DNA of 64,000 nt from an uncultured Planctomycetota bacterium. GTDB lineage: Bacteria; Planctomycetota; Planctomycetia; Isosphaerales; Isosphaeraceae. Shown here in pieces: positions 1 through 64,000 of this stretch (within the stretch, counting starts at the first letter, position 1; each line of letters begins with the position of its first letter). Below the pieces are notes generated by a model, which was not told where the DNA came from, did no database searches, and worked only from the letters and a program-made list of their open reading frames with translations. The position numbers were made by a program, and so were the translations under genes. The DNA lies in NCBI GenBank assembly GCA_963845755.1, contig CAWJTV010000034.1, positions 448,001 through 512,000 on the forward strand, in the 5' to 3' direction.

Positions 1-1203
1 TCAGGGCCCTGGAGGCGAGCCCGAGGCGTGGATGAGGCGATCGCGTCCCAGATCGGCGAACGAGGCACAACCGGTAAGGCCGAGGGTCAGGTCGAGATCG
101 GCGATGAGGTTGAGGAGGACGTCCCGGACGCCGTTCTCTCCGGCGACGGCCAGGCCGTAGGCGTAAGGACGGCCCAGGAAGACGGATCGGGCCCCGAGGG
201 CCATGGCCTTGAGGATGTCGGAACCGCGGCGGATGCCGCTGTCGAAGAGGACCGTTGTCTGACCGCCGACCGCGTCGGCCACCTGCGGCAGGGCATCGAG
301 GGCCGCGATCGCGCCGTTGACCTGCCGGCCGCCATGGTTGGAGACGATCACGCCCGCGGCACCGTGGTGGACGGCCTTGCGGGCGTCGTCGGGATGGAGC
401 ACGCCCTTGATGAGGATCGGCAGCCGGGTCGCCTGCCGCAACCGTTCGAGGTCGGCCCAGGTGCGCGAGGGATCCGAGAAGACCTGGGCAAAGTACGCGA
501 ACGTCCGCGCCGGGTCCTGGCGCGGATCGCCGCCGACCGCCTGGCAGAAGACCGGATCGCTCAGGAAATTGGCCAGGCCGTCGCCGTGCAGGAACGGGAG
601 GTAGGCGTTGCGCATGTCGCGCTCGCGCCAGCCCAGGAAGAAGGTATCGACGGTCACGACGACGGCACTGAAGCCGGCTTGCTCCGCACGCTGCACTAAG
701 CTGGTGGCCAGGTCGTCGCTCCCCGGCCAGTAGAGCTGGAACCAGCGCGGGGCGTCTCCCATCACCTGGGCCACCTGCTCGATCGACATGGAGGACGCGG
801 TGCTCAGGATCATCGGGACCCCAACTGCGGCGGCGGCCCGGGCCACGGCCAGGTCGGCTTCCTTGTGGAGGATCGACAGGACGCCGATCGGGGCCAGGAG
901 GACCGGCACGGGGAGCCGTTGTCCCAGGATCTCCACGCCGAGCTCCCGACTCGACACGTTGCACAAGAACCTCGGCACGAGCCGCCAGCGGCGAAACGCC
1001 TCCAGGTTGGCGCGCACGGTCGCTTCCGAACCCGCCCCACCGGCAACGTAATCGAACGCCTCGACGCTCAACGCGGACTTCGCGTCGCTTTCGAGCTCCT
1101 CGACCGAGACCGGCTGCTCGGTTCGCTTGCCCGCCAGCCCGGCCTGGTAGATCTCCATCTGTCGTTTCAGGCCCGGCGACCCGCCCGCGGTCGGATGCGT
1201 CAT
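1..1203 (-). CDS. FMN-dependent alpha-hydroxy-acid oxidase (lactate 2-monooxygenase-like)
   Basis: FDYVAGGAG, LLAPIG, WFQLY, VTVD..GWRERD, IKG, SNHGGRQ, DSGIRRG and GRPY motifs; TGA at 1-3; start may instead be 1215. Confidence 0.9.
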   Translation of the reverse strand: MTHPTAGGSPGLKRQMEIYQAGLAGKRTEQPVSVEELESDAKSALSVEAFDYVAGGAGSEATVRANLEAFRRWRLVPRFLCNVSSRELGVEILGQRLPVPVLLAPIGVLSILHKEADLAVARAAAAVGVPMILSTASSMSIEQVAQVMGDAPRWFQLYWPGSDDLATSLVQRAEQAGFSAVVVTVDTFFLGWRERDMRNAYLPFLHGDGLANFLSDPVFCQAVGGDPRQDPARTFAYFAQVFSDPSRTWADLERLRQATRLPILIKGVLHPDDARKAVHHGAAGVIVSNHGGRQVNGAIAALDALPQVADAVGGQTTVLFDSGIRRGSDILKAMALGARSVFLGRPYAYGLAVAGENGVRDVLLNLIADLDLTLGLTGCASFADLGRDRLIHASGSPPGP

Positions 1204-1500
1204 GGTCGTTCTCATTTCGTTGTTCGAGGCCGTGACCGGCGTCAATCCACTCCCGGCGGCACGCCCACCCGCCGGACGTCAGGCTCCGCCAAAAACATGA
1301 TGCGATTGAGTCCCTCACCGGATCAAGCCCTTGGTACGACCAGGCCCCAGCCTCACATCCGGCCCGAGACCCGAGATGCTGCGCTTGAAAACCGCCGATG
1401 TTCCTGAAAAGATTGAGTAGCGAGGCAACTCTACGGACAGACATTTCGCATGATCACGGGCTTGAACGACGATCGGCCCGAATGCACGGGATACCTTCCC

Positions 1501-2986
1501 ATGAACGATCCCCAGACCCACTTCGTCGCGGTTTGCTCCCACTGCTCGACGGCTTTGAAGGTCCGCCGCGTATTTGCCGGGCAGGCCGTCCGGTGCAAGC
1601 ATTGCGAGAAAACGTTCGTGGCCGAAGAGACGGACGTTCCTGACACGAAGGGATCCGAGGAGACCGTCGCACAACCCGTCCCGGACCCGTCGAAGGAGGA
1701 GCGGATCACGGTGTCCTGTCCGAGTTGCCAGACCACCCTCAGCGTTCGGCGCGTCTATATCGGCCGTCGGGTTCGTTGCAAGCAATGCGATGAGCCGTTC
1801 CTTGTCTCGGATCCCACGGCAGCAGACCAGCCATCCCACGCCGACCAGGCCGATCGACCCGAAACTAATGGCGCGCACGAGGCAGTTCAGGCCGAGATCA
1901 GTCGGCGAAGCCAGGAACTCCAGGCTGCGCACGACCAACACCAGGCTGAGCGTGACCGGGCCAGGTCGTTGCAAGCCAACCTGGATCGGCTCTCGTCCGA
2001 GAATCAGGAACTCGAGGCCGCGAACGCTCGACTCCAGGCCGAAGTTCGACCGGCTCTCGTCCGAGAGCCAGCGGCGGCGTGACGAGCACGACACGCTCCA
2101 GGCCAGTCATGCCGAGTCTGCTTCCGAGAATCAGCACCTCCGGTTCGCTCTCGACCGGATCAGGCCGGAGCATGACCGGCTCCTTCACGAGCTCGAAAAC
2201 GCGACCAACGAGCTGAACGCCATTCGCAACGATCTGGGCGGAATCGCGACAGGGGAGGTCGGGGCCCTCGCAGCGGATCGGACCGCGTTGACCGCCGAGG
2301 CGGACCGGCTCCGTGGCGAGATCCAGGTCCTTCGCGATGAACAATCGGCTCGGGATCTCACCGCTGGCGATCGGGAAAGGCGGTGCGACGCGGACGTGAA
2401 CGCCGCTCGTGCCGAGGTCGACCGGCTCGCGGGCCTCCTCCAGCAGCGTGAAGCGGAGCTGGAGTCAGCCCGCGACGAGCAGGACCGCCTGGCCCTCGAC
2501 CGGCAACGTGCCCTGGATGAGACCGAAGCAGCTCGAGCGGCGCTCGCCGAGCGCGCGCCTCTCATTCAGGCCGAACGCGATCGGCTCCAGGAGGAGGCGG
2601 ACCAGCTCCGGATCGAGGGGGATCGACTCCGTATCGACATTGAGAGCCTCCAGCGCGGGCTTGCCGATGCGGAACAGGGCCGCCTGGAAGGGATTGGCCG
2701 CCTCGAGGCCCAGCTCGCCGAACTGGCGGAGCAACACGGACAGCTCCAGGAGCAACACAAGGCCGTCGAACGGGCGTGCACGGAACATCAAGAGCGGAAT
2801 CAGGAGCTCCGGGCAGATCTCGATCGGCTCCAATCGTCGCAGCCGGGCCCGGCATCGAGCGACGACCTTCAAGCCGCGCGTTCCGAAGTCGCATCCTTGA
2901 AGCGACAGCTCAACGAGTCGGAGCGAATCCAGAGCGAGATGGCGGCGCTCCTGGCGGGGATCGGAATTCGATACCGCGAGGTTTGA
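1501..2986 (+). CDS. Double zinc-ribbon protein with long C-terminal coiled coil (frameshift ~2043)
   Basis: Two CxxC-x17-CxxC ribbons (CSHC..CKHC; CPSC..CKQC) in ORF 1450-2082; heptad-rich E/R/L/Q/A sequence continues in ORF 1574-2986 after one extra A. Confidence 0.7.
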
Positions 2987-3010
2987 ACGTCGGATGATCT
3001 CGGGTCATGG

Positions 3011-4270
3011 TCACCAGGCTCGATCGAGAAGATCCTCGAGGTCGGCCTGAGTGCAGGGCCGCGGGTTGGTGCGATGACAGTGGTCGAGCAGAGCGAGTCG
3101 CGCATAATCGGGGATGCCGTCATGCCGTAGGCCGTCGACCTGTGCGAGCCGGCGGGGCAGGGGGAGGCGTGCGAGCACCAGCTCCGTCATGATGATGAGG
3201 TGTCCTTCGGCATCGCCGCTGCGGCCCAGCCCCAATCGCCCGGCCAGCTCCACCATCCTGGCCGTGGCGGCCCCACGGTTGAACCGCAAGGCGTGGGGCA
3301 GCAGGATCGCGTTGAGCGTCCCATGATGGGCACGCCCCTCCGACCCCAGGGCATGCGACAGCGAATGGACGACGCCCAGCCCCTTGTGGAAACTGATGCC
3401 GCCGAGTAGGGCACCCATCATCATCGCCGAGCGCGCCTCGGCGTTCGATCCGTCGCGCACGGCCGTTTCCAATCCCTTGAATATCGACCGCAAACCCTCC
3501 AGCGCGATCCCGTCACAGATCGGGTGGCACACGGTTGAAAGATAGCTTTCTACACAATGCGTGAATGCGTCCATGCCAGTACCCGCGGTCAAGACCGGTG
3601 GCAGGTCGCGCGTCAAATCCGGGTCGCAGATCGCGACGGTCGGCAGCAGATGCGGACTCAGGACGATCGTCTTTCGTCCCGTCTGGGGTAACTGGATCAA
3701 GGCCCCGCGACCGGCCTCGCTGCCCGTCCCGGCCGTGGTGGGTATGGCCACCATGGCGGGGAGATCGGGTCCGATCCGATCCTGGCCGCCATGGGTCAGG
3801 TCGTAGTCGGCCAGTTGACCCGAGTGCGTGACCAGGAGCCGGATCGCCTTGGCGGCATCGATCGCGCTGCCACCACCGAGGCCGAGGATTCCATCGCACT
3901 CGGCCTCGCGATAGCGGGTCAGTCCGGCCAGGACATCCTCTTCCATCGGGTTGGCCTGGACTTCACTGAAGACCACGGCCTGCTTCCCCAGAGGGGCCAC
4001 CACGTGACCGACCAATCCGGTCGCCAGAACCCCGGGGTCGGTCACGACCAGCGGACGAGCGACCCCCGAATGGTTCAGCTCGCTCGTCAGGAGTTCGCGC
4101 GCTCCCGAGCCGAAGAGGATCCGGTTGGGAAAGGTGAACGTGGCGACCGATCGCCCGGGTGGACTGCCGGATGAGGGGGGCCGATCGGGATGAGCCTCCG
4201 GCAGGGTTGATTTGGAATCGCGGGGGGGCGCGGCGTCACAAGGGCCGAAGGCGTCGTTGTCAAGATGCAC
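3011..4270 (-). CDS. Iron-containing alcohol dehydrogenase
   Basis: FPNRILFG, GLGGGSAID, PTTAGTGSE, GMDAFTHCVE, HSLSH and HHG motifs; start uncertain. Confidence 0.9.
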   Translation of the reverse strand: MHLDNDAFGPCDAAPPRDSKSTLPEAHPDRPPSSGSPPGRSVATFTFPNRILFGSGARELLTSELNHSGVARPLVVTDPGVLATGLVGHVVAPLGKQAVVFSEVQANPMEEDVLAGLTRYREAECDGILGLGGGSAIDAAKAIRLLVTHSGQLADYDLTHGGQDRIGPDLPAMVAIPTTAGTGSEAGRGALIQLPQTGRKTIVLSPHLLPTVAICDPDLTRDLPPVLTAGTGMDAFTHCVESYLSTVCHPICDGIALEGLRSIFKGLETAVRDGSNAEARSAMMMGALLGGISFHKGLGVVHSLSHALGSEGRAHHGTLNAILLPHALRFNRGAATARMVELAGRLGLGRSGDAEGHLIIMTELVLARLPLPRRLAQVDGLRHDGIPDYARLALLDHCHRTNPRPCTQADLEDLLDRAW

Positions 4271-4438
4271 TCTCCCGGGCCGTCGAGAGCCGTCGATCGG
4301 CTCGTCCGACTATGAGGAGTTGATAGCGGGCGATTCCGATTCCCGTGTCATCGGTCGCCTCAAGGGCCTTGATCCGTCCGGAGACCCGTTCGATCGGGTC
4401 CGCACGCTCGGAAGATCGGCAAAGCCCCCGGCCGGGCG

Positions 4439-4780
4439 TCAGGTGCCGGAGTTGATCCCATCCAACGAGGAGATCAACTGTTCCATCTCCTCCGCCGCGT
4501 GCGAGTTGCCGGCGGACCGAGCCTTGGCCACTCCCGCCTGGAGGATGGTCAGAGCGGCCTGCAACTCTCCCGTCTCGGCGTAGGACTGGCCCAGTTGCTG
4601 GTAAGCTGCCACCTGGCCGTCCGGATCGTCGGCGATCAAGGAACGGAGTCGCTGGCGCCCGTCCTCGACGTCACCATCCCGGAGGCACTGGAGCGCCAGC
4701 CCGTACCGCAGAAACGGATCGTTCGGATCCTCGGCCAGGCTCTCTTCCAGCATCAGTCGCTTCGGTGATTTTTCCGCCAT
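4439..4780 (-). CDS. Small tetratricopeptide-repeat protein
   Basis: DPNDPFLRYGLA and AAYQQLGQSY TPR-like helical pairs; 113 aa. Confidence 0.75.
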   Translation of the reverse strand: MAEKSPKRLMLEESLAEDPNDPFLRYGLALQCLRDGDVEDGRQRLRSLIADDPDGQVAAYQQLGQSYAETGELQAALTILQAGVAKARSAGNSHAAEEMEQLISSLDGINSGT

Positions 4781-5291
4781 GGACTGACTCGGTCGGTTCC
4801 AGGGCCCGCGAATTCACCCACCCTCAAGACCGGCATCGGTCCTTCGGCCGCCGATCCAGGTACCGTCAGTTGACCCGTTCCGACGGCCCACCACAGGTCC
4901 TCTCCGTCCTGCAAATCAGGCTAGCGATCCACCGGGCTCACTGTCAATGCAAGCTCTTAAGGAATACGGAACACTTCTTCAGATCGTGTTTCGTGTTCGC
5001 CGCAGGCCAGCCATCGGGCCGGACGATCGCGACTGACTTCCTCATCAGGATGGAGATCAGGAACCCGAAGTCTGGACTGAGTTTATTTCCGGAGGGTTCA
5101 CGACCGATCGCGCTTCCTTCCTGATCAGGAGAACTGAGGCAAGCCAGGGGAAGATTGCGGATCATTACGAAAGCAGGGAAACCTGGGGAACATCGGTGGC
5201 TCCATCCTCAAGCCTGGAAACGGGGTAACCGATCCAAAACCAAGCCGGCATCGACGACAGGAGAAGCCGACGAGAAGCCGGATGGAACGGG

Positions 5292-6758
5292 ATGGGGTTG
5301 AAACGAGTGCAGCTTCGGTCTATCGCTGAGGGGACGAGCGCCGTGCCAACGCCACTGACGAGTCGAGGTGACGGATTCCTTCGGAAGATCGCACTGAGCC
5401 TGACAGTGATGGTGGTCGCGATAACGCCGACGCCCAGCCGGGTCCAGGCTGCGTCGGAATCGCGGCGAACCGCCGTCGTGGAAGCCATCGGGAAGGTTCA
5501 CCCGTGCGTGGTCAGTATCTCCAGTGAAAAGAAGGCCGAGTCGCATAGCCGCTGGCCGTTCTCCGCCGAAGAGAACCAGCGGCCTCGCGTGAACGGCATG
5601 GGCAGCGGCGTCGTGATCGACCGGCGCGGTTACATCTTGACCAACCATCATGTCGTGGACAAGGTCCAGGGAATCGTGGTGCAACTCTTCGACGGCAGCA
5701 CCTACCCGGCCCGGTTGCTCCAGTACGACGCGGTCATGGATCTGGCTTTGGTGAAAGTTGAGGCCCCTCGCCCCCTGCCGGCGATCGACCTGGGCACATC
5801 CTCCGACCTGATGGTCGGGGAGACGGTGATCACCATCGGCAACGCGTTCGGCTACGAGAACACGGTCTCCCAGGGGATCATCAGCGCCCTGCATCGGGAT
5901 GTGACGCTCTCCGACGAGCAGGTCTATCGCAACTTGATCCAGACCGATGCCTGCATCAATCCCGGCAACTCGGGGGGACCGCTGATCAACATTGACGGAG
6001 AGCTGATCGGGATCAACGTGGCGGTACGAGCCGGGGCCCAGGGGATCGGTTTCGCCCTGCCGATCGACGAGGTCAGGCGCGTCGCCGCCGAACTGATGAG
6101 CACCCGACGGCTGGCCTCAACCTGGCATGGTCTGGTCACCACCGACCAGCGCCGGGGGTCGAAACACGGCGTCATCGTCGCCGAGGTCCAAACCGGAAGC
6201 CCGGCCGAAACCTCGGGATTCCGGGCTGGGGATGAACTGGTCCGGGTCGGTGATCAGCCGATCACGAACGGCCTGGACCTCGAGCGATGGCTGCTGGATG
6301 TCCGCCCGGGCCGCCCGGCGAGTGTGACCTTCCGACGCGGTGGCACGGAGAGCGCCGTGGCGCTGGATGTCCGGCCCATCCCCAATGCATCGGGAGCACC
6401 CGCCAGCACCACCGACGACATCGTCTGGCGACTCCTCGGGCTCAAGACGGTCCACGTCTCGCCGGAATATGTGGCGGCGGTCTCGTCCAAGCTCCGTGGT
6501 GGCCTCTACGTCCAGGCCGTGTCGCCCGGGAGCCTCGCCGCCGAGGCGGCCATCCAGAAAGGGGATATCCTGGTCGGGATGAACGTCGGAAGCCGGCACT
6601 GGGAGACGATCTGGCCCGACAATATCGTGTATGTTCTGCGCCAGCCCGAGACCGCCCAGACGCAAAGCGCCTTGTTCTACGTGGTACGGAGAAACGGCAT
6701 CCAGCCGCGTCGGATCAGCCTCGCGGCTTCGGTGACCCAATCGGCCTTGATTCGCTGA
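5292..6758 (+). CDS. HtrA/DegP-like trypsin serine protease with two PDZ domains
   Basis: LTNHHV, DLAL, IQTDACINPGNSGGPL catalytic motifs; PDZ-like GSPAETSGFRAGD and GSLAAEAAIQKGD; start uncertain. Confidence 0.9.
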   Translation: MGLKRVQLRSIAEGTSAVPTPLTSRGDGFLRKIALSLTVMVVAITPTPSRVQAASESRRTAVVEAIGKVHPCVVSISSEKKAESHSRWPFSAEENQRPRVNGMGSGVVIDRRGYILTNHHVVDKVQGIVVQLFDGSTYPARLLQYDAVMDLALVKVEAPRPLPAIDLGTSSDLMVGETVITIGNAFGYENTVSQGIISALHRDVTLSDEQVYRNLIQTDACINPGNSGGPLINIDGELIGINVAVRAGAQGIGFALPIDEVRRVAAELMSTRRLASTWHGLVTTDQRRGSKHGVIVAEVQTGSPAETSGFRAGDELVRVGDQPITNGLDLERWLLDVRPGRPASVTFRRGGTESAVALDVRPIPNASGAPASTTDDIVWRLLGLKTVHVSPEYVAAVSSKLRGGLYVQAVSPGSLAAEAAIQKGDILVGMNVGSRHWETIWPDNIVYVLRQPETAQTQSALFYVVRRNGIQPRRISLAASVTQSALIR

Positions 6759-7229
6759 GGCCCTTCCTCGGCGACCACTCCGGTCGCCGATTCGCGTGCA
6801 GCCGTCTCGAGCGACGATTCGGCTTGGGATCGTGGTGGTGAATCGGACCTCGAACGATCCGCAGCCACGGTCCCGCAACTCGCAAAGCCCGGCCTGAGAA
6901 TCGCCCTCCAGAGTGCTCGACGTTCGCAAATCGTCGGGAAGCGCCGACCTCACTCGGCCCGCTCGCGTCGCTGAAAACAACCGAAAAAACGCATTCCCGG
7001 TAAACTTAACCGGGCCGAGACGCTTTGACGCTCGATAACGACGCACTATCGAGCGAGATCGACTGTCCGGTGACGGCAAATTGGGCCTGGGATCACAGGG
7101 GCATCGACACAATCGTGTCGAACCGCTAGCTTGATCGAATGCGCCATCGAGCGTTCGGGAACCGCCGGAGAAGCGTGGCCGGGGAACCTCGACCCGAAGG
7201 CTGGGGCGGAGCAAAGCCAGGATACCGTC

Positions 7230-7925
7230 ATGGAGGAAGACCTCCCACAGGGACCCGAAGACGAGCGTCCCGCCCGGGATGTGATCATCATCTTCGCTGT
7301 CTTCTTCGAAGCGGGCCTGGCTCCCTTCTCGCTCATCCTCGGCTGGTTCCTGGGGCATCCGCCGTTGGGCGGGTTCGTCTGGAACCCAGGCGATGTGCTG
7401 TGGGGAGTGGCGGCGGCATTCCCCTTGATCGCCATGTTCCTGACGATCCTGATCTGGCCGATCGGGCCGCTGGCCCGCGCCAAGCAATTCTGCGACAGGG
7501 AGGTCGCCCCGATGTTCGAGAACAGCACATGGTCCGATCTGGCCATGCTTTCCCTGTCGGCGGGAGTCGGTGAAGAGATGCTGTTCCGCGGCGTTCTCCA
7601 GCCGGCATTTACTCACGGGATGGGGCTGACCTGGGGCCTGGTCCTGGCGAGTGTGCTCTTCGGACTCTTGCATCCCATTTCCTTATCATACATCGCGATC
7701 GCTGCGGCCCTCGGTTTCTATTTCGGCGCCGTCCGGATCATCAACGGGAATCTGCTGGCGGTCATGGTGACCCACTCCCTCTTCGATTTCGCCGCCCTCG
7801 CCTACCTCATCCGGTTCCAGCATTGGGACGAGGGACCGCCCAGCACGGATTCAGCGCACCCGCGATCTCCGGGGAGATGCCCGAACCGCAAGGTCCGGCG
7901 CCGGCGGCGACTCGACAACTCCTGA
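7230..7925 (+). CDS. CPBP (CAAX/Abi) family intramembrane metalloprotease
   Basis: EEMLFRG, FGLLH and HSLFD motifs with several TM helices. Confidence 0.85.
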   Translation: MEEDLPQGPEDERPARDVIIIFAVFFEAGLAPFSLILGWFLGHPPLGGFVWNPGDVLWGVAAAFPLIAMFLTILIWPIGPLARAKQFCDREVAPMFENSTWSDLAMLSLSAGVGEEMLFRGVLQPAFTHGMGLTWGLVLASVLFGLLHPISLSYIAIAAALGFYFGAVRIINGNLLAVMVTHSLFDFAALAYLIRFQHWDEGPPSTDSAHPRSPGRCPNRKVRRRRRLDNS

Positions 7926-8130
7926 TGATTTTGCACGATCTCTCGGCTATGCTGGCGATCGACCCGTGGGCGGGATGGGAGCGTAGAAGAAGGCGTGCCC
8001 ATGGGGAGCCGGCGCCTCGGGATCGGTGGGCGTACGGCTGAGGCTGAGAACCTGGCCAGCCGTGGCCCGCGGGACCTGGTGTCGCCCTGGGGCGTGAGTC
8101 GGAACCCTCTTCGCGAAAGGGTCAAAAAGG

Positions 8131-9089
8131 ATGGTGACGATCGTGATCCCAAACCCGTGTGTACGACCCGCTCGCCACGGCAACGCGCGCGCCTCGCTGG
8201 CGACGATCGTTGTGGTCGCCGCCTGGCTCCTGGGCGGCCTGCTGCCGGCTTCGGCCTCGGCCGAGGTCCTGCGCTGGAAGTTCAAGGCCGGTGAGGTGTT
8301 GCACTATTCGATCGAGATGAAGACCCAGATGAATCTCAAGAGCGCGGATCGTCAGGACCGGTCGAGCGAATCGCGGATTATCGACATGAGCTGGACGGTG
8401 CTGAATGTTGCGCCGGGGGCGAGGCGGAGATCACCCAGCGGATCGACCGCATCCGGATGAAGGGCGAGCGGCCGCCGTACATGCCGCTCGATTTCGATTC
8501 GAGCAGCTCCAAGGGGGTTGCGGCCGGCTTCGAGGAGTTAGCGAAACATTTCAAGTCCATGGTCGGTCTCGAGTTCACATTCTCGATGCGGCCCACCGGA
8601 GAGATCGGGGATATCAAGTTCCCGAAGCAGACCCTCGACACGATCCGGAAGGCGGCGCCGCGCGGGGGAGCGCAGGAGGCAGATGCCGAGAAGCCGCTCA
8701 AGGAGATGCTCCGCCAGTCCAGTCCACCGACCTTCCCCGTTGGCGAGGTCGAGCCGGGCAAGACCTGGAAGAGCAAACAGGAGCGCATCCCCACTCAAGT
8801 TGCAATCATGGTTATGGAACGAACGTTCACATTTCAGGGCCCGGACCCGAAGACGCCCGAACTCCTGCTGCTGGGCATGGACACCAAGGTGACCCTTGAG
8901 CCCGTCGAGGGCGCGACGTCTACGATTCGGAAACAAGAAGGGAAGGGGAGCATGAAGCTCGACACCCGGTCCGGTCACCTGGTCAGCGTTCGCATGACGC
9001 AGAAGATCGACATGACCATCAGCGAGCCCAATGGTCAGGCGATCGAGCAGGCGACCGAGACGACCACGGCGATGAACCTTTTGCCATGA
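8131..9089 (+). CDS. Secreted hypothetical protein, DUF6263-like (frameshift ~8420)
   Basis: Signal peptide ending ASASA then EVLRWKFKAGEVLHY; joins ORF 8457-9089 across GCGCCGGGGGC. Confidence 0.6.
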
Positions 9090-9147
9090 CCCCGAGGGCC
9101 CGGACGGCGCCCTCCGCTCCGGCGGCCGGAACGCAGGTCGCGGGCTC

Positions 9148-12204
<3,057 letters not shown>

Positions 12205-12717
12205 CGGCAGGGAGGTAGGGGCCAGCCCCCCTTCGCCCCAGGAATCGGTAGTCGGTCCATTGAATATAGCCACGTTCAGTCCCGGTGCAAAACACAGTGG
12301 GTGATGCATCCATGCAATCGCGATCCCGGGTTTGATGCTGAGATCGATTGGCATTGGTCGTCTTGACCTCTCATTCCACCCTAGCGTTTCGGCGCCGATT
12401 CGCAAGCTTTTCGTTAGCGAAATATCGACAGGCAGGCTGGCCGTCCCCGCGCGGACGTTGTTTTGAGACAACCTTCCACTCTCGGTCCATCTTGTTTAAA
12501 CATCATTCCTCTTTACCCCAAGTCACCCATGTTACGCTCCTGGTCCAAAAATGTGGGCAATTTGAGATGTTTTATCAGATGAGGTAATCTGGAATGAGCA
12601 TTTGGCAGGGTAACGACGAGTCTTCGGCGCCGAGATTTCGTCACTTTGTGCGATTGCGACACCATGAGACGGAAGGAGGAAGGTCCGCGTTTGCGGTTCT
12701 GGGGAGCCAAAAAGGAC

Positions 12718-12735
12718 TGGGCACGAGCCATGCTT
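12718..12735 (+). promoter_or_regulatory. Sigma-54 -24/-12 promoter
   Basis: TGGGCACGAGCCATGCTT: GG(12720-21)-N10-GC(12732-33), upstream of the hydrolase and divergent from a bEBP gene. Confidence 0.7.
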
Positions 12736-12876
12736 AGAGATAAGTGTCTGTGGGGTGGACACCAATGCATCGTCGCGAGTTGGCCCCACAAGCAACCCAC
12801 TGAGATCGCCATCAGTGATTTGAGTCGCGGGTGGAAGGGTCCAGCCGATGTGATCGGGGGCCACCGAGGAGACACC

Positions 12877-13749
12877 ATGCGTTTAGCAGCGAAGTGGCAG
12901 GGTTCGTGGAAGTGGGAGAGCGGATTCGATGCATGCCATGTAGAGCCCGTCCGAATCAGTGGAGAATGGGTGGATGTCATGCGCCTAGGACGAGGAGATC
13001 CCCTCGTCATCGTGCCGGGGCTAGCGGGTGGATGGAAGCTTTTATGGCCGTTGGCGGCCGAGCTGGCTCGGGATTTTGAAGTCTTCGTGTATGGGTTGCG
13101 GGGCGATCGTCATCCGTGGACCGTTTTCGACGGGGAATCGGGTCGGACCTCCGAGATGCGTGATTACGCCGAGGATCTCTCGGCGTTGATCGATGGACTG
13201 GGATTGTCCAGTCCCTCGGTCCTGGGGATCTCGTTCGGTGGGGCAATCGCGCTGGAGCTGGCCGCCCAGCAGCCGCAGAGTCTCGGCGCCCTGGTGGTCC
13301 ACGGTGCGGAGTCTCGCTTTCACCCCACGCTCGGCTCGACGATCGCACGGCGCGTCCTTGAACGGTTCCCGCTCCCGCGCGACAGCGGCTTTGTCAATCA
13401 GTTCTTCCACTTGCTCTACGGGAAGAAGCCCCAGCCCGGACCCCTCGTGGATTTTGTCATCGAGCGGATCTGGGAGACCGAGCAGAGCGTGATGGCCAGG
13501 CGGCTCGCCCAGTTGGAGTCCTTCGACGTTTCCGATCAGCTCTGGAGGATCGACGTACCGACGATGGTCATTGCCGGGAGCCGTGACGTCGTGGTCCCGG
13601 CCGCGCGACAACGTGCCCTGGCGGAAGCCATCTCGAGTGCCCGGTTCGAGCTGGTCGAAGACGCCGGCCACCTCGGCTTCTTGACCCATCGTGCGGAAGT
13701 CGTCCGAAATGTGAAGCGACATCTGCAGCGCGTCAAGGCGATGGTGTAG
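12877..13749 (+). CDS. Alpha/beta hydrolase
   Basis: VPGLAGG oxyanion loop, GISFGG nucleophile elbow, GSRDVVV, AGHLGF; RBS GAGGAG before ATG 12877. Confidence 0.85.
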   Translation: MRLAAKWQGSWKWESGFDACHVEPVRISGEWVDVMRLGRGDPLVIVPGLAGGWKLLWPLAAELARDFEVFVYGLRGDRHPWTVFDGESGRTSEMRDYAEDLSALIDGLGLSSPSVLGISFGGAIALELAAQQPQSLGALVVHGAESRFHPTLGSTIARRVLERFPLPRDSGFVNQFFHLLYGKKPQPGPLVDFVIERIWETEQSVMARRLAQLESFDVSDQLWRIDVPTMVIAGSRDVVVPAARQRALAEAISSARFELVEDAGHLGFLTHRAEVVRNVKRHLQRVKAMV

Positions 13750-14741
13750 GAACGACGCGCTTGATCGTGACGATCTCCACCCGGGACATTTTCGGCCCGA
13801 CGTTCGCGGTCCGCGTATGCTTCAGTTCCTCGACCCAGCCGTCCCTGGCGTCGATGAGGAAGTCGCACCGGTTCTCGACGTTCAACCGCTTTCACGATCG
13901 CCTCGACGTTCTTCATATCGGGGATGGGACTACCGACCTTCTCGCCGAGATTCCGCATCGTGTCGAGCATGATGCGCATCGCGGCCTCCGAATCCACGGT
14001 CTGGGTCCACGTCACCGCGGCGCGGCCCGTCTTTTCGTCGTAAGAGGTCAGCTTCAGCTTCCCTCGTCTGGGGAGCGACTCGCCGCCGAGCGGATTGGGG
14101 AGTTCATCCTTGTACTCGATCGTGCGATGCCTGGGGTAGCTCCTTCCAAGCGGGAGGAAGAACACCCCCATATCACGGAGGTAGAGCTCCTCGACCTGCT
14201 CCCTGCTGGCGAACATCGATTCGACCTGGGTTCGCACCTGGTTTATCACCGACGGTTCGATACCCAGGCGTTTCGGATCCCCGGTCATCAGCTCGAGGAT
14301 CTGCTTGCCGCGGGACTGCAGTTCCCGCCAGTTGCGCAGCCCGGTGGCGGTCGCTTGCGCGTCCAGCTCGATGAGGGCCTTCCATCCTCTCATGATGTCG
14401 GTTATCTGCCGGACGATCGGGTCCCTGGCGGTTTTCAGGTCATCCAGCTCGGTCTCCTGGATCGTCCAGCCGATGAGGTATCCGTTTTCCCCCGCTTCGA
14501 TGACCGAAATCTCGACACGGCTGCGGCTGGAGCCCTGGTGTTTCGATTTTCCCTGGGTCGTCTTCTGGATCGACTTGACCAGTTCGTAGATCCGAGTCTC
14601 GCCGGGTCTCCATCGCGGGACGATCAAGACCTCCTCCTCGAGGGCCGGATCCTCTGTCGGGGGAATCGGCCTGGGTACGGCGAGGATCCCGATCGTCACC
14701 ACGGCTGCCACCACCACGATGATCGCCAGTCGTCGCTTCAT
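13733..14741 (-). CDS. Exported hypothetical protein (frameshift ~13890)
   Basis: MKRRLAIIVVVAAVV N-terminal anchor; tail re-frames to ..DGWVEELKHTRT..PSP* with stop at 13733. Confidence 0.6.
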
Positions 14742-14754
14742 GGGCCTCGGGACC

Positions 14755-15888
14755 TCAGGGCCGAATCTCCCGGTAGAATCTCCCCATCGCCTCGACTTTG
14801 TCCCATTGCGGGTACAAGGTCCCCCAGACGAAGACCATCACGCCGCGCGACGGGGGCCGCGTGCCATGATCGAGCACGGCACGGACCTGCTCGGGTGGGA
14901 CCGTCTCGCCCCAGTCGGAGAGTTGCACGATCGGCCAGATCTGGACCCGTTCTCCGACCCCTCCCTTGATCCCGAGGGATCGGCCAAGCGTCGCGGTCTG
15001 CCGCGAGATCCAGGACGGATCGTCCGGGTGGCCGAAGCGCGCGTGGTAGGGCATGATGCTCAGGACGTCCAGGTAGCGGGCCTGGGCCTTCAGGTCGATG
15101 GCGAGCTTTTCGCGTGTCGCATGGTCGAAGTCCGACTCCGACCACGGACAGTGGAACGTGCCCAGCAGGGCACCGGGCCGTTCCTGATCGAGGATCGACC
15201 GGAATTCCCGGACCCAGTCGGTGAATACCTCGCAACGCCATCGGACCCAGGCCGGCTTCTCGGTCCCGAGCAATCGCCGGGCCCGTTCCGCCGTCGATCC
15301 CGAGAGAGCCATCCCGGTCGCTCTCGCGAACTCGGAAAGGCAGCGATCGCAGAAGCAGGTATCGGGCAGTGTGGGTTTGGCCTGCTCCCAACTGGCCTGG
15401 GCATGGTGATAGTCGAGCCAGATGCCATCGATCGGCGCGGCTCGAAGGGTCCGGCGAAAGGCGTCCATGCGATGGCGTCGGTAGGCTTCGTGCGTCGGAC
15501 AGACGCCTTGCCAGTCGTCGGGCGGCGGCGAGACCTGGCCGTCAGGCCCGATCGGCCGTGCGTCGGGATGATCCTTCAGATAACTCGCTTCGTGCATCGT
15601 GTTGAATTCGGCGAAGACCTTCACGCCGGTCGACTTCGCTTTCAGATCCGCGACCAGTTTGGGGGTGACCGAGCCCGACCCGATCCAGATCGCATTGACT
15701 CCGTAGTCTTCGAGAGTCCTGCCCCGGTCGAAGACCTGGCTGGGGATGCCTCCGTAGATGCCGCGAATCGCGATGCCGGGGCGCTTCTCCGGGGTTCCGG
15801 GTGGCTCTACGGCCTGAGCCAGTCCGCCGATGCCGAGTGCCGTCCCGATCAGAATCATCTCCAGGCGGATTGGTCGAGGACGGGGCAT
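14755..15888 (-). CDS. Secreted putative glycoside-hydrolase-like TIM-barrel protein (GHL10-like)
   Basis: Signal peptide; VCPTHEAYR, IDGIWLDY, CFCDRC, WVRWR and DVLSIMPY patterns. Confidence 0.55.
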   Translation of the reverse strand: MPRPRPIRLEMILIGTALGIGGLAQAVEPPGTPEKRPGIAIRGIYGGIPSQVFDRGRTLEDYGVNAIWIGSGSVTPKLVADLKAKSTGVKVFAEFNTMHEASYLKDHPDARPIGPDGQVSPPPDDWQGVCPTHEAYRRHRMDAFRRTLRAAPIDGIWLDYHHAQASWEQAKPTLPDTCFCDRCLSEFARATGMALSGSTAERARRLLGTEKPAWVRWRCEVFTDWVREFRSILDQERPGALLGTFHCPWSESDFDHATREKLAIDLKAQARYLDVLSIMPYHARFGHPDDPSWISRQTATLGRSLGIKGGVGERVQIWPIVQLSDWGETVPPEQVRAVLDHGTRPPSRGVMVFVWGTLYPQWDKVEAMGRFYREIRP

Positions 15889-16012
15889 CGATCGCGGTTC
15901 CTTTCCGATTCGTCGAGCACGACGTGACGACTCCCGGCCCCCCGAGCTTTCTCGAGGCGGGACGGTTGCGTTAGTATGGCCGGGTGTGCGAGACGTCACA
16001 AGAGGTGTCACC

Positions 16013-16591
16013 ATGCGAAGCGACGGGATGACTCCGCGGTTGGAACAGGCGATGCGCTGGTCCGCCGTCTGTCATCGCGGGCAGACTCGGAAGGGGAGCG
16101 ATACGCCTTACTTCGAGCACGCCGCAGCCGTGGGACTGATCCTGGACCGGGCCGGGTTCGACGAAGACGTGGTCATCGCCGGATTGCTGCACGACGTGGT
16201 CGAAGACACGCCGGCCACATTCGAGGACGTGGTCGCACGCTTCGGCCCGGTGGTGTGCGAGATCGTGCGCCAGTGCTCGGAGGTCAAGCTCGACGGGGAG
16301 GGTCGCAAGCGGCCGTGGATCGACCGCAAGCGCGACCATCTGGCGGCGCTGGTCGGTGCACCAACGGCGACCTGGGCCGTGATCCTCGCAGACAAGCTCC
16401 ACAACCTCATCTCGATCGAGCTCGACCTGGACGAGGGCCGGCCCGTCTGGTCGCAGTTCAATGCCGAGCGATCCCAGGTCCTCTGGTATTACCGCGCCAC
16501 CGTTACCGCCTGCGCGTTGGACGACCCGCGCGTCGCAGGGCTGGCCGGCGCCTGCCGCGTGGTGCTGGCCCGAATCGAGTCACGGCCGTAG
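16013..16591 (+). CDS. HD-domain protein, small alarmone hydrolase (Mesh1/SpoT-HD-like)
   Basis: HRGQTRKG..PYFEH, AGLLHDVVEDT, ADKLHNL. Confidence 0.8.
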   Translation: MRSDGMTPRLEQAMRWSAVCHRGQTRKGSDTPYFEHAAAVGLILDRAGFDEDVVIAGLLHDVVEDTPATFEDVVARFGPVVCEIVRQCSEVKLDGEGRKRPWIDRKRDHLAALVGAPTATWAVILADKLHNLISIELDLDEGRPVWSQFNAERSQVLWYYRATVTACALDDPRVAGLAGACRVVLARIESRP

Positions 16592-16597
16592 CCGGGA

Positions 16598-17789
16598 TCA
16601 CGCCTCCAGGAGCGGCAGGGGCTCGAATCGCTGACCCAGGACGGCCTCGGAAGACAGTCCCAGCCACTGGTCGAGGATCGTGCCGTAGACGCGACGGAAG
16701 TCGATCGACCATCTCAAGTCGCCGTCGACCAGGTCGCCGAGTCGAGGCGTCTGGCCGACCAGGCCGGCCCTCACCTTCGGCCCTGCGAGGAACACCGGCC
16801 CGGCTGTGCCGTGATCCGTGCCCAGAGACCCATTTTCAGCGGGCCTTCTGCCGAACTCGCTGAAGGCCAGCAGGAGCACACCGTCGGCCCGATTCGCCGT
16901 CGCCAGGTCATCGAGGAATGCTCGGATGCTCCGCGAGAACTGCCCCAGCAACTGCGATTGGGCCGGCAACTGGACCGCATGCGTGTCGTAACCCGACTGG
17001 ATCGCGTAGTAGACTCGTGCCGCCGCGCCTGCCTTGATCGAGCGAGCGATCAGCTCCAGGTGCCTGGCCAGCTCCGAGTCGGGGTAACGCGTGGCGGCTT
17101 CACCGGTTCGACCCGCGGCGGCCGAGACCTCCTCGGCGGTCGCAGTACGCGCCCGTGACCGTGCGATTGACAAACGACGCGAGATCCTCGCCGTCTGAGG
17201 AACTGCGTGCCGCATTCGCCGCGGCCGGAATCGCCAGCGACAGATCGGCCGGATCGGAGAACGACGCCGTGATGGTTCGACGCCCGCGCAAGGCGCGCGG
17301 CAAGTCGCGGTCGCCGACGAACACCGCGGAAGGCCCGGTTGTGACCCTGGTGCCGTCGAGGGCACGCCCCAGCCAGCCATGCGATTCGGGTCCCGGTTGA
17401 TCGGGCCGCGCGGTCTGCCAGATCGCCATGCTCCGGAAATGCGAGCGATCGGGGTTCGGATACCCCACGCCCTGGATGATCGCCAGCCGGCCGTCGTCAA
17501 CCATCTCGGCCGCCCGGCGCATCGAAGGATGGAGGCCGACCTGGTCCGTCAGCTTGCAGATCTTATCCGTGGCGAGTCGCAATTCGCGGCGGTGACGGGC
17601 GTATTCCTCGTCGCCGTAGGGAACCACGGTGTTGATCCCGTCGTTGCCGCCATCGAGCTGGATCACGACCAGCACCCGGCCGTCGCGATCCGCCGGCGCG
17701 GCCATTGCGGTCCGCGCGAGGAAGGCCGGCATCGTCGGTGCGAGGGAGAGTAAAGCCGAACGCTTCAAGAGGGCACGACGCGAGAGCAT
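16598..17789 (-). CDS. DUF1501 family protein with Tat signal (frameshift ~17145)
   Basis: SRRALLK; LVVIQLDGGNDGINTVVP, SHFRS, GYDTH, FSEFGRR..ENGS.GTDHG, DFRRVY. Confidence 0.85.
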
Positions 17790-17870
17790 GGACAAGGCTC
17801 CGTGGAAGGAATCCGGTTTCGAACTCAATCACGAATTAAGGCGAGGGGGAAAATACCGAAAATACGAAAA

Positions 17871-18062
17871 TGAACACGAAATACACGAAATGCACGATAA
17901 GGAAAGCGATCAAGCTGCCACACCTCTGATACCCCGTGCCAGGAATCCGGTCCCGCAAAGGGGTACGAGAAACGCAATGGCTCTCGATCTTGTTTGACAT
18001 CGGCATGTGACTCTCGAAGTATTTTTCTGATTTTTTCGTGTATTTCGTGTATTTCGTGTTCA
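17871..18062. repeat. AT-rich element bounded by ~29-bp inverted repeats built of 9-bp (ACACGAAAT) units
   Basis: TGAACACGAAATACACGAAATGCACGATA at 17871 pairs with TTTCGTGTATTTCGTGTATTTCGTGTTCA ending 18062. Confidence 0.8.
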
Positions 18063-18087
18063 ATTCTTGTATTTTCAGGTCTTGCGC

Positions 18088-19452
18088 TCAGGTCAACTGC
18101 GCATCGGGTCGAGAGAGCAGGAGCGCCACGGCTCGGTTGGAGCGCTCGAGGGGCGTCCCGCTGGTCGAGGACGCATCCTTGAGGATCGCCTGGCATGCCT
18201 CCGGGTCGAGTCGGCGGCCGAGGAGCAGCTCGTGGAAGAATGGGAGAGCATCGTGGTTTCGACCGTACCGGGCAGCCAGTCGTTGCAAGTCCGGCACGTC
18301 ACCAGTCGATCCCGCGTGCAATCGCCCTTCGACCAGCGCGGCGGCGAAGTTGGCCCGGGCGACGACGGTCCGTCCCGACAGCCAGTTCCGGCCACCCGGC
18401 CAACCGCCTACATTGGGCGGGAAGAAGAGTTCCTGGCCCAGCCGGCGGGACCACTCGGCGAGCAGGAGCGTACTCGGCGGCGGGTTGAAGAGTTCGAGAC
18501 TCCGCACCTTGCCGACGGCGAACGCGACGGGTTCCGACACCTGGGCGTGCAGGTTCCGCGCGGAGAAGAACAACTCCGAACGGAGGATCGTCTCGACGGC
18601 AGGGCCGATATGCAGGCGATCGTTCCGCATCTGATCGGCCAGGCTCGCAATGGCGGAGTCATCGGCGACATTCTCGCCAAGGAACGTCTGGCAAAGCCGC
18701 CACGCCAGCCGTTGCGCGATCGCGGGCTGGTCCAGGAGGATATCCGCCAGCTTCTCGCCATCGAAGCGTCCCGTTGTTCCCAGGATCGTTTTGGTCCCGT
18801 CGTCGTGCCAGTGCGGGCGAAAGGTATATCGGCCCTGTGTGACAGTTCGTCCGGTGAGGGCACGTGCGGCTTCCTTGACGTCGCGCTCGGAGAAATGGCC
18901 GACACCGAGCGTGAACAGCTCCATCAGCTCGCGGGCGAGGTTCTCGTTCGGCTTCCCCTTCCGATTCGATGGGGCATCGAGCCAGGCCAGCAGGGCAGGA
19001 TCGCAGAGCATCGCTTTGACGAGATCGCCGAATGGCCCGCGGGCGTGTCGGCGAAACGTGTCGTTCTGCCGTTTCATCGCCGTGAGGTCGTCAACCTTGA
19101 GCTGGCTGGTGGCAAAGTGGTTGTGCCAGAGCAGCGTGAGCCGCTCCGCGAGCGGGTCGGGGGTGAAGAGCATCCGGTACAGCCACCAGGCCTGGAGTCG
19201 GTGGGCGTCGCTGGCGCCGGCGGCATCGCCGAGGAGATCGGCGGTCGCCGCGAAGTCGGCGGGTACGCCTTCGCTACGGCACGCGCCGTCGAGCACCCGA
19301 CTGATGGCGATCTTGGGGCCGTCGGCCAGGTCGCGCTGCAATTCGTTCCAGGTCGCGGCGAAGCCGGCGCGGCGGCGGAGCGTCCAGGCCCGGGATAGGT
19401 TCCACGGAGCGCTCGGGCTCGGACGATAGGGAAGCCACGGCGATCGGTTCAT
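18088..19452 (-). CDS. DUF1800 family protein
   Basis: ERLTLLWHNHFATS, PNENLARELMELFTLG, DVKEAARALTG, LGQELFFPPNVGGW. Confidence 0.9.
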   Translation of the reverse strand: MNRSPWLPYRPSPSAPWNLSRAWTLRRRAGFAATWNELQRDLADGPKIAISRVLDGACRSEGVPADFAATADLLGDAAGASDAHRLQAWWLYRMLFTPDPLAERLTLLWHNHFATSQLKVDDLTAMKRQNDTFRRHARGPFGDLVKAMLCDPALLAWLDAPSNRKGKPNENLARELMELFTLGVGHFSERDVKEAARALTGRTVTQGRYTFRPHWHDDGTKTILGTTGRFDGEKLADILLDQPAIAQRLAWRLCQTFLGENVADDSAIASLADQMRNDRLHIGPAVETILRSELFFSARNLHAQVSEPVAFAVGKVRSLELFNPPPSTLLLAEWSRRLGQELFFPPNVGGWPGGRNWLSGRTVVARANFAAALVEGRLHAGSTGDVPDLQRLAARYGRNHDALPFFHELLLGRRLDPEACQAILKDASSTSGTPLERSNRAVALLLSRPDAQLT

Positions 19453-19491
19453 GAGTTCGGGCTCCTCGACAGGATCCCCATGTCGGTACGC

Positions 19492-22400
19492 TCAATCCTT
19501 CTTAAATTGGATGTCGCCGACGTCGGTGATTTCGCCGGGCCGCACGGCCACGTCTCGAGCGAAAGCAAAGGGGTAACCCTTGTTGCCCGCGACCCGGCTC
19601 TCCACTGCCAGGGCGTATTTGCAGCCGGTCGGCACCTGGTTCACGCTGAACTTGCCCGCCCCGTCCGAGGCCAGGCGGTCCGGCAGGCTCATGCTGAAAT
19701 CACCGCCGGGCTGCGGATCGGTCCGGATCGTGGCCCCCGAAACCGGATTGCCATCGGAATCGGTCACGCGGCCGGCGATGGTCGCCAGCGGCTCGAGCGT
19801 GACCTTCACCGGGCCATCTTTGTCGTCTACCGGCTTGATGTGGAAGATCTTGCCCAGCTTCCGTTCCTCCTGGATCACGAGCACCGTGCGATCCTCGCCG
19901 GGCGCGAGCGTCACGACGTCGAACTCCGCCTCGTGCTTCACGTTCCACTCGTGGTTTCCGCGCCCCGTCCGACCCGACAGACTCAGTCCCGTCACCGGCT
20001 TACCCGCTTGATCGATGACCCGCACGCGGACCTTCGTTCCGGGAACGAGCGCGAGGTCCAAATGAACCGTCTCCGTTCCCTCGGGCGAATTGATCTCCTT
20101 CAGGGAATTCGGCCAGTGTCTGCCAGGGTCGACCGGGTTGGCGTAGGTCGGGAAATGGCCGTTCTTGTCCATGCCCTTGATCGACTCGGAGCCGGCGCCT
20201 TGGAGATAGGGCTTCTTATTGTAGGACATCACTCCCACGAGCGCCCGACCGGGTAAGCCGACCAGCCGGTAGGAACCATCCGCCCTGGACTGGTATCGGT
20301 CCTGGATTTCGAACCCGCCTGGTACGGTTCGATTGTTGCCGAATCCCGGTGCCACCTGGGCGAAGGGGTTATCCAGGAACGGGAAGTATTTCAGCCAGCA
20401 TCCCGAGACGGGCTTTCCCGTCTCCTCGTCGGTCACTTTTCCTTCGATCCAGATGCCGCGATGCAGCGCAATCTCGAGTGAGACGGGTGCGACCCCTGGC
20501 GGGTCGGGCACGGCAACTTCTTGCATGAAGTAGGGTTGATCGTCAGCGGGCACGATGATCACGCCGTTGCCCTGGCCCTTGGGCAGACCAACCAACTCGA
20601 ATCGGCCCTGGGCATCGGTGGTGGTCTTGAGGCCCTTGGTGCCAACCCAGTTGGTCCCGGCGAAGCGATTGCTCCGGATCTCGACGTTGGCCAACGGTTG
20701 CATCGTCTTGGCGTCGCGCACGATTCCCTCCAAAGGACGTCCCGGCGAAGCGGCATAGACGAAATCGGACCCCTGGATGGTCTGAGAACCCGGACTGTAC
20801 TGGGATGAGAAGCCGGGTGCGGCGACCGGTTCCATCCGCCGCGTGACAGCCGTGATCCGTGTGTAAGCGGTCGTTGGACCCTGGATCGCCAGATCGACGA
20901 CACGCTCGGCTCCCATGCCGTCGAATCGGAATCGGCCCTGGGCGTCAGTCGTTGTTTGTGGTCGATTGTCCTCGCCCTTGATCGAAGGTTCGCTGTCCAG
21001 ATGTTTGTAGGCGATGTAGGGTTCCGCGCCCTGCTTGGCCGCCTCGATCCAGGCGTCGAGGTTCTCGCCCTTGGGCTTGGTGATCTGGTTGACCTGCACC
21101 GTGACCCCGGCGACCGGGCGGCCCTCGAGGTCGACGATCCGACCGGTGATGGGCATTGTCCGAGTCACAGCCTTGGCTTGCTCGCCCTTGGCCGTAGCCG
21201 GTGCATTCTCCGGCTCCTTGAGCGGCTTGCCGGTCGTCGCATTGAAGCTGCCCAGGTCGATCACCTGGCCCGGCTCGGTCTTCAGGTCGCGGGCCAGTAC
21301 GAACGGCTTGAATCGCTGCGGGTCCATCCTGCCTCGAGCATCGAGGCCAAGGGCCAATCGGTCGCGGGCGTGAAGGGTGTACGTCACGCCGGGGATCACG
21401 TTCTCGATCCGGAATCGGCCGCTGGTGTCGATGGGTATGGGGAACAGGATCGTTTCCGCCGGTTGCTCGCCATTCTCGTGTGCCAGATGGGGCTCGACCC
21501 CGCCGGTGACCGGCTTGCCATCCGAGTCCAGGACCCGTCCCGTGACGGTCGCGCAGGGACCGAGCACGACCGTGCGCTCGCCTCCCTTGGTCACGTCCTC
21601 GGGCCTGATGACCAGGACGGCACCGAGCTTGCGCCCGTCGTGCCGGAAGACGACCGTCCGCGACGTCTTGGCGTCGAGGCCGACGATCTGGGTCCGGCTC
21701 TGCTCGTACAGGTTGAGGTCGCCCAGGTCGATCCAGGCCGGGAACCGTCCGAAGGCTTCCACGTGGGTGATCGGCTGGCCCTGCGGGTCAACGAGCTGAA
21801 CGGTCAGGGAGGGGGTCGGCTCGACCGTCAGGTCGCGGTGGACTTCCTCGACACCCGCAGGGGGATCGATCGCGGCCAGGGACTGGAACTGGCGCGGGTG
21901 GATTCGATTGTAGGTCGGAAGACCTTCCTCCCGACCCGCGCGCTCGCGCGGCCGCTCCGGGAACGTGTCAACGCCGACACCCAGCCGGTAGGACCGGTCG
22001 AAGGTCTGGGCGGCGACGATGCCGCGACCCGGCAGGCCGGCGATGCGGAAACGGCCGTCGGTGTCGGTGCGGTAGCGGCTGCCGGTCCATTCGAGCGACA
22101 GACTGTTCGCATCGAAGTTACGGAAGTCCTTCGCGCACTCGTTGGCCAGGAACGGGTAATAATGAATGGCCGCCTGGACCGGTTGGCGGGTCTTGGAGTC
22201 CGTGACACGGCCGGTGATCCAGATGCCCCGCTTCAGCGCGATGTCGTAACGTACCGGTCCGAGCCCTGGCCCGGCGGGGACTTCCAGGAATTCGGTGATG
22301 AAATAGGGCCGCTCCAGCGGCGGATACACGCTCAACTTGTGTCCGCTCGCCTTGGGGAGGCCGACGAGGCGGTAGTGTCCCTCGGCATCGGTCGTGGTTG

Positions 22401-24569
22401 AGATCAGCCCCTGGATATCCAGCAGTGTACCAGCGAGCTGCATGGCGGTGACAATCGCGCCGGGGATCGGAGCCCTGGAATCGGTGTCACGGACGACGCC
22501 TTCAATCGGCAGGCCCGGCTCGACCACGATCGTGCAGTCGGCACCGTGGTAGCCGCGGTCGAAGAGTGGCACTGCTTCTCCACCAGGGCCTTCGACTCGT
22601 TTCATCTGTCGGGTCACAACCTGGTAGCGTCGGAATGCGATCGCCGGCCCGGAGATCGCCAATGTCGCCTGGCGGTCGCGGCCCAGGCCGGTCAGCCGGA
22701 ACCGGCCGACAGCGTCCGTGGTCACCGGAGCCGGCACCGCGGGCTCGTTCCCAGGGAGATAGCTCTCGGCCGGGAAGCCCTGGAGTTGTGACTGCTCACC
22801 GCCGGCGGGGACCGGGCCCCTGTCAACCGCCTTCAGCCACTGGTCGACGGCCTCGGCGCTCTGCGGCTTCCAGACCATGAGCACCCGGACGGAGGCCCCC
22901 GGGACCGGCCGGCCCTCCAGGTCAACAATCCGCCCATCGATCGGCGTATCGTCGCGCACGAGCCGTATTGGTTTCGCTTCGGTGACATCGCTGCCAATGG
23001 ACCCTTCCCGGACCCACACGGGACCAAAACCCGGCGCCGCGGCGACGAGCAGGGTATCCCTCCAGCGGTCCGGGCTCTCCGGGGCCTGGGGCAAGATCGA
23101 CGGGTCCGGACCTTCGTAGGTCAGCGTGAATCGGCCCTCCGCGTCGGCAACGACGCGGCCAAGTTCCTGACGGTCTCCGTGCTCTCCGTACGGGCCGATC
23201 CCCGCCGGTCGGTAGCGGGCGACCGTCACCGTTGCGCCCGGGATCGGCTTGCCGTCCGGTTCGACGACGCGTCCCTTCACCGTCTTCGGCTCCCCGCGTG
23301 GAGACGAATGGGAAGTCGTCGATGAACCATCGCCAGTCACCTTCGACTTCTCCACCTTCGGCTCGTCTCCGCGGACCTCGCGATGTCCCCCGCCGACGCC
23401 CAGAAGGGCGACCAGGAGCGTACCCGCCAGGCCGGCGGCCAGCGTCGCGGCGATGGCCCGCCAGCCGGCCTGAGTCGATAATGTCCGCGTCGAGTCGAGG
23501 ATTCGCGCGATCCGACGAGCCAGAAGCGACCGTAGCGAGATCATCCCCACGCCCGACGGGGCCAGCGGCGGCAACCGTCGCTCGGCCAGCTCGAGCAGGT
23601 GCCCGGCATATCGTCTGCGGTCGGCACCAAACTCCACCACGCAATCGTCGCAGACCTCCTCGGCCGTTTCCTCCAGCCGCTTCGACAGGAACCAGAGCAA
23701 AGGCTGAAGCCAGAAGACGGCGGTCGTACTCTGCCGCAAGACGTTCCACAACCCATCCCGGGCGCCAGGTGGGCCAGTTCGTGGACGAACGTCTCGCGCA
23801 GGTTCTCCTTGGCATCCTCAGGTAGCAGGATGGCTGGTCTACGGACTCCGTCCAGGCAGGGGCTGGACAGGAACGGGGAGCGAAGGACCGCGGGGGGAGT
23901 CAGGCGCATGCCTCGGGCGAGCTCCTGGCAGAGCACCTCGGCGTCGGGCCCGGCCGCGATCGCGGAGGATCGCAACCTCGCCATGCGACAGTGGCCGACC
24001 ACCAGCCGCGCACCCAGCGCGGCGGCGCCGACCAGCCATACCATCAGTAAGATCGAGCTCGCCCAGCCGACGAGTTCCGCATTTGCCGGCGAACGGGAGA
24101 CGGGGAGAGACATCGCCGTCGTGACATCAATCGGGGGCTCGACCGTCGGCGACAGATCGTTCGTCCGTTCCGCTCGATCCGGGGCACGCGTGAACTCGCC
24201 CGTCGGCTCGATGGGCGGGCGATCTGGCACGATCGGCAGGGCGGTCGCTTCGCGCTCGGCGATGGGCCCGAGTCGATCGCGGCCTCGATCCATGATGCCG
24301 ACGTCGGTCTCGTGGCTTTCCACTGCAACGGGGAATCGGATCAGCAGGCCGTGGAATCCCATCGCCGCCAACGCAATCGATGCGATCGGGCAGAGCAGGA
24401 TCGCGACCAGGGTCGTGCGATAGGACGCCGACTGCACGGCCGGCCCCCATCGTCGCAACGATCGACCGGCCAGGAGGCCGAGAGCCAGCAGCACGGTCGA
24501 CTGGATCAGCCAGGTCAGGATCGTGTCGATCGGGGCCGCGGCCCCGGCCGTGAGCACTCGCCAGAACAT
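19492..24569 (-). CDS. BlaR1/M56 metallopeptidase with 11 carboxypeptidase-regulatory-like beta-sandwich repeats (frameshift ~23762)
   Basis: TM N-terminus, SPFLSSPCL, HELAH, FWLQPL, EEVCDD, LARRIARIL; repeated GR(V/I)xDxxGxP motifs; one base missing after HELAH. Confidence 0.85.
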
Positions 24570-24586
24570 CGCCGCGCCTCCCTCTC

Positions 24587-27551
24587 TCAGTCGTTCTTGA
24601 ATCGGATCTCGCCCAGATCGGTGGTCTCGCCGGCCCGAACCGTCGCATCCTTGAAGGCCACGCGACGATCCTTGGCCGCCATCCCGCTCTCCACCACCAG
24701 AGAGTACTTGCAACCGGTCGGCACATCGCTCCGGACGAACTTGCCAGTCGCGTCCGAGGTCAGCCAACCCGCCAGGCTCAGGCTGAAATCACCGCCGGGC
24801 TGCGGATCGGTCCGGATCGTGGCCCCCGAAACCGGATTGCCATCGGCGTCCAGCACGCGTCCGGCAATCGTCGCCAACGGCTCGAGCGCGACGGTCACCG
24901 GGCCCTTCGTGTCGTCTCCGGGCTTGACGTGGACGATCTTGCCCAGCTTTCGCTCCTCCTGGATGACGAGGACCATCCGATCCTCCTCGGGGGCGAGGGT
25001 CACCACTTCGAACTCGGCCCCGTGCTTGACGTTCCATTCGTGGCGCCCGCGGCTCGTCCGTCCGCCGACCTTCAGTTCGGTCACGGGCTTGCCATGAGGA
25101 TCGACGACCCGGACCCGAACTTTCGCCCCGGCAAGGAGCGCGAGATCAACCGGGATGACCTTCGTCCCCTCGGCAGGATTGATCTCCTTCATGACCGTCG
25201 GCCAGTACTTGCCGGGATTGACCGGGTTGCGGTAGGTCGGGAAATGACCATGCTCGTTCTTGCCCTTGATCGACTCGGAGCCGGCACCCTGGAGATAGGG
25301 CTTGTCCGAGTGGGAAACCACGCCGACGATCGCTCGTCCCGGCAAGCCCACCAGGCGGTACGTCCCGTCCGCCTTGGTCTGATATCGATCCTGGTACGTG
25401 ACACCGTTGGTGTTGCCATGCTTGTCGAACACGGAGGTTGCCTGGGCGAACGTGTTCTCCAGGAAAGGAAGGTAGTGCAGCCAGGCGCCGGGAACCGGCT
25501 TGCCGGTCTCCTGGTCGGTGACTTTTCCTTCGATCCAGATCCCTTTGTCCAGGCCGATCTCGACCGGGACCGGAGCGATCCCCGGCGGGTCCGGCACCTC
25601 GTAGTCTTTCAGGAAATACGGCTGATCGTCGTTCGGAGCCACCAGGACTTTATTCCCGCGACCCTTGGGGAAGCCGACCAGTCGGAAGCGGCCTTGCCCG
25701 TCGGTTGTCGTCTTGAGGTCCCTGATCCCGTGCATGACCGCCCCGGCAAAATGCTCGCTCCGTACGTTCGCTCCCGCCAGGGGCTGCCCCGTCTTGGCGT
25801 CGCGGACGATCCCCTCCACCGGCCGGCCGGGAGCCGCGGTATAGGTGAAATCCGCCCCGAAGACACGATCGCCCTCCGAGCCATAGTTCGAGGGGAATCC
25901 CTTCGCGGGGATCGGCTCCATTCGTCGCGTGACCACATTCAGCGAGTTGTAACCGATGGTCGGACCCTGGATGGTGATATGGACCACCCTCTCGCCTCCA
26001 AGTCCATCGAGCCGGAATCGGCCGTGGGCATCGGTCGTCGCCTGGGGTCGCTTCTCTTCCGGCTTGATCGGTGGCTCGTAGACCAGTTGGTCATAGGCCG
26101 TCCAGGGCGGCTCACCCCGCTTGACCGCCTCGATCCAGCGGTCCAGGTTCTCGCCCTTGGGCTTGGTGATCTGCGTGACCTGCACCGCGACCCCGGCGAC
26201 CGGCCGGCCTTCGAGGTCGACGATCCGACCGGTGATGGGTACGCCGGCCGGCTTCTGCGGCGATGTCGGAGCGGCCTTGGCGACGGTCGCGGCTTTCGAG
26301 GGCACCGGCTCCTGGCTCGGTTCCGGTACGGCACGGCCTGCCGCGGCGGACGTCTCTGACCCCGGCCCTTCGGCGAGGGCCGCGGGATGGTCCAGACCGA
26401 CGCCGACGAGGCCGACGAGCATGGTCCCGGCCAGGCCCGCGATCAGTGTCGCGGCGATGGTCCGGGCGCCGGCCCGCGTGGAGAGGTTCCGCGTCGAGTC
26501 GAGGATCCGCGCGATCCGACGGGCCAGCATCGACCGGAGCGAGATCATCCCGACGCCCGCCGGCGCCAGCGGCGGCAATTGCCGTTGGGCCAGCTCGAGC
26601 AGGAGACCCGCATACCGGCCACGGTCGGCGCCGAAGGCCACCACGTGATCGTCGCAGACCTCCTCGGCCGTCTCCTCCAATCGCTTCGACAAGGCCCAGA
26701 GCAAGGGCTGTACCCAGAAGAGCGCCGTGGCCGCCTGACGCAAGACGTTCCACAATCCATCCCGGCGCGCGCAGGTGGGCTAGCTCGTGCACGAACGTAT
26801 CGCGCAGGTTGTCCTCGGCGTCCTCGGGCAGCAGGATGGCCGGCTTGCGGAGCCCGTCCAGGCAGGGACTCGACAGGAACGGCGTGCGCAGGACCGCAGG
26901 CGGCCCCAGGTGCATCCGTCGTGCGAGGTCGCCACAGAGTGCCCGTACGTCCGGCTCCGCCTCCATCGCTGTCGAGCGCAGGTTCCTCATCCGACGATGC
27001 CCCAGGACCAGGCGCAGGCCCAGCACGACGGCTCCCAGCAGCCACGCCGCGAGAATCAGTAGACCCGCCCCGACGATCCGATCCGCCCATCGGGACAGGG
27101 CATTCGACGGGACGGCCGCCGGTGTCATCGACATCCTCGCTGAGGCAATCGACGCTCCGCTGGCCGGGATGCCCGGCATTGTGGCCAGCAAGGGAGTCGG
27201 CCTGGTCGGCAACGTCCATTCCTCGGTCGGTTCGTTGCCGTCCGGGGTTGCCCGTGCCGCCGGCGCGGAAGGCAGATTGGCAATCAAGGCGTCGTCAACC
27301 GCCACGGGGGCCGGTAACGGGATCAGAAGGCCATCGAACCCCACCGCCGCCATCGACATCGAGGCGATCGGGCAGAGCATGACCGCCCCGAGCGTGGTGC
27401 GATAGAGGGCCGACTGGACCGCCGGCCCTCGCCTCCTCAGCAGACGACCGGCCAGCAGGCCGACGATCAGCAGGGCGGTCGACTGGATCAGCCAGCTCAG
27501 GATCAGTCCCGCCGCGTTCCACGAACCGACTGCAAGGAATTGCCCCATCAT
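24587..27551 (-). CDS. BlaR1/M56 metallopeptidase with 5 beta-sandwich repeats (frameshift ~26770)
   Basis: Paralog of the downstream gene: HELAH, FWVQPL, EEVCDD; one extra base after HELAH; RBS GGAGG. Confidence 0.85.
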
Positions 27552-27564
27552 CGCCGCGCCTCCT

Positions 27565-27939
27565 TCAGCCCTTCTGATGTTGATCGATCAACCGGTGCAG
27601 TTCATCGAGCTCGTCCCGGGACAATCGCTCGCCCTTGAGCAGGTGAGCGACCAGGCTGCCCACGTTGCCGCCGAAGACGCGATCCAGCATCTCGCGGGCG
27701 GCGGTCCGCTTGACCTTGTCCTCTTTCAGGAGCGGAAAAAAGACGAAGGTCCGGTCGGCCGAGTCGTGTCCCACAGCCCCCTTCGCCTCGAGCTGCCGCA
27801 AGAGGGTTTGAACCGTACTGTGCGCCACGGGCTCGGATTCATTCAGGGCGTCCGTGATCTCGCGGGCACTGGCGCGCCCACGATCCCACAACACTTGCAT
27901 GATCCGGAACTGCATCCGCCCGAGTTGAATCTCACCCAT
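27565..27939 (-). CDS. BlaI/MecI/CopY family transcriptional repressor
   Basis: IMQVLWDRG.ASAREI, STVQTLLRQLEAKG, RTFVF, DRVFGG..SLVAHL; directly upstream of the M56 genes. Confidence 0.9.
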   Translation of the reverse strand: MGEIQLGRMQFRIMQVLWDRGRASAREITDALNESEPVAHSTVQTLLRQLEAKGAVGHDSADRTFVFFPLLKEDKVKRTAAREMLDRVFGGNVGSLVAHLLKGERLSRDELDELHRLIDQHQKG

Positions 27940-27963
27940 CGCCTTCGCCTCCCCGATCGCAGT

Positions 27964-28008
27964 GTCGTCTACTGCGATAAATTTACTGGAGTATACGACC
28001 GGTGTCAA
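27964..28008 (-). promoter_or_regulatory. Sigma-70 promoter overlapped by a palindromic BlaI-type operator
   Basis: Minus strand TTGACA(28008-28003)-17 bp-TAAATT(27985-27980); imperfect 36-bp palindrome GTCGT-TACT..TAAATTTA..AGTA-ACGAC at 27964-27999. Confidence 0.75.
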
Positions 28009-28926
28009 CGGGGTGCGGTTTTCTTTCCGAGTCGGTTTCCAGAGTGATCGCTGGTTCGGATGTCCTCGCCGGGTCGGTGGGATCGCGATTCCGCCACGCC
28101 TTCGCCGGAGCAAGGCCGTCGCAACGTCGGCAAGGGCGGAAAAGAAAGGGGAAGGCCGGGGGTGCCCGGTAAGAGATGAGCTTCGGCATTTTCCGCGACC
28201 TGCTGAGGATCGCAGCCGGTCAGGGCGGTTCAAAGCATCCGCCGATGCGCACGTGCTAATCACCCGCCTTCCGGATTTTCCGGATTTTTTTATCCCCTGC
28301 AGCTATAGGGGTTTGCGCCGGCGATTTTCCCAAAAACGCGCGCAATGCATTAACGAAATTGAAAAGTTGCGGCATCCTATAAAGTAGGAGCTACGAGTAT
28401 GACCACTTTGCGGGATTTTGGGAACATCCGTGCGCCACGCCACCCAGGAAGCGACTGTTCCTACCGGCCTACTGCCTCGTTCCAAGTCATTCCGGATCCT
28501 TGTGATCCGGAGTCGGACCTCGCCAAAATCTAAACTATGAGTGCCAAATCGTGCCATGGTCCCGGGTCAAGCCGTAACGATGCATACTTGCATGCATGAA
28601 CAGAATGCCGCACCCCGCCGACGAACCTGGCATGCCACGTCCGCAAAAACGCGAAAACGAAGCCACTTACGAGGCCCGACGGACCCGATTTCGTCAAAAC
28701 GAAGCCGCGGTTGTAGGATTTGAGAAAAGTTTGTCGATTATATCGAATGAATCGAGTGATACGGATAGCATGACCAGGCGGGAAAGAAACCTGCGGCAAT
28801 GCACTGTTGGCCAGGTAGCTCATCGAGACTCTGTCTTGTACATGATGGTTGCATGTCCGTGTGTCGCGCCTGGGGCTCTGTCGCGTCATAGACAAGTCGA
28901 GTTGGCGAGATTGAGGATGATCGACC

Positions 28927-30616
28927 ATGTTGCGCACAACTGTTGGATGGATGCTCTTGACCCTGGTGATTCCTGGTTCGCTGGCCTCCGGCCAGGAGCG
29001 TCGGCGCGATCCTTATGACGTCGTGATTCGTGGAGGCAAGATCGTCAACGGCACCGGGAATCCGTGGTTCGAGGGCGACGTCGCGGTCCGGGGCGATCGG
29101 ATTGCGGCGATCGGTCACCTGGGGGCCGACGTCGAGGCTCGCCGGGTCATCGATGCCAGGGGCCTTATCGTGGCTCCAGGCTTCATCGACATGCATTCGC
29201 ACTCCGATCGGGTGCTGCTCATCGACGGCGACGCCAACAGCAAGATCCGCGACGGCGTGACCACCGAGATTCTGGGCGAGGATACGTCGGCCGGGCCGGT
29301 CAAGGGAAAACTCAAGACTCGCGGCGACACTCCGCCGAGCTGGACGACCCTGGGAGGTTACTTCGATGCCCTCGAGTCGCGGGGGATTTCCGTAAATGTG
29401 GCGAGCTATACCGGGCTCGGGACCCTGCTGGGCTGCGTGCTGGGTGACTCCCTGGGCCGGCCTGACGCCGGACAGCTCGAATCCATGAAGGGACTTCTGG
29501 ACGAAGCCATGCGCGACGGGGCGATCGGCCTCTCCACCATGCTCGCCAGCCCGCGCGAGCTCGCCGTGACCACCGACGATATCGTTGCCCTCGCCGCGGT
29601 GGTCAAGCGGCACGGCGGCCTCTATTCGTCCCACATCCGCAACGAGGGAACGGAGGTCTTCGCGGCCGACAAGGAGGCGATCGAGATCGGCCGGCGCGCG
29701 GGGATTCCGGTTGACATCATCCATATCAAAATCGCCGACCAGACGCTCTGGCACCGCATGAACGAGATCATCGCGCTGATCGACGCCGCGCGACGTGAGG
29801 GTGTCAACGTTCAGGCAAATGTCTATCCCTACACGCGCGGCAATAATGATCTGGTCAGCATCATTCCCCCGTGGGCCCATGAGGGGGGGACCGGCCAACT
29901 GATCGCGCGGTTGAAGGATCCCCAGGTCCGCGACCGGCTCAAGGGCGAGATCCGCGCCGGTCTGCCCGGCTGGTACAACCATTACACGGCCGTGGGTGGC
30001 GACTGGGGGCGCATGCTCATCAGCGCCCGATTGTCCGCGGGAAACCGATCGTTCCAGGGCCAGACGATGGATCGGATTATCGCGGCGAAAACCGCCGGCA
30101 AGAGTCCGACGCCGGATCCCCTTGATGTCCTCTTCGACTTCCTGATCGAGGAGAATGGTTCGATCGGAACGATCTACGCCGCACCATACCGAGGAGGACA
30201 TGAACCTGGTGTTGAGTCAACCGTGGTGCTCGATCGGCTCCGATGGGTCCGCCCTGGCCATCGAGGGCCCGCTCCGGGCCGGTCACCCCCACCCGCGAAG
30301 CTTCGGGACGTTCGCGCGAGTGCTGGGCGAATATGTGAGGCAGCGCCGGCTCTTGAGGCTGGAGGACGCTGTCCGGAAAATGACGTCCCTGAACGCGGCG
30401 AAGGCCGGCCTCATCGATCGCGGCATCCTGCGACCGGGATTATCGGCTGACGTGACCCTCTTCGACCCGGCCACAGTCATCGACCATGCCACCTACCTCG
30501 AGCCGTTCCAGTACAGCACGGGAATCCGCTTCGTTCTGGTCAATGGCCAGGTCGTCCTCGACGACCGCCATCACACGGGGGCACATCCGGGTCGCGCCTT
30601 GCGCCATGGTCGCTGA
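28927..30616 (+). CDS. Exported N-acyl-D-amino-acid deacylase family amidohydrolase (frameshift ~30180)
   Basis: Signal peptide; APGFIDMHSHSD, SHIRNE, HIK, YPY; C-terminal IGSDG, HPRSFGTF, EDAVRKMTS, ADVTLFD in ORF 30155-30616. Confidence 0.85.
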
Positions 30617-30770
30617 AGACCAATCGGCTCGATGCCTCAGGAGACAAGCATGGTAAACGGACAGCACGATGAGCCTCACGGAATCCGTATGAGGAAGTTG
30701 CGTCTGTCGTTGAACCAACACGCCTTGTGGCCTTGTCCGTCCCTGGTCACATCCGGATTGGAAGAAAAAA

Positions 30771-30842
30771 AACCGGCCAACGATTAGGTTTCAGACGAGG
30801 ACCTCTCCCCTCCTCGTCCAAAACCCGATCGACTGGCCGGTT
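30771..30842. other. Long imperfect hairpin
   Basis: AACCGGCCA/TGGCCGGTT, CGAT/ATCG, GGTTT/AAACC and GACGAGGA/TCCTCGTC nested stems. Confidence 0.6.
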
Positions 30843-30896
30843 AGAAGCAGGCCATCAGCCCTTTACAACACGTGGACCGACGGCCATTGGCTTGAG

Positions 30897-30940
30897 AAAG
30901 GGCGAGCGGGGGGTCGTGCGAGGCGTCCCGCTCGCCCTTT
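30897..30940. terminator. Putative intrinsic terminator, possibly bidirectional
   Basis: AAAGGGCGAGCGGG...CCCGCTCGCCCTTT 14-bp perfect stem; short U-tract on either strand. Confidence 0.55.
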
Positions 30941-31306
30941 GGCGGGGAGCCGAACCATGGTTATGGGACGGCGACGCCTTTGGGGTGGATGCTTAAAAGT
31001 TATCTGTCTGGGTTTTCATCACCCGTCGTCTTTGTCAGACTCTTGTGTTTGAGTTACGAGAGGGTAGAAAGCAAACACAATGCCAACTCGCCTTCACACG
31101 GCAAGAACGTGGGGCCAAGGCGTCTGAGAATGCCCCATTAGTTTGTCGTATGTCCCGATTTTCTCAAGTCACTACGTCGTTCGGCCGGATCTTGAGATGT
31201 GGGAGTTCCTCATGCGCCGGCATCGAGCATGGCGGTCGGGGCTCGTATATTTTGTGGGCACTTTGGCCCAAGAAGAATGCATCTCCCTGGGATATCGAGA
31301 ATCCAG

Positions 31307-32572
31307 ATGAGCGGAGAGGAAGAAACCGGGAAGTTGGTGCTGGAAAATCTGGCTCAGTCTGTCATGGCCTGGGTTGGTCAGCAAAAAGAAAGAGCATTGA
31401 CCCGTTGGTTGCGTCGTGAGCTGGATTCGGATGGGGTTCCGGTCCGACTGAGGACCGCCGAGTGGCCGGAGTGTCTCAAGTTGCTTGTCGAGGTAAAACG
31501 CCGGGGAGGAGAGTGGCCGGAGAGTTCTGAGTCGCAAGTCCGCGGGCTGATCCTGGCGACGTTGCGGTTTGCCCGGCCTGATGGCGGGCTGTCGATGGGT
31601 TTCGACGAGTCACTCCAGGATTCCTCCCTGGCCCAGATGGCGACGGACTGGGCGACTTGCTACCGAGGCACGGGGATCGCTCGGGTGCTTCAATGGTGGT
31701 TCGATCCGGGTCGGAAGGAGCATGCTCCCCCTCCGCTGCCGGCCTGGTCCGCCCCGGATCGTGTCCTGGCCATCCTCCGTCCCGATTGGCTGGCCGCGGG
31801 GGATTTCCTGGCGATCGACCACCGAGATCCCCGAAGTCCTTGCCGGTTCGAGCTTTTCGGAGCGGGTCGTTCGTGGCTGGGACCGCAATGGAGCGTTGCT
31901 GGCGTGGACGCTCCGCGCTCGCGACCAAAGCCGCGGGTCTGGATCACCGGGTCCGCGGCCGACCTCGCCGAGTGGTCCTATCGCGCGGGGCCATTGCGGA
32001 TGACTCAATCCGCGTTGCTGGTACGCGGCCGGCGTCTGGCCTTGCTGTCGGTCCTTCTCGAGGGCCGCGATCTCCTGAATGTGAACGGCTGGACGGTGCA
32101 ACTCGCGCTCCCGCCGTCGATCGCGGCCGCGCCGGTGGAGGGCTGCCGCGCCCTGGCCCTCGCCGAATCCCACGGTCGCGGTTCCGCGCAGGTACTGCCG
32201 ATCGGCCTGCCGTGCGCGGATTATCCCACCGACCGCGGGCGGTTTCAGGCCGAGTGGCCGGACCTGACCTTGAACCATTCGGCCGCGGGCCGGCGCTGCT
32301 GGCTCCCCCTCCTGGTCTCCTGGGACCCCGCGCGACATCGTAAGAGCTTGCGCTGGCGCATCTTGACCGTCTCCGAACGGTCGCGAGCCGTTGGCCGGGA
32401 CCGGGCCTTCGCCGCACGCGTGAGCTGGGGCCGCGACGAGTCCTATGTCATCTATCGCAGCCTGGGAACTCCGGCGCCTCGTGCCTTCCTGGGACACCAG
32501 ACCAAGTCCCGATTCCTCTTCGGACAATTCACGACCGATGGCGAGGTCAAACCGATTGTGACCGTCGATTGA
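31307..32572 (+). CDS. Hypothetical protein
   Basis: 421-aa ORF with globular, Trp-rich composition (WLPLLVSWD, WRILTVSE, YRSL..RAFLGHQ); no family recognised. Confidence 0.65.
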   Translation: MSGEEETGKLVLENLAQSVMAWVGQQKERALTRWLRRELDSDGVPVRLRTAEWPECLKLLVEVKRRGGEWPESSESQVRGLILATLRFARPDGGLSMGFDESLQDSSLAQMATDWATCYRGTGIARVLQWWFDPGRKEHAPPPLPAWSAPDRVLAILRPDWLAAGDFLAIDHRDPRSPCRFELFGAGRSWLGPQWSVAGVDAPRSRPKPRVWITGSAADLAEWSYRAGPLRMTQSALLVRGRRLALLSVLLEGRDLLNVNGWTVQLALPPSIAAAPVEGCRALALAESHGRGSAQVLPIGLPCADYPTDRGRFQAEWPDLTLNHSAAGRRCWLPLLVSWDPARHRKSLRWRILTVSERSRAVGRDRAFAARVSWGRDESYVIYRSLGTPAPRAFLGHQTKSRFLFGQFTTDGEVKPIVTVD

Positions 32573-32575
32573 GTC

Positions 32576-32812
32576 TCATGCATCCCACTGACTACCCTGC
32601 TCCTTCCTGATCTCCCCGATAACCCGGGCCCTTGCGATGACTGACAGGGACCAAGTGATGTAGATCAGGGTGACACCCACGGTTAGATACCCGGAATGTT
32701 GATGGGCCTTCTGTAACGACGCCTGGCCCTGGACGATCAACTGCCCCATGACAAGCTGCGCGATCACCAAGATAGCAGCCAGTACGCCCGTGATCATGAG
32801 AAGCGGTTTCAT
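32576..32812 (-). CDS. Small two-TM membrane protein
   Basis: 78 aa, two hydrophobic helices separated by KAHQHSG; GAAGGA upstream. Confidence 0.6.
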   Translation of the reverse strand: MKPLLMITGVLAAILVIAQLVMGQLIVQGQASLQKAHQHSGYLTVGVTLIYITWSLSVIARARVIGEIRKEQGSQWDA

Positions 32813-32841
32813 TGTGGGACCGAATCCTTCAGAATAGAAAA

Positions 32842-32899
32842 GTCGGTCAGGCTTTCCGGCCTGACGCTCCAAACCGTCAGGCCGGAAAGCCTGACCTAC
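32842..32899. repeat. REP-like palindrome, copy 1
   Basis: GTCGGTCAGGCTTTCCGGCCTGAC..GTCAGGCCGGAAAGCCTGACCTAC; near-identical to 42951-43009. Confidence 0.85.
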
Positions 32900-32911
32900 G
32901 TACGGGCTATC

Positions 32912-33613
32912 ATGAACGAAGACCGAATCCGTGAGAACCTGGGGATGATCCGGAACCGAATCGCCGCGGCGGCGCGGCGGTCCGGCCGTGCCGCCGATGC
33001 CGTCCGCCTGATCGCCGTGACCAAACGCAGCCCATTGGAATGGATCCGGCCGCTTGTCGTCGCCGGGGCACGCGACCTGGGAGAGAACTATCCCCAGGAA
33101 CTTTGGCGGAAGGCGGAAGCGCTCGCGGACCTCGGGGATTCCGTCCGCTGGCACTTGATTGGACACTTGCAATCCAACAAGGTCAAGAAAACTCTCCCCC
33201 TGGTCGTCATGATCCACGCGGTGGATTCGCTGAAGCTGCTGCAAACCCTCAATGATTCGGCGGTGACCCTCCCCACACCGCCCTCGGTCTGCTTGCAGGT
33301 CAACACCTCGGGCGAGACGAGCAAGCATGGTTGGACTGCCGCCCAGGTACTCGACGACAGTGAATCGATTGCGGCGTGCCGTGCGATCCCGATTGTCGGC
33401 TTGATGACAATGGCCGCGCTGGGGACGACGCCGGAGACGGCGCGCGGGTCGTTCGTCGCGCTCCGTGAGCTGCGCGACGGCCTGTGCCATCGGACAGGCA
33501 TGGCACTGGACGAGCTTTCGATGGGGATGTCGAATGATTTCGAGACGGCCATCGAAGAGGGGGCCACGCTGGTCCGGATCGGCTCGGCTTTGTTCGAGGG
33601 GGTTGAACCGTGA
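32912..33613 (+). CDS. yggS: YggS family PLP homeostasis protein
   Basis: LIAVTK, GENYPQE, WHLIGHLQSNK, LQVNTSGE.SKHG, GLMTMA, LSMGMSNDF..AIEEGATLVRIGS. Confidence 0.95.
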   Translation: MNEDRIRENLGMIRNRIAAAARRSGRAADAVRLIAVTKRSPLEWIRPLVVAGARDLGENYPQELWRKAEALADLGDSVRWHLIGHLQSNKVKKTLPLVVMIHAVDSLKLLQTLNDSAVTLPTPPSVCLQVNTSGETSKHGWTAAQVLDDSESIAACRAIPIVGLMTMAALGTTPETARGSFVALRELRDGLCHRTGMALDELSMGMSNDFETAIEEGATLVRIGSALFEGVEP

Positions 33614-33903
33614 TCGCGATCGTTCCGCACGCCGAGGGCGCGATCGTCTCCGTCGTGGCACAACCGGGCTCGAAGCGCAATGCCGTCCTCGGCGAGCGCG
33701 CCGGGGCGTTCCGGATCGCGGTGACGGCCCCACCGGATAAAGGGAAGGCCAACGCGGCCATTCAGACGATGCTCGCGGAGAACCTGGGGTGCAAGACCGC
33801 GCAGGTGTCGCTGATCTCCGGTGCGTCCTCGCGGCAGAAGCGGTTCCTCATCCGAGGAGTAGACATCGAGGAGCTGCGGAAACGCATCTTAGAGCGTTTA
33901 TGA
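33610..33903 (+). CDS. DUF167 (YggU-like) protein
   Basis: QPGSKRN, VTAPPDKGKAN, SGASSRQK; GTGA overlap with yggS. Confidence 0.9.
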   Translation: MIAIVPHAEGAIVSVVAQPGSKRNAVLGERAGAFRIAVTAPPDKGKANAAIQTMLAENLGCKTAQVSLISGASSRQKRFLIRGVDIEELRKRILERL

Positions 33904-33979
33904 GAAGGTGTTGTCGGGTGCTCGGTGAGCACCAATAGTTCTCGGGAAAAGGATTCGGTGCTCGCAGAGCACGCTACCA

Positions 33980-35312
33980 ATGACCATAGAATACCCGGAA
34001 GCGATGCCGATCGAACTTTGGACGGGTGCGCCGCCTTGCGCGGTCGTCCGGGTGCCAGGGTCGAAGAGCCTGACCAACCGGGCGCTGATCGTCGCCGCTA
34101 TGGCGGACGGGCCGAGTGTCCTGACCGGCACTCTCGATTGCGAGGATACGCGTGTGATGGTCGAGGCGATCCGGAGCCTGGGCATCGACGTTGAGCACGA
34201 GGCAACCTCGGCGTCGATCCGGCTGAGCGGTTGCGGTGGCAATATTCCTGCTCGGACGGCCGCATTGGAAGTGGCCAACTCGGGCACGAGCCTCCGCTTC
34301 CTGACGGCGATGCTGGCGACCGGGCAGGGGACCTTCCACCTCGACGGGACGCCCCGGATGCGTCAGCGGCCCGTCGCCGACCTCCTCACGGCGCTGCAAC
34401 GGTCTGGGCGCCGATGCGCGATCGGACCTCGGGACCGGCTGCCCGCCGTTGACCATCCGGGCCAGCGGACTCGACGGTGGCTATGCCTTCGTAAAGGGCG
34501 ACGTCTCCAGCCAGTTCCTGAGCGGCCTGCTCATGGCGCTGCCATATTCCCGGGATGTGACCACGGTCGAGGTCCGGGGCACGCTGGTCTCGCAACCCTA
34601 CGTGACCATGACGTTGGCGGTGATGGAGTCCTTCGGTGTCCGCGTGGACAACCGCAAGTTCCGCCGCTTCGACGTATCGCCCGCGCACTACCATGGCCGG
34701 AACTATGCGATCGAGCCGGACGCCTCGGCCGCCAGCTATTTCTTCGCCATGGCGGCGATCACCGGAGGCACCATCACCGTCGAGGGGCTTGGAGGCACGA
34801 GCCTTCAGGGTGACCTGGCGTTCGTGGACATCCTCGAATACATGGGCTGCTCCGTGAACCGGGACGCGGAGCGGACAACCGTGACCGGCGGCCAGCTGCG
34901 CGCCGTCGACGTTGACATGAACGCCCTGTCGGACACCGTGATGACCCTGGCCGTGATCGCCCTGTTCGCCGGCGGCGTCTCGCGCATCCGAAATGTAGCC
35001 CACATCCGTCACAAGGAAAGCGATCGGATCGCCGCTCTGGCGACGGAACTCCGCAAGTTGGGCGCCGAGGTCGACGAACTCCCCGACGGCCTGGTCATCA
35101 ACCCTCCCTCGAACGACCGCCTCCACGGGGCACCGATCGCCACCTACGACGATCACCGCATGGCGATGTCGTTCGCCATCGCCGGCCTGCGCATTCCCGG
35201 CGTCACGATCCTCGACCCCGGCTGCGTTGCCAAGACTTACCCGGGGTTCTGGGAGGACGTCGAACTTGTCCGGGTCGATGGCGGCAGATGCTCCGAAGCG
35301 CACAACTGTTAA
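33980..35312 (+). CDS. aroA: 3-phosphoshikimate 1-carboxyvinyltransferase (frameshift ~34397)
   Basis: PGSKSLTNR, NSGTSLRF, RP, SSQFLS, PYVTMT, EPDASAASYF, RHKESDRI, TYDDHRMAMSF, KTYP. Confidence 0.95.
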
Positions 35313-35476
35313 GAATCGTTAACACTGGGACTGGCCACTACTTCCCGGTACGACGGGTGTTCATAATGTGTGGGCTCAGCCGGGATTGGGGCCGCACCTG
35401 GTCGCCCTTCCGTGCGGGAGGGGACGCTGCCCCCGGTTGGACATCGCCCCATGAGTTTCGAGGAGGGCAAAGTCCC

Positions 35477-35863
35477 ATGCAATCGCGCCGCGGATTCATG
35501 CTCATGCTCACTATGGCCTTCGTGGCCATGGCTTTCGTCGTTGGCTCGGTCATCGCCGACGAGTTACTTGGCGTGATCAGCAAGGTCGACGTCGAGGGCA
35601 AGAAGCTCACCGTCATCGAGAAGGACACCGACAAGGAGATCGAGATCACGATCAACGACAAGACCGAACAGGTGAGCAAGAAGAAGGGTGAAGACGAGCC
35701 GACGGTCGTGAAGCTCGACATGGAGAACCTGGAGAAGTTGGCCAAGGGGGTTGATCGGGCCAAGGAGAAAGGGAGGAAGGGAGTCAACGCCAAGATTACC
35801 CACGAGAAGGGTGTTGCCTCAAAGGTCGAACTTAAGGGAGGCAGGGGGAAGAAGGTGCAGTAA
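35477..35863 (+). CDS. Small secreted Lys/Glu-rich protein (OB-fold-like)
   Basis: RBS GAGGAGG; signal peptide ending VIA; GVISKVDVEGKKLTV..V beta pattern. Confidence 0.65.
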   Translation: MQSRRGFMLMLTMAFVAMAFVVGSVIADELLGVISKVDVEGKKLTVIEKDTDKEIEITINDKTEQVSKKKGEDEPTVVKLDMENLEKLAKGVDRAKEKGRKGVNAKITHEKGVASKVELKGGRGKKVQ

Positions 35864-36110
35864 TCCGATTTGCGGACACCTCAAAGGCGTGGTCGGGGCC
35901 GGTGTTGGTTCGATCCAGGGCGGTTGAGCCATCCCCGGCCTTTCCGCGCGGATCGAGCCGACGCACACGCGGTCGGGTCGGGGTCGCTTCGCCAGGTCAT
36001 TTTCATCTCACCGATGGTCAGAACCTCATCTTCCCTCGCAATGCGCTTTCCTCTTGAAGGTCGCGTTCATTCGATTGTCGGGGAGACACAGGATTCCGTT
36101 GACGCGACCG

Positions 36111-37187
36111 TCAACCGGGGCGTTTCGTCGGTCCCTCAGAAGGAACTTTCGGAACGTCCTTGAAACGCGGCGATTCGAAGGTCTTGATTCCTTCGGGGGT
36201 CAAGCGACGGAAGATCGCCGCGTGCGCCGGGGGTCTCGTCGACCAGCCTGAGCCCCCGGTCGGGACCGAGAAGATAGGCGGTCGTCTCGAGGGCGTCGGC
36301 GGTCGCCCCGTCGGGGGCGACGACGGTGACAGCCGCGCGGTCCTCGTGACCCAGACCCGTCGCCGGATTGATGATGTGCGAATAGCGATGTCCATCGATG
36401 ATGACGAACCGTTCGGCGTCGCCGGCGGTCGAAACCGCGGCGTTCTTCAGCAGCAGGGTAGGTGGATGGTCACCGAGCTTGGGGTCCAGCGGCGCGATGG
36501 CGATCCTCCAGCCCTCGGCGTCGGGGGGAGGGTCGCCAACGACGATGTCGCCGGCGCCGCCGACCAGCGCCCGCGTGATCCCCTTCGACCTGAGCACGTC
36601 GAGCCCGGCCTGGGCGGCGTAGCCCTTGGCGATCCCGCCGACGTCGAGCTTCATTCCCGGCTTCAAGAGCTGGACGGTCCGTGCCGCCGGGTCGAGCACC
36701 ATCTTGTCCGAGCCGACGAGCTGTCGGGCCTCGGCGATCCGCGCCGGGTCCGGCAACTTCCGGTCGCGGCGCGCGCGCGCCAGAGCCGGCCGACCGGTGC
36801 GATCGTGACATCGAACGCCCCACCCGATCGCTCGTACATCCGCTTCGATCGCGCGAGCACGTCGAAGAGGTCGGCTTCGACCTTCGCCGGCGGCCCGCCG
36901 GCCGATCGCGACAACTTCGACAGCGCGCTCTCCGGATCGTAATCGCTCAACACGGCATTCAGCGCCTCGATCCGATCGAAGGCCGCTCGGGAGGCGCGTC
37001 TGGCGGTCGCGTCGTCCGTCGAGTATAAAACAAGATGAAATGCGCTGGCCATGTGCGTCTCCTCAAACTCGAAACGCGACAGGCGCCGGCCAGATTCACG
37101 AACCTGCCCGGCCGTTCTCCCGACCTCACCGCCGGGACTTGACGGGAACGATTGAACCCACAGCCACGCGATCAAAGTCGCACCCAT
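36111..37187 (-). CDS. apbE: FAD:protein FMN transferase (frameshifts ~36775, ~36222)
   Basis: HMASAF, LSDYDPESALS, GAFDVTIAP, MKLDVGGIAKGYA, GDI, VSTAGD.ERF, YSHIINPATG, ADAL.TA. Confidence 0.9.
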
Positions 37188-37266
37188 GAAGGCCTCCGGG
37201 GCGTGAACTCGGCCTCGGGAATCCGTACTCGTGCCAGGAAATCCGGTCACTTGGAGCATATCAAAC

Positions 37267-38342
37267 GTGAGCCGTTTCTCGAATACCGTCGGGCTGGCCG
37301 TCGTCGCCTCGGCGCTCTGGCTCGGGTCGCCACGGATGGCGACTTCCGCGCCCAGGAGCCGGCGGCGGAGACCGCCAGTTCAATGAAGCCTTATGTGGAG
37401 ACTATCCCCGGGACCGCCGTCAAGTTCGAGATGGTCCCGATTCCCGGCGGGACCTTCACCATGGGCAGCCCTCCGGAAGAGGCGAAGCTCGAGAAGGACG
37501 ACGACCCGCTCATCAAGGTCGCGCCGAGTCCGCAGCACCCGGTCCAGATCGCCCCTTTCTGGATGGGCAAGTACGAAGTCACCTGGGACGAGTACGACCA
37601 GTTCGCGTTCTCCTTGGACTTGAAGAAGAAATCGCGAGAGAAAGTCGATCTCACCCAGCAGCCCGAGACCGAGAAGAAGGCCGACGCGGTGACCCGGCCG
37701 ACCCCTCCGTACGCCGACATGACGTTCGGCTTCGGCCGGGATGGTCAACCCGCCATCTGTATGACTCACCACGCGGCGATGGAATACTGCCGGTGGCTCT
37801 CGGCCAAGACCGGGAAAACCTACCGTCTGCCGACGGAAGCCGAATGGGAATATGCCTGCCGCGCCGGGACGAAAACCGCCTATTCCTGGGGTGATGACCC
37901 GGAGAAGCTCGACGCGTACGCCTGGGACGTCAACAATGCCGAGAAGCCCATGCCCGTCGGCAAGAAGAAGCCCAATCCGTGGGGCCTCTATGACATTCAC
38001 GGGAACGTCTCGGAGTGGTGCCTGGATCATTACTCGGCCGACGCCTACAAGACCTATCCTACCGGGAAGCCGACCCTGGGCCCGGTCAGCCTGCCGGATG
38101 CCAAGGAGTATCCCTACATCGTCCGGGGCGGGTCGTGGGACGACGACCCCGAGAAACTCCGTAGCGCGGCCCGCCGGGGTTCGAACAAGGAATGGAGCAC
38201 CCAGGACCCGCAACGTCCCCAGAGCATCTGGTGGCACACCGACGCCACATTCGCGGGGTTCCGGATTATCCGCCCGCTGAACGAGCAAGCCAATCTCAAG
38301 GGCCTCAAGTCGCCGGTCGTCAAGGGCAGGGGCACCCGATGA
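37267..38342 (+). CDS. Secreted formylglycine-generating-enzyme (SUMF1) fold protein (frameshift ~37360)
   Basis: MVPIPGGTFTMGS, YEVT, YRLPTEAEWEYACRAG, NPWGLYDIHGNVSEW, RGGSW, GFR; GTG start at 37267 with signal peptide in another frame. Confidence 0.85.
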
Positions 38343-38488
38343 TCCGTCGGGTCCCGGCCCGTTCGAGTCGAGTCGCGTTCCGCCAAGTCGCCTTGAATCG
38401 ATAGGACGAAGAGTGAGCGTGTCCGAGGGGTGAGGGCCGAGTGGCCCTCCGAGTTGATGACATCCCAACCAGCACCAGGAGTCGAACG

Positions 38489-39775
38489 ATGACCGAGCCA
38501 ACCTCTTCGAAGAACTTCTCCCCTTCGCGGCGTGATTTCCTGAAGACTTCGACCGCCGCCGCGGTCGGCCTGGGCGCGATGGGCCATGTCCACGCCGCCG
38601 GCAGCGATGTCATCAAAGTGGGGCTGATCGGCTGCGGCGGCCGTGGCCGCGGCGCCGCGGACAACATCTGCGAGGCGGCCGGTAGCAGCTACAATATCAA
38701 GCTCCACGCTCTGGGCGACGTGTTTCCCGACCACCTCAAGGATTGCCGTGAGTTCCTCCGCAACAACGCCAATTCCAAGGAGCGGATGGACATCTCCGAC
38801 GATCGCTGCTTCGTCGGGTTCGATGCTTACCAGAAAGTGATCGAGTGCTGCGACCTCGTGATGCTGGCCACCCCTCCCGGCTTCCGGCCGCTGCACATCG
38901 AGGCGACCATCAAGGCCGGCAAGCAGCTCTTCACCGAGAAGCCGGTGGCCGTCGATGGCACGGGCATCCGCAAGGTCCTGGACGCTTATGAGGAAGCCAA
39001 GAAGAAGGGCCTGTCGGTCGTCGCCGGCACCCAGCGCCGCCATCAGGCGGGCTACCTTGAGAGCCTGAAGCGGATTCACGACGGAGTGCTGGGCGACCTG
39101 GTCACCGGCCGCGTCTACTGGAACCAGGGCGACATCTGGGTCCATCCCCGCAAGGAAGGCTGGAGCGACACCGAGTATCAGATTCGCAACTGGTACCACT
39201 TCCTCTGGCTCTGCGGCGATCACATCGTCGAACAGCATGTGCACAATCTCGACGTGGCGATCTGGGCACTGGGTGCCCATCCGGTGAGTGCCGTCGGGAT
39301 GGGCGGCCGCCAGGTGCACAACGAGCCGGCCTATGGACAGAGTTACGACCACTTCGCCGTCGATTACGAGTTCCCCGACGGCAAGCACGTCCTGAGCATG
39401 GCCCGGCAGATCCAGGGCTGCGCCGACAATGTCTCGGAGACGATCATCGGCACCAACGGCGAGTTTCACAGCGGTGGCTATCGCTTCACCGGACGATACA
39501 AGGATCGCATCCGCATCCGCGAGGTGAATCCCTACGTCCAGGAACACATCGACCTGCTCGAGAGCATTACGGCTCATAAGCCGATCAACGAGCTGAAGCA
39601 GGTGGCCGAGAGCACGCTCACGGCGATCATGGGTCGCGATTCGGCGTACACGGGCAAGAAGCTCTCCTGGGACCAGGCGCTCAACTCGACGCTCAACACG
39701 TTCCCCAAGTCACCGCTGGCGTGGGGCCCGATGAAGGAAGGCCCGGTGCCCCGTCCGGGCATGGAGCTGGGCTGA
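38489..39775 (+). CDS. Tat-exported Gfo/Idh/MocA oxidoreductase
   Basis: SRRDFLK; VGLIGCGGRG, ATPPGFRP.H, EKP, GTQRRH, GDHIVEQHVHNLD. Confidence 0.9.
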   Translation: MTEPTSSKNFSPSRRDFLKTSTAAAVGLGAMGHVHAAGSDVIKVGLIGCGGRGRGAADNICEAAGSSYNIKLHALGDVFPDHLKDCREFLRNNANSKERMDISDDRCFVGFDAYQKVIECCDLVMLATPPGFRPLHIEATIKAGKQLFTEKPVAVDGTGIRKVLDAYEEAKKKGLSVVAGTQRRHQAGYLESLKRIHDGVLGDLVTGRVYWNQGDIWVHPRKEGWSDTEYQIRNWYHFLWLCGDHIVEQHVHNLDVAIWALGAHPVSAVGMGGRQVHNEPAYGQSYDHFAVDYEFPDGKHVLSMARQIQGCADNVSETIIGTNGEFHSGGYRFTGRYKDRIRIREVNPYVQEHIDLLESITAHKPINELKQVAESTLTAIMGRDSAYTGKKLSWDQALNSTLNTFPKSPLAWGPMKEGPVPRPGMELG

Positions 39776-39877
39776 GTTATCGGATCCGGCTCCGTCCGAC
39801 GACCCGAGATCCTCGGCGGACGGAGCCCCTTCTCCGATCGCGCAACGTCTCCCCCGCAAACCCACGAGGACATCCCG

Positions 39878-40767
39878 ATGAGGAAGCTGCTGGCTTACGC
39901 GCTCTCGACACTCGTGACGGCCTGGTTGATCGGCACCGTCGCACCCGCGCAGGCCGCCGACACGGCCAAGGTTGTCCTGGTCGCCGGCCGGCCCAGCCAC
40001 GGCCCGGGCGATCATGAGTTCAATGCCGGTTGCAAACTACTGGCCAAGTGCCTGGTGCAGGTCCCTGGCATCGAGCCCGTGGTCGTGACGGGAGGCTGGC
40101 CCAAGGATGAATCGGTATTCGAGGGCGCCGGACGCTCGTGTTCTTCATGGACGGCGGCGGCGGACACCCCATGATTCAGGGGAACCATCTGGAGACGCTC
40201 CAGAAGCTGATGGATAAGGGCGTGGGCCTGGTCTGTCTGCACTACGCGGTCGAGGTCCCCAAGGGCGGGCCGGGCGACAAGTTCCTGGACTGGATCGGCG
40301 GCTATTATGAGACCGGCTTCTCGACCAACCCGCACTGGACGGCGGAGATCCAGAGCCTGCCGACGCATGCGATCACCCGGGGTGTCAAGCCGTTCGCCGT
40401 CAAGGACGAGTGGTACTTCAACATCCGATTTCGCCCAGGCATGAAAGGCGTCGTGCCACTCGTCGTGGCCAAGCCCGATGACAAGACGCGCCAGGGAGTC
40501 TCCTCATCCCCGCGCGGGCCGTACCAGCACATCGTTGAGGCCAAGGGGCGCGACGAAGTGCTCGCCTGGGCGGTGGAACGCCCGGACGGCGGCCGTGGCT
40601 TCGGCTTCACGGGCGCCCACGCCCATAAGAATTGGGGCGATCCCAGTTTTCGCAAGCTGGTCCTCAACGCGATCCTCTGGACCGCCAAGCTCGACGTGCC
40701 TGCCGAAGGGGTTAACTCGTCGGTCACCGATGAGGAGTTGAAGCAGAACCTCGATCCCAAGAGATGA
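39878..40767 (+). CDS. Secreted ThuA-domain protein (frameshift ~40130)
   Basis: Signal peptide; VVLVAG..SH.PG.HE, GLVCLHYA, HAITRGV..F...DEWY, WAVER..GGRGF..TG.H. Confidence 0.8.
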
Positions 40768-40779
40768 GCCGGACGACTC

Positions 40780-41083
40780 CTATCCGCCCTCATCGCCGCC
40801 GGCTTCACGGAGCGCGCGAGCGATTCGACTCCGCGCCTCCGTGGAGAGGATGTTCTCGTTCGGGTCGCCCTCGACCACGAGTTGATTGCGGCGACGGACG
40901 ACCCGACGGATGAGGCCGATCTGCTGGCGATACCGACGACACGAGCGGCACAGCATCAGATGACACCTGAAGCGCCACACGCTCGAGGCGGGGCAGTGTC
41001 TCGTCCAGCTCTCGCGACGCCAGCGCCGAAGCGGCGTCGCAATGGAGAGTCAGGATTTCTAGCAGACCGCTCGACCAACTCAT
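40780..41083 (-). CDS. zf-HC2 (ZAS) anti-sigma factor (frameshift ~40970)
   Basis: LHC..AS.L.S..LD..L..LER..L..HLMLCRSC gives HxxxCxxC; ATGA overlap with the sigma stop. Confidence 0.8.
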
Positions 41084-41727
41084 GGGGTCCCCCTCGACCC
41101 GCCGTGGTCCTCGCAGAACCAATGTTTCTCGAGACATTCGCGGAGCAGGAGCCGGGCACGGTGGAGACGCACGCGGAGATTCCCCTCGCTCAGGGCGAGG
41201 TCGCGGCGGAGTTCCGCCGTATCCAGGCCCTCGAGCTCGCGCAAGACGAAGACGGAGGATAACGATCGCGGCAGTCGAGCCAGGCAGCCGTCGAGCACGT
41301 CCCAGAACTCGCGATCCTCGAGCGCCTGTTCCGGTGCCTTCCAGGATGTCACGGCAGTTTTCCACAGCCCCTTAGGGCTGAAGTACCGCTGACTGACGAG
41401 ATCCGGTCGGCCGACCGCGTCGTCGTCCGTCTCGGAGTCGGTCGCAGGTACAGGACTCGCCGCGCGCCGATAGTGATCCACGATCTTATGGCGCAGGATG
41501 GAAACCAACCACGTCCGGATGGCCGCGCGCTGTTCGAATCGGCCTTGCGACTGGAGCGCCGCGAGGAAGGCATCCTGAACCAGGTCTTCCGCCAGCTCCC
41601 GGTTGCCGACCCGAGATCGGGCGTACTGGTACAAGGCGTCCCCGTGCGCGTCCAGCCAGGTCGCGGCATCGCCGGACATCGCCGGCGAATCGGAACGGTC
41701 GGTCTGCGGGGTCTGACGGGCGTTCAT
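41080..41727 (-). CDS. ECF sigma-70 factor (TIGR02943-like)
   Basis: AEDLVQDAFL, RTWLVSILRHKIVDHYR, VFVLRELEG, NLRVRLHRARLLLRECLE..WF. Confidence 0.9.
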   Translation of the reverse strand: MNARQTPQTDRSDSPAMSGDAATWLDAHGDALYQYARSRVGNRELAEDLVQDAFLAALQSQGRFEQRAAIRTWLVSILRHKIVDHYRRAASPVPATDSETDDDAVGRPDLVSQRYFSPKGLWKTAVTSWKAPEQALEDREFWDVLDGCLARLPRSLSSVFVLRELEGLDTAELRRDLALSEGNLRVRLHRARLLLRECLEKHWFCEDHGGSRGTP

Positions 41728-41895
41728 TGATCCCTCGCCGACTCCTCTCCTGGCGCCGACCCGGTCAGCCGTGATACCCCCGATTCATGTTACATCGATC
41801 ACTCGCCCGGACAAGTCCCCGAGGCAAGAAGAGCGCTGCAATCCCGTGGGAGTGAGATCACTCGGGAACGGTCACCTCTTTTTTCGCCAGGTGGC

Positions 41896-41925
41896 TGTAA
41901 CGCCGAAGCGATCTCCGCGACTAAA
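41896..41925 (+). promoter_or_regulatory. Putative ECF promoter of the PEP-CTERM gene
   Basis: TGTAAC-16 bp-CGACTAAA, divergent from the ECF sigma gene. Confidence 0.5.
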
Positions 41926-41987
41926 CCGCGTGCGGACAGACGGTCCGCGGTTGCAAGGAGTCTCCTCTTCTGGCATGGAGTTCGATC

Positions 41988-42827
41988 GTGATGCGCAAGG
42001 TATCTCCGCCGGTTTTGCTCCGGGTCGTCGCAGCGTTGGCCGTTCTTGGGATCACGTCCACGGCGTCTGCGGCCCAGATACAGATCACCGTGACCAACAA
42101 CCAGCCGGCTGGCGGCTTCGCGCTGGCGCCGGTGTGGCTGGGAATCCAGGATGGTACGTTCAACGCGTTCACACCGGGCACGACCGCCAGCCCGGAGATC
42201 GCCACGTTAGCCCAGTTCGGCAACACCGCCCCGCTCTCGTCTTCCTTCGAGTCCCTGGGCATCGGAGTTGATACGACCCTGACCTCCGGGGTGCCGGCCT
42301 TGAAGCAGTTTGTGCCGGGTCAGTCGAATTCAACGATCCTCGACGTGAACAATCCCGCCATGACCCAGTACTTCAGCTTCGCGGGGATGGTCGTTCCGTC
42401 CAACGACTTCTTCATGGGCAATGCCACCCCGCTCCAAATCTTCAACTCGAACGGCAGATTCATCGGCCCGATGACGATCCAGATCTTTGGTTCGGACGTC
42501 TGGGATTCGGATACCGAAGCCCAGAGCACAACGACGGCCCTCACCTTCATAGCGGGCCAGACTCCCGGGAGTGGGACGCAGATCACCAATGGGACGATCA
42601 CCACGGTGTTGCCGAATTCGGCAGACTTCCTGAACAGCATCAACGGCCTGACCACGGCAGCCGGCTATACGATTACCAACGTCCCCACGAGCGACCAACT
42701 CATCGCCACGATCCAGCTCAGTTCCGTGCCAGAGCCCGCGTCGATCGTGCTCCTGGGCATGGGGTTCGTCGGCATGATCGTGGGAAGCCGGGCTGTGCGA
42801 TCGCGAAAAGCCGGCAAGAACGGATGA
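41988..42827 (+). CDS. Spondin_N-like domain PEP-CTERM surface protein
   Basis: Signal peptide; ITVTN..P..F.LAPVW, F.PG..AS, FSFAGMVVPSNDFF, VWD..TE; VPEPASIVLLG-TM-basic tail. Confidence 0.8.
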   Translation: MMRKVSPPVLLRVVAALAVLGITSTASAAQIQITVTNNQPAGGFALAPVWLGIQDGTFNAFTPGTTASPEIATLAQFGNTAPLSSSFESLGIGVDTTLTSGVPALKQFVPGQSNSTILDVNNPAMTQYFSFAGMVVPSNDFFMGNATPLQIFNSNGRFIGPMTIQIFGSDVWDSDTEAQSTTTALTFIAGQTPGSGTQITNGTITTVLPNSADFLNSINGLTTAAGYTITNVPTSDQLIATIQLSSVPEPASIVLLGMGFVGMIVGSRAVRSRKAGKNG

Positions 42828-42950
42828 ACGATCGATTCGGTTGTTGATGATGGCAATCTCGCGGCCGGGCGCCACGTCGATCGTTTATCCTCATTCTGAT
42901 GACGTGGCGACCGGCCGATCCATTATTACGCCGGCAATGAAGAGCCTCAT

Positions 42951-43009
42951 GTAGGTCAGGCTTTCCAGCCTGACTCTTCAGGCGCGTCAGGCTGGAAAGC
43001 CTGACCTCC
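42951..43009. repeat. REP-like palindrome, copy 2
   Basis: GTAGGTCAGGCTTTCCAGCCTGAC..GTCAGGCTGGAAAGCCTGACCTCC between convergent genes. Confidence 0.85.
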
Positions 43010-43051
43010 TTTCTCGCCGGCGGAATACATCGAGTTCGCGAGGGAGGTATT

Positions 43052-46000
43052 CTATGGCCCGTCGTGCGAACTCGTCTTTTCCTCGAACGGATCGGAGATC
43101 GTTTCGTCCTCCGCTCGGCGAGATGAGAGGGCGATCAACCGTTCGCCCAGCACGTAATAGACGGGGATGACGAACCGGCCGAGGACCGTGCTGACCAGGA
43201 TGCCAAACGCGATGACGACGCCCAGGGAGTTCCGGCTGTAAGCCCCGGCGCCGGTGGCGCGTGCCATCGGCAAGACGCCCATCACGAAGGCGAACGAGGT
43301 CATCAGGATCGGCCGCAGCCGTTGCCGCGCCGCCTCCTTGGCCGAATCGATGATGCTCATCCCGTGCTTCTCCTGGAGCTCGACCCCGAACTCGACGATC
43401 AGGATGGCATTTTTTGTCTCCAGGCCGATGAGCATCACGAGCCCGATCTGCCCGAAGACGTCCAGCGGCATGTTGTAGAGCCACAGCCCCACCACCGCGC
43501 CGAACATCGCCAGAGGGACCGTGAAGATGATCACCAGCGGCCGGACCCAGCTCTCGTAGAGCGCCGCCATGAACAGGAAGACGCAGACGATCGAGAGCGC
43601 GAAGATCCAGCCCGCGACGTTGCCCGTCTTCTGCTCCTGGAATGTGGTCCCGGTCCACTCATAAGAGAAGCCTTCCGGGAGCGTGAGATCGGCGACTTCT
43701 TCCATCGCCTTGATGGCCTGACCGGAACTGTAACCCGTCGCGGGCTGACCGTTGATCCTGGCGGCATTGTAGAGGTTGTAGTGGGGCACGTCGATGGGAC
43801 CGAGGGTGTAATTCACATCCCCCAGGGCGCCGAGTTGCACCTTCTGCCTCTGTCGATTGAGCACGTAGAGGGAGCGGATGTCGGCAGGCTTGGCCCTGTT
43901 CTTCCCCTCCGCCTGGATGAAGACTTTCCAGACCTTGCCGTAAAGGTTGAAGTCGTTGACATAATAGCCGCCGAGGTAGGTCTGGAGCACGGAGAAGACG
44001 TCGGCGACGGAGACGTCGAGCCGCTCGGCCTTGGTGCGATCGAAGTCGAAGCGGAGCTGGGGCACGCGGGCCGAGAAGGGGGTGAATAGTCCCGCCAGCT
44101 CCGGACGTCTGCGAGCGGCATCGAGGAACTGGTCGGTGATCTGGGCCAGCGCCTCGACTCCCTTGCCGTCGCGGTCCTCGATCATGAACTCGAATCCGCC
44201 GGTCTGGCTCAGGCCGCGGATCGGCGGCGGTTCGAGGACCAGGGCGACGGCGCCTTGCACCTCGGCCCGCAGCGCGGCCTGGAGCTTCCTCGCCATCGCG
44301 TTGGCACGCAGCTCGGGCGTCTTCCGTTCCGACCACTCCTTGAGCGTGACGAACGCCACCGCGGAATTCGTCTGGTTGGTGGAGCTGAGGACATTGAAGC
44401 CGTCGAGCAGCACCACGTCGCTGACGCCATCCAACTGCATCGCGATGCGGCTGACATCTTGCGCGATCCGTGTGGTCACCTGACGTCCGGTGCCATCCGG
44501 CGTCTGAATTGCCGCGATCAGATACCCCTGGTCCTCGGTCGGGATGAACGCCTTGGGCCGCTCGATCAGCATGTAATACGTCAGGGCCAGCAGGGCCAGC
44601 GAGGGAATCACGATCGTCCACCACTGGTGGGCCGTGAATTCGAGGAACGCGTCGTACGAGTTCTCGAGCCACGCATGCCCCGGTTGAACCATTGGAACAG
44701 GATGAACTTCGACTCGCCATGCTTGGGCCGGAGGAACACCCGCGACATCGCAGGGCTGAAGGTGAGGGAGTTGATCGCGGAGAATAAGAACGAGAACACA
44801 ATCGTGAGGGCGAATTGCTTATACAGGTTGCCGGTCAGGCCGGGGATGAACGCCACCGGGACGAAGACCGCCGCCAGGACGAGCGTGATGGTGACGATCG
44901 GCGCGGTGATTTCTGCCATCGCCGCCCGCACCGCCTGGAGCGGCGAGTCGCCACGCTCGAGGAACTTCTCGACGTTCTCCACGACGATGATCGCGTCGTT
45001 AACCACCAGGCCGATCGCGAGGATCAACCCGCAGAGTGTGAGTGTGTTGATCGAGAAGCCGAACGCGGACATCATGGCGAAGGTGGCCACGAGCGCCACC
45101 GGGATGGCCAGCATCGGGATGATCGTCGCCCGCACGCCCTGGAGGAACACGAAGACCACGAGGAGGACCAGGACGAACGCTTCGAGGAGGGTCTCCTGGA
45201 CCTCGACGATGTTCTCGTGAACGTACTTGGTCGTGTCGTAGGCGATGCGGTACTCCAGACCTGGCGGGAAGTTCCTGGCGAGCCGGTCCATGCTCGCGCG
45301 GACCTGCTTGACGATGTCCAGCGCATTGGCGTCGGAATACTGGTAGACCGGGAGCGTGCCGGCCGGCTTGCCGCTGAGCCAGCCGGAGGTCTCGTAGTTC
45401 TCCGAATCCAGCTCGACTCGTGCGACCTCGCTGAGACGGACGATCGAGCCGTCGTCCCGGCGTCGTACGACGATCTCTTCGAACTCGGAAACCTTCGCGA
45501 GTCGGCCCTTGGTGAGGATCGGAAATTCGAAGACCAGCCCAGGCGGCCCCGGCTGGCCGCCGATCTTGCCCGCGGCCGCCTGGCGGTTCTCCGACTGGAT
45601 CGCCTGGATGACCTCGGTGGGCGAGATGCGCTGGGCGGCCATGCGGTCCGGGTCGAGCCAGACACGCATGGCGTACTTCCGCCCGAACGCGTTAACGTCG
45701 CTGACGCCGGGGATCCGACGGAGGACGTCGAGCACGTAAATCTGCGCGTAATTATCCAGGAATGTGGAGTCGTAATGACCGTCGGGCGAGACCAGGTTGA
45801 CCACGCAGACCATGTCCGTCGAGGTCTTCTTGATGGTCACGCCGAACTGCTTCACCTCCGGCGGCAGTACGGCCTCGGCCGTCTGGACGCGGTTCTGGAT
45901 GTCGACCGCGGCGATGTCCTGCGAATAGCCGACGTCGAAGGTCGCGACGATGTTCGCGAGGCCATTGCTGGTGCTCTCGGAGCTGAAATAGATCATCCCC

Positions 46001-46218
46001 TTCACACCGTTGATCTGCTGCTCGATCGGCGTACTGACGGTCTCGGCCACGGTCCTGGCGTCGGCGCCGGTATAGGTCGTGGTCACCTGGACCTGCGCGG
46101 GCGTGACCTGGGGATACTGCGAGACTGGGAGGATGAACAGGCAGATGCCGCCGACCAGGAGCATCAGCAGGGCCAGCACCGTCGCGAAGATCGGCCGGCC
46201 GATGAAGAAGTTGACCAT
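43052..46218 (-). CDS. HAE1-type RND efflux permease (frameshift ~44672)
   Basis: FFIGRPIFA, PIEQQING, YAMRVWLDP, LAIGLVVNDAIIVVENV, LTFSPAM, LYESW, KNAILIVEF, RLRPILMTS. Confidence 0.92.
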
Positions 46219-46260
46219 GCTCGAGCCTTCCTCCGTACGATCTCCGCGCGGTGCGGCCGC

Positions 46261-46339
46261 TTTAAAGATTCCGATTCAATATTCAAAATTTCAGATAAGG
46301 ATGATTACGGTTTTTAAATTTTTAATCCCGAATCTTGAA
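46261..46339. repeat. AT-rich degenerate heptamer inverted-repeat element
   Basis: TTTAAAGATTCCGATTCAATATTCAAAAT..ATTTTTAATCCCGAATCTTGAA; TTCAAGA-like units in inverted orientation. Confidence 0.5.
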
Positions 46340-46436
46340 CTCCTCTTGGATTGCGGTCGAAGGCCGCATCGGGCTCCCCTCGCTGGCGAGTCTGGTTTGG
46401 GTTGTGACGAGAAAAGCCCGAATCGCTGCCCATCCC

Positions 46437-47868
46437 TCATTTCTGTTTGTCGGGCGCCGTGTCCTTCGTGACGGGATGCGTCGGCTTGCGACGGGCGTCG
46501 GGCTCCAGCCCGGGAATGCGCGAGATGGAGCTGTTGAATCGCTGATCGCCGGTCGCGGTCGTTGTCTCGGCCCGGATGTACTTCGTCAGCGGAGCTTCCT
46601 GTGGCTCGACGATCTGATCCTGGCGCACGAGCTGGATCCCTTCGACGACGACCTTCTGGCCCGATTCGAGCCCCGATTCCAGCACTCGCAGTCCCTCATA
46701 GACATCGACCGGCTTGACCTTGACGACCTGCACCTTGTTCGCGGCGTCGACGACATAGACGCGCGAGCCATCCTGCCCCTCGATCACCGACTGCTCCGGA
46801 ACAACCACGGCATCCACATACTGGCCGACGATCATCCCGGCGCGGACATACTCGCCCGGCAAGAGGGACCCGTCGGGATTCGGGACCGCCGCACGCATCA
46901 GGAACGTCAACGTGGTAGTGTCCACGACGTTGTCGATAAAGATGGCCCTGCCGAAATGGGGGTGCTGGCGCTCGCCCTCGACAGTCAGCTCGACCTTCAA
47001 GCCGGGGCCGAGGCTGCGCCGTCGCCACCGGGAGATACCGAGCGGGCGGGCGAAAGTCCAATCCCATCGGATCGAGCTGCTGGATCGTGACCAGCTCGGT
47101 CGCCTGGCCATCGCCGACCAGGTTGCCGACCTTGATCTTCAGCTCGCCGATGCGCCCATCGATGGGTGCCATCATCCGGCAATAGCCCAGATTGAGGTGG
47201 GCATCGTCGACGCCGGCCTTGGCTCGGGCGAAGTCGGACTTGGCGGTCTCGATATTGATCCGATAATCGGCCTCCTCCTGCTCCAGGTTGGCGCGATCGG
47301 ACTCGACTTGAGCCGCGGTCTTCTTGAGCTGAGCCTCGGCCTTATCGTAGTCGTCCTGAGACGCCGCCTTGCGCGAAAGCAGGCTGCGTTCGCGCCGTTC
47401 CTCGACGCGGTCGAGCAATAGCTGGGCCTGGTCCAGATCGAGTTGGGCCTTGGCGACCTGGGGCCTTCGCGAGGCCTCGGCTTTCTTCAAAGCCGCCCCG
47501 GCCGCCTCGAGCTGCGCCTCGGCCTGCGCGAGCTGGAGCTTGTAAGGCTGCTCGTCGATCACCAGCAAGAGTTGAGCTTTCTTGACATTGCCGCCTTCCT
47601 CGAAATGCTTCTCCGTGAGGAATCCCTTGACTCGCGCCCGTATCGTCACGTCCTGGAGGGCTCGGGTCGTGCCGATCGGGTTGACGACGATCGGCAGAGT
47701 CCGCTTCTCCGATAGGGTGACCGTAACCTTGGGCGGCGGCGGTTTATGCTCCGGTTCCTGAGTCACGCGACAGCCGGCGAGCCCCAGCGCGATTGTCGCC
47801 GCCGAGCCCGCTATCAGCGGGAACATTCTGGATACGAACGACCGAGCCGGTGCTGGCGATAGCGTCAT
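46437..47868 (-). CDS. RND periplasmic adaptor (MFP) lipoprotein (frameshift ~47020)
   Basis: Lipobox LAGC; IRARVKGFL, NLGYC..APIDG..G, GNLV, FIDN.VD..T, NPDGSLLPGEY, VPEQSV. Confidence 0.9.
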
Positions 47869-47960
47869 GTTCGTTGTCCGTCGTCCTTCTTCCGTTCCGA
47901 GTCCGCCTCGGGGCAGGGCGCGATCCCTGGGCCAGGCGGAAGCCATCATACTGAGGCTCA

Positions 47961-48950
47961 TCAGGGAACGCCATGGACGTCGGACGGCTTCTTACGAGCC
48001 ACATCCCAGCCGGGAAGGGTGACCGGCTCCTGGCCCGGCGGCGGTGGCTCGACCAGCTTGCCGTAGAGCTCGGGGCGACGCGCCCGGAGATAGCGCCGGC
48101 CCGACGAATGCTCCAGTTTTTCGGGTGTCAGCAGGGCCACGACGACATCGTCATCGAGCGCCCGGCTCTCGGCGAGGACCTCGCCGAACGGGTCGAGGAT
48201 CATGGCGAGGCCGGGCTTGACCGTGTCGTCGTCGAGGCCGATCGGGTTGCTGAAGACGGCATAGACGCCGTTCTCCCAGGCGCACGCCGGGAGCCACCTC
48301 ATTAGCCAGCCACGACCCTTCGGGCCTTGAAACTCGAGTTGCAGCCGGACCGGGTCGCGTTCTCGGTTGTCCCACAAGGTCCGGCCCACGATGCCTCGCC
48401 CCGGCATGATCGAGGGAAGGCATCCGGTCACATGCGGCATGAAGATGACCTCGGCGCCCATCATCGCCGTGATGCGGACGTTCTCCGGCAAGTTGTTGTC
48501 GTAGCAGATCAGGAAGCCGGCCTTGATGCCCCGGATCTCGACGACGTTGTACGAATCCCCGGGAGTCAAGGCGGGATTGATGAACGTGTGCAGTTTGCGA
48601 TACTTGGTGATGAATCCCTCCGGACCGACCGTCACATAGCAATTATGGAGCGTCCCCGACGGATCCGACTCGACGAGCCCGGCCATCACCACAGCATCAT
48701 ACCTCCGCGCAATCGCTTCCAATGCACGGACCGACAGACCGCCCGGGACCGGCTCCGCCACCGCGGAAAGCCCGGAGCGGCTCAAGTTCTGGAGATAAGT
48801 ATAACCCGAAATCGCACATTCGTGGAAGCTGACGATCTCGGCACCTTGCTCCACGGCGCGGCGAGTCAGTGCGTCGATCCGGGAGAGATTATATTCTTTA
48901 TCGTTATTGCGATGCTCGAACTGGGCGGTGGCCACTCGGATGTCTCGCAC
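47961..48950 (-). CDS. Nitrilase / carbon-nitrogen hydrolase family protein
   Basis: Catalytic E-K-C in SFHEC, KYRKLH and LICYDN; ILDPFGE. Confidence 0.9.
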   Translation of the reverse strand: MRDIRVATAQFEHRNNDKEYNLSRIDALTRRAVEQGAEIVSFHECAISGYTYLQNLSRSGLSAVAEPVPGGLSVRALEAIARRYDAVVMAGLVESDPSGTLHNCYVTVGPEGFITKYRKLHTFINPALTPGDSYNVVEIRGIKAGFLICYDNNLPENVRITAMMGAEVIFMPHVTGCLPSIMPGRGIVGRTLWDNRERDPVRLQLEFQGPKGRGWLMRWLPACAWENGVYAVFSNPIGLDDDTVKPGLAMILDPFGEVLAESRALDDDVVVALLTPEKLEHSSGRRYLRARRPELYGKLVEPPPPGQEPVTLPGWDVARKKPSDVHGVP

Positions 48951-49430
48951 GGGAACGTCCTTTTCAGCCAGCACAGAAACGGGATGTCTCCGATGGTTCG
49001 ATCCCGGATGCATCATTCTGACACAGGATCGGCCTGGATGCCGATTCTAACAGGATGGATCTGCTCGCGTGCGATGAAGGCGTCCGGATTTCGGGTGCCC
49101 GGGAGGAGCGATGCAGGAGTACGACACGTGCGGCAGGTGCCTGATCCAGGACCACGGCAATTCGATCCGGGTGCACGGATGATTCCAATACGGCCTGGAC
49201 CAGGAAATGGGGAGCAGCGCACTTCGAGACGCGCGTCCGCCCTGTGCTGGCCCTCAGGCGTTGCGGCGTGCCGACATGGCGAGTATGTTAAGCAATTGTC
49301 GAATCGCCGGGGACGCTGCATCGTCAACCTCCGAGATTCAGTCACGCCAACGACACCACTCCATTCGAAATACCGCGGGTCTTCCCGCTGGTCCGCCAGA
49401 CTACGCCGCTCGATCCGAGAAGGAGACAAC

Positions 49431-51293
49431 ATGGACCGCATCTTCAGAGGGACTTCGCGCGTGTTGATCGCAGTGTTCGTGGCGGTGGCGACGGCGGGCC
49501 TTGCGATGGCGCAGCAAGCCGCGGTGGTTGGGACGCTCGACGGCCACACCGAGGCCGTTTACTCGGTCGCCTGGAGTCCGGACGGCAAGACGCTGGCGAC
49601 GGCCGGATTCGACAACACGGTCCGGTTCTGGGACGTCGCCAAACGCAAGGAGATCCAGAAGTACGAAGGGCATTCCAAGCTGGTCCTTGCCGTCGCGATC
49701 TCGCCGAACGGGCGGCAGATCCTCTCCGGGAGCATCGATAACACCGCAAAGGTCTGGGACGTTCCGTCATTCGAACCGCGGCGTCTGGACGCCGGGCAAC
49801 CGATCAACTCCTTCGCGCTGAGCGACGATGGGACCAAGTTGGCGACCGGCGGCGATGACAAGATTCTGCGGATCTGGAACCGGACCGATTGGAAGCTGAT
49901 CCGGGAAATCTCAGTAGCGGACCAGCCGATTGTCTCCGTCGCGTTCCGCCAGGATGGATCTCAGATCGCCCTGGCCCTCGCGAACAAGTCGGTGCGGATT
50001 TGCGGCGTCGCCGACGGCAAGGAGGTCAAGAAAATCGAAGGCTTACCGTCGCCGATCACTTCGATAGCGTTCCGGGCGGATGGCTCGCGGCTAGCGATCG
50101 CCGGAGAGGACAACATGATCCGGATCGTCGGCGCCGGTGATGGCAAGACCATCAAGGAGCTGAAGGGACACACCGGGCGGATTCACGCTTTGGCATTCGC
50201 GCCGAAGGACGGCAACCAGATGGCTTCGGGATCGGCCGACAAGACGGCCCGGCTCTGGGACACGAATCAGGGGAAAACTTTGCGGACCTTGGCGGGCCAT
50301 GGGGACGCCGTTGGCGGCCTGGGTTTCAGCCGGGATGGCACCAAGCTCGTGACCGGCTCGCAGGACAAGACGGTCCGAACCTGGAACGCGGCCGACGGCA
50401 AGCTACTCCTGGCGATCCCGGGGCTCCCGGCCGGAGTGAGTGCCGTGGCTGTCTCGGGCAACGGTGCACTCACGGCGGCGGGCCTGACGGACGGGACCGT
50501 CAAGGTCTTCGACACGGCGGCGACCCAGGCCGCGAAGTCCGAGCGTGCCACCTACCGGGGCTCCGCTAGCCCGGTGACCGGGCTGGCATTCTTGCCGGAT
50601 TCGACCGGGCTGATCTCCGCCTCCACCGACAAGACCGTCGAACTCTGGACACTTCCTTCTTCCGCGGCATTCAAGACATTCACAGGCCATACCGGCCAAA
50701 TTTATGGCGTCGCCTGGAGCCCCGACGGCAAGCTGGCGGCGACCGCGGCCGCCGACAAGACGGCGCGGATCTGGGATGTGGCCAAGGGGACCTCGCTCCG
50801 ATCGATCGCCGCCGATCCCAACGTTGTCTATGCCGTCGCGTTCGGCCGCAAGGGAGACGTGCTCGCCACTGGCGGTGACGACAAGTTGATCAAGTACTGG
50901 AACGTCGCCGACGGCAAGGAACTGCGGAAGAGTCAGGGCCACGGCGCCGCGGTCTATAGCCTGGCCTTTCATCCCGACGGCACCACGCTGGCTTCCGGCT
51001 CGGTCAACAAGACCGTGCGAATCTGGAACGTGACCGATGGCAAGGAGCGACACAAGCTCGACGGGCACCCTTATGAAATCTACTCGATCTCCTTCAGTCC
51101 CGACGGTCAGAAACTGGCTTCGGTCGACGTCGGCGGCACCCTGTTCGTCTGGAACGTCTCCGAGGCCAAGCCGATCTTTCACCAACGCGTGGCCGCGGAC
51201 ATCATGACCTACGGCGTAGCCTGGAGTCCCGATGGGTCTCAACTGGCCGTCGCCGGGTCGAACAACAGGACGTACCTGCTGAAACTGCCGTGA
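49431..51293 (+). CDS. Secreted WD40 protein with 14 repeats
   Basis: RBS AAGGAG; signal peptide ending AMA; 14 GH..V.S.A(W/F)SPDG..L.(S/T)..D.T..W(D/N)-type repeats. Confidence 0.9.
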   Translation: MDRIFRGTSRVLIAVFVAVATAGLAMAQQAAVVGTLDGHTEAVYSVAWSPDGKTLATAGFDNTVRFWDVAKRKEIQKYEGHSKLVLAVAISPNGRQILSGSIDNTAKVWDVPSFEPRRLDAGQPINSFALSDDGTKLATGGDDKILRIWNRTDWKLIREISVADQPIVSVAFRQDGSQIALALANKSVRICGVADGKEVKKIEGLPSPITSIAFRADGSRLAIAGEDNMIRIVGAGDGKTIKELKGHTGRIHALAFAPKDGNQMASGSADKTARLWDTNQGKTLRTLAGHGDAVGGLGFSRDGTKLVTGSQDKTVRTWNAADGKLLLAIPGLPAGVSAVAVSGNGALTAAGLTDGTVKVFDTAATQAAKSERATYRGSASPVTGLAFLPDSTGLISASTDKTVELWTLPSSAAFKTFTGHTGQIYGVAWSPDGKLAATAAADKTARIWDVAKGTSLRSIAADPNVVYAVAFGRKGDVLATGGDDKLIKYWNVADGKELRKSQGHGAAVYSLAFHPDGTTLASGSVNKTVRIWNVTDGKERHKLDGHPYEIYSISFSPDGQKLASVDVGGTLFVWNVSEAKPIFHQRVAADIMTYGVAWSPDGSQLAVAGSNNRTYLLKLP

Positions 51294-51302
51294 TCGCAGC
51301 GG

Positions 51303-51746
51303 TCATCCCTGTTCGGGCAGATCGGACATGGGAACCATCTCACCCCAGGCGCGGAGGATGCCGACGGGACCGTCGAACCTCCAGCCGCCGTTCTCGAAGA
51401 CGAACTGGTAGACCGGGCCGATGCGATTGGTCGGGCAGATCCAAACGTTCGGACCTTCGCGCCAGGCCTTGAAGTTCTTGTTGAGGTTCCGCGGGATGCC
51501 GACGAGTCCCCCCTCGGCCGCGACCGACAGGGCATGGGTCTGGAGGTAGCGCGCCGAACAGAGCGACCGCGCCGCCTGGAGCCGCTCGGACTCGCTGAGG
51601 CCCGGCCGATTGGCGACGGTGAAGAGCTCGGAGCACGTCCGCATCGCCCCGCGCACCGGTTGCGTGGCGATGATCTCGAACGCCAGGCCACCGATCACGA
51701 TCGAGGTGATGGCACTCGCGATCAGGATCCAGCGGATTCGGGACAT
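51303..51746 (-). CDS. Hypothetical membrane-anchored protein
   Basis: N-terminal TM; GIPRNLNKNF, CPTNRIGPVYQF, WRFDGPVG; convergent with the WD40 gene. Confidence 0.6.
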   Translation of the reverse strand: MSRIRWILIASAITSIVIGGLAFEIIATQPVRGAMRTCSELFTVANRPGLSESERLQAARSLCSARYLQTHALSVAAEGGLVGIPRNLNKNFKAWREGPNVWICPTNRIGPVYQFVFENGGWRFDGPVGILRAWGEMVPMSDLPEQG

Positions 51747-51874
51747 GGGGAACCATCCACGGCGAGCCGAACGGGCTGGGAGCAACAGGCGTCATCCCCT
51801 ATGATAATGGGGATGTCCGCTCGCTGCCGATAGAATCCTCAGAAGTTTCCCGCGATGCCCGATTGGGACGATCC

Positions 51875-52846
51875 ATGAGTAAGATCCCCGACAATCGCAC
51901 CACGCCGAAGGGTCGTACGTTCAAGATGAAGCCTAAAAGGAAGGCTGAGGACGGCGAGGGTTCGTTCGAATACGGTTATCGTGATGTGCGGAAGAAGCTC
52001 CCGAGCGGTCGGTATGGCTTCGTGCGTGTTCCCTTAACCTTGGATGATTTGTTGCACCCCAAGGAAGGAGACGTCCAAGTCCATAGTGTTTCGCATACCG
52101 ACGATCGCACCTACCTAAGGTGTGTACTTGGGGCTCGGCTCGCGATCGACCACTCGGTCGTTGTGTTCTCCAACTGTGGCATATTCTGGGACATTCCCGG
52201 CCTGAGACACCATAGCCCCGACCTGGCCGTGATCTTCGGAGTGAAGCAGCGAAAGGACTGGGTGGCATTCTACGTCAAGAAGGAGAAGGTACGGCCATCC
52301 TTGATCATCGAGGTGACGTCGACCGGTACGCGGGTTCTCGACGTCAAGACGAAGGTCGAGCAATACGCGGAGGCGCGGGTGCCCTATTACGTCATCGCCG
52401 ATGCCCGGGAGGAACCGGACGCAGAAGGACAGGTCCGTAGGCGGCTCGACCTGATTGCCTATCGGTTGAAAGGAGAGGCTTACGAGCGTGTGCCGGCAGA
52501 TCAACAGGGACGAGTTCGCCTGGAGCCGGTGAACTTGCTGTTGGGAGTGCGGGTGGATCGCCTGACGGGTAGCGACCGCCTCGTGCTGATCGATCCGGCG
52601 ACCAACGAGGAAATCGGCGACTACACGGCCGTGGACCAAGCCTATGCCGCCGCGGTAAAGGCCCGCGCCGCCGCCGAGGCTCGGGGCAAAGTCGCTGAAG
52701 CCCAGATCAAGGCCGCCGAGGTCCGACTTCAGGCCGCCCAGGCTCGGCTTCGCGAGCTGGAGGCCGGCTCGGAACGGGTGCAAGCGTGGAGAGTAAACGA
52801 TGGCACGGCCAAGGAAAGCCCAATCACGACCTCAGCCGCTTCTTGA
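51875..52846 (+). CDS. Uma2 (DUF820) PD-(D/E)XK-like endonuclease with coiled-coil tail
   Basis: LLHPKEGD, HSPDLAV, P.LIIEVTS..TR..D..K...YA...VPYY. Confidence 0.8.
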   Translation: MSKIPDNRTTPKGRTFKMKPKRKAEDGEGSFEYGYRDVRKKLPSGRYGFVRVPLTLDDLLHPKEGDVQVHSVSHTDDRTYLRCVLGARLAIDHSVVVFSNCGIFWDIPGLRHHSPDLAVIFGVKQRKDWVAFYVKKEKVRPSLIIEVTSTGTRVLDVKTKVEQYAEARVPYYVIADAREEPDAEGQVRRRLDLIAYRLKGEAYERVPADQQGRVRLEPVNLLLGVRVDRLTGSDRLVLIDPATNEEIGDYTAVDQAYAAAVKARAAAEARGKVAEAQIKAAEVRLQAAQARLRELEAGSERVQAWRVNDGTAKESPITTSAAS

Positions 52847-54224
52847 GATCCTCGCGAAGCCGGTCGATCACCGAGTCGGCCTTGGCCTGCGCGAGGATCT
52901 GCTGGATGACGGTCTTGATCCCGCGCGGTCCCCACTGGCAGCCCTGACGAAGGTAGGTCTTGGCACCCTGGCCAAGGACGTACGACGTCATGGCGCCGGT
53001 CGCCGCCTGGCCTAATCCAATCGCGCCGTAGCCCAGTGCGGTGAGCGGAGCAGCCAGCCCGCCGCTCATGACCGTCAACCCGGCCAGCGACGACTTCAGT
53101 CCGCTGGCCAGCAAGCGGCTGGCAACGCCGACGAGGCCCATCGCGCCGAGCGCCAGCATCATGTCGCGGACCAGGCTGGCCGCGGTCCGGCGCGTCAAAG
53201 GGATGCCGTAAAGCTTGCTCAACGTGAGGATCATCCCCACGTCAACGGCCAGGCCGCCGGCCATGTCAGCGACCGGTATGGGGTTGATCGCGACCGCCGC
53301 TCCTTTGGCCATCGCGAAGTTCCAGATCAGCCGGTTGGCCGCCTCATCCCGGATCTGAATCTTCCGCGCCACGATCTCGGCATGGAGGTCGCCCGCCATG
53401 AGCAAGGTATTCAAGGCGACCAGAGCTTTGCCCTCGCGGTCGAGTACGTCGAGGATGCGGACCTTGAGCGGCTCGATCAACGGAGCCGGACGCTCCCACT
53501 GGGTCTGGACCGTCCCGTCGGGAAGTTGCACCCGGACCTTGAAGGCGTCGGGCCGGGCCGCGGTCATCACGACGTCTTCGGGACGGACCAGGTGCTTGAC
53601 CCGCTCGTCCTTGATCTTGGCATAGATCTGGTCGCGGTCGAGGTCGGGATAGCGATCGATCTGGTTGAAGACCAGGATGATCGGCTTTTGTACTTCGCGT
53701 AGCTCATTGAGAGCCTCGATCTCGACGCGCTGCATGTCGCCCGAGACGATGAAGAGGATCAGATCCGCATGACGCGCGACATCGATGCGCGAGCGCCTCG
53801 CGGGCCTCGCCGCCGACCTCATCGATGCCCGGAGTATCGACCACGACGAGTTTGGCACCCGCCAATCCGGGACGGCCGATGGCGCTCTGCTCCCATCGCT
53901 GGGCGGCGCGGACGACCGTGGTGCCGTGCGTCGCGCCGATCTTGAACACCTCCTGGCCGATCAGCGCAGTTGAGGACCGACGACTTCCCCCGGCTGACCA
54001 TGCCGAATGCAGCGATCTCGATGGTCGTCTCGTCGAGCTTCCGGGTCAGGTCGCGGAGCTGGCGCAGTTCCTCGGCCAGCACCTGCTCTTCCTCGGGCGT
54101 GAGTTTGAGCCCCGCCAGGGTCTCCTCGAGGCTCTCCCGCGCAGCGCTCGACAGTCTGGTCGGTCACCTCACTCTGTCGGTCCAGTTCGTCGAGCAACTC
54201 GATCAGCTCCTCGTTGCCGGCCAT
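52824..54224 (-). CDS. GTP-binding protein with DUF697 domain (frameshifts ~54142, ~53968, ~53788)
   Basis: G1 FGMVSRGKSS, G2 HGTT, G3 DTPG, G4 NQID; DUF697-like AVAINPIPVAD..YG..L; four ORF pieces join. Confidence 0.75.
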
Positions 54225-54237
54225 GGTCCGGGGTCCT

Positions 54238-55589
54238 TTATTGTCGCCGGGTTCGGATGGCTTGTTCGCACCACTCGGCTGTTCGCAGAAGTTTCAGGTC
54301 CTGGAATGGCGAGGCGACGAGCTGCAAGGCAACCGGCAGGCCGTCCGGCGCGAGGCCGATTGGGAACGAGACTGTGGGCAGCCCCGTGTAGCTCCACGGC
54401 GCAGTTGAAGGATGGATCCCCGGTGGTCGCCCGATCGGGAGCCGTACTGGGAGCAGCGGGCGTAATCCATGCGGGGGCCTTCTTCGAATTCAAGTGTTCC
54501 ATCATTCGAAACATCGTCAATGTCATGCGATCCCTGGCTTGGATGTAGTCCAACGCCAGTCGTGTTCGGCCCTCCAAAACGATTTCTCGGATGCGAGGTG
54601 GATAATCGTCAGGAAAGTCATCGAGCCAGTCGGAATGCACCTTGGCGGCTTCGGCGGTCAAGACCGTGCGATGGTCCTGGAGGATCGCCTCGAAGTCGAC
54701 AGGGTCATCGAGTTCGACGATGTCTGCTCCTCGATCCACGAAGGCTTGAACAGCCTCGTCGAGCACAGAGCGAAGGGCCGGCGTGGCGAGACGATCAAAA
54801 AAGCCCCGCGGGCGGCCGAGTCTAACAGGCAGTGGCGGGCAGAAATCGAACTGACGGTCGAGTCTTTTCTCGTCGGCCATCGCCAGCAGCAGGAGTCGAA
54901 GGTCATCGACCGTTCGACCGATCGGGCCGACATGATCCAGGCTTTCGGCAAACGGCAAGAGACCTTGCATCGCGTGAGTAATAGTCATCTTGCCCGGCTT
55001 CATCCCGGAGACACCGCAAAACGCGGCTGGCCGTGTGATCGACCCGCCCGTCTGGGTGCCCAACGCCCCGTAGCACATGCCGCAGGCCACTGCCGCGGCC
55101 GAGCCGCTCGACGAGCCGCCAGGCGTCCGTTCAAGATTCCACGGATTGCGCGTCACCGGGGGATCGAGACAAGCATACGCTGTCGTCACGGTTTTGCCCA
55201 TGATCACCGCGCCCGCCGTCCGGAGCCGGGCGACGACCTCAGCATCCTTCTGGGCGATCCGATCGACCCAGCGCTCCGCCCCGCAGGCCGTGGGCAGTCC
55301 CTTCACGTCGAAGATGTCCTTGATTCCGATCGGAATGCCATGAAGCGGGCCACGATCGTTGCCGGCTTTCAGCTCCTCATCGAGCGCCCGCGCCTGAGCG
55401 AGTGCTCCCTCTCGATCGAGCACGACCCAGGCGTGGACCTTGCGCTCCCACTCATCGACCTGTTCGAAAACAACGATTGAGCACATCGACGCAGGAAACG
55501 CGGCCCTCTCGAATCGCGCAGCCGATGCCGGCAATCGTCTGCTCGGGCCTGGGAAAAAGGCGCGGATAGTCTCGGTGTGCGTCGCTCAT
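54238..55589 (-). CDS. Amidase-signature family enzyme (frameshifts ~55468, ~54402)
   Basis: GPLHGIPIGIKD, GKTVT, TRNPW..TPGGSSSGSAAAVA, GTQTGGSI.RPA.FCG; re-framed tail WSYTGLPTVS..GLP..QL. Confidence 0.85.
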
Positions 55590-55612
55590 CGGGTTCGTCC
55601 TGGATTGGCCTT

Positions 55613-57178
55613 TCAATTCTTGGATGCGGGGGTTTCCTGGGACTTCGCGGAACCGGTAAGGAACCGACCGGAGACTTTTTGAACGGCCTGCTTGGCGAAT
55701 TCCTGAAGGAAATCGGTGCGGCTGGTGAGATCGAACTGGTGGATCAAGGCCGCCTGGAGGCCGCCGTCGCCCCAGGTCTGACCGTGCCGGAAATACTCGG
55801 TGAACGTCTCGCCGGAGATATGGGTCAAGTAGGCCATTGATACGGCCTGGACGGCGCCTCCCGCCGCGTAGCCCACCAGCGACGACTTGAAGATACCCGC
55901 GATTAGCGACGTGGTCGCCTCGACCAGGCCGAGCTTCAGCAGCATCTGGATCATCTCGGTGCCGATCATCCGGACGTTCGAGGCCGAGATCGTCACACCA
56001 TAAACGTTTGCGAGCTCCGTAATCATCTGGAACTGCACGGCGCCGCTGGCGAGCAGCTCCAGGGCGGGGAACGGGTTGGTGAAGACCGTCGCGGCCGTCA
56101 TCCACTGGAACTTCTCGACCACCGACTCGGCCCGCAGATCCCGCTCCCTCGAGAGCTGATCCTGGGCCTTTTTGCTCAGCAGGTGGGCGCGGAGCAGGAG
56201 ATTGCCGGCGCGGAGAGCGTCTCCCTCGCGCTTGAGGATCCGGGCAATCCGGTCGCGAAGCGATGCGAGTTCAGGCTGCTGGTCTTCGAGGATCGTCTCG
56301 GTCGTGCCATTGGCGCGACGGACGCGGACGGGACTCGGCCGAGGGGACGCAGCACCCGCGACCACGTCATCGGCCGGTACCAGCCCGCGAAGCCGCTCTC
56401 GGAGCTTGGCCAGGATCGCGTCGCGATCCTCATCGGTGAACCGATCCGTCTTGTTGAAGAACACGATCGACCGCTTCCCCTGCCGGACCAGCGCCGAGAG
56501 TGGCTCGAATTCGGTGCGAATCAGATCGTGGTCGACGACGAAGATCAGCAGATCCGCGCGGGCGGCTAGCTCGCGGGCTTCTTGCTCGCGCGTGGCGCCG
56601 CCCGCCCCGATCTCCGAGAGACCGGGCGTGTCGGTGAGGAACACCGTCCCTTCCACGCCACCCAGAGTGTACGTGTGGTGCTCGGCCTGCTGGGTCGTCC
56701 CCATGACGGCCTCGGTCTTGCCGACGTCTCGGCCCAGGAGCGCGTTGATGAGCGAAGTCTTGCCCGCGGAACCTGTTCCGAAAATGACGACGTGGAACTC
56801 GCGATGTTCCCGGCCGGACCGTAGTTCGCCCAATTCGCGGTTCAGCTCCGCCTTGGCCGACTGGTCGCCGACGCGCCGGATCACCCCTTCGGCCTGATCC
56901 GCCTGGAGAGCCGCCGCCTGAATCACATCGGCCGGGACCGGTGTGGCGGCTGGCGATCGGGATCGCGATCGCCAGGCCAGCCGGGCCAGCCAGAGAGAGC
57001 CGATCGCCAACAGGACGATCAGGACGACGAGAAACGCCAGCCCTAATGCCCTGGATTCCTGCGCAAACCGCTGATGGAGCTGGTTCAGGGAGCTCACCAG
57101 CCAGGCCGCCAGTCCCAGCGCCGCAGTGACAAGCAGGAGCGCCACCGTCGCATAAGTGTAGGTCGTACGCCTTGGCAT
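55613..57178 (-). CDS. Membrane-anchored GTP-binding protein with DUF697 domain
   Basis: Two N-terminal TMs; FGTGSAGKTSLINAL, MGTT, DTPG, NKTD; NPFPALE..YG. Confidence 0.85.
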   Translation of the reverse strand: MPRRTTYTYATVALLLVTAALGLAAWLVSSLNQLHQRFAQESRALGLAFLVVLIVLLAIGSLWLARLAWRSRSRSPAATPVPADVIQAAALQADQAEGVIRRVGDQSAKAELNRELGELRSGREHREFHVVIFGTGSAGKTSLINALLGRDVGKTEAVMGTTQQAEHHTYTLGGVEGTVFLTDTPGLSEIGAGGATREQEARELAARADLLIFVVDHDLIRTEFEPLSALVRQGKRSIVFFNKTDRFTDEDRDAILAKLRERLRGLVPADDVVAGAASPRPSPVRVRRANGTTETILEDQQPELASLRDRIARILKREGDALRAGNLLLRAHLLSKKAQDQLSRERDLRAESVVEKFQWMTAATVFTNPFPALELLASGAVQFQMITELANVYGVTISASNVRMIGTEMIQMLLKLGLVEATTSLIAGIFKSSLVGYAAGGAVQAVSMAYLTHISGETFTEYFRHGQTWGDGGLQAALIHQFDLTSRTDFLQEFAKQAVQKVSGRFLTGSAKSQETPASKN

Positions 57179-57462
57179 GCCTGGAAGCTCGCACAGTTGA
57201 GGTCCGAGATGATCTCGATCCCATCCCCGTGAAGTGGGTTCGTCGGATGCCCCCCGGTATTCACGATCGGCGGCCGGATGTGGCGTCGACCTCGATTGTG
57301 ACAGGATCGAGACGAGTTTGCATCACTTCAACCGGCCGAGTCGCTTCCAGAGGATGCGGATCCGGAGGATACTCCCCGTGCAAACGAAATCTCCACAAGG
57401 TTGTCTGGGCGAGCCAGGACCTTGTGGAGTTCGGAAGGGATCGGACTTCGCGTCGTGAGAGA

Positions 57463-58329
57463 TCAGCGCCGGAACCAGTTCATCCCCAGTCCGCCGAAGA
57501 GGCTGCTGATGAACCCGCGGCGCGGGGCCGGTTGCGTCGAGTTTGTCGAATTGGACGCAGTCGCCGGTGCGGCTGGTTGGATCGGGTCGGAATCGAAGAG
57601 CGTGCCGACATTGGCGGAGCGGGACACATCGATGTCGTCAATGGGCAGCAACGGCCCGTCATTGGCATGGGCCACCGTCTCGTCGTCCACACCCGCTCCG
57701 GAAGAGCGCGCTGCGGAGTCTCGCTCGGGCTGCGCGGCCGGTGGCGACAGTTCCGGCGCGTCGTCCACCATGCTTGGCGCAGTGGGCTGCGTCCGTGGAG
57801 CACGTCGGGACGGAGCCGCCGCCCCCTGATCATTAAACGGTGACGCGTCTCGTGGAGTGGCCGGGCGTGGAGGCGGATTGCCTCCGGGTAAGGGGATGGG
57901 TCCCGGCCCACCGTTATCCATCTCGAAGGGAGAACGTCTGCCCTCTGGCAAGGTAGGAGCAGCTGGCCGGCCACCACCGGGTACCGGGCCGATTTCTTCC
58001 TCACCCAGGCCTGGCCCCCCCTCGCCCAGCTCTGGAGGCTTGCCCAGAGGCTGTTCGCGGAAGGACTTCTCCTTGTCCGGAGCCTCTTGACTGGGAGCTC
58101 CCCATCCCGTGGGGAACTTCCTCCAGTAGGTGGGATGGTAGCCGAAATACTGCTGTTTGTAGAGCTTGTAGACCGGATCCTCGTTCGCGCAGGGTGGCCG
58201 CTCTCGGCGGATCGGCGCCAGCGGGAACATGCCGCTCTGCTGAGCCTGCGCTCGTTCGGAGAGGCTGACCACCAGGGCCAGCACCGTCAATCCGATCGCC
58301 CGAGCTCCACTCGTCCAGTTTGTGCGCAT
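57463..58329 (-). CDS. Secreted proline-rich hypothetical protein
   Basis: Signal peptide ending AQA; aromatic YFGYHPTYWRKFP.GW patch then P/G/A low complexity. Confidence 0.65.
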   Translation of the reverse strand: MRTNWTSGARAIGLTVLALVVSLSERAQAQQSGMFPLAPIRRERPPCANEDPVYKLYKQQYFGYHPTYWRKFPTGWGAPSQEAPDKEKSFREQPLGKPPELGEGGPGLGEEEIGPVPGGGRPAAPTLPEGRRSPFEMDNGGPGPIPLPGGNPPPRPATPRDASPFNDQGAAAPSRRAPRTQPTAPSMVDDAPELSPPAAQPERDSAARSSGAGVDDETVAHANDGPLLPIDDIDVSRSANVGTLFDSDPIQPAAPATASNSTNSTQPAPRRGFISSLFGGLGMNWFRR

Positions 58330-58698
58330 CCTGGCCTCATCCGATCTCGGTTGTCTTGGTTCGCCTCCGAAATCTCCTGGGCGGAGGCCGTCCCATCCGG
58401 ATTTCAAGTCTAACTCGTTCGATCGGGTCCCTTCTTCCTCTCACTCCAGCGAATTTGGAGAAAACAGCGATTATCCGGACTTTGCGCAAATAACGAATTC
58501 CGGGTATTCACAGGTTGCAACGCTTTTGAGTGTTCTCGCAGGACGCCCCTCGTCGAAACCATGCAGTGGGCCGCGGGGAGCCCCGGAAGGGAGCCGTTTC
58601 GGACACGGTCTCATTGTCTTGCATAGGAATTCGGACTTGTGGCATCGATCGCAAAGCCGGTCCGCATTCTTGGGATTTCACGAAGGAGGGATTCGCCG

Positions 58699-59325
58699 AT
58701 GAACGATTCACGATGGAGAATCGCCTGCGCCGGGCTGCTGTACGCCGCAGGATGGCTCAGCGGTGGGAAGGCGGAGGCCCAGAGTCTGGGCACCCCTTCC
58801 CCGAATACAGGTCCGTCGATGGGGACTCCGAGTTTGGGGACCGCGACCATGCCCTTTCCCCTGGCGATGCCGATGATCGCCCCATCGAACCTGAACGCAG
58901 CCGCCAGTTCGGGGACGGACGTGGGAGGAAACCCCGTGCAGGGCAATATCTTCGCCAACCCCTACATGGTGCCATTCTTCTACGGAAGTATGATGCCGGG
59001 CGGCTTCGGCACCGGCACGTCCGCATCGGCCTCGACCTCGAGTGCAACATCGGCCTCGACCGCGGCGGCCGGGATGGGGATGGGAATGAACCAAATGGGA
59101 CTGCTGATGATGGCGACGCAAAACCCGAACGGAGTCGGCTCGGGCCGGATGAGCGGCGTACGGGGCGGGACTCCGTCGCGAACCGGTTCGAGCACGCAGG
59201 CCCAGCCACGTCGAAACGGGTCCAATCAACCCGGTGGTTTGGCCGCCCGTTACTTCAATCGGGCCGCGCCCTGCGCGAGCATCCCTCGGAACTACTACAA
59301 TCGGCAAACTCGCTATTTCCCGTAA
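58699..59325 (+). CDS. Secreted Gly/Met/Ser-rich low-complexity protein
   Basis: RBS GGAGG; signal peptide ending AEA; C-terminal RYFNR..YYNRQTRYFP. Confidence 0.65.
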   Translation: MNDSRWRIACAGLLYAAGWLSGGKAEAQSLGTPSPNTGPSMGTPSLGTATMPFPLAMPMIAPSNLNAAASSGTDVGGNPVQGNIFANPYMVPFFYGSMMPGGFGTGTSASASTSSATSASTAAAGMGMGMNQMGLLMMATQNPNGVGSGRMSGVRGGTPSRTGSSTQAQPRRNGSNQPGGLAARYFNRAAPCASIPRNYYNRQTRYFP

Positions 59326-59563
59326 ATCCCTAACTGAGGTGCGACTTACCCTGTTTCGATTTGAGCGAACAAGCGATTGTGCCGATTCTATCTCTTGTCA
59401 AGAGGGATTCGCCAGGAAATGGGCCGGGTCCCGACAATTGGAGTCTAAGCGACCGGGAACAGGGCGCGTTCCATGGCGAACTGGACTGTCCGTGATCGTC
59501 CCCGGGGGTTGGTTTCGGTCCGTCCCCGGGCGCCTGTTCGGCCGATGTCGGAGTGCCGGGAGG

Positions 59564-60507
59564 ATGACTCAGATGAATGGCAGAAGGACGAACTACCGAC
59601 GGGCCGGCTGGCTGACGATGCTTCTCCTCTGCGCCGCTTGCGGATGCCAGACGGTTCGGACGCCGGAAAATAAAATCGCCAACAGCAATATTCCGCGCGA
59701 GTTTACCAAGGTCAGCATGCCCGATTACATCGTGGAGCCGCCGGACCTGGTGCTCGTGGAGGTTCTTGAAGCCGCGCCCGGTCGCCCGATCTCCGGGGAG
59801 CGGCTGGTGCGACCCGACGGTAAGATCTCGCTGGGTTTCTACGGAGAGGTCTATGTCGCGGGTCTCACCATCCCGGAGGTCAAAGAGAAGGTTGTCCTTC
59901 ACCTGAGGAAGTACCTCAGCGATCAGACTCTCGGATTGGTCGAGATCGATCCATACACCAGCGAACCGACGGTCGATCCCAAGACCAACAAGCCCAAGCC
60001 GGTCGATCCCCGTGATACCGACCGGGTCTTTGTTGACGTCACGGCCTATAACAGCAAGAATTACTACGTTCTGGGCGACGTCCTCGTGCCGGGTAAGATG
60101 CCGATCACCGGCAACGAAACCGTGCTCGACGCGCTCCAGTATGCCCAGGGCCTGCTGCCGACGGCTGCGCCCAGAACATCCGCCTGGTGCGCCCGGCACC
60201 TCCCGGGGCTTGCTGCGAGCAGGTCTTGCCGGTCAACCTGGCCGCAATCACCAGCGGCGGCGACCCTTCGACCAACTATCAAGTGATGCCGGGAGACCGG
60301 ATCATCGTCTATCGCGACCCAATCGTCCGGTTCACCGTGTTGCTGGACCGTTTAATTGCACCGTACCAGGCCGTGATCGGGTCGGGTCTGCAGACCACGT
60401 TCTTCATTCGTTACTTGCAGTTCCTCAAGGCGCCCGTCGGGGGCGCGGCAGGTGCAGCAAGCACGAGAATTCCTCCGCAGCTCCCCCTGGAGCCAGGAGC
60501 GAGATAG
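59564..60507 (+). CDS. Polysaccharide export (Wza/SLBB-like) lipoprotein (frameshift ~60170)
   Basis: CGC lipobox; YIVEPPD.V.VEV, LVRPDGKISLG.YG.V.VAGLT, GNETVLDAL, TNYQVMPGDR. Confidence 0.85.
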
Positions 60508-60761
60508 CCTGACCTGAGCAGTTCGACCTCCGTCGTCTCGCTTCCGCGAGTCGCCGGTTCGGGAACTGGGATTCGTCTGGCCGGCCTTTCCCCGGGGTAG
60601 GGAGGGGCCGGCCCGGTCTCGTTTCCTGACCGCGTCTTCGACACGCGGACCTCCGATCGGTCCCTTTCGAGAGGATCTGACGGAGACTCGGGTAGGATCC
60701 TGGTGGACGTCCGCGGCGATTTGTGGTTAGCTCCACGGTTGAAACGGAAAGGAAACGCCCG

Positions 60762-60777
60762 TGGCACGGATCCTGCC
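60762..60777 (+). promoter_or_regulatory. Sigma-54 -24/-12 promoter
   Basis: TGGCACGGATCCTGCC: GG(60763-64)-N10-GC(60775-76). Confidence 0.6.
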
Positions 60778-60797
60778 TTCCCTCCGGACCGAGGCGG

Positions 60798-61486
60798 ATG
60801 AGTCCCGCGTCCCCGCAAGACCTCGCAAGCACCCCGCCAAAGCGGCGGCGGTCTTGCTTGTCCTCGTCGCACTCGGTCTCTGTTGCGTGTTCCGGCGGCC
60901 CTGGTTCCAGGGGAATCTGGGCGTCGTCGATGCCGGTCGGGCCTTCCGATCAGCCCAGCCTACAACTCAGCTCACCGAGTGGATCCGTGACTACCATCTC
61001 CGATCCATCCTGAACCTGCGCGGTGGAAGCTTCGCGGACTGGTGGTACGAGGCGGAAGTCCAAACGGCTCGGGATCAGGGCGTGTCGTTCTACGACCTTC
61101 AGCTCAGCGCCACGCGGCGACCGACCCGGCGCGAACTGCTCCGACTCATCGATACCTTGAAGTCCTGCCCGTATCCCCTCCTAATCCACTGTAAGTCCGG
61201 TGCCGATCGGACCGGACTTGCTTCGGCCGTCTATCTGCTGGTGAATCGCGGCGAATCTCCTGAAGGCGCCGAGCATGCGTTCTCCATCGAATTCGGTCAT
61301 ATCCCCCTCGGTGGCCCCGAACACCTACATGAGCCGCTCGATGAATACGCCGCGTGGCTGACCGGCCGGGGACTCTCGCACACGCCGGAAAGGTTCCGCG
61401 ACTGGGTCAAGAACGACTATGAGCCCGGCGGAGATCGAGCCGACCCACCTCCCCTGGAGCCCGGCCCGCGCGTCCGACGCCCCTGA
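60798..61486 (+). CDS. Dual-specificity/tyrosine phosphatase with N-terminal TM (probable frameshift ~60845; alternative start 60761)
   Basis: FRSAQP, ILNLRG, HCKSGADRTG (CX5R). Confidence 0.85.
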
Positions 61487-61576
61487 TACAACTGTCCTCT
61501 GAAACGTGGGAGATCCCCGGACACGAAGAGTCGCGGCCCTGGGCGCGGTGTTGGGGAACACGCTTGCATCCACCGC

Positions 61577-63989
61577 TCATCGATAGAGCAAATATCGCTC
61601 ACGGATGGTACGGAACTCCGTGAGATCCTTGTCCCACCGCCTCAGAATCTCCTCAACCGGCTTGCCATCGAGGATATCCTGGTAGGCGGCCCGATTGGCC
61701 ATCAGGCGGAGCATCCCTTCCGGCTTCCACTGATCCGGATAAAGCGTCCGAAGCTGGACGGCCAGCGTGATCCCCAGCCGGATGGGATCGAACCCTGACC
61801 AGTTGTCGATGATGATATGCACGCCCCCGCATCGGACGCCGGCGAACTGCCGCTGGGTCGGGGTGAAGACGCTGGGGACGAATCGAGCCCCCTCGACCTT
61901 CGCATCATTGAGGGCCGCGGCGAACGGCTCCGGGTCAATCCAGGGGTGCGCCACGCGCTCGAACGGCGTGTCGGTGCCTCGGCCCGTGGCCAGGTTGGTC
62001 GCCTCCAGCATGCCGACGCCCGGGTAGAGGATCGCCTCGGTCAGGCTCCGCATGTTGGGAGACGGATTGATCCAGACCAGCCCCGTGCGGTAGAAAAGGT
62101 CGCCCCGCGACCAGCCGCGGCAGGCGATCACCTCGAGCGAGGCGCCGATCTTTCGTTCGGCGTTATAGAGCCGTGCCAGCTCGCCGACAGTCATCCCATG
62201 ACGGACAGGCAGGGCATGATACGCGATGAACGAGGCGAACTCGTCGTCGCGGAGCGGGCCCGAGACCTCAAGGCCCCCGATCGGGTTAGGGCGGTCGAGG
62301 ACCAAGACGGTTTTGCCCGCATCCTTGGCGGCCTCCAGTACCAGGCCGAGCGTGGTGATGTAGGTGTAGAACCGGGCTCCGATGTCCTGAATGTCGTAGA
62401 CCAGGACATCGATCCCCTCGAGTTCCCTGGGCATCGGCTTGCGGTTTCGTCCGTAGAGGCTGACGATCGGCAGGCCGGTCGCCTCATCCGTGCTATCCGG
62501 GACGGCGGCGTCGACCTCGCCGCGGATGCCGTGCTCGGGACTGAACAGCTTGGCGAGCTTGACCCCCGGAGCCCGGAACAGGACGTCGATGGTCGAGGCT
62601 CCGCCGCGCGTCCGTCCCGTGTGATTGGTCACCAGACCGATTCTTCGGTTGCGCAGTGGCCGGAAGCCGTCTTCGACCAGGACGTCGATCCCGCAGTGGA
62701 CCGGATCGGCCGCGACCGAGCCGGTTCCAGCTCGGGCGCAGAGCGGATCGGCCGCGACGGTGGCGGAGCCGGATTAGACAACGGGACCGGCCGGGATGAG
62801 GCATCGGCGACCGCGGCGGCCGCGAGAGTGGCGACCTCGAAGCGGAGCGACGTTGGCGAAGCTCCTCGACCATCGGGATGCAGACGACTGGTCAGGATGA
62901 CGACGAAGGTCTCCGTCTCCGGATCGATCCAGAGGCTCGTGCCGGTGAAGCCGGTGTGTCCGAACCCGGTGGGACCGAACAGCCCTCCGCGCGGGCGCTC
63001 TGACTCGTCTCGACGTCCCAGCCCAACCCCCGGCGCTGGTTCGGCGGCGTGTCGGCCGCGTCGATCATGGTCTTGACCGCGAGCGGCGAGAGGACGCGCC
63101 GGCCGTTGGGGCCGAGACCGCCGTTGAGGAGGGTCTGAGCGAAGATGGCGAGGTCGTCGGCCGTGGCGAACAGACCCGCATGTCCGGCAACACCGCCCAG
63201 GGCTCGCGACCGGGGATCGTGGACGACTCCGCGGAGCATCCGGCCTCCGCGCGATTCGGGCTCCGTCGGCGCGACCCGCACGACGGCGGCTCTGTCGTTC
63301 GTCGCCTCGGCCTGATCCAGCGGGCGGAAGTGGGTGTCCTTCATCCCCAGTACGTCGAAGATGCGCCTCGTGGCGAACCGGTCGAGTCGTTCTCCGCTGA
63401 TGCGTTCCACCAGGCGTCCCAGGATCAGGAACCCCACGTCGGAATAGCGGAACCGCTCGCCGGGCGGCCCGACGAGGTCGAGGTCGGCGAGCCGCTTCCA
63501 GGCGGTCTCGGGCCCCTGCTGGTAATCCGCGATCGGATCATCGGGGATCAATCCCGCGCGGTGACGGAGGAGCTGATCGATCGTGATGGCACCCTTGCCG
63601 TGATTGTCGAACTCGGGGAGCACGCGGCCGAGCCGATCGGTCAGTCGCAGCTTCCCCTCCTCGATCAGGATCATAACTGACGTCGCCGTGGCGACCGGCT
63701 TGGTGAGGGAAGCCATGTCGAAGACGGTGTCGCGCGTCATCGCCTCGGGCGCGGGGCCGGCGACGCGTCGGCCCGCCGCGCGCGCATAAGTGATGAACCC
63801 GCGACGGCCGACCAGCACCACGGCGCCGGGGACCTGGCCGCGTCCGATCGCCCGGTCGATCGCGCCGTCGATCCGTTTCAGCCGTTCGGCGTCGAAGCCG
63901 ATCGTCGACGGATCGGCCGCCGGCAACTCCGCGCGAGCCCTCTCTGCCATCGCCAAGGCGACCAGAACCATGATCCAGAGGAATCCCAT
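61577..63989 (-). CDS. Serine hydrolase (beta-lactamase fold) fused to NamZ exo-beta-N-acetylmuramidase (frameshifts ~62992, ~62735)
   Basis: ASLTK (SxxK), [17 protein letters not shown]; then [55 protein letters not shown]. Confidence 0.85.
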
Positions 63990-64000
63990 CGAACGTATCA

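Follow-up and report, generated by a model that had tools for sequence, protein, structure and literature searches.

Gene content and assembly state of the locus

The analyzed window is a stretch of 64,000 nucleotides from an uncultured planctomycete of the family Isosphaeraceae. It contains a gene for a FAD:protein FMN transferase (apbE) and, divergent from it, genes for a secreted protein with the fold of formylglycine-generating enzymes (FGE), a Tat-exported Gfo/Idh/MocA oxidoreductase, and a ThuA-like protein (Table 1). This layout had been recognized in the sequence-only reading and was verified, including the predicted spacing of about 80 bp: 79 bp separate the apbE start (37187, minus strand) from the GTG start of the FGE-fold gene (37267, plus strand). 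The two start positions follow from a comparison with the intact relatives L002 and P0002. Pfam matches were obtained for ApbE in two pieces (E = 1e-45 and 6e-18), for FGE-sulfatase (9e-47), and for ThuA (5e-15).

Table 1. Features of the apbE/FGE-fold locus (positions within the window)
Feature	Position	Strand	Basis
apbE, FAD:protein FMN transferase	36111..37187	-	Pfam PF02424, tblastn with intact relative L002, triad count
Divergent intergenic region, 79 bp	37188..37266	unstranded	
Secreted Cys-less FGE-fold protein (PF03781), proposed covalent-FMN carrier	37267..38342	+	
DAVTRPT, candidate site for ApbE, with the Thr expected to be modified at 37701-37703	37683..37703	+	
RGGSWDDD, in place of the Cys-bearing FGE active-site loop	38124..38147	+	
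Subfamily signature QDPQxPxSxW[WY]xTDA	38202..38246	+	
Tat-signal Gfo/Idh/MocA NAD(P) oxidoreductase, uncharacterised clade	38489..39775	+	
Secreted ThuA-like protein, frameshift near 40125	39878..40767	+	

Three of the four genes contain frameshifts, namely apbE (near 36777 and 36225, so that it is read in three frames), the FGE-fold gene within its signal peptide (near 37350), and thuA. Since aroA and several other ORFs of the window are likewise broken, and apbE is a single ORF in 69 of the 73 related loci that have it, the frameshifts are most likely sequencing or assembly indels. No sigma70-like site was found in the intergenic region between apbE and the FGE-fold gene, promoter and terminator scans of the locus stayed near chance level, and clustering of the neighbours of the close loci did not reveal a fifth conserved gene.

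The ApbE of the window has retained the GGIAKGY motif, the catalytic His (YSHII), and the catalytic Asp (ADALET), and both its PF02424 score and these two residues place it in the family. The triad residues are named here as in the accessible part of PMC12052999. The position of the triad Ser (Ser241 of V. cholerae), as inferred from the [ST][TS]xG motif ahead of the His, is occupied by Ala (STAGD), and Ala was also found there in 26 of 80 classifiable linked ApbEs. The genome encodes two other ApbEs, each with a partner of its own, one of them being an ApbE-DUF2271 fusion. The earlier observation that no gene for a canonical FMN-binding domain lies nearby could be extended, as the whole 88%-complete genome yielded no match to FMN_bind (PF04205).

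The oxidoreductase exceeded the cut-off of PF01408 and carries a Tat signal (SRRDFLK), which scored 22.0 bits with Pfam, just under the cut-off of 22.7, and 24 versus 16.7 bits with TIGR01409. It is not a member of the BT2158 family (NCBIfam NF058561; 23.3 bits, cut-off 750). The genome contains four Gfo paralogues of the uncharacterised clade to which the window enzyme belongs, and one gene for the FGE-fold protein. Genes next to relatives code for TIM barrels, a 3-keto-disaccharide hydrolase, ThuA-like proteins, and a GMC dehydrogenase. The proposed link to 3-keto-glycoside catabolism is no more than suggestive: the score of the enzyme is far below the cut-off of the BT2158 family, and ThuA is present in 44 of 80 close loci.

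The FGE-fold protein and its candidate flavinylation site

The AlphaFold model of the FGE-fold protein (pLDDT 91), of which the fold and the secondary structure were read, has an FGE fold. The best Foldseek match was PvdO (E = 2e-17, 29% identity), followed by TvpA and FGEs, and the protein scored below all NCBIfam cut-offs. By eye, its N-terminus and that of the intact relative P0002 resemble signal peptides. As had been noted, RGGSWDDD is present instead of the catalytic Cys pair, at a position that we take to be that of the FGE Cys loop. The pair is missing after RGGS in 312 of the 314 subfamily members, and by this criterion the window protein lies outside the SUMF1/aerobic FGEs. In itself, the absence of the Cys pair is not remarkable because PvdO and PorK also lack it, according to alignments and the accessible part of PMC12421860. 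The signature QDPQxPxSxW[WY]xTDA possibly forms a wall of a flavin pocket.

The insert of the FGE-fold protein encodes exactly DAVTRPT, directly preceded by KA, and is situated in a loop just past a helix of the model. It fits the canonical ApbE motif Dxx[ST]GA[ST] at five of seven positions, with Arg-Pro standing for Gly-Ala. The conservation of this site was quantified for 314 distinct proteins that were selected by the C-terminal signature alone, without use of the motif. In this set, which is redundant and dominated by Isosphaeraceae, so that close relatives do not count as independent, the terminal position is invariably Thr (280) or Ser (34), and the first position is Asp in 311 cases. 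The motif was missing in 184 of 195 non-members; the other 11 have a low score for the C-terminal signature and are apparently truncated or frameshifted members.

The homologous column reads strictly Dxx[ST]GA[ST] in six of the 314 members, and DAVAGAT, EAITGAT, and 12 Gly-Pro intermediates were also found. The canonical motif occurred four times in 232,177 residues of non-member proteins. In a quick tree, which was built without the motif, all 107 included members form one branch (SH-aLRT 97). GAT occurs in two separate parts of it, and in the NapC clade close relatives switch between GAT and GPT.

The DUF2271 proteins are an experimentally proven ApbE substrate family, as stated in the available portion of PMC8238504. 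At the level of sequence, they show the same substitutions as the subfamily, with the site variants DGISGAT, DAVSGAT, DGVTGPT, DGISAPS, and ISRAT, and TVARPT is present in the ApbE-DUF2271 fusion of this very genome. Substitutions of the motif Gly and Ala reduced flavinylation to about 50% and did not abolish it, according to the part of PMC12052999 at hand. Arg-Pro as an experimentally tested ApbE site was not found in the literature examined.

It was also considered that the site might be a pseudo-substrate, in which T-x-P-x-R imitates CxPxR, the sulfatase signature. This idea was dropped because the residue following the Thr is Pro in 203 of 314 members and Arg in only 10.

Conservation of linkage and domain fusions

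In 73 of 80 close loci, apbE was found within 6 kb of the FGE-fold gene, and five of the seven misses end at a contig edge. A Gfo gene is present in 71 of the 80 loci and is the most constant neighbour of the FGE-fold gene, while ThuA is accessory. The orientation of apbE varies: besides the divergent arrangement, it can be co-directional (L132, L134, L136) or fused (P0187).

In a sample of the phylum of the window, to which the genome-wide co-occurrence refers, all 43 other carrier genomes have apbE, and in 31 of these it is at most about 5 kb away; for comparison, the gene was found in 121 of 150 genomes overall. The Bacteroidota members are known from contigs, and no apbE was found in the one Parabacteroides distasonis replicon examined. 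Among 99 well-flanked loci, which were picked by a motif pattern that requires Ser/Thr at the terminal position, 25 have no apbE within 6 kb and 21 have no Gfo of this clade. The check whether the motif is confined to apbE-linked homologs thus gave a mixed outcome: it is not confined to loci with an adjacent apbE, but all 43 other carrier genomes of the phylum sample have the gene. Adjacent apbE genes were found for 72 of 89 well-flanked loci with x-Pro forms of the motif and for none of four with Gly-Ala forms, as would be expected if the unusual site had a transferase of its own.

Domain fusions were analyzed with 24 subfamily matches, hand-picked from a 50%-representative search that was crowded by multi-repeat generic FGE proteins. 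One ApbE-FGE fusion was detected (P0187); it is the only sequence of its cluster and might be artefactual. Scoring of 26 longer candidates revealed no further ApbE fusion. Fusions of cytochrome c with the FGE domain were found in five planctomycete proteins (P0194, P0201, P0224, P0233, P0254). All seven scanned proteins with four CxxCH motifs turned out to be NapC/NirT-FGE fusions, and the Atlas contains NapC-FGE clusters of 198, 214, and 76 members. In Parabacteroides distasonis, a NapC-FGE protein with the motif DAISGPT is accompanied by Gfo and a TIM barrel. Haem proteins are also encoded next to some members: L202 has cytochrome b561 and c3 upstream, L210 has a cytochrome b561 with six CxxCH motifs, and b562-like and c7/c3-like proteins were found in seven and six loci, respectively. 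Beside the Isosphaeraceae loci, no conserved cytochrome or quinone partner was found, and the window locus does not encode an electron exit.

Taken together, the canonical motif in the homologous column, the invariant Ser/Thr, the parallel substitutions in DUF2271, the ApbE fusion, and the linkage strongly support the proposal that DAVTRPT is a variant ApbE target. Judged from these comparisons, the FGE-fold protein of the window is very probably flavinylated by the neighbouring ApbE at an unusual site.

A proposed electron-transfer module and its relation to known systems

The probable role of the FGE-fold protein is to take up electrons from an exported NAD-type sugar dehydrogenase and to pass them on in the direction of cytochromes or quinones. 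We assign a probability of about 60% to the specific reading that it is an exported, flavinylated electron carrier for the Tat-exported Gfo enzyme, delivering to haems or quinones. The divergently encoded ApbE would, with high likelihood, attach FMN to the last Thr of DAVTRPT. The exported enzyme with its bound NAD(P) would oxidise a sugar, a glycoside, or a cyclitol in the periplasm, as is established for the family. The bound NAD(P)H may then reduce the FMN on the loop of the carrier, and, as the fusions suggest, the FMN would pass single electrons to haems. These would reside in a fused membrane NapC/NirT domain reaching the quinone pool in Bacteroidota, and some planctomycetes and verrucomicrobia would have them in a c-type cytochrome that is fused to the carrier; in the genome of the window, a separate putative protein would serve as the exit. 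The earlier proposal that the carrier re-oxidises the dehydrogenase cofactor gains indirect support, from the cytochrome and NapC fusions and from Gfo as the most constant neighbour. The accessible part of the Nasseri preprint leaves open that the NAD of Tat Gfo enzymes is re-oxidised by "specialized proteins, such as cytochromes".

Alternatively, the flavinylated protein could itself be an enzyme, whose FGE groove with FMN acts on a small molecule, e.g., a keto-sugar shuttle or the Gfo product, perhaps reductively (from quinol via haem and FMN to the substrate) and without direct contact to the Gfo cofactor. NapC/NirT proteins classically hand quinol electrons to periplasmic reductases, and PvdO, the closest relative with a solved structure, has a Cys-less FGE fold and is named a dehydrogenase. 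In accessible excerpts of published work, small carbonyl compounds re-oxidise the bound NAD of Gfo enzymes. Furthermore, some members without a nearby Gfo of this clade adjoin other NAD enzymes, i.e., GH109 (L197) and inositol-phosphate synthase (L149, L153). An enzymatic function nevertheless appears rather unlikely: an acceptor role is in line with the fusions to soluble c-type cytochromes and with the close association with a single dehydrogenase clade, electron flow from quinol to NAD(P) would run uphill, and no catalytic residue set was found in the FGE-fold protein.

An improbable reading is that family members with a canonical motif are flavinylated, while the Arg-Pro site in the lineage of the window is vestigial or structural and the linked ApbE is weak or acts on a different protein. 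In its favour, the motif departs from the consensus at two of seven positions, the local ApbE carries Ala instead of the triad Ser and is frameshifted in the assembly, and an electron exit near the locus is missing. Nevertheless, the terminal Ser/Thr is kept without exception while adjacent positions vary, x-Pro forms are more often adjacent to apbE than Gly-Ala forms, and the genome offers no FMN_bind match and two other ApbEs that are already partnered. A non-redox scaffold or chaperone like PorK, which reuses the FGE fold as a docking hub (accessible part of PMC12421860), or a sulfatase-maturing FGE, with apbE as a bystander, would match the annotation "formylglycine-generating enzyme" that these genes carry everywhere and the sulfatases near L133 and L200, but is very improbable in view of the missing Cys pair, the canonical ApbE motif in the homologous column together with the haem fusions, and the persistent adjacency of apbE in changing orientations.

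A broader form of the carrier reading is tentative: multi-phylum FGE-fold flavoproteins may supply the electron-acceptor subunit that is missing from Tat-exported NAD(P) dehydrogenases, with electrons flowing from sugar via NAD, covalent FMN, and haem to quinone entirely outside the cytoplasm, and with a co-evolved ApbE that reads the x-Pro-Thr site. If true, this would explain by which route Gfo/Idh/MocA enzymes with bound NAD regenerate their cofactor in the periplasm, make this question directly testable, and turn a bound-cofactor sugar oxidoreductase into a respiratory dehydrogenase. In Planctomycetota, Verrucomicrobiota, and Bacteroidota, with the gut commensal Parabacteroides distasonis among them, many "formylglycine-generating enzyme" genes would have to be re-annotated as parts of respiratory sugar oxidation. 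Searches for GA[S/T] motifs would miss x-Pro-Thr sites, which would account for many "orphan" apbE genes and "FGE-sulfatase" annotations; orphan-apbE genomes are an acknowledged gap (4%, accessible part of PMC8238504).

A description of this ApbE/FGE-fold/Gfo module was not found in the literature searched. The fold is shared with PvdO, PorK/GldK, and SUMF1, but the subfamily has two inserts of its own, the motif loop and the QDPQ...WW segment, and differs from the true FGE SUMF1 by the missing Cys pair. As in BT2156-BT2159/AL1-4 (NAD, Gfo type) and LacABC/ThuAB, a Tat Gfo enzyme, here presumably with bound NAD, is present. For the BT/AL clusters, the accessible descriptions contain no electron-accepting subunit, and NAD is thought to be recycled via 3-ketoglucose; likewise, in the available parts of the Nasseri preprint and PMC8121099, characterised Tat Gfo glycoside dehydrogenases recycle NAD via 3-keto-sugars without a partner. 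The membrane tetrahaem quinol dehydrogenases NapC/NirT/NrfH correspond to the N-terminal four-CxxCH domain that is fused in relatives, most commonly in Bacteroidota, but is absent from the window protein; in these relatives, it is joined to a putative flavin domain and not paired with a nitrate or nitrite reductase.

The known extracytosolic ApbE carriers comprise the FMN_bind domains of NqrC, RnfG, and NosR, DUF2271, DUF3570, and Flavodoxin_4 and FMN_red variants (PMC8238504, PMC11334425, PMC12052999). The main texts of these three papers do not mention FGE or sulfatase among the ApbE substrates, and two of them contain neither PF03781 nor GFO. Judged by sequence comparison, the FGE-fold carrier would be a new ApbE substrate fold and redox module, with a widened recognition site. 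Like the known carriers, it is exported, has a Dxx[ST]xx[ST] site, is encoded next to an otherwise orphan apbE, and is tied to membrane or haem carriers; in contrast to them, it has an FGE fold, mostly an x-Pro site instead of Gly-Ala, and an NAD(P) dehydrogenase as partner.

Gene arrangement and assembly state

The apbE/FGE-fold/Gfo feature is real and conserved, and it is most likely an ApbE-dependent extracytosolic electron relay. The sequence-only reading had placed apbE about 80 bp from a three-gene group encoding an FGE-fold protein (PF03781), a Tat-signal Gfo/Idh/MocA oxidoreductase (Gfo) and a ThuA-like protein; all four genes were located, and the distance was 79 bp. The position reported for DAVTRPT, the proposed ApbE site, was confirmed. 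The absence of a canonical FMN-binding-domain gene also held, as no FMN_bind match was obtained even across the window genome (14.3 Mb, 88% complete), and an FMN_bind identity was rejected. The closest gene relatives of this genome, among the matches listed, are Isosphaeraceae planctomycetes.

Features of the apbE/FGE-fold locus (window positions)
Feature	Position	Strand	Remark
apbE	36111-37187	minus	starts 79 bp from FGE-fold gene
FGE-fold gene	37267-38342		beside apbE, upstream of Gfo gene
DAVTRPT	37683-37703		in FGE-fold gene
RGGSWDDD	38124-38147		in FGE-fold gene
Twin-arginine Gfo/Idh/MocA gene	38489-39775		after FGE-fold gene
ThuA-like gene	39878-40767		after Gfo gene

Frameshifts were found in apbE, the FGE-fold signal peptide and thuA, and also in aroA nearby. 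Since apbE is an unbroken ORF in 69 of the 73 apbE-bearing loci among the best 80 of at least 587 relatives, those of the locus were read as probable assembly indels. At 28927-35312 and 46437-47961 the reading frames of several ordinary genes (amidohydrolase-like, aroA, RND adaptor) are broken, which indicates a high indel error rate in the assembly.

Conservation of the motif and linkage to apbE

The subfamily was defined by its C-terminal signature alone (QDPQxPxSxW[WY]xTDA, residues 262-298), a stretch that lies apart from the motif. After removal of duplicates and of sequences cut before the motif, 550 FGE-like sequences yielded 314 distinct members. In every member the motif ended with Thr (280) or Ser (34), and in 311 it began with Asp. 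Various residues occurred at position 5 (Arg 258, Gly 20, Ser 9, others); Pro predominated at position 6 (299; Ala 9, Ser 6). Strict Dxx[ST]GA[ST] occurred at the motif column in six members, near-canonical forms in two more and G-P intermediates in 12; the canonical-motif background was 4 per 232,177 residues of non-member proteins. The motif was present in 11 of 195 non-members, which have low signature scores and look like members that are truncated or frameshifted. A quick maximum-likelihood tree built from 144 rows, with the motif excluded and most close Isosphaeraceae and most generic rows left out, grouped 107 of 107 members in a single branch (SH-aLRT 97), plus three rows that had missed the label. 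GAT occurred in two separate parts of this branch and alternated with GPT among close NapC-fused relatives. Forms of about 720 residues (P0191, P0202, P0217, P0223, P0272-P0286), several with FG-GAP-like N-terminal repeats, mostly have Ser as acceptor (DAVTRPS, DAVTHPS).

The AlphaFold model of the window protein (pLDDT 91, pTM 0.92) showed an FGE fold whose nearest match is PvdO; the motif sits in a lower-confidence loop directly after helix 95-101. An identity as FGE was rejected, the protein reading RGGSWDDD.

Among the best 80 of at least 587 relatives, counts that include kin and are not independent observations, apbE lay inside the locus in 73, a Gfo gene in 71 and ThuA in 44; ThuA is largely limited to close relatives and accessory. 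Five of the seven loci lacking apbE stop at a contig edge, and the other two (L048, L053) have none within 6 kb. Of 150 further genomes sampled evenly across the phylum, 43 carried the subfamily, and all 43 encode apbE (121 of 150 overall). It lay within about 5 kb in 31 of them (25 from fetched regions, 6 from coordinates), and 33 of 40 fetched regions had a Gfo of the same clade. The suggested check for restriction of the motif to apbE-linked homologs gave a mixed result: the restriction held at the genome level in this phylum sample but not at the locus level, where 25 of 99 well-flanked motif loci had no adjacent apbE. Adjacent apbE accompanied 72 of 89 x-P forms versus none of the G-A forms (0/4 well-flanked, 0/8 overall), a contrast suggestive of an odd site that needs its own transferase, in a G-A sample that is tiny and lineage-bound.

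Candidate electron partners and the proposed relay

In relatives, FGE domains were found fused to planctomycete cytochrome c domains, singly or as two, in five proteins, in further ones and in L135 and L215, and to a NapC/NirT tetrahaem domain in all seven four-CxxCH proteins scanned. The NapC/NirT-FGE Atlas clusters have 198, 214 and 76 members, most commonly from Bacteroidota; in Parabacteroides distasonis the fusion accompanies Gfo and a TIM barrel. Its inter-domain linker (L252:11866-13443) has a second SGAT-like stretch, which may be chance. An ApbE-FGE fusion occurred once (P0187, a one-member cluster). Unfused members adjoin cytochrome b561 with a multihaem domain (L202, L210), seven-CxxCH proteins (L203-L205, L207) or a b562-like protein (seven loci). 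As TIM barrels, a 3-keto-disaccharide hydrolase (L136), a GMC dehydrogenase pair (L131) and SusD (L127) also adjoin members, the neighbourhoods point to sugar or glycoside oxidation. Two motif-bearing FGE-fold genes lie in tandem directly 3' of myo-inositol-1-phosphate synthase in each of two loci lacking apbE and Gfo (L149, L153), and another (DAITGPT, L197) adjoins a GH109-type NAD-dependent glycosidase.

In the best reading, with a probability of about 0.6, ApbE would attach FMN to the motif Thr, the Tat Gfo enzyme would oxidise a sugar using bound NAD(P), and the flavin loop would accept electrons from Gfo and deliver them, by way of haems, to quinone or an oxidase. Considered alone, flavinylation of the FGE-fold protein is quite probable on sequence evidence. 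Several observations count against the relay. The neighbour comparison of the best 80 relatives revealed no conserved exit partner in the close loci, the 99 well-flanked motif loci include the 25 without adjacent apbE and 21 that lack a Gfo of the carrier-linked clade, and four Gfo genes of that clade stand against a single carrier gene in the window genome. In the local ApbE the triad Ser is replaced by Ala, as in 26 of 80 classifiable linked ApbEs. One Gfo paralogue of that clade (G000:C41:387323-391003) lies between genes judged by eye to be DUF1080-like and TIM-barrel-like, with no carrier gene near.

Comparison with known systems

Literature searches, whose coverage leaves out most subscription journals, returned no publication linking ApbE flavinylation to formylglycine-type proteins, FGE-sulfatase to a NapC oxidoreductase, or on a P. 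distasonis NapC or SUMF1 protein, and no ApbE/Gfo/glycoside/sulfatase-modifying system was described among the matches listed. Neither FGE nor sulfatase is mentioned in the main text of PMC8238504, PMC11334425 or PMC12052999; their gene-cluster supplements could list PF03781 beside apbE.

A BT2158-type cluster, a known periplasmic 3-keto-glycoside dehydrogenase system, was rejected, the window Gfo being far below every NCBIfam enzyme cut-off; no solved structure or named enzyme is close to its carrier-linked clade (best PDB match E 1e-12). According to the available parts of bioRxiv 2024.03.25.586180 and PMC8121099, BT/AL-type enzymes recycle NAD via 3-ketoglucose, which also counts against the relay.

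The window genome has two further apbE copies, three in total. One (L087, G000:C29:52750-56591) has as neighbours a gene for a DoxX/DoxD-like membrane protein and another Tat Gfo gene. The C-terminal half of this Gfo contains a Ser/Thr-rich insert (STAGPT; ASGAPT in L262) at which the dehydrogenase itself may be flavinylated. This Gfo type occurred in 9 of 150 other genomes, with apbE about 2.4 kb off in three of the nine by listed coordinates. The other is an ApbE-DUF2271 fusion with a PepSY-TM gene (L086, G000:C5:225791-228065), with TVARPT rather than xxSGAT at the DUF2271 site. In the available part of PMC12052999, Gly-to-Ala and Ala-to-Val changes halved flavinylation and did not abolish it. 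DUF2271 is proven to be flavinylated at the Thr equivalent to that of the motif (PMC8238504, in its available part), and its site, readable in 10 of 15 fetched loci, varied among GAT, GPT, APS, RAT, RAS, QAT and SAT, with RPT in the window genome.
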